A stretch of 64,000 nt of DNA. Origin: Octopus vulgaris (lineage: Eukaryota). Made by a program: the position numbers and the translations under genes. The notes under the pieces were generated by a model. It saw nothing but the letters and a program-made list of their open reading frames with translations. It did not search any database and was not told where the DNA came from. Below are positions 1 through 64,000 of the stretch, piece by piece. The stretch covers positions 32,984,001 to 33,048,000 of the forward strand of contig OX597835.1 in NCBI GenBank assembly GCA_951406725.2, in the 5' to 3' direction. Numbering within the stretch: the stretch's first letter is position 1; the number at the start of each line of letters is the position of its first letter.

Positions 1-315
1 AACAAATTGTGTTCTCATGTAAAATTTTACGAGGAAGACAATGAGCTACATAAAATTTACTTTCCATTGCAATTAGGGGGCTTAACGGGGGCAGACACCT
101 CTGTGAAATTTCAAATATCTCCGATTTCAATGCAAGTAACAACATAACTACTAGGTACTAAATAAAGAGGATTTCCAAAATTTCACCATCATACAATATT
201 ATTTAACCCCGCCCCCACTAATGAGGTTTATGACAAGTGAAAGTGCTCATGGAAGATACATAAAATTTAAGTATGTATTCTTGGAATAAGTGTACTACAA
301 AACTTCAACAATGCA

Positions 316-749
316 TATCTCATTATAGACATTGCAACGTAATTTTATGCATTAGAAAAGGAAAATTTTAATAAGCAAAATATATTTAGTTTACCATATC
401 ACCGTCAGTTCGAACACCTGTTTTATCAGTTGAGTGTATACCAATGCAATGATCGACAGTGAGTAGCACTGTGTCTAAAGAATATATAATATTATAAAAG
501 GTATTTTTTATTCATGTTTGACTAAATTTTGTCAAGTTTCATCTGAAACATGTGTTTCGGATGTCGGGATAGAAATCTTCAGTTATCTTCAGTTATCCGG
601 CCATCGTGGATTTCCACCCCAACATCCGAAACTCGGAGTTTTATTATGGCTACCAAATAATTGTCGCATATCACATTTACAGATAAATTCCTCTATTTAC
701 ATAATATCGAGGTCTCTTTCATTCTTTTGTTGTCTTACCATTTCTATCA

Positions 750-803
<54 letters not shown>

Positions 804-1060
804 ATATCTGTTTTTGCTAGCATGTAGGTGCAACATGACAAAATTAAGTGAAACATGGATAAAAAATAGCCTTTTATAAAATTATGTATTCTTTAGTTAA
901 ACAGAGTACTACTGATTGTCGATCGTTGTATTGCTATACGCTCAACTGATAAGACAGGTGTTCGAACTGGCGGTGATATGATAAACTAAATATATTTTGC
1001 TCATTAAAATATTTCTTTTCTAATGCATAAAATTACACCGCAAAGTCTATAATGAGTATA
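316..1060. repeat. Old imperfect inverted repeat: ~230-bp arms (~316-545 and ~825-1060) around a spacer with (TG)n and hammerhead-like remnants
   Basis: Left arm CTCATTATAGAC...CAGTTCGAACACCTGT...TTTTGTCA reappears reverse-complemented as TGACAAAA...ACAGGTGTTCGAACTG...GTCTATAATGAG, with scattered mismatches. Confidence 0.85.
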
Positions 1061-1426
1061 TTCAAATAGCTCATATATTGATGAAATATAAATCATAAAA
1101 CCATTCGGTCATTTTATCAGATCTTTTCCATATCTTACACATCTATGCTTGGCCTGCTGAATGTGGAAAATATAGATTAACTCATCATACTAAAATGCCT
1201 CTGAAAAATTTAGGTTTGGACTATCTAAATAATCTCAGCGTAGGAAAAGAAAAAGAACTGAAGAGGCTGACTATCAGTGGACCAAGAGACTGTGAGTAGA
1301 TACTGAAAAGCATGCAGCCTTACGAGCAACACAAAGACAAGAACAAGCAAAAAGAAGACGAAGATCAAATGCCCAACGAACTGCAGCAGCAAGACAGTTT
1401 GAAACTCCAGAAGCAAGGGAGGGGGA

Positions 1427-1880
1427 GAATTTTTGAATTCCCGCGAGCCAACAGGTGCACCTCCTCATTGTCTTCGACTGAAAGTAGGTTCACCTGTCAT
1501 GCTTCTGCGCAACCTCTCACAACCAAAGTCATGCGATGGCACAAGACTCGTTGTCAAGAAATTAATGAGCAATGCTATAGAGGCCACAATAATTTTTGGC
1601 TATTGAAAAAAGCAAAGATGTTTTTATCCCTCGAATTCCTTCCAGCATTCCCTTTGAGTTCAAACGACTTCAGTTTCCCATATGTTTGTCATTTGCAATG
1701 TGTATCAATAAGTCACAAGGTCAGACGTTACAAGTTTCTGGTTTGCATTTAGAAAAGGATTGTTCTTCACATGGACAGCTACTATATGTCGATGCTTCTA
1801 GAATAGAGAATAAGAAAAAACCTTTTCACATTCAGCTCTAATGGTAAAACTCGAAATATTTTCTATAAAGAAGATTTTTC
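1427..1880 (+). mobile_element. Helitron RepHel PIF1-type helicase C-terminal fragment (frameshifted)
   Basis: Manual translation gives [56 protein letters not shown], then [55 protein letters not shown] and GKTRNIFYKE. These are the hallmark C-terminal motifs of Helitron helicases. Confidence 0.92.
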
Positions 1881-2748
1881 TGAGCGATAAACAAACTAAT
1901 AATTGCATATTGTTCGATATAATTATAATGAGATTCTCAACGTAAAATTCTGATAATATGAAAAGCCACTTCTATGTCATTTTTTGATTTGTAATAGAAT
2001 AGTTTTGTATAATCTTTAAGGTTATGAGTAACCCATTAGTAAAATCATTCCATTATCATATTGGAGATCTATTATAACCTATATAATTTTTTCTAGAAAT
2101 TCTTCATATATCATCATGTTTCAGAGTTTTAATTATTTCTCATTTTTCATTTCTAATTGCTTTACTTTCTATATATTTAAAAACCTATTTATATCTTTAT
2201 GCCAGCATCATACTTGATTTGTTAAGCATCATAAATAGTTATAATGAAGATGTTACATTACTATGATAAAATATATTTAATTATTAGTATTTGTTGTGAT
2301 TCTTGATTACACATTGCAATATGTATGTCTTTATAATTTTCCTCAAGCTTTTATTTACTTGCATTCTATATTCAAAAGCCGCGGTCTATGTGATGGGTGC
2401 TTCAATTTATAAATCAGAATATTCAGATAAAGAATTAGAAGTTTGTAAGCAACCATGATTATATCTAGTTAATGGAAGAACCTCTTTTACACAAAAGCTG
2501 GCATTCTTTTCTTTTCAGTTTTAAGAATATATAGAGATTTTATCATCTACATGATTGGGAACAATAATTTTATTAGGATAAACGAGTACTGAATTCAATA
2601 GTATATTAGAATGCATTATAACTTTTGGGGCTGAAGCTTGGCAATAAGAGCTTGCGGATATTCCGCTACAAAACATTCAATAATATCGAAGCAGTAACTT
2701 TCATAAATCAGGGTATAATTTTTGAAGGCTTTTTCTCAACCCAATCAG

Positions 2749-2779
<31 letters not shown>

Positions 2780-3452
2780 TTATTATATAGAAGGAGCTTC
2801 TACAGGACTAGAACTGTTTCATTCAAGAGAAATCTTCAGGAAGCTAGTTAACAAGAATTGTATTGGCATGTATACATTTAGGCAGGTTTAAAGGGGTGTT
2901 GGTGGGGGACTTTTTGGGGGTAGGCATAGCGCAAAATATCATACTTGGGGGAGTGGTCAAGGAGTCAGTGTTAAATTAGATAGAAGAATAAATAAAAAAT
3001 AAAAAAATAAAAAAATATATATATATAAAAAAAGGGGGAATAGAGTTTTAGGTAAATAAGGAGATTCTCACTTATACCTATGCACATATGTATACATATA
3101 TACACACGCATACAAACATATATACATATACATACACACATACATACATACACATATATATATATACATATATATATATATACACTTACACATACATATA
3201 CATATCTACACATACACATATATGTATACATACACACACTCACATGCATACACGTATACACACATGTATATATACACACACGACCACACATACATATACA
3301 CACAGAAAAATATATATACACATACACACACATACACTCACATACACGCATACACACACAAATCCACACACACACATGCACACACAGCACACTAGTCCCT
3401 ATATACACATATATACACATACACACATATATACACACACATACATATACAT

Positions 3453-3510
<58 letters not shown>

Positions 3511-3919
3511 GTGTACCTATGCATACCTACACATACACACATATATATATACACATACAAATACAGACCCATTCCCTAATTTTAATTTTATTATCTTCGT
3601 TTATTACCTTTGTTATCTTTGGCCGCTTGGTCACAAACATCTTGGCTATGACAGCCAGTCCATTTATCTGTCTACTGGAAAACAAGCACTCATTCACTCA
3701 CGCACACTCTTTAGCACGTACACTCACTCATTCGTACACTCATACACATACACGCACGCACGCGTTATATTCATACATACATACATCTACATACATTCAC
3801 GTATATACACATACGTACGCGTACCTACAGATTCATGTCTACACTCTTAGAAGGCTAGTCTATACATATACACCAATAAATATAAATACACACACATACA
3901 CGTACACCTACATACAAAT

Positions 3920-3977
<58 letters not shown>

Positions 3978-4195
3978 TCACACATATATACACATATATA
4001 CATACACATACGTACATACACATATATACACATATACACACATATACACATATATACACACATACACATACATACATATACACACATACACATACATACG
4101 TATACATACATACATCCATACATCCATACATACATACATTTATACACATACACACACCCACATACATACATATATATACGCGCATATATATATCT

Positions 4196-4228
<33 letters not shown>

Positions 4229-4530
4229 CATATATACATATACATTCATACACACACATACATATACATACATACATATACAAATATACGCACACACATA
4301 CATACATACTCATATACTCATACACGCACATACACATGTACATGCGTACCCATACACACACACACACGCGCCTCCTTATATTCATACTTACATGCATACT
4401 CAAAAAATAAGTAAATAGTAAAATATATATACGCGCAGTTATTCATACATGCATACTCTAAAAATAAATAATAAATATTAAGTATATGTACGTGCAGTTA
4501 CCTATTATATAGACGGATACATACATATAA
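2780..4530 (-). mobile_element. Probable Penelope-like element 3' UTR/pLTR remnant (degenerate CA/TA-rich, ending in an HHR)
   Basis: Terminal HHR next to (TA)n. Its composition (T-rich block, degenerate CA/TA repeats) resembles the region downstream of the GIY-YIG ORF at 47105-48153. Confidence 0.45.
2795..2845 (-). ncRNA. Minimal type I hammerhead ribozyme
   Basis: Minus strand: agcttc CTGAAGA t-ttc-tctt-gaa-t GAAA cag-ttctagtc-ctg TA gaagct. Both core boxes, stems I, II and III, and a GUA cleavage triplet are present. Confidence 0.85.
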
Positions 4531-4534
4531 ACTT

Positions 4535-4606
<72 letters not shown>

Positions 4607-4838
4607 GTAATTAATCAATATAGGGTGGCAAAAAAAAAATTTTGTAGAATTCTTTTGCCACCAGCGGCCTAGTGGGAAAAAATTAAATAGTCATAAACTA
4701 TTTTTAAGTTCAACATCAACAATCAAGGAACGGCCATAATAGGCCATTCACCCACTAGAAATAACAGCCAAAAGCTTTAACCGCAAAATAACGTCAATTC
4801 CGTAAACCAGGAGAAAATTGAAAAACATTTACCATGTA

Positions 4839-4945
4839 ATTTCTTAGACGATGCACCGTTTCATCTTCTGTTTAATGGAAAACTAACCTGATTAAATTAA
4901 ATCAAGCCAATCTACCATAGGCCCTTAGATTCATCAGTAAGAAAT
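4839..4945 (-). ncRNA. Type I hammerhead ribozyme, family A
   Basis: Reverse complement of the motif at 6141-6247. Confidence 0.88.
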
Positions 4946-5336
4946 AGCCAAAACCGGAACAGATATTTTTCACGAGGCATTCTCATTGCTACCTCGTCAA
5001 TATCTGACCTAAAATTTTCAAATCGTCGCACTCGCGCCAAATTTATCGGCAGCAAATAAATATAAGCCGCCGATTCCATTACGGAATTAACCAGAAAATT
5101 CATAATTAATCAATATAGGGTGGCAAAAAAAAAAAAATTTTGTAGAATTCTTTTGCCACCAGCGGCCTAGTGGGAAAAAATTAAATAGTCATAAACTATT
5201 TTTAAGTTCAACATCAACAATCAAGGAACGGCCATAATAGGCCATTCACCCACTAGAAATAACAGCCAAAAGCTTTAACCGCAAAATAACGTCAATTCCG
5301 TAAACCAGGAGAAAATTGAAAAACATTTACCCTGTA

Positions 5337-5443
5337 ATTTCTTAGACGATGCACCGTTTCATCTTCTGTTTAATGGAAAACTAACCTGATTAAATTAAAT
5401 CAAGCCAATCTACCAAAGGCCCTTAGATTCATCAGTAAGAAAT
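5337..5443 (-). ncRNA. Type I hammerhead ribozyme, family A
   Basis: Reverse complement of the motif at 6141-6247, with one substitution inside stem II. Confidence 0.88.
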
Positions 5444-6140
5444 AGCCAAAACCGGAACAGATATTTTTCACGAGGCATTCTCATTGCTACCTCGTCAATA
5501 TCTGACCTAAAATTTTCAAATCGTCGCACTCGCGCCAAATTTATCGGCAGCAAATAAATATAAGCCGCCGATTCCATTACGGAATTAACCAGAAAATTCA
5601 TAATTAATCAATATAGGGTGGCAAAAAAAAAAATTTTGTAGAATTCTTTTGCCACCAGCGGCCTTGGTAGATTGGCTTGATTTAATTTAATCAGGTTAGT
5701 TTTCCATTAAACAGAAGATGAAACGGTGCATCGTCTAAGAAATTACAGGGTAAATGTTTTTCAATTTTCTTCTGGTTTACGGAATTGACGTTATTTTGCG
5801 GTTAAAGCTTTTGGCTGTTATTTCTAGTGGGTGAATGGCCTATTATGGCCGTTCCTTGATTGTTGATGTTGAACTTAAAAATAGTTTATGACTATTTAAT
5901 TTTTCCCACTAGGCCGCTGGTGGCAAAAGAATTCTACAAAATTTTTTTTTTTTTTTTTTTTGCCACCCTATATTGATTAATTATGAATTTTCTGGTTAAT
6001 TCCGTAATGGAATCGGCGGCTTATATTTATTTGCTGCCGATAAATTTGGCGCGAGTGCGACGATTTGAAAATTTTAGGTCAGATATTGACGAGGTAGCAA
6101 TGAGAATGCCTCGTGAAAAATATCTGTTCCGGTTTTGGCT

Positions 6141-6247
6141 ATTTCTTACTGATGAATCTAAGGGCCTATGGTAGATTGGCTTGATTTAATTTAATCAGGT
6201 TAGTTTTCCATTAAACAGAAGATGAAACGGTGCATCGTCTAAGAAAT
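6141..6247 (+). ncRNA. Type I hammerhead ribozyme, family A (long stem II)
   Basis: atttctta CTGATGA atct-(60 nt)-agat GAAA cggtgcatcg TC^ taagaaat. 8-bp stem I, intact core, near-palindromic stem III, GUC cleavage after 6239. Confidence 0.9.
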
Positions 6248-6636
6248 TACATGGTAAATGTTTTTCAATTTTCTCCTGGTTTACGGAATTGACGTTATTT
6301 TGCGGTTAAAGCTTTTGGCTGTTATTTCTAGTGGGTGAATGGCCTATTATGGCCGTTCCTTGATTGTTGATGTTGAACTTAAAAATAGTTTATGACTATT
6401 TAATTTTTTCCCACTAGGCCGCTGGTGGCAAAAGAATTCTACAAAATTTTTTTTTTTGCCACCCTATATTGATTAATTATGAATTTTCTGGTTAATTCCG
6501 TAATGGAATCGGCGGCTTATATTTATTTGCTGCCGATAAATTTGGCGCGAGTGCGACGATTTGAAAATTTTAGGTCAGATATTGACGAGGTAGCAATGAG
6601 AATGCCTCGTGAAAAATATCTGTTCCGGTTTTGGCT

Positions 6637-6743
6637 ATTTCTTACTGATGAATCTAAGGGCCTATGGTAGATTGGCTTGATTTAATTTAATCAGGTTAGT
6701 TTTCCATTAAACAGAAGATGAAACGGTGCATCGTCTAAGAAAT
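6637..6743 (+). ncRNA. Type I hammerhead ribozyme, family A
   Basis: Copy of 6141-6247. Confidence 0.9.
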
Positions 6744-7134
6744 TACAGGGTAAATGTTTTTCAATTTTCTCCTGGTTTACGGAATTGACGTTATTTTGCG
6801 GTTAAAGCTTTTGGCTGTTATTTCTAGTGGGTGAATGGCCTATTATGGCCGTTCCTTGATTGTTGATGTTGAACTTAAAAATAGTTTATGACTATTTAAT
6901 TTTTTCCCACTAGGCCGCTGGTGGCAAAAGAATTCTACAAAATTTTTTTTTTTTTGCCACCCTATATTGATTAATTATGAATTTTCTGGTTAATTCCGTA
7001 ATGGAATCGGCGGCTTATATTTATTTGCTGCCGATAAATTTGGCGCGAGTGCGACGATTTGAAAATTTTAGGTCAGATATTGACGAGGTAGCAATGAGAA
7101 TGCCTCGTGAAAAATATCTGTTCCGGTTTTGGCT

Positions 7135-7241
7135 ATTTCTTACTGATGAATCTAAGGGCCTATGGTAGATTGGCTTGATTTAATTTAATCAGGTTAGTTT
7201 TCCATTAAACAGAAGATGAAACGGTGCATCGTCTAAGAAAT
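7135..7241 (+). ncRNA. Type I hammerhead ribozyme, family A
   Basis: Copy of 6141-6247. Confidence 0.9.
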
Positions 7242-7645
7242 TACAGGGTAAATGTTTTTCAATTTTCTCCTGGTTTACGGAATTGACGTTATTTTGCGGT
7301 TAAAGCTTTTGGCTGTTATTTCTAGTGGGTGAATGGCCTATTATGGCCGTTCCTTGATTGTTGATGTTGAACTTAAAAATAGTTTATGACTATTTAATTT
7401 TTTCCCACTAGGCCGCTGGTGGCAAAAGAATTCTACAAAATTTTTTTTTTTTTTTTTTTTTTTTTTGCCACCCTATATTGATTAATTATGAATTTTCTGG
7501 TTAATTCCGTAATGGAATCGGCGGCTTATATTTATTTGCTGCCGATAAATTTGGCGCGAGTGCGACGATTTGAAAATTTTAGGTCAGATATTGACGAGGT
7601 AGCAATGAGAATGCCTCGTGAAAAATATCTGTTCCGGTTTTGGCT

Positions 7646-7752
7646 ATTTCTTACTGATGAATCTAAGGGCCTATGGTAGATTGGCTTGATTTAATTTAAT
7701 CAGGTTAGTTTTCCATTAAACAGAAGATGAAACGGTGCATCGTCTAAGAAAT
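7646..7752 (+). ncRNA. Type I hammerhead ribozyme, family A
   Basis: Copy of 6141-6247. Confidence 0.9.
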
Positions 7753-7872
7753 TACAGGGTAAATGTTTTTCAATTTTCTCCTGGTTTACGGAATTGACGT
7801 TATTTTGCGGTTAAAGCTTTTGGCTGTTATTTCTAGTGGGTAAATGGCCTATTATGGCCGTTCCTTGATTGT

Positions 7873-7920
<48 letters not shown>

Positions 7921-8152
7921 ATACATATATATATACACACACACACATACACATATATATATATATATATATACATATACATACTTACACATGTACATAC
8001 TTACACATGTACATATAAATACACACATAGATAACTCTACGTACCTACTTATTTACTGTGGTTAACCCCGAATCAACCCGGGAACTACATATATATATAT
8101 ATATAATTAATAATAAAATATTAGGGAATAAATCCAAACTTACAGGGAAAAA

Positions 8153-8188
<36 letters not shown>

Positions 8189-9039
8189 TGTATGTATGTA
8201 TGTATGTATGGTTGAAATTCACAGAAAAGCAAAAGACGAAGACAGGCGTATAAACGACAAGCAGGTGTATTATTTGACGCTCGGGAAAGGGAGAAAGTTT
8301 ATTCGTAAGATACTACTTAGCGATAGATTTGCTGATTGATAGCAAGTATACGAGGTGTATAAAGTTAGGCTTTTGTATATACAAGTTTTAATAGTATTAA
8401 TTGTAGTTTTAAATTTCTTATAATTAAATTAGATAAACTTTGATAAACTTAGATATGTTTCGACTAAAGATTGGTCCAGGCCATGTCTAATTTAATAGCA
8501 TAACTTAGTTTTTGTTTTTTTAAATTGATATTCGCTAGTTATTCCCATTGATAATTATATTTATAGTATTTATAGTATTTATTAGATACTATATTACTAC
8601 GAATTGATTATTTCTATAAGTATTTTACATAAGATTTCCGAAAGTTCGTTTAAGTTTGTTTGTTTGCATTTTTGAAATTAGCTATTTCATCTTTAAATAG
8701 GAAAAATTAATTTATTAGGTTTTTTATTATATGTGCATATATATTTATTTATAGAGATTATTATAGATCTTAATTATAATATTTATATACATTTATATAT
8801 TTTCATTAATAATTTATATATAATAGTCATTTTTAAGTATTTATGTAATTAGATATAGATTAATACCGATATTAGATTATTGGTGGGTTTCCTACCTTAT
8901 AAATTAAAATTAATATTTAACATTATAGTCGATTTTGATATAATCATAATTGTTAAGTTTTATGTTTCTAGTTTGGTCAATTTGAACGAAAAAGCAAAAG
9001 AAAATCAGTACATCAGATCTAAAAAGCTCTTAAACAAAT

Positions 9040-9475
9040 TGATGGTTATGTGCAGATCCTTCTGAAGTTCCAAGTGTTATGTATACAAAATTTCCTGCAA
9101 CTATCATAGTTTTACAGCTTGTCAGCAATGAAAGACATGTGATGCCTCCTCACTTCTTTCCACAATGCTTTAGTGTTAAATCGGTTGCCTACACTGAGGT
9201 CCTGGAAGCAATTGTTAAGCCCTGGATAGAAAGGATAGACACTGTATGCAATGGAAGTCCTAACATTTGGCCTCCTAATTCCCCAGATCTCAATCCATTT
9301 GACTATTATATGTGGAGCATTTTTGAGATAGATAGAGGTCAATGAACACTCCCATAACACCATACAGTGGTTTTATTGAATAACATTATAGATATTTTTC
9401 ATAAATAAAGTTATGTTTTTGTATATCTGTTTTTTATAAACAAGAATCTGTCCTCAAATATCTTACGCACCCTGT
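9040..9475 (+). mobile_element. Tc1/mariner-superfamily transposase remnant with 3' TIR
   Basis: ORF 9079-9345 has HVMPPHFF..AYTEVLEAIVKPW and WPPNSPDLNPFDYYMWS (third catalytic-residue motif). The element ends ...CACCCTG-TA. Confidence 0.85.
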
Positions 9476-9482
9476 ATACTCT

Positions 9483-9893
9483 CTCTTTACTCTTTTACTC
9501 TTTTACTTGTTTCAGTCATTTGACTGCGGCCATGCTGGAGCACCGCCTTTAATCGAGCAAATCGACCCCGGGACTTATTCTTTGTAAGCCCAGTACTTAT
9601 TCTATCGGTGTCTTTTTGCCGAACCGCTAAGTAACGGGGACATAAACACACCAGCATCGGTTGTCAGGCAATGCTAGGGGGACAAACACAGACACACAAA
9701 CATATACACACACATATATATATGCATATATACGACAGGCTTCTTTCAGTTTCCGTCTACCAAATCCACTCACAAGGCATTGGTCGGCCCGAGGCTATAG
9801 CAGAAGACACTTGCCCAAGATGCCACGCAGTGGGACTGAACCCGGAACCATGTGGTTGATTAGCAAGCTACTTACCACACAGCCACTCCTACG
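9483..9893 (-). mobile_element. tRNA-derived SINE, family 1 (CORE-like CTTGGGCAAGT body, internal TA/TG tract)
   Basis: Pol III A box (TGGCTGTGTGG) and B box (GGTTCAGTCCC) on minus. Near-identical copies at 29021, 30140, 32512 and 44900. Confidence 0.9.
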
Positions 9894-9994
9894 TATATAT
9901 ATATATACATGCGTATATGTGTGTGTTTATGTATAAAAGGAAATCTATGAATGTGTGATTGACATGTATATATGTGTATGTATCACTCTGTGTG

Positions 9995-10312
9995 TGAAAG
10001 CACGTGACTTAATGGTTAGGGCATTCGACTCATGATCGTATGGTCACGTTCCATTCCTGGTGAGGCGTTGTGTCCTTGAGCATTTCGCCTTATTTCACAT
10101 TGCTCCAGTCATCGCAGCTGGCAAACGTGAGTGGTACCTGTATTTCAAAGGGCCAGCCTTGTCACATTTTGTGATAAGCTGAATATCGCAGTGGTCTACG
10201 TTGAGTGTACGCGTGTCTGTGGGGTGCTCAGCCACTTACATGTCAATTTCGTGAGCAAGTTGCTGTTGCGTCGATTGGATCTACTGGGACCCATTTCGTC
10301 GTAACCGACGCA
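9995..10312 (+). mobile_element. Degenerate tRNA-derived SINE
   Basis: Head ACGTGACTTAATGGTTAGGGCATTCG...TCCTTGAGCA resembles the copies at 41305 and 57525. Confidence 0.65.
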
Positions 10313-10370
<58 letters not shown>

Positions 10371-10979
10371 ATATATATATATATACACACACATATATAC
10401 GTGTGTGTGTGTGCGTACGTGTCTATGCCTGTGTGAATAGAAAAAAGGTACATTTAAGTAGGTGTATGTGTGTATGTACATCTAAATTCGTAGAGATGGA
10501 GACGAGTATGTGGGTGTGTTGTAGAACACCTATGCCTGTGAACACACACACACACACAAGCATCTATATCTTTGTGAAAATATTTTTGTGGCGAATGAAT
10601 CTGTGGTGTGTGATCATAAATCTGTTCTGGGTAAGAATCCGAGGATTACTAACGTGACAGACGCTGACAGATTCTGAATCAAGTGGGTAATATAGATCTG
10701 AAAAGATGAGAATTGAAAACGATGTATCCTTCATACCTGTTCTGTGTGTGTGTGTGTGGACACAAACATAAGTGTGTCAACAGATGTTTCACGATATGTT
10801 TATATGTGTGTGTGCGTTCGTGCGTGTACATATATTCATGTATATATATATATATTGTATAGAGGGCATTATTACACATAAATGCCTCACACTAAGAGGG
10901 ACAAAGTTATTACTACCAAAATTATACTAATCATACCTAAATGCAGTTTTTCAAAGCAAGACATTTAAAAAATGAATTT

Positions 10980-11037
10980 AGTTCTGTATCACCGTGATTT
11001 CACATTCAACTTACGTCTTATGATCCTCAGCAGAACT
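10980..11037 (-). ncRNA. Type I hammerhead ribozyme, family B variant
   Basis: Reverse complement of 11094-11151. Confidence 0.8.
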
Positions 11038-11093
11038 GATTCTGAACACATCATAAATATTTATCATTATTTATTTATGATGTGTTCAGAATC

Positions 11094-11151
11094 AGTTCTG
11101 CTGAGGATCATAAGACGTAAGTTGAATGTGAAATCACGGTGATACAGAACT
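11094..11151 (+). ncRNA. Type I hammerhead ribozyme, family B variant
   Basis: agttctg CTGAGGA tcataagac-gtaa-gttgaatgt GAAA tcac-g-gtga TA^ cagaact. Perfect 7-bp stem I. Confidence 0.82.
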
Positions 11152-11647
11152 AAATTCATTTTTTAAATGTCTTGCTTTGAAAAACTGCATTTAGGTATGA
11201 TTAGTATAATTTTGGTAGTAATGACTTTGTCCCTCTTAGTGTGAGGCATTTATGTGTAATAAAGCCCTCTATACAATATAGATATAATTAATTTGTTCAA
11301 AAGAAAAATATTATTTTCGAATTCTTTTCTTTTATGAGGTTTTCACGCTAACTACCCGATAATTTCTTGTTAAGATTCCTTATTAAGAGTTTATCCTCAA
11401 TTGTTAAACTTATATATATATATATACGTGGGTGGTTTTATGTTACAGATGTATATATTTGTGCTTTTGGATAGAGTTAGATGTATTTATAAGAATGTGT
11501 GGGCGAGTACATATAAGTTTGCATATAAATGTGCATCTGTAGGTTGGTGTGTGTTTTTGCCTAGATATGTGTATGTATATCTATACGTAGACTCTATGGA
11601 AAATGTGGATAACTGAGTACGCATATTTGCATGTGTATGCGTGTGCA

Positions 11648-11696
<49 letters not shown>

Positions 11697-11758
11697 GCAC
11701 ACACACATACAGAAATATATATGTATATATATATATGAAGAAATAAATAAATACATAT

Positions 11759-11818
<60 letters not shown>

Positions 11819-11820
<2 letters not shown>

Positions 11821-12262
11821 TGGGTTAAGGAATAATTCATGGGCGTTTTTTTCCAGTATATTTTAAAGAAAAAAATTTCAACAAATTAATCAATAAAATA
11901 CTCTGTCCTTCTTTACGACTTCCTCCCATCATTCAATATAATTTTCGATGCCTCGCCGATAGAAATCTACTTTTTATCACTCAAAGAATTCGTCCAACTA
12001 ACTCTTAATTCCACCTTGTTATTGAACAAGACACTACGCAAAACGTTCGAAAGAGATGAAAAGGTAACGGCGCCAAGTCTGGAGTTTCCATTTGAGTTGT
12101 TGAGAACGTTCGTTGTTGAGTTGCAGAAGAACGCCATTTCGCCAATTCGGTTTTATGTTGATCGTAGAGCTCCGCATTGAGTGTTTGGTTGCGCTCAAGC
12201 AGTTCGTAATGAATTATGACTTCCCAGTCCCACCACACACATTTTATCATGGCTACCGAATA
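11819..12262 (-). mobile_element. mariner transposase remnant
   Basis: CVWWDWEVIIHYELLERNQTLNAELY and PDLAP..FHLFR motifs. TIR-like TTGGGTTAAGGAATAATTCATGGGCG at 11819. Confidence 0.85.
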
Positions 12263-12273
12263 ATTGTCACATT

Positions 12274-12328
<55 letters not shown>

Positions 12329-12469
12329 CAACCAAGCCGGACTATAAATCCTACCTCCTCACTCTTCACCATCGCCTAAAATATTACCCCGCTCACTTCC
12401 TTCCCACTGCTTTCAGTCGTCCATTAACCTCTCTTTACTCATTTTCAAAAAAACCCCAAAAAAACGAGA

Positions 12470-12656
12470 CGCAGTGATAGATCGTTAGCCACTACACACA
12501 TTTTTTTCTCTCCTTGTTTTTTCTGTGTACTTTTCTGTAGAAGAGCGTAGGCTCGAAACGTAAAATAATTTTTATATTCCTGAGCGTTATACTAATACAT
12601 CTGTTTGTTTTGTATATCCCCTGTCTTCATCTTTTGTTTTTTTCGTAAACCCTCCC

Positions 12657-12657
<1 letters not shown>
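12470..12657 (+). mobile_element. Short Penelope-pLTR-like repeat with a minimal hammerhead-like motif (12531-12566)
   Basis: tttt CTGTAGA a gagc-gtag-gctc GAAA c GTA aaa. The core is non-canonical and stem III is absent. Homologous 3' pieces occur at 8210-8300 (-) and 14325-14395 (+). Confidence 0.55.
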
Positions 12658-12692
<35 letters not shown>

Positions 12693-13061
12693 GGTTATAA
12701 AATGAGATAGGGGTTGAAAATTCAACCCACCATGGGATAATATATATCCAATATACTGCTAGATAGGTACCCAACAAAATTAATACATAGATGTTAAAAA
12801 TTGTCAAACAATCAGTTCATCTATTGTATTAAATGGGTAAAGGTAATAATATTACCGTAAATTAATACTACAAAATTAGAGAAATTATATTTGAAATTTT
12901 TTACTTATATCTCTTTATCTTTTTACTATTACTGTATACCTCATTTCATTTTATATATTGCCTTTATCATATGTAATGGTGTATTAAAGTATGGATTGAG
13001 TATCATCGGATAGTTGATGTTTTACTGATTTAAGTATATTTCTCCATTTCTAATTTTGTAA

Positions 13062-13380
13062 TATATATATATATAAATATATGTATGTATATATGCATGA
13101 ATGTACGTTTGTATGTACAAATGCATGTATACCTGTATGTATGTATGCATGCATGCACGTATGTTTGTATGTATGCACACATTTGGCTTTATAGACAAGG
13201 TTACAAACTCTCAATACACAATTACAATGTAATTATAGTATTCATGATTATTGTGATGAGAACACTCTTTCTTGGTACTTGATGATTCTCAGTAAACGGC
13301 ATTACCTGATAAAATGTTCGCGACAAATGTTGAAGGAGAGATGGTGTTTCAGTTGCAAAAAATTTGCCACCCTATATTGA

Positions 13381-13419
<39 letters not shown>

Positions 13420-13760
13420 TATGTATGCATATATACATACATATATTTATATATATATATATATATATAAATATATGTATGTATATATGCATGAATGTAC
13501 GTTTGTATGTACAAATGCATGTATACCTGTATGTATGTATGCATGCATGCACGTATGTTTGTATGTATGTATGCACACATTTGGCTTTATAGACAAGGTT
13601 ACAAACTCTCAATACACAATTACAATGTAATTATAGTATTCATGATTATTGTGATGAGAACACTCTTTCTTGGTACTTGATGATTCTCAGTAAACGGCAT
13701 TACCTGATAAAATGTTCGCGACAAATGTTGAAGGAGAGATGGGGTTTCAGTTGCAAAAAA
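13062..13760. repeat. Tandem duplication of ~300 bp, period ~398 bp
   Basis: 13062-13362 is nearly identical to 13460-13760. Confidence 0.9.
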
Positions 13761-14124
13761 ATTTGATAGTTATTAAGATATTAATTTGAACAGTCATTAA
13801 GATACAAGTAATTGGGAAAAATCTGTTATTGAAGATGCTCATTAATTATATCGAAGTATTCATACTTTACTAAGAGAAAGCAATTATTAGAGTCTACACT
13901 GCCTAGAAAATTCTTAAAACTCCTAATTTTAATATATATTTTATCAAAATGTGGTTTTGAATTTCTCTCTTTATTGATAGTTCAAACCAATTATGAGTCA
14001 TTGCGAAATAGACTTTTTTAACATTATCAGAGCTAGCGTTCTTTGAAATGAAATATGAAAGAAATTGAATAACAGTGTTTAGTTGCAACACAATTAAGGA
14101 AAAAAATGCTATCAGGTGAACTTT

Positions 14125-14312
14125 ATGCGAATTCATGGAAGTTCTGAAGAATCTAGAGTCTCGAAAGTTAACAACTGATGCGGGTAGTTTATTCCATGTT
14201 TCAACAATTCTGAGTGTGAAAAAAAAATGTTTCCCAAAGTCATGGACGCTATGTTGTTTTTTTATTTTGTATGCATGTCCACGAGTGTTTGACATGGAAT
14301 TCAAAAATGTGC
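14125..14312 (-). mobile_element. CR1-group LINE ORF2 3' end remnant
   Basis: NTRGHAYKIKKQHSVHDFGKHFFFTLRIVETWNKLPASVV matches the CR1-type C-terminal pattern TRGH..K..R..FF..RVV..WN.LP. Confidence 0.8.
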
Positions 14313-14393
14313 CCAAGATCGCTGTTTTCTATTCCTGATCGTTATACTGATACACCTGTCTTCGTCTTTTGTTGTTTTTTTCGTAAACTCTCC

Positions 14394-14475
<82 letters not shown>

Positions 14476-14971
14476 TTATACAATCATGTTTATAGAGATA
14501 CACAACGTTTTCGACAAGTGTTCTGTTTGTTTAGTCAACGGAAAGATCTGCAAATTGAACTACTAGATGAGTGGCTGAGAAGCTCACACTCATGCGTACC
14601 CTAATTATAACTTTTAAGGGAAATATTCATGACAGAAACTGATAAAAAAGGACCTCGAAATTACAAGCACAAAATCACCCGGTAGATGTCAAAATAGTTG
14701 CGATCCACCCCACGTTCGCTCAGAACATTTAGCTTGGCTCGAAGTGATGGTCAAATCTATTTGACTTAGATTCCAAACAATGGAATCGAATGCAGGACCT
14801 TATGCCTAACTATTCAGCCATACATACGCCCACACTTGCACGTAAATGCATATATATATATATATATATTACACTGATATACGTAGATGCATAATCATTC
14901 GGAGCACAAATTCTACGAGCATAAAGGCACACATACATTTATTTATGTATGTACAGATATTTGCGTGTTTG

Positions 14972-15002
<31 letters not shown>

Positions 15003-15269
15003 GCATGTATGTACGGATATGTATACGTATGTATTTTTTAGTTATTTGTGCGTCTGTATGCATATGCATGACAATATACTTGCATGCTGTTTGCTGATTG
15101 CATGCCTCCATGTATCGCAAGGTTTCGGAATATGCATCTCAAAACCACATCATTGCGTTTGTGTCTTTATATATACGTCTGTGCATTGGAAGGAAAGTGA
15201 GAAATATTTTCCTTTTATATTAACAATATATAGCCGCAGAAAAAGTTAGGTTATTTCCACTCTCTCCTC

Positions 15270-15324
<55 letters not shown>

Positions 15325-15969
15325 CATGACACGATCTTACCAAAGTAAGAAATTGCACACAATTCACAGTGTGAACGATCGACGAATAAAATGTGCTTTA
15401 ACTAGCCTGAGGGTAGGATCAGTATGTTCTTTATTCAGCCTGAATAAATATATATTTAAATTACTTCGCACATTGCATTTAGTTTCCTGTATATTCTGTT
15501 TTTTTGTTTTTTTTTGCTAAAACTCATTATTATTATTATGTATATATGTCGCTGTGTTTACATACGTTTCCCTGAGTCTGTGTGTAGGGTCGCGTGTCTA
15601 TGTTAGGATAACATTTTCTGTGGACAGATAATCAGAAGTTTGAACACGACAGACCGAAGAGAATTGGTAAGTAACAAAGAAAGGCAAGCAAAACCTATTG
15701 AAAGGATGGAGCCGAATCTGGAATCCTAGCAAATGTGGTAAGTACGTGTGTGGACACAAATCTTTTAATGTAAAGTTAGGTATATAAGTTCATTTAATGT
15801 TGGCGAGGAGACAAGAATCTCGTAACTCGCGAGTTGCTCTTCCTTTAGGTGTGAAGAACAACTGGGGAAAATGTTAGTTCGAGGCAAAATAATTTATTCT
15901 CCTACACACGATTGGCAAAAAGTCGAAACGCAGGATTTCTTGGGGTACAAATACAAAGCTGTGCTGGAT

Positions 15970-17148
<1,179 letters not shown>

Positions 17149-17499
17149 AACAGAAAGACTTTCGGCTGAAACCCCCTTGTTCACGATTCCGTTTGAAGTC
17201 AATTTTGATTGGTTGGAATCGACGAAACGATATTAAATAAATTTTGACTTACGAACCAGTTTTGTAACTGTATTCTAACTTAGGCAGAAAGACTTAAATA
17301 TACAGAATAATTCTAGGTTGTAACTTTGGTTTCAGCTTTACTAAATGTATATTAGAATCTTAATATAACAGTAAATACGTGTTGTTGCTTTTGCATCAGT
17401 ATTTGTTGTTGTCATACAACCCCAGGTAAATTTTCTTTGAGATCTATGATCAAAACTATTCTAGCCATGATGGTGATGGCCACTAGCATGGCTATAGGT

Positions 17500-17950
17500 A
17501 GAGGCATGGTTGTGTGGTTGGAAAGCTCTCTTTGCAACGCCGTGGTTCCGGATGCAGTTCCACTGCGCGGAATCTTGAGCAAGTATCTTGTAGTGTAGCC
17601 GGGGACCGATAAATAACATCAGGCGGGTGAATTTGAACTATGGAAACTGTGGTGAAGCTAGCCGCATATTTGTGTGTGCATATGTACGTCGTATGTGTGT
17701 GAGTGTCTGAGTATGTGTGAGTCTGTGTTTAAATCGTCTTCGCCTCCCAGCAACATCTGACCGCCTGTGTTGGTGCGTTTATGTCCCCATAACTCAGCGA
17801 TTCGGAAAAACATACCGATCGGACATGTACCAAACATTTCATTTCAAAATACAATTCTGGTGTCGGTTTCTTCGATCAAGACCCTCCAAGGTGGTGCCCC
17901 AGGGTGGCCGCAGTTCAATGACTGGAAACGCGTATAAAATAATAGACAAA
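17500..17950 (+). mobile_element. Degenerate SINE family 1
   Basis: Diverged head (GGCATGGTTGTGTGGTT..TCCCACTGCG..CTTGAGCAAGT) and tail (GGTGCCCCAG..TGGCCGCAGT..ATGACTG.AAAC). Confidence 0.7.
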
Positions 17951-18009
17951 AAATAAAACATACAAATTCCCTTCGCTTAAAGACATCTACGTCTACATAC
18001 ACTATTTAA

Positions 18010-18572
18010 AAAATTTTTATGCGCCCTTTTCAAGCGTAGCCAGGCTCATGGGCCCGGTTCCCGGTTTCTGTGGCGTATGTGTTCTGCCCCAGCTGGATGG
18101 GACGCCAGTCCATCGCAGCGTTACCAATGAAGCAGGAAGAAAGAGTGAGAGAAAGTTGGGGCGAAAGAGTATAACAGGGGTCGCCACCACCTCCTGCCTG
18201 AGCTTCGTGGAGCTTTCAGTGTTTTTTGCTCAATAAACGCACACAAGGCCCGGTCTGGGAATCGAAACCGCGATCCTCCGACCGCGAATCCGCTGCCCTA
18301 AACTCTGGGCCATTGCGCCTCCCGTCATGATGAATATTTTTGTAATAGGCTTGAAACCGGTGAGCTGGCAGAATCGTTTGCAAGCCGGACATAATACTTA
18401 GCGTCATTTTGTCCTTCTTTGCATTCCTAGTTCATGTTTCGCCGAGGTCTGCTTTGCTTTTTGCCCTTTCGTAGATGATGAAATAAGCAGCGATTTCTCA
18501 CTGGGGTCGACGAAAACCGCGATCCTCCGACCGCGAATCTGCTGCCCTAACCACTGGGCCATTGCGCCTCCA
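18010..18572 (-). mobile_element. Chimeric SINE family 2 insertion (V-domain-like tail) bounded by a 15-bp TSD
   Basis: TSD ACATACACTATTTAA at 17995-18009 and 18574-18588. Two tRNA-like heads flank ~190 bp that is homologous to 35760-35952. Confidence 0.85.
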
Positions 18573-19199
18573 CACATACACTATTTAATGTCTTCTGTTT
18601 TACAATGAATGGAAGGGTTACATCCGAGAACGATATAGCTGCAGTTTTTAGCTTGTTGGTTACTGAAGGACTCTCTTGTTTCCTTGTAAAGTAACTAGGT
18701 GTGAAAAAAAGTAAATAAATAAACGTAAATCAGTTGGTGGTTTCTGCTCTGTTGAGTGTTTTATATATTTAACCAAACAGCTAGATAATAATAACATAGG
18801 AAACATCGTACTTTGAAGTCTTTCTTCCGTCATTCTCCCCTTTGACTATCATATGGAAATGTAGAAAGCAGCGATAGGAACCAGTAAGTTAACATAAGGT
18901 TGTGTGTTCCACATCACAGACGAATCGACTGTGACTTCAATAATAATTTTATTCTGTTATTTCATTTATATTCCAACCACACACACATAATTCTACAGCG
19001 AAATGAAAGAAAAGAAAAAAAACTAACTCAATATGTATGAATATTCGAAGGAACGGTTGGATGTAAAAGGGATAATTCTTGAGTTATTATTATTATGTCT
19101 GTTGTTATTGCTATTGTTGTTACTATTGTTACTGTTGTTGCTCTTCATTAATATGTAACATTTTTTGTTATTATTAATGCGCCTGTTGTTATTTTCCAT

Positions 19200-19469
<270 letters not shown>

Positions 19470-19967
19470 ATGCGGCGATCTGGCAGAGACGTTAGCTCGC
19501 CAGGTGAAATGCTTAGCGGTATTCTACGGTTAATTACGGTTTAAGTTCAATTTCCGCATAGGTTGACTTTGTCTTCCATCGTCCTGGGTTGATAAAAGAC
19601 TTATTCTTCCCCCAAGATTTCAGTCAAGGTGCCTATAGTGAAAAGGACTATTATCATTATTACTCAGCCTTTGATAGTTTCAATTAAATTTCTACTGCAT
19701 CATCTGCTGCACATTCGTGTTGCTGGGGTGGGTGCAGTATTGTGCTCTATTTTGCTTTGAGGGGGAAGCAAACTCTTTTCTGTATTGTATTGCATCAGTT
19801 TCTTTTTCTTATCGGGTCGGATGAAGTTTCTTGTTGTATTAGCGTTTTTATTGTGTATTGTGTGTGTAATGCGTTGGGTGATGGATTGCTGGTAGTTGTT
19901 TATTTTATTGGATACTTACGATATAGAGTGTGTCTTTTGTTTGTGAATATTTTGTTTGGGTTGTATC

Positions 19968-20140
19968 ATTGAATTGATAGTGTCTTGCGTAGGATGTGGG
20001 CCTTTCCTATCAGGGCTATTTTTTGGATAGTTTGTAGTGTTGAAGTTCCAGGAATAGCTTCTACGATTTTGTTCATATGTTATTTTTTATCATGCCTAAT
20101 GCTTCGATTTTTATCATGCCCAATGCTACAATTATTACTG
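19968..20140 (-). mobile_element. R4/Dong-like (restriction-like endonuclease) LINE C-terminal remnant
   Basis: Manual translation with a frameshift: VIIVALGMIK.../IVEAIPGTSTLQTIQKIALIGKAHILRKTLSIQ*. This resembles the R4/Dong C-terminus (V.GALG...QK.ALLGTAHILRK.L). Confidence 0.75.
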
Positions 20141-23100
20141 TGTTGTTGTTGTTTTTGTTGATGCTTTTTTGTTTGTTATATCACTTTAACGTGGTGTCAC
20201 AACATGGTCGCAGTCGAATGGCTGAAGGATGTAAGAAAGACAAACGATAAAAAGATAAATATGTAATAGGTATTGCGATGCTATATATACTTTCAGCATG
20301 ATTTCATTGTAACACTTTCTAAAATTGTTTCATAACACCAGCCTGTTATTTAGAAAACAACTAAGCTCAGATTTCATAGAAATCTCACTGAAAAGAATGG
20401 CCATCAAATTATCATAGTTCACGTATTCAGAGACGAATACGTTAATGAATCTTTTTTTAACTGGAAACAGTTTTGCCCGTAGAACTTATAGAGAACGAAG
20501 TTATCGTTTTGATTCCAATCGTAGACTAGGCTTCAGTTTCTAACATGTTAGGTTCCCTTTCAGAGCAAGAAGTCTCGATTTTGTGCATAAGAAGACTCAC
20601 ATTCACTTGCATAAACACTCGGAAGTAGACACACATACAAGCACACAAAATCACACAAAAGCACAACACAGGGCGAAACACACGGAAACAAACATACATA
20701 TGTTCAGGAGTATGAATAAACCTAATAGGAATTAGGTTTATTTATATTCCTAAACATGCGCGCATTGCTTCAACTGGATAAGTTTCATTATAGAATAAGT
20801 TTTCACTGACGATCATTATCGAATATACGCTTTGCTGAAACACCGTGGCTATGTTTTAAGACTGTGAATAAATTTAATTCTAAATACCGTTTTAACATTG
20901 ATTTCTTTCTTAGTTGTAGATAGTAATATTCTGCAGAAGATTGACGCCATCTCTCTCTCTCAATCTCACTCTCTCTTGCTCTCTCTCTCTTCTCTCTCTC
21001 TTTCCTCTCTCTCTATCTCTCTTGTTTTGTTTCCCATAGTTATATGTATGTTTGTATCTATGAGTTTGCGGTAAACAGAGAAAAGATATTTATATAAAAT
21101 TCTGATACCATTTACAATATAACAAGTTATAAAACTCTTCATCCAATAACAATCATAATATTCTGTAAGACATACTGTCTCGCCTCGCTACTTCGCTACA
21201 GCGATTCGACTGCAATATGCGCTCTTTAGCATTGGCTGGTCTCATGCTGTCTCTAACCAGGCGCCTTCGACTCAATCGTTTCTTCTCCCATATTTTATCC
21301 ACCTTCAACTACGAGATGCAGGCATGGCTAACTACTACGAGGAGTCCTTTCTCTGAAATTCCCGTATTGTTCTTTCTCTTTATATTCTAGCGGTCAGTAT
21401 TTTTTTCTTGAATCCTTTAGGTTCATAAAGCCGGTTACTCGTTTTACATGGCGTGTAAATGAAGAAATCTATATCATTCCTCCTGAAAGTGACACTGATC
21501 CACTGACGAATTCAAGGCTAGTGACGTTTGAGAGAAGGGGACAAATTGATTACATGAATCCCAGTACTCCGTATTTTATATCATCGACCCCAAAGGGTTC
21601 AAAGGCAAAGATGACTTCGGTGTAACTTGAATCATTAAGATAAGGGCCTGAAAGAATGCCACTAGGCATTTTCTTAGGTCTGGTAACGATTCTTATTTCT
21701 GTATTGCCCACCAATTTCGCTTGTCTCAGAGAGTTTGTGATGGACAGCCCCTTCTACAAAACCAAACCAATAAAATGAAGACTAAGAAATCACGAAGTCA
21801 AATTTCAATCATATAAAATGTATTAACCATTCAATTTTTAGAAAAACCGAACGTGATACGTGATTATGTGCACAAGAAATACATTAATATGACGAGCTTC
21901 CACACAGTTTCTCTGAGCCAAGTTCTGCCAAAAATAATTGGTCGGCCTTGGTTTATAGTAGAAGATATTTGTTCAAGGTACCATGTTGTGGCACTGAACC
22001 CGACACCATGCGATGGTTAACCACACAGCCTAGCCTGCATCTATCTGCAATTCTTCAAAAAGCAAACTAAATGGTATGCATCTTGATGGAATTCAACGAT
22101 TTCAAATCAAATCCACTTCAATATAAACAACATTACTGGGAAAACTAAGAACTAAGAACAACGTAACCATTCCCTATCTTGAGACATATCAGACAATTTG
22201 ATATAAGGTACCTGACATTACATACACATTTCACAGCTAAACGGGTCAGCAATAAAGGACGATATGTTCACGAAAGCATAAGTACCAGGAGCGATTTATT
22301 CGACTAAAAATCTTCTAGGTGGTGCCCCAGCATGGCCGTAGTCAAAGGATTGAGACAAATAAAAAAAGATAAATATGTGAAAGGCAAGTTGATATTCTGA
22401 GAAGCGAACGCAATTCGAAACCTTTCATACAGAGCTTTCCACATTTTGATAATTATACCAAGGCAGAGTGTTATTTGTTCACCTCGAATTTTATTGATTT
22501 GATTAATATTAAATATATTCTATGTAGATTAATGAAACGAAAGTAAAATCAACTTGAACGAATCGAAGCAAGTGCTGATCAATATAAATGTAAATCAATG
22601 GTCATTCAGCAAAGAGATTGTTATATTGTTATTATTATTAGTGCTGTTAGTGTTATTGTTGTTTGTCATTAGATAACATTCCATGTCTGCTAAAATCTAG
22701 AGAAATAACAAATCATTACTCACTAATTGTTGTCATTAGAGGTGATTCAATTAGTAGATTCATTATCTAAAACAGAAACATTGTTAATGAAATGAATATA
22801 AAATTGCTATTGTGGATGTCGTTGGTGTTGTTTTCTTCTTCTTTTGTTCTGTTGTTCTTTCAGTTGCGTGTTGCGTTGTATTGTGTTGTGTTGTGTGTTT
22901 TCTACGTTTGTTCTCTTGTTAAGTTTACATTTTAGATTCCGTGTCTTTTTGACTTGGAACCGGAAAGCTGAGTAAATGCTGTGGAAGCCAACTAACAACG
23001 GAACACGGCATCAACATGAATAACAACAGCAACAACAACAATAGCAATAACAGCAGCAGCAATATAGTGACATCCGACAAAATATTTGAGTCTAAGTGTA

Positions 23101-23199
23101 AAGTATAACGAATGGAAATACTTATTATTATAAAGAAAAGAAAAACAAACAATATAAAGACAATACAAATTTTACTGCTACCATTACAACCACAGCAAC

Positions 23200-23252
23200 A
23201 CCTGCTGCTGCTTTTACCACCACCACCATTACTTCTACTACTATTTCTTCTT

Positions 23253-23342
<90 letters not shown>

Positions 23343-23565
23343 TAATAATTAAATGCCCTGATGCTGTACCAGACAGTGGCTCTCATGGCTGCTGATCTTA
23401 ACTGATTGGAAGTGTTATCATGATGATGATCATGATGATCATGATCATCATGATCATCATCATCATCATCGTCGTCGTCAATATTATCACCACTTCATCG
23501 TCATCGTCACGACCATCATCATACATCATCATCATCATAATCACCATCATCAACATCGTTGTTAG

Positions 23566-23596
<31 letters not shown>

Positions 23597-23710
23597 TTCA
23601 CCATCATCACCATCATCCTCGTCGTCGTCGTCATCATCATCATCATCATCATCACTAACATAATCATACAGCGGGGGTATCAACAGCATCATAATAATCA
23701 TCATTATAGT
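23200..23710. repeat. Compound (CTA)n/(TAA)n/(CAT)n microsatellites, with a ~70-bp end of the (ATT)n-associated element at 23350-23422
   Basis: 23350-23422 is the reverse complement of 54726-54800. Confidence 0.85.
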
Positions 23711-24954
23711 CAATATGATAAGGGGGCGGTGGTGGATTGGCAGAACGTTTAGCGCAGCGAATCCTGTGTTCGGTTTATTCGTTCCTTTTTCTTGCTCCTC
23801 ATGTTGGGAGTTCGAAAGCGACAGAATCAAATTCCAACTTACCCCACTTCGTAGCTCTGAGGTCTGCAAAATGAAGTACACTTTAAATATTGAATCTTTG
23901 GCATCAACCAATTCTTCCCATTTCAAATATTGCTACCACTGTACTTTCGTTATAAAGCATTATTCCTCTTACAACTTCGTTACAAATGATAACAATGATT
24001 TCGTTAATTAATTAATTATTATGAGCTGGAAAGAAACCACAGAAATATTTTTTTAGTTGAATATTGATAATTATATTTTCAGACGGTGATACAATATTAA
24101 TAATTTTGTAAAGTGTTGGGAAATTTTTAAAGTGCTTAATATATATATATATACTTATAGTTCGTATTTTGTCCTACTTCTAAATATAAATGATCATAAA
24201 CATAAATGCATACTTACATGTATATATACATATATACGTACATGCATACATACATGCATACATACATACATACATACATACATACATACATACATACATA
24301 CATACATACATACATACATACATTCATACATACATACATACATACATACATAGAGCTGAAGAAGACGGAAAAAGACAATATCTACGTTTAACTACTGAGA
24401 ATTTTCTATTATCCAAATTACAAGTTCAGGTTTATACCTGTAATTATTGGGGTACTGGGATATGTTATACACTGCTTATACACCAATCCTGAGAAATTAG
24501 GCTTCTCAAATCCAGAAAAAAAAACCTGATTCGAAGACTACAGATCCAAACCATCACTGGAACTGTAAAAATCTGTAAAACTTTCTAGATGCTTATTATG
24601 GAAGTATATATGAACATGTCTAGATGTGCAAATATATTCACGAGAATACATACATAAAGCATAACTTACAAATGTGCACATATACATATATACATACATA
24701 GATACATACAAAAACATCTTAGTGATGTTGTTGAAATTTTAATGAAGGTGCATTGGATCTAGGTTAGAAACGGACTGTTTTTCTATTGGCAAGAAATATT
24801 GAAATAAAACCAAATAATGACATGCACACACACACACACACACGTATGTACATATGTATGTATGTACCTATGTATGTATATGTATGTACATGCATGTATG
24901 TGTGTGTATGTGTGCATGCGTGTGTGTGTGTGTATGAGTATGTGTAGGAAAATG

Positions 24955-25068
24955 TTGTCCTGCTGTCCCCCTCTTTTAGCAAGCGCCGTGGCGTCGTTCG
25001 TGAAGTAATACGAGGAAAAGCGCATTGTGACCAATGATGTGTAACATCTTATAATCAGATCGGTCATG
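24955..25068 (+). mobile_element. Degenerate tail homologous to the SINE family 2 tail at 28585-28700
   Basis: GTGGCGTCGTTCG...GCGCATTGTGACCAATGATGTGTAACATCT..GATCGGTCATGTGA. Confidence 0.6.
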
Positions 25069-26002
25069 TGAACACGTTATATATATATATGAATGTATAT
25101 GTGTATGGATGTATATATGAACGCATGTATGTATATCGCAAAGTTTAAGATGTTTTCGTACGAATAAACTTTTATTTAAAAACAAATTGCTCTGAAGCAA
25201 AATGCTTGAGAGCATTATCATAGATAGGAGTAAGAAAATGTTAACATTTTTAACAAAACGTGCAACGCGATCAGATCTCTTTAAAATTACGTTGTCGTCA
25301 CGCTGAAATAAAAGGAAAAATAAATCGAAATGAATGAACTTCCGTGATATCAGTTCTTGAAGTTAACATGTGATTGTTACAAAGATCACGCGGTGCTGTT
25401 GCTTCAGTGGCTTCAGTTCATTGCTAGTTTTCGGTGGTAATGGCAGCCGTAGTACAGCGGCAGTAACAGCAGTGGTTCTCAACAGAAGGTACGAAAAATG
25501 TACACATCTTATTCGAGACGTAACTTGCGGCGATATAAAGTATATCTTCGGCAAGGAATACCATTTCTTCAACTAACGACATTTGCACCTTATGGCGAAA
25601 TCGATTTCGAACTACAACCCCCAGTCTTACACCTATAGTCGCCAGACAACCAACATTACATCTGATCACTTCACTCCACCATATCACTTAGAATTGATCG
25701 CCCCGTCACTTTATTCACGTCTAAATTGTTGCTTCACTAGAGATCTTGCCATGAAAATAAAACAATATGCTGCCGATTATAATTTCCATTTCTAAGTCAG
25801 ATTCACATTCCAAGTTGCATTCTGATTATTTCTTGCTATACACACGTTTCAATCCAACGACGTACTGCTCTGCAGACATATTATTCATCACTCGACGTTT
25901 CGCAATCATCTGAGAAACTATAGTATTTAAATTATAGCAAATTAACAATGACTCAGACGTCGCTACAAAACCATGTTATCATTACATTCGTAATTATTAC
26001 CA

Positions 26003-26018
26003 AGCTTCTTCTTCTTCC

Positions 26019-26049
<31 letters not shown>

Positions 26050-26059
26050 CTTCTTCTTC

Positions 26060-26127
<68 letters not shown>

Positions 26128-26234
26128 CATCATCATTATTATTATTATTATTATTATTGCTATCATCGTCATCAACATCATCATCATCATCAACATCATC
26201 TTCGTCGTCATCATTGTTATCATCGTCATCATTG

Positions 26235-26265
<31 letters not shown>

Positions 26266-26316
26266 CTTAATTCATATTATTATTGCCATTTATTATTATC
26301 ATTATTATTATCATTA

Positions 26317-26372
<56 letters not shown>

Positions 26373-26490
26373 GTTATTATTATTGTTATTATTATTATCA
26401 TCATTCTTATTAGTATCATTGTCGTCAACATCATCATCATCATCATCACCATCATCATCATCGTTATCATCATTATTATCATCGTCATCG

Positions 26491-26535
<45 letters not shown>
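26003..26535. repeat. Compound (CTT)n/(ATT)n/(CAT)n microsatellite
   Basis: Direct inspection. Confidence 0.95.
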
Positions 26536-26536
<1 letters not shown>

Positions 26537-55234: not shown

Positions 55235-56044
55235 GCTCTGTTGGTGTTGGTGGCGATGGTTGTAGTAGTAGTAGTAGTAGTAGTAATAGTAGTAGTGGGT
55301 TGTGTTGGTGGTGGTGTTGGTGGCGATGGTGGTTGTACTATAATGATATGGCATTTATGGTTATTAGCGTTATGTGCTATTAAGTCCTGGGAGTTTGATA
55401 AAACTTATAAAGATAACAAAATAACAAAAAAATAACACGAAAAGATGTAAAATAATATTTAATCGTCGTCATTGAAATCTATACAATTATCAAAGACGTA
55501 AATACTTCCAAATATTAATTCAACAAAAACATACGTAAATAAATAATGAAAAGAGCATTAAAATTGTAATTAAATTGGTTGGCGTGTAAGAATGAAATAT
55601 CGAAGAGAAATATAATATTGTAATATATGTAAATATAAAATATGTGTTTGTTTGAATAAATTGACATAACTCGTACATACACTGACATTTTGATATTCAG
55701 AAAATAATTCACAATTACTCCATTATTTATTATTATATGAAGCATAACTTGAGATAGATGAAAACTTTGCTTCGTCGACGAGGTAGGCGGTTTAAATATT
55801 GTTTGTTTAATGTTTGTTTAATGTCACGATCAGAGGACAAAGATTAGGCCCCGTGTATAGAATATGGAAATTAATGAGAGGAAGTGATGAAATCATTTTT
55901 AGTGTAAAAATGTTGTTTAAATGTTCTGGCTGAACCGTTTTGGCGCAGCAATTTTGGCGCGGCCCATTTGGCCTCGTTAATACAACGATGACTCATTTGA
56001 TACCAGATGTTTTAATGCTTCGTTTTCATATTTCTTTCAATAAC

Positions 56045-56490
56045 TCCTGTCTTCCAGATCTCTCTACCTCCCCACTCTCTCTCTCTCACACTTTCTCTTT
56101 CTCTCTCGCTATTTCTCTCTCTCTCTCTCTCTCTATTTCTCTCTCTCTTTCTCTTTCTCTCTCTCTATCTCTCTTTCTCTTTCTCTCTCTCTATCTCTCT
56201 CTTCTCACTCTCTCTCTCCCTCCCTGTGTTCTTGTCTGTTTGTATCTGTCTCTGTCTCTCTCATTGTCTTTCCTCATCTCTCTTTCCCTGTGTTCTTGTC
56301 TGTTTGTCTGTGTCTGTCGCTCTGTCTCTGTCTGTCTGTCTCTCTCTCTCTTTCCCTGGGTTCCTGTCTGCTTGTCTCTCTCCCTGTCCGTCTCTCCCTT
56401 CTCTCTCCCTCTCCATTCCTTCACTTCTCACTCTCTCTCTCTCCCCCTCCCTGTGGTCCTGTCTGTTTGTCACTGTCCCTGTCTGTCAAA
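56045..56490. repeat. Degenerate (CT)n/(CTGT)n low-complexity tract
   Basis: Direct inspection. Confidence 0.9.
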
Positions 56491-56601
56491 AACAAGTAAA
56501 ACATGAGATGAAAGGTCCAACATAACTGATCCCTACTTCTCTTTATCGAGTATTTTCTTATTAGGTTGCACCTTTTATATAAAAAAAAGATCATGATTAC
56601 A

Positions 56602-56918
56602 CAGAGTGAAACCTCGGTTTACGAATCTAATTCGTTCCTGAAAGCCGTTCGTCAACGAGGTGCTCGTAAACCGAAACTATTTTTCACATAGGTAATTCAA
56701 TAGAAAGAGCAGTGAGTTCGTACAGGGATGTGCATTGAGTGAAAGTTACACAGCAACTGATGCTCTTCCACTGATACACCAAGCTTGTTGCTCGGCTTGC
56801 ATGTTCGTTACTCGAGACACCATTCGTTACCTGAGAAGATTTTATATCCGAAAGAAAAAAAACGTTCGTAAACCGATTTGTTGGTGATGAGAGGCGTTCG
56901 TAAACTGAAGATCCACTG
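56602..56918. mobile_element. pogo/Tigger-like MITE
   Basis: Imperfect TIRs CAG..TGAAACCTCGGTTTACGAA / TTCGTAAACTGAAGATCCACTG-TA, with internal TTCGTAAACCGA subrepeats. Confidence 0.7.
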
Positions 56919-57524
56919 TAGTTTTATTGTGTCTTATTATATGGTCGTTGCAAAGTTATTTTGATACTCGGCGCAGTTTGTTCCATGAGGCTCCGCTAAA
57001 AGCGTATAAAGTGGGCGATAGAACTAAATCAATAAGAAGAATCTAAATAGCTATTTGTGAAATTGGCATGAAGCCCTAGGCAAGAAGAGAATTAAATGTT
57101 TTGCTCGGGGACAGATAGATTACAATGCACAATGTTGAATATCAATTATCATTATATACTGTAGGATATCACTTATCAGGATATCATTCTAAACGATGAA
57201 AAAAGATATTTTCATGGGAATATAATGGTTTGGCTATATTTTTAGATATGTGTTTGTTATGGAATATGTATTTACGTCTGTATGCATGTGAGCAAAATTA
57301 TATGAGGTGAGTGCGTATGTTTATATACTTGTGACTGCACTTGTGCGTGTGTGTGTGCTTATGTGTGCATGTGTAGGCCAAATGTGTGAGGGTAAAATCT
57401 ATTCTGTAAGTACACAGATCAAACCTCTGTGTACTATGTATATATATACGAAAGCATGTGTGTGCTGTCTATGTGTGTGCCGATTACATATGTACATATA
57501 CTTATATACACACACTCACATATG

Positions 57525-57990
57525 AAGGCGCAAGGATAAATGGTTAGAGCGTCGGGCTCACAATCATGAGGTAGTGAGTTCGATTCCCGGACCGAGCTAT
57601 GTATTGTGTTCTTGAGCAAGACACTTTATTTCACATTGCTCCAGTTCCTTCAACTGTGGAAATGAGTTGTGACGTTGGAGCATCGGGCTTGCAATTACGC
57701 GGTAGTGAGTTCGATTTCCGCACCGGGCTGCATGTTGTGGTCTTGAGCAAGACACTTTATTTCACGTTGTCCCTGTTCATTCAGCTGTAGAAATGTGTTG
57801 AGACTTCTCTGGTGTCTCAGCTGCATCAACCTTTGTCTTTCCCTTGGCATGGAGAGAGGAGGCTGCTATGCATGGGCGACTGCTGGTCTTCCACAAACAA
57901 CCTTGTCCGGACTTGTGCCTTGGAGGGTCATTTCTTGGTGCAATCCCATGATCATTCATGACCGAAGGGGATTTTGATTCTTTTACCCTT
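57525..57990 (+). mobile_element. tRNA-derived SINE with duplicated head
   Basis: AATGGTTAGAGCGTCGGGCTCACAATC..GAGTTCGATTCCC; the head repeats at ~57678. Confidence 0.75.
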
Positions 57991-58540
57991 CATATATATG
58001 CATATAGATGTAAGTGATGCGTTTATATGTAGCAACGTGTGTGCGTGGCTATATGGTAAAAAGGTGTTTATGGTAGCAGGTTTAGTCCACTGCGTGGCAA
58101 CTTGAGCTAGTGTCTTCTACTATAGCCTTGGTGCGACTAAAGCTTTGTGAGTGGATTTGGTAGAGGGAAACTGTATCTATGCATATATGTGCACGTGTTT
58201 GTGTGTATATTTAAACATCACTCTGTGTGTGTGCATGTGCGTAACGGGGGTTCATTTATATGCTTCTTATTGCTGTATAGTTTATTTTCTCTCGAAGATA
58301 ACACGTGACTGATTTATTTGATTTGAATAATGAATATTCATTTATTTTTCCCTAGAGGTGCTGGTTTACTTCAATCACTTCGATTACACAAGGGAACAAT
58401 TTTGAGCATTATTTCTTCTGAGTTTGCTTTTTCCCTTGATTTAGTCTAAAATTGGAATCCTGATTCCAAAACTGGTTAGTTGTCTTCTAACACGTTTATT
58501 TATTTTTTTGCTTCAGTTTATTCTCTGAATAAGCACAGTT

Positions 58541-58970
58541 GGGATCTTTTCGGTTTGAACGGCAGTTTTTCACATAATTTCTAGGTAACTAAAAAAATTT
58601 AAACTTCATATACTGATAGAATGTGTTCATAAAACATCTTTTTCTCTTGGCTTTATTAAAAAAATTCTATAGTTTGTAAGATATTTGTTTTTTTTTCTCT
58701 TCAATTTCTGCAATTTCAACCAATCACTGACGTCTATTGAGGTAAAAAAAACATTCTGTGCCTTATGAATATGTCCCTCGTTTAAGAAACAGATTGGGTT
58801 TATTTACATTTGTGAAGAAAAAAAGATACCCTTACCCCCACCCCTAACCCTAACTAACCCTAAACCTAAAACAGATTGAAATGCAATAAATCGATACTAG
58901 GGTCATAATTATGGGTGACAATTTCATATGACACTGCTAGAAAAAACTGCCGTTCAAACCGAAAGATCCC
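58541..58970. mobile_element. MITE with ~30-bp TIRs and a 6-bp TSD (ACAGTT)
   Basis: GGGATCTTTTCGGTTTGAACGGCAGTTTTT / AAAAAACTGCCGTTCAAACCGAAAGATCCC. ACAGTT at 58535-58540 and 58971-58976. Confidence 0.9.
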
Positions 58971-59221
58971 ACAGTTGTATTGTTTGTCCGTAAGTATGAG
59001 GGTGATCAGTTGCTTTTGTTATTTTATTGATTACATTGGGGAACAATTTCGAGAACGATTTTTTTATTAGTGTTACTAAACTTGATGGTGCTGAGTTCAG
59101 AATTTTCTATCACATCAAGTTATTTCATAACCTGGAATTCATTTTTAGGAAACAAGAAACTAGCACAAACCAAATAATATATTTTATTGTTTAACAAATA
59201 TAGTACACAAAAATGTTCATT

Positions 59222-59437
59222 ACCACCGTGATCACCGTGACCGACCAGGCTATCAGATGTTACTACACATCGCTGGTCACAATGCGATCTGCATTGTTTT
59301 AGCCTTCAAATGACGCTACCTCGCTGGCTAAGCGAGAAGGCCAACAGTAGAAAGAGTGAGAGAAATTTGTGGCGAAACAATACAGCAGGGTTCGCTACCA
59401 CCGTCTGCCGGTGCAACGCCCGGTCTGGGAATCGAAA
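59222..59437 (-). mobile_element. Truncated SINE family 2
   Basis: Homologous to 28583-28830. Confidence 0.8.
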
Positions 59438-59450
59438 GCATGTATATACA

Positions 59451-59683
59451 TATATACAACTTATAAATAAGGGCAAACGAAAAAATTTCTAATGCCAAAT
59501 ATGCCGAAAATTGGACATATTGTCCATAACCATATATGTCCAATTTTCTGCATATTTGGCATTAGAAATTATTTCGTTTGCCCTTATTTATAAGTTGTTT
59601 ATAATTTTAACCGTTAAAGGTATTTTTTAATATACTGGCCATTGATAAAATTCTTTTCTTTCGAAAAAAAAATTATCCTACAT

Positions 59684-59688
<5 letters not shown>
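59451..59688. mobile_element. Fold-back element with ~70-bp arms (59451-59520 / 59534-59603); same family as the HHR element at 63240-63610
   Basis: CATATTTGGCATTAGAA.T..TTC.TTT.CCCTTAT is shared with 63558-63600. Flanked by (TA)n. Confidence 0.85.
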
Positions 59689-59739
<51 letters not shown>

Positions 59740-59761
59740 GGTATGTATATATATGTATGTA

Positions 59762-60253
59762 TTGAGCTGTCCGGAAACTTCGTATCGATTTTTAAAGGAA
59801 AGAAAAAAGTCAATAAATACTTGCCATTACATTGTCAATCAACCAAATATGAACCATTTTGTTGCACAATGCTTCTCCATCTTTACTTAAACTTGAAAAT
59901 ACCATCTTCCCAGAATTGAGGTGGTTTCATGACAAAGAATGCATCGAGGCATCTTTTTATGTCATCCAAGGAATTGAAATTTTTACCATTAAGACTATTT
60001 TGCAGAGACCTGAATAAGTGGAAATCCGAAAGAGCAATATCTAGTGGATATAGAGGGTGGGGTAACATATCCCAGCCGAGCTGCAGCAATTTTTGTCTGG
60101 TTCCCAAAGCATCAAGTGCCGAAAATGAACTTTCTCATCTTCCGTTTTAAAGGGTTACAGAATTAACACAGGTTATAGGAATATAAACCTTCTTCCACGA
60201 AAAGATAGAAGGTAAGCTACTATAAATCGGTACGAACTTTCCGGACAACCCAA
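59762..60253 (-). mobile_element. Internally deleted mariner element with TIRs and TA TSD
   Basis: TIRs TTGAGCTGTCCGGAAACTTCGTATCGATTT / AAATCGGTACGAACTTTCCGGACAACCCAA. Peptide LGWDMLPHPLYPLDIALSDFHLFRSLQNSLNGKNF. Confidence 0.92.
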
Positions 60254-60261
60254 TATATATG

Positions 60262-60316
<55 letters not shown>

Positions 60317-61991
60317 CTATAAAATATCGATGATTAAGTAAATTGTAAAAAAAATAATAAAAACGTATATAATTGGTAGGTGTTTTTTCTAATTTTTATA
60401 TATATATGTATTATATTCTGTGAAATTTGATTTAGTATTTCTAAATTGAACCCTGTAAGTTAGGATTAATTTTCCCTCAAATAATAATTATATATATATA
60501 TATATATATATGTGTGCGTATGTATATATATATATATATATATATATACGCGCGCACGCGCACACACACATTCACAGAGTCCCATATAAACATATAAATA
60601 TATTGGTTGGTCTATTGTTATGACAGTGGACACTTGACTGAGTTGGCGTGCACTGAGATTGATGTAGAGACCCTAAGGTTGTAAAACCTTCTTTTCCCTT
60701 TTTATTAACTACAGTCAGAAACATGCCGTATGTTTGTCCAAATATATATTTAGAAAAACATCCCTGAGGATTTACACTCACCAACATCGTTGCCACCATT
60801 GTAATCATCAGACACCATACTGTTTCCACTTTACGTCTTTCACTACCAAACCATCTTTCCAATAACAATTAACATCAAAACTACCAAGAGCCTCAAGCAA
60901 CATCATGTCTACCACCGCCGCCACCGCCACCACCGCCGCCGCCACCACCACCACCACCACCTCAATCATCATCATCATTAGAATGATCCTCATTGACAGC
61001 ATCGTGGTCGTCGTCATCTTTTACTTTTGCTATCTTAACGTGAAGATTTTCGCGAATAAGCTTCTAAAGTTTTAAGTCTTCTAATATCATGAAGAAACTT
61101 GATAAATGTATTCAAATACCATCGCTACTTTCATCACCAGCGACACCATCACCATCATCATCACTACTTTCATAAACACCAACACCCTTATCATCTCAGC
61201 CATCTCTACCATCGACACCACCATCACCACCACCACCACCACCACCAGCATCACCGTAGCCAAGATATTAGAAATATCAATATGAACAGCATGCTCTTTA
61301 AGAATATTTCATTATGCCAGACAGTTGGCATTATTCTTTCCAATATTTCGCCCAAAAATCTACAAACATAAGTGAGAATGCTGCTCTTCTGGTTTTGCAA
61401 TACGAGACATTTTCATTTTTATCTTAATCTTCTTCTAGCCTCGAGACACGAACAAACACTAAGTTTTACATCAAGATGGAGTTTCAACAATTTTTCGTAA
61501 GTCTGGCGAATTTTTAAAGTCTGAATTGAATTGATTTCTCCTCCAGGAAATTGAATAATGTTGGAGAAAAGTAAGTCTTTTTATTGTTGTTGTTGTTGTT
61601 GCTGCTGCTGCTGTTGTTGTGGTTCTTGTTATTTATTGTTGCTTCTGTTGTTGACGTTATTAACTGAAAGGAAATTGAACAACGAAAGACAGTTTTACTT
61701 CAGTCTTTTAATATTTTATCTATGAAATCATAATTATCAATCTTATATAATAGCGGGTTGTATACGCCATTGTTTTTCAGATTAAGGGATAAAATCTCAG
61801 AAGTATTGAACTCTTCAAAATGGAGAAGCCATTAAGGAAAAAAGAAATCCTTTTGACTTGATATAATTTACCACCTACCTATCTCTAGAGGCCGAGAAAA
61901 TTTCTTTTGTATGCTATTAAATATGCTCCTTATCGATTTTGTTGTTTAAACACATACACACACATATATATAAATATACATACACACACAT

Positions 61992-62022
<31 letters not shown>

Positions 62023-62891
62023 CATACAAAAATACCCTCTTGTTGATGTTAAAATTCCAATGAAAGAGCCTTGGATGTATGTTAGAAACTGACTCTTTCG
62101 CTAATGGCATGATATCTTGAAATAAAACTGAATAATGACATACATATATACCTACATACATAATACATACATACATATATACATAATGCATACATACATA
62201 CATACATACATACATACATACATACATCATACATACATACATACATCATACATACATACATGCATACGTACGTACGTACGTACGTACATAGATACATGTA
62301 TGCATCTATTTATATGCACAGACATAAATAGAAACAGGTATTTCATATTTGGCCTGAACCTAATTCATTGAACCTCATCTGATATATGTCTCTTAAAGAA
62401 TTGCTAAAAATATTCGTAGCACACGCTCCGGATGCAGCTATAACAGCGCTTATTGATGTACATATATTTGATGCACTTCGCAGTGGCAGATTTCATACAA
62501 ATGTAATAGATTAGAATTATTTTGAAGTTTCACCGAATTCCAAGAACTTATCGCTTTTGTATGGTGAACGTATACAATAATTTGAATCTATTCAAATCAC
62601 ACATTTTATAAATCAGTTGACACAGTCACTGATTGCTTCTAATGAGTCAGTCACTTCTCAGAGACGTGACGTGTCCTAGTAGGATAAATGTACTATATTT
62701 TTACTTCTTATGTTTTAAAATTAACGTCATGAACTTTTTCCGAAAGTATAGGCGCAGTGTTAGCTGTTTGGTAAGAAGATAGCTGGGTAAACGACAAAAC
62801 TGGCATCCTCGGCTCTTATCTACTGCTACAGCCCACGGGCCGACTATAGCATTTTGAGTGGATCTGGTGGACGGAAACTGAAAGAAGCTCG

Positions 62892-62933
<42 letters not shown>

Positions 62934-63084
62934 TAAATTAGAGATAACACCACTATTAGGTAACTCAAACAGTGATAGACATAATCATAAGTTTGGATAT
63001 ACTCCCTAATGTTATTATTATTATTTTTATTATTATATATATATATGTGTGTGTGTGTGTTTGTGTGTATATATATGTATATAT

Positions 63085-63205
<121 letters not shown>

Positions 63206-63414
63206 TATGTATATGTACACTTAGTTATAAATTGAATAGTGTTCACTTCCGGATTCTCTCACTCTGTGAAAGTTTCTAGTTCGAATCACACGTGTCTTGA
63301 GATGTACCGAAGATTTTCTATTTTGGATATATTAGGGGTACTTAAGTCTGCTCAAGACTTAGTACTTGCTTTTTCCATGGGTATGAGTAAGTATTTCACT
63401 TATATCTCACGTAT

Positions 63415-63475
63415 TTATCGCTGAAGAGGGGAAAATTCTTATGAATTAACCCCGAAATTGGGACCAATTCGGTAA
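63415..63475 (+). ncRNA. Type I hammerhead ribozyme, family E
   Basis: ttatcg CTGAAGA gggg-(18 nt)-cccc GAAA ttgg-ga-ccaa TT^ cggtaa. All three stems and both core boxes are present. Confidence 0.85.
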
Positions 63476-64000
63476 TGACAGATTTTTTAGAAATTTCTAT
63501 CGGTTTGTTTCGAGACTCATAAATTATAATGTTTATTGACAATTTCTGTCTTTTTTTCGGCATATTTGGCATTAGAATTTTTCTTTTACCCTTATCTTGT
63601 AAATTATTTATATATATATATATATATATAACCACGTATATATATATATATATAGACACACACATGCACGCACGCACATGCACACACATACGCGAGCACA
63701 CACACATATATATAAGAGAATGCTGAAATGAATACCAGGTTTTTAAAAGAAGCTTGGGATCGAACCCTTAACCAAACTCCTTGTAGGCGTATGCTAGCAT
63801 AATTGCAGTCCGATGCCCGACACAAGAAAAAATTAATACATACGTTATTAACCACACCGCATATGTCGCGTTCGGTCGCTGAACAAGACTCGTACATTTA
63901 TCTTATTTTTATTGTTTTCTATTTATATGGCACAATCACTTAGCCGACAGAGATACGATTACTGTAGTTATTGTTGACAGAGACTCAGACATATAAACAT

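What the first reader, a model, noticed from the sequence alone, without database searches (positions are those of the whole stretch)
10851..11411. Fold-back relative of family B shows compensatory changes in the hammerhead
Seen: stem I is AGTTCTG/CAGAACT here versus AGGCCTG/CAGGTCT in the 48-51 kb array, so both strands changed and pairing was kept. The variable core position 7 changed (CUGAGGA vs CUGAUGA), the stem III centre changed (TCAC-G-GTGA vs TCAC-T-GTGA), and stem II was extended but kept the GTAA loop. Inference: purifying selection on ribozyme structure between subfamilies. This is the best internal evidence that the motif is functional.
Basis: seen in the sequence. Interest (0 to 1): 0.7.

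Follow-up and report, generated by a model that had tools for sequence, protein, structure and literature searches.

The report
Hammerhead retrozyme subfamily with covarying stems
This back-to-back repeat is one recent copy of a young family of small, protein-free jumping elements whose predicted self-cutting RNA keeps its base pairing through matched changes across related families; it is a known kind of element, likely pasted in by Penelope-type enzymes.

Summary
Window 10845-11413 is one head-to-head insertion of a 481-bp hammerhead repeat (B2), about 78% identical to the 48-51 kb array (B1) and itself a young genome-wide subfamily. Stem I has two double-sided changes; alone that is modest (1-3% by chance). 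Across ten lineages 49 of 50 stem I cells pair, against 62% for swapped strands, so selection on the fold is supported. Corrections: N7 is polymorphic within B2 (G21, C21, T7, A1), stem II has lost its basal pair (U-U), the long stem II is probably ancestral, and old copies decay neutrally, so selection acts on the element, not the host. The fold-back is the family's normal footprint: 71 of 100 insertions are two-armed, with arms ending at two fixed unit positions in (TA)n, as expected of a Penelope tail and two-strand priming. Arm truncations fall about 2.4-fold upstream of the predicted cut site, a hint of cleavage in vivo. It is a new member of the non-LTR retrozymes; cleavage, circles and the mobilising enzyme are untested. 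This scan found the same architecture before in other families of this genome.

The parts
10845..11059 (-). Inverted arm of the insertion: B2 unit positions 462 to 195, ending in a (TA)n run
   Evidence: L001 1276-1490
10980..11037 (-). Mirror copy of the type I hammerhead; predicted cut between 10987 and 10986
11060..11069 (.). About 10-nt filler at the head-to-head junction, not in the unit
11070..11413 (+). Direct arm: B2 unit positions 460 to 323, ending in a (TA)n run
   Evidence: L001 1501-1844
11089..11157 (+). Type I hammerhead: stem I 11094-11100/11145-11151 with distal helix 11089-11092/11154-11157, core 11101-11107 (N7 = 11105), stem II 11108-11129, GAAA 11130-11133, palindromic stem III 11133-11143; predicted cut 11144|11145
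   Evidence: weak Rfam RF00163 match, 13 bits, below gathering 34
11287..11413 (+). About 128-nt 'tail' present on one arm only (between the two fixed end points, unit 195 and 323)
48342..48997 (-). Subfamily B1 comparison locus: inverted arm ending at B1 unit 204 in (TA)n
48991..51105 (+). Subfamily B1 comparison locus: 4.4 tandem 481-bp units ending at B1 unit 326 in (TA)n

Best explanation
The locus is one head-to-head insertion of a young 481-bp, protein-free repeat subfamily (B2) whose type I hammerhead motif keeps its helices through double-sided changes across related families, and it likely works as a non-LTR retrozyme copied by a Penelope-like enzyme. Shown: subfamily status, covariation, two fixed arm ends in (TA)n, arms that run through the cut site and beyond one unit. 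Inferred: tandem copies are transcribed; the ribozyme, probably as a dimer through its palindromic stem III, cuts out 481-nt monomers, some of which are ligated into circles; a Penelope-like endonuclease nicks both strands of a (TA)n tract and the two ends prime reverse transcription at unit positions 323 and 195; the two cDNAs are joined at their truncated ends. Selection keeps the fold only in source copies that retrotranspose.
For: Subfamily: 2265 candidates, the 40 scored giving 96-100% identity, tandem period 479-481; 129 exact B2 end-plus-TA junctions. Covariation; among families with alignable flanks (B1, B1x, B2, B3, B3d, weakly B7) 29 of 30 cells pair. In 50 B2 insertions, deviations are 4/550 in the core, 5/700 in stem I, 0/400 in stem III, 61/1100 in stem II, 29/50 at N7. 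Architecture, 100 of the 129 junctions: 71 two-armed; partner arm ends at unit 194-195 in 63 of 71 and never near 323; B1 has the homologous ends 204 and 326. 51 of 100 main arms cross the cut site, 23 cross it twice; units differ by 0.23% within an insertion and 3.1% between. Circular fold z -4.1 (B2), -7.3 (B1), 30 shuffles. Truncation rate drops from 36/4735 to 10/3533 arm-nt at unit 50, the largest drop of 39 boundaries, in both arm types. A purified Penelope-like protein nicks and extends both strands and starts at two internal RNA sites that define the tail (PMC11167929).
Against: No cleavage, circle or transcript shown. The hammerhead fold is 3 kcal/mol above the MFE and stem III pairs with about 2% probability in the monomer; B2 has U-U at the base of stem II. 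Rfam scores are below threshold. Eight of nine predicted Xenopus retrozymes did not cleave in vitro (bioRxiv 2026.07.22.740005), and hammerhead cleavage was dispensable for insertion in vitro. No autonomous partner shares sequence with B1-B3 among the two young Penelope-like families examined. The tail (about 128 nt) is longer than the published 30-40 bp. Only 5 of 165 arms stop within unit 51-55; the drop was significant at boundary 50 (2dLL 9.0) but marginal at 55 (3.8), and local sequence could cause it. Stem III showed no double-sided change.
Confidence: 0.85

Rival explanations
1. Same element, but the inverted arm is made by snap-back: the first cDNA folds on itself and is copied until it jumps to, or is cut at, the TA-rich site at unit 195.
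For: Inner ends of the two arms lie within 10 nt in 29 of 71 insertions (shuffled mean 4.9, maximum 14), the window's locus among them (460/462); junctions often sit at short palindromes; unit 195 is TA-rich.
Against: In 24 of 71 the partner arm reaches over 15 nt further upstream than the main arm and cannot be its copy; single arms ending at 195 exist (L100, L101, L104, L110). Coincident ends also follow if both primers run to one RNA 5' end.
Confidence: 0.2
2. The ribozyme is a poorly active or vestigial fold; the element moves from uncleaved multimeric transcripts, and the pairing is kept for protein binding or RNA stability.
For: U-U at stem II base, weak monomer stem III; half of arms run through the cut site; cleavage dispensable in vitro for a Penelope-like element.
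Against: Core intact between B1 and B2 despite 18.5% flank divergence (P about 0.02 for core plus stem III, 0.1 for core alone); axolotl HHR_Amex2 has the same U-U and cleaves, better as a dimer (PMC7229834); truncation step at the cut site.
Confidence: 0.15
3. A DNA-level satellite or fold-back transposon in which matched changes arose by repair or template switching between the two halves of a hairpin, not by selection on RNA.
For: Stem I strands are a 7-bp inverted repeat; tandem arrays can grow by unequal exchange.
Against: G-U and U-G pairs are kept (12 or more cells in stem I), which suits RNA and not DNA repair; the single-stranded core is conserved; insertions are dispersed, 5'-truncated, with fixed 3' ends and no terminal inverted-repeat pair of equal length.
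Confidence: 0.04
4. The ribozyme copies are kept by selection on the host (co-opted RNA processing).
For: None found.
Against: 29 homology-found copies of the older B5 family deviate 8.5% in the core and 9.2% elsewhere; this locus is young (99% arms).
Confidence: 0.03

Closest known systems
Metazoan non-LTR retrozymes (Cervera and de la Pena 2020, PMC7229834: listing, passages, section 14; Li, Clavereau and Pollet 2026, bioRxiv 10.64898/2026.07.22.740005: parts 1-3 of 5, supplements closed)
   Same: Non-coding tandem units, low GC, one type I hammerhead per unit, many dispersed copies, self-paired circular fold, co-existence with Penelope-like elements; U-U at the base of helix II as in axolotl HHR_Amex2.
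   Different: 481-nt unit is longer than the 170-400 nt circles cloned (within the 51-972 bp range of Li et al.); head-to-head two-armed insertions with two fixed ends in (TA)n are not described in the passages seen ('inverted' has 0 hits in PMC7229834); no cephalopod example found.
Penelope-like elements with endonuclease (PMC8557442: passages; PMC11167929: parts 1-2 of 4)
   Same: 5' truncation, partial tandems, inverted 5'-truncated copy, tail on one end, (TA)n preference, hammerhead in the repeat, two internal start sites of reverse transcription.
   Different: No ORF; tail about 128 nt vs 30-40 bp; full-size, not minimal, hammerhead; no sequence shared with the autonomous families examined.
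LINE-1 twin priming (recalled, not from a call)
   Same: Head-to-head 5' inversion with primed outer ends and a variable inner junction.
   Different: Here the two arms overlap the same sequence and exceed one unit, which needs a circular or multimeric template, and both start points are fixed.

Membership tests
Type I hammerhead ribozyme | Core CUGANGA, GAAA, NUH in type I order with open stem I | tested here: met
   numbering recalled
Type I hammerhead ribozyme | Three helices supported by covariation | tested here: met
   Stem I 7 of 7 and stem II 3 of 4 pairs with double changes; stem III outer four pairs constant in 79 of 100 listed matches, centre 0-5 nt, no double change (counted by eye)
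Type I hammerhead ribozyme | Basal pair 10.1-11.1 of stem II | tested here: not met
   U-U in B2; the same mismatch is tolerated in HHR_Amex2, so not disqualifying
Type I hammerhead ribozyme | Rfam model score above gathering | tested here: not met
   RF00163 13 bits vs 34; B1 RF02275 16.6 vs 52; the models are built on other stem lengths
Type I hammerhead ribozyme | Site-specific self-cleavage | not testable with these tools
   Indirect hint only:
Non-LTR retrozyme | Non-coding tandem repeat, one hammerhead per unit, two or more consecutive units | tested here: met
   Family level: arrays of 2-7 or more units; this locus itself holds two sub-unit arms
Non-LTR retrozyme | Dispersed, retrotransposition-like insertions without LTRs | tested here: met
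Non-LTR retrozyme | Expressed as linear and circular monomer RNA | tested here: inconclusive
   No holder on record as RNA; contigs only
Non-autonomous Penelope-like element | Inverted 5'-truncated arm, one-sided tail, (TA)n target | tested here: met
   tail longer than published
Non-autonomous Penelope-like element | Sequence shared with the terminal repeat of an autonomous element | tested here: inconclusive
   None with the 1312-aa family or the 781-aa GIY-YIG family; only the best-scoring of 2546 and 6136 candidates were seen
Autonomous Penelope-like element | RT plus GIY-YIG ORF | tested here: not met
   No such ORF in the window locus or joined to the unit in loci scanned

The most novel reading that the evidence does not exclude
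The insertions record the ribozyme at work in the germ line: a Penelope-like enzyme primes from both nicked strands at two fixed sites 128 nt apart on a mixed pool of templates, cut linear monomers (arms stop at or before the cut site, often at the same place in both arms) and re-ligated circles (arms lap the unit), while core position N7, the fastest-changing site of the unit, tunes the balance between the two.
Probability: 0.25. Interest if true: 0.55.

Novelty: new member of a known kind. Interest (0 to 1): 0.3.

Why it matters
As a covariation case it is the expected behaviour of a hammerhead in a selfish element. Its value is as a test bed: a natural series of ribozyme variants in one genome (four N7 alleles, stem II of 12-30 nt, stem III centre of 0-5 nt) and over a hundred young insertions whose ends can test the proposed but little-shown route of animal retrozymes, mobilisation by Penelope-like enzymes from cut or circular RNA.

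Tried and rejected
Autonomous partner: a Penelope-like RT fragment beside a B2 copy (L106) led to a young 1312-aa family and a GIY-YIG search to a 479+781-aa family; neither shares sequence with B1-B3; a B3-like copy in one GIY-YIG locus (L196) lies upstream of the endonuclease match and was not followed up. Pfam names none of these ORFs. Expression: no RNA holder listed; four contig sets cover parts of the unit but cannot show strand, ends or circles. Whole-window Rfam scan listed only microsatellite-driven hits among the 150 of 244 shown. Single-strand folds of the motif were not beyond shuffles (z -1.1 to -1.4). Apparent invariance of a 9-nt stem III across families was an artefact of my patterns; freeing it showed variable centres. 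The one candidate compensated stem III (L312/L313) has no stem I and was rejected as chance. A sharp pile-up at the cut site was not found (5 of 165 arms). In one search the labels of the partner arm's two ends were swapped; one search recomputes them. B4 and B5/B6 flanks do not align with B1-B3, so their stems show fold adherence, not descent; the truncated L094 copy was left out of the alignment. Sequence look-up in earlier findings gave nothing; a paper search on N7 gave nothing used.

Full report
Observation. The stretch 10845-11413 is a 215-nt inverted repeat with a 128-nt extension on the right, set in (TA)n on both sides. Each arm holds the same type I hammerhead motif. Against the 48-51 kb array (B1), stem I has two pairs changed on both sides, N7 is G instead of U, the stem III centre is G instead of U, and stem II is 22 nt instead of 12 with the GUAA loop kept.

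What it belongs to. The variant is not a one-off relative. A search with the right arm gave 2265 candidates; the 40 scored match at 96-100% and lie in tandems of period 479-481. This subfamily (B2) differs from B1 at 18.5% of aligned positions outside the ribozyme. Patterns for the shared core found 780 and 898 places, with 0 for the reversed controls, and brought in further families with other stems. B1, B2, B3 and B8 are homologous outside the ribozyme, B7 weakly; B4 and B5/B6 are not alignable to them.

Is the covariation more than chance? For two sequences it is modest: four random substitutions keep all seven pairs in 1.1-3.2% of trials; no change in 11 core bases has P about 0.1, in core plus stem III about 0.02. 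Across families it is strong, and stem I was not constrained by my patterns beyond one base. In ten lineages 49 of 50 core-proximal cells pair, 62% for non-cognate strands, 0 of 20000 permutations reach it; with six deep families only the true matching of 720 does. On 21 rows, 86% of cells pair against 69% shuffled and 25-39% slid, covariation score 0.476 vs 0.180; two pair-count measures were not above shuffles, rows are related, and this is not R-scape. Stem III gives no covariation: with it freed, the outer four pairs are exact in 79 of 100 listed matches (308 in all), the centre is 0-5 nt, and I saw no double change (by eye).

Corrections to the reading. N7 is not a subfamily difference: in 50 B2 insertions it is G 21, C 21, T 7, A 1, while core, stem I and stem III deviate by 0.7%, 0.7% and 0; on a tree of 42 copies built without it, N7 needs 6 steps, more than any of 342 sites. 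B2 has U-U at the base of stem II, a loss of pairing, matched by the axolotl HHR_Amex2 (PMC7229834). Stem II is 21-30 nt in all homologous families except the B1 clade, so shortening in B1 is more parsimonious than extension in B2, though the root is only a midpoint. Once inserted, copies decay neutrally: 29 copies of B5 found by homology deviate 8.5% in the core, 9.2% elsewhere. Selection therefore acts on source elements.

Fold. The hammerhead fold of B2 is -9.9 kcal/mol against an MFE of -12.9 in which the core mispairs with stem III; stem III is unstable as a hairpin (+0.8) and stable as a two-copy duplex (-11.9). This predicts dimer cleavage as reported for amphibian retrozymes. The circular monomer folds better than 30 shuffles (z -4.1).

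The fold-back. I took 100 of the 129 exact B2 end-plus-TA junctions, in genome order and without regard to their 5' side. 71 have a second, inverted arm; it ends at unit 194-195 in 63, at 162-201 in 4, runs off the stretch in 2, is interrupted in 2, and never ends near 323. B1 shows the homologous pair 204/326. Inverted 5'-truncated copies, a one-sided tail and (TA)n targets are Penelope hallmarks (PMC8557442), and a purified Penelope-like protein extends both nicked strands from two internal RNA sites whose distance is the tail (PMC11167929). Main arms cross the cut site in 51 of 100 cases and twice in 23; units within an insertion differ by 0.23%, between insertions 3.1%: a circular or multimeric template. 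In 24 of 71 the partner arm reaches further than the main arm, which snap-back cannot give; in 29 of 71 the inner ends coincide within 10 nt (shuffled mean 4.9), which either snap-back or a shared RNA 5' end can give.

Hint of cleavage. First-lap truncations run at 36 per 4735 arm-nt over unit 50-99 and 10 per 3533 over the 50 nt upstream, the largest drop of 39 boundaries, 2.3-fold in main and 2.6-fold in partner arms although these start 128 nt apart. The predicted cut is 53|54. Only 5 of 165 arms stop at 51-55; one insertion (L387) has both arms starting at 54. Suggestive, open to a sequence-composition effect.

Partner. Two young Penelope-like families with intact ORFs end in (TA)n (1312 aa; 479+781 aa with GIY-YIG), so a suitable enzyme exists, but neither shares sequence with B1-B3. 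The partner is unidentified.

Comparison and verdict. It works like, and meets the testable criteria of, a metazoan non-LTR retrozyme, proposed to be a non-autonomous Penelope derivative. Paper searches found no cephalopod retrozyme and no account of twin-primed retrozyme insertions, in a library that lacks most subscription journals; supplements of the 2026 preprint could not be seen. This scan has noted the same architecture in 359-495-bp families of this genome; I had searched for twin priming in the same turn and tested it here on B2. New member of a known kind; interest 0.3.

Noticed in passing
window 4608-7876: A second head-to-head tandem element (498-bp unit, about 2.1 inverted plus 4.4 direct copies, flanked by (TA)n) with no canonical type I hammerhead hit in my scan.
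   Followed up: no
window 63414-63475 (+): Type I hammerhead of another family; relatives in L156, L200, L232 show a stem III pair changed on both sides.
   Followed up: partly
window about 2790-2846 (-): Type I hammerhead of a third family, ending in (TA)n; relatives in L183 and L215.
   Followed up: partly
window about 12530-12570 (+): Hammerhead-like half core in an abundant short repeat; may be the rearranged hammerhead that earlier notes describe.
   Followed up: no
L169:2442-6377: Young Penelope-like family with a 1310-1312-aa ORF, many near-identical copies, ending about 60 nt after the stop in (TA)n, no Pfam match and no hammerhead found.
   Followed up: partly
L251:881-4581: Young Penelope-like family with two overlapping ORFs (479 and 781 aa, zinc-finger motif before GIY-YIG), a long repetitive 3' region and a degenerate hammerhead-like motif before (TA)n.
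   Followed up: partly
G000:C1:64640500-64655000: B1 array of about 30 tandem units preceded by an inverted arm.
   Followed up: no
L219-L248: Older hammerhead family B5 has a fixed 5' start about 110 nt upstream of the ribozyme as well as a fixed 3' end.
   Followed up: partly
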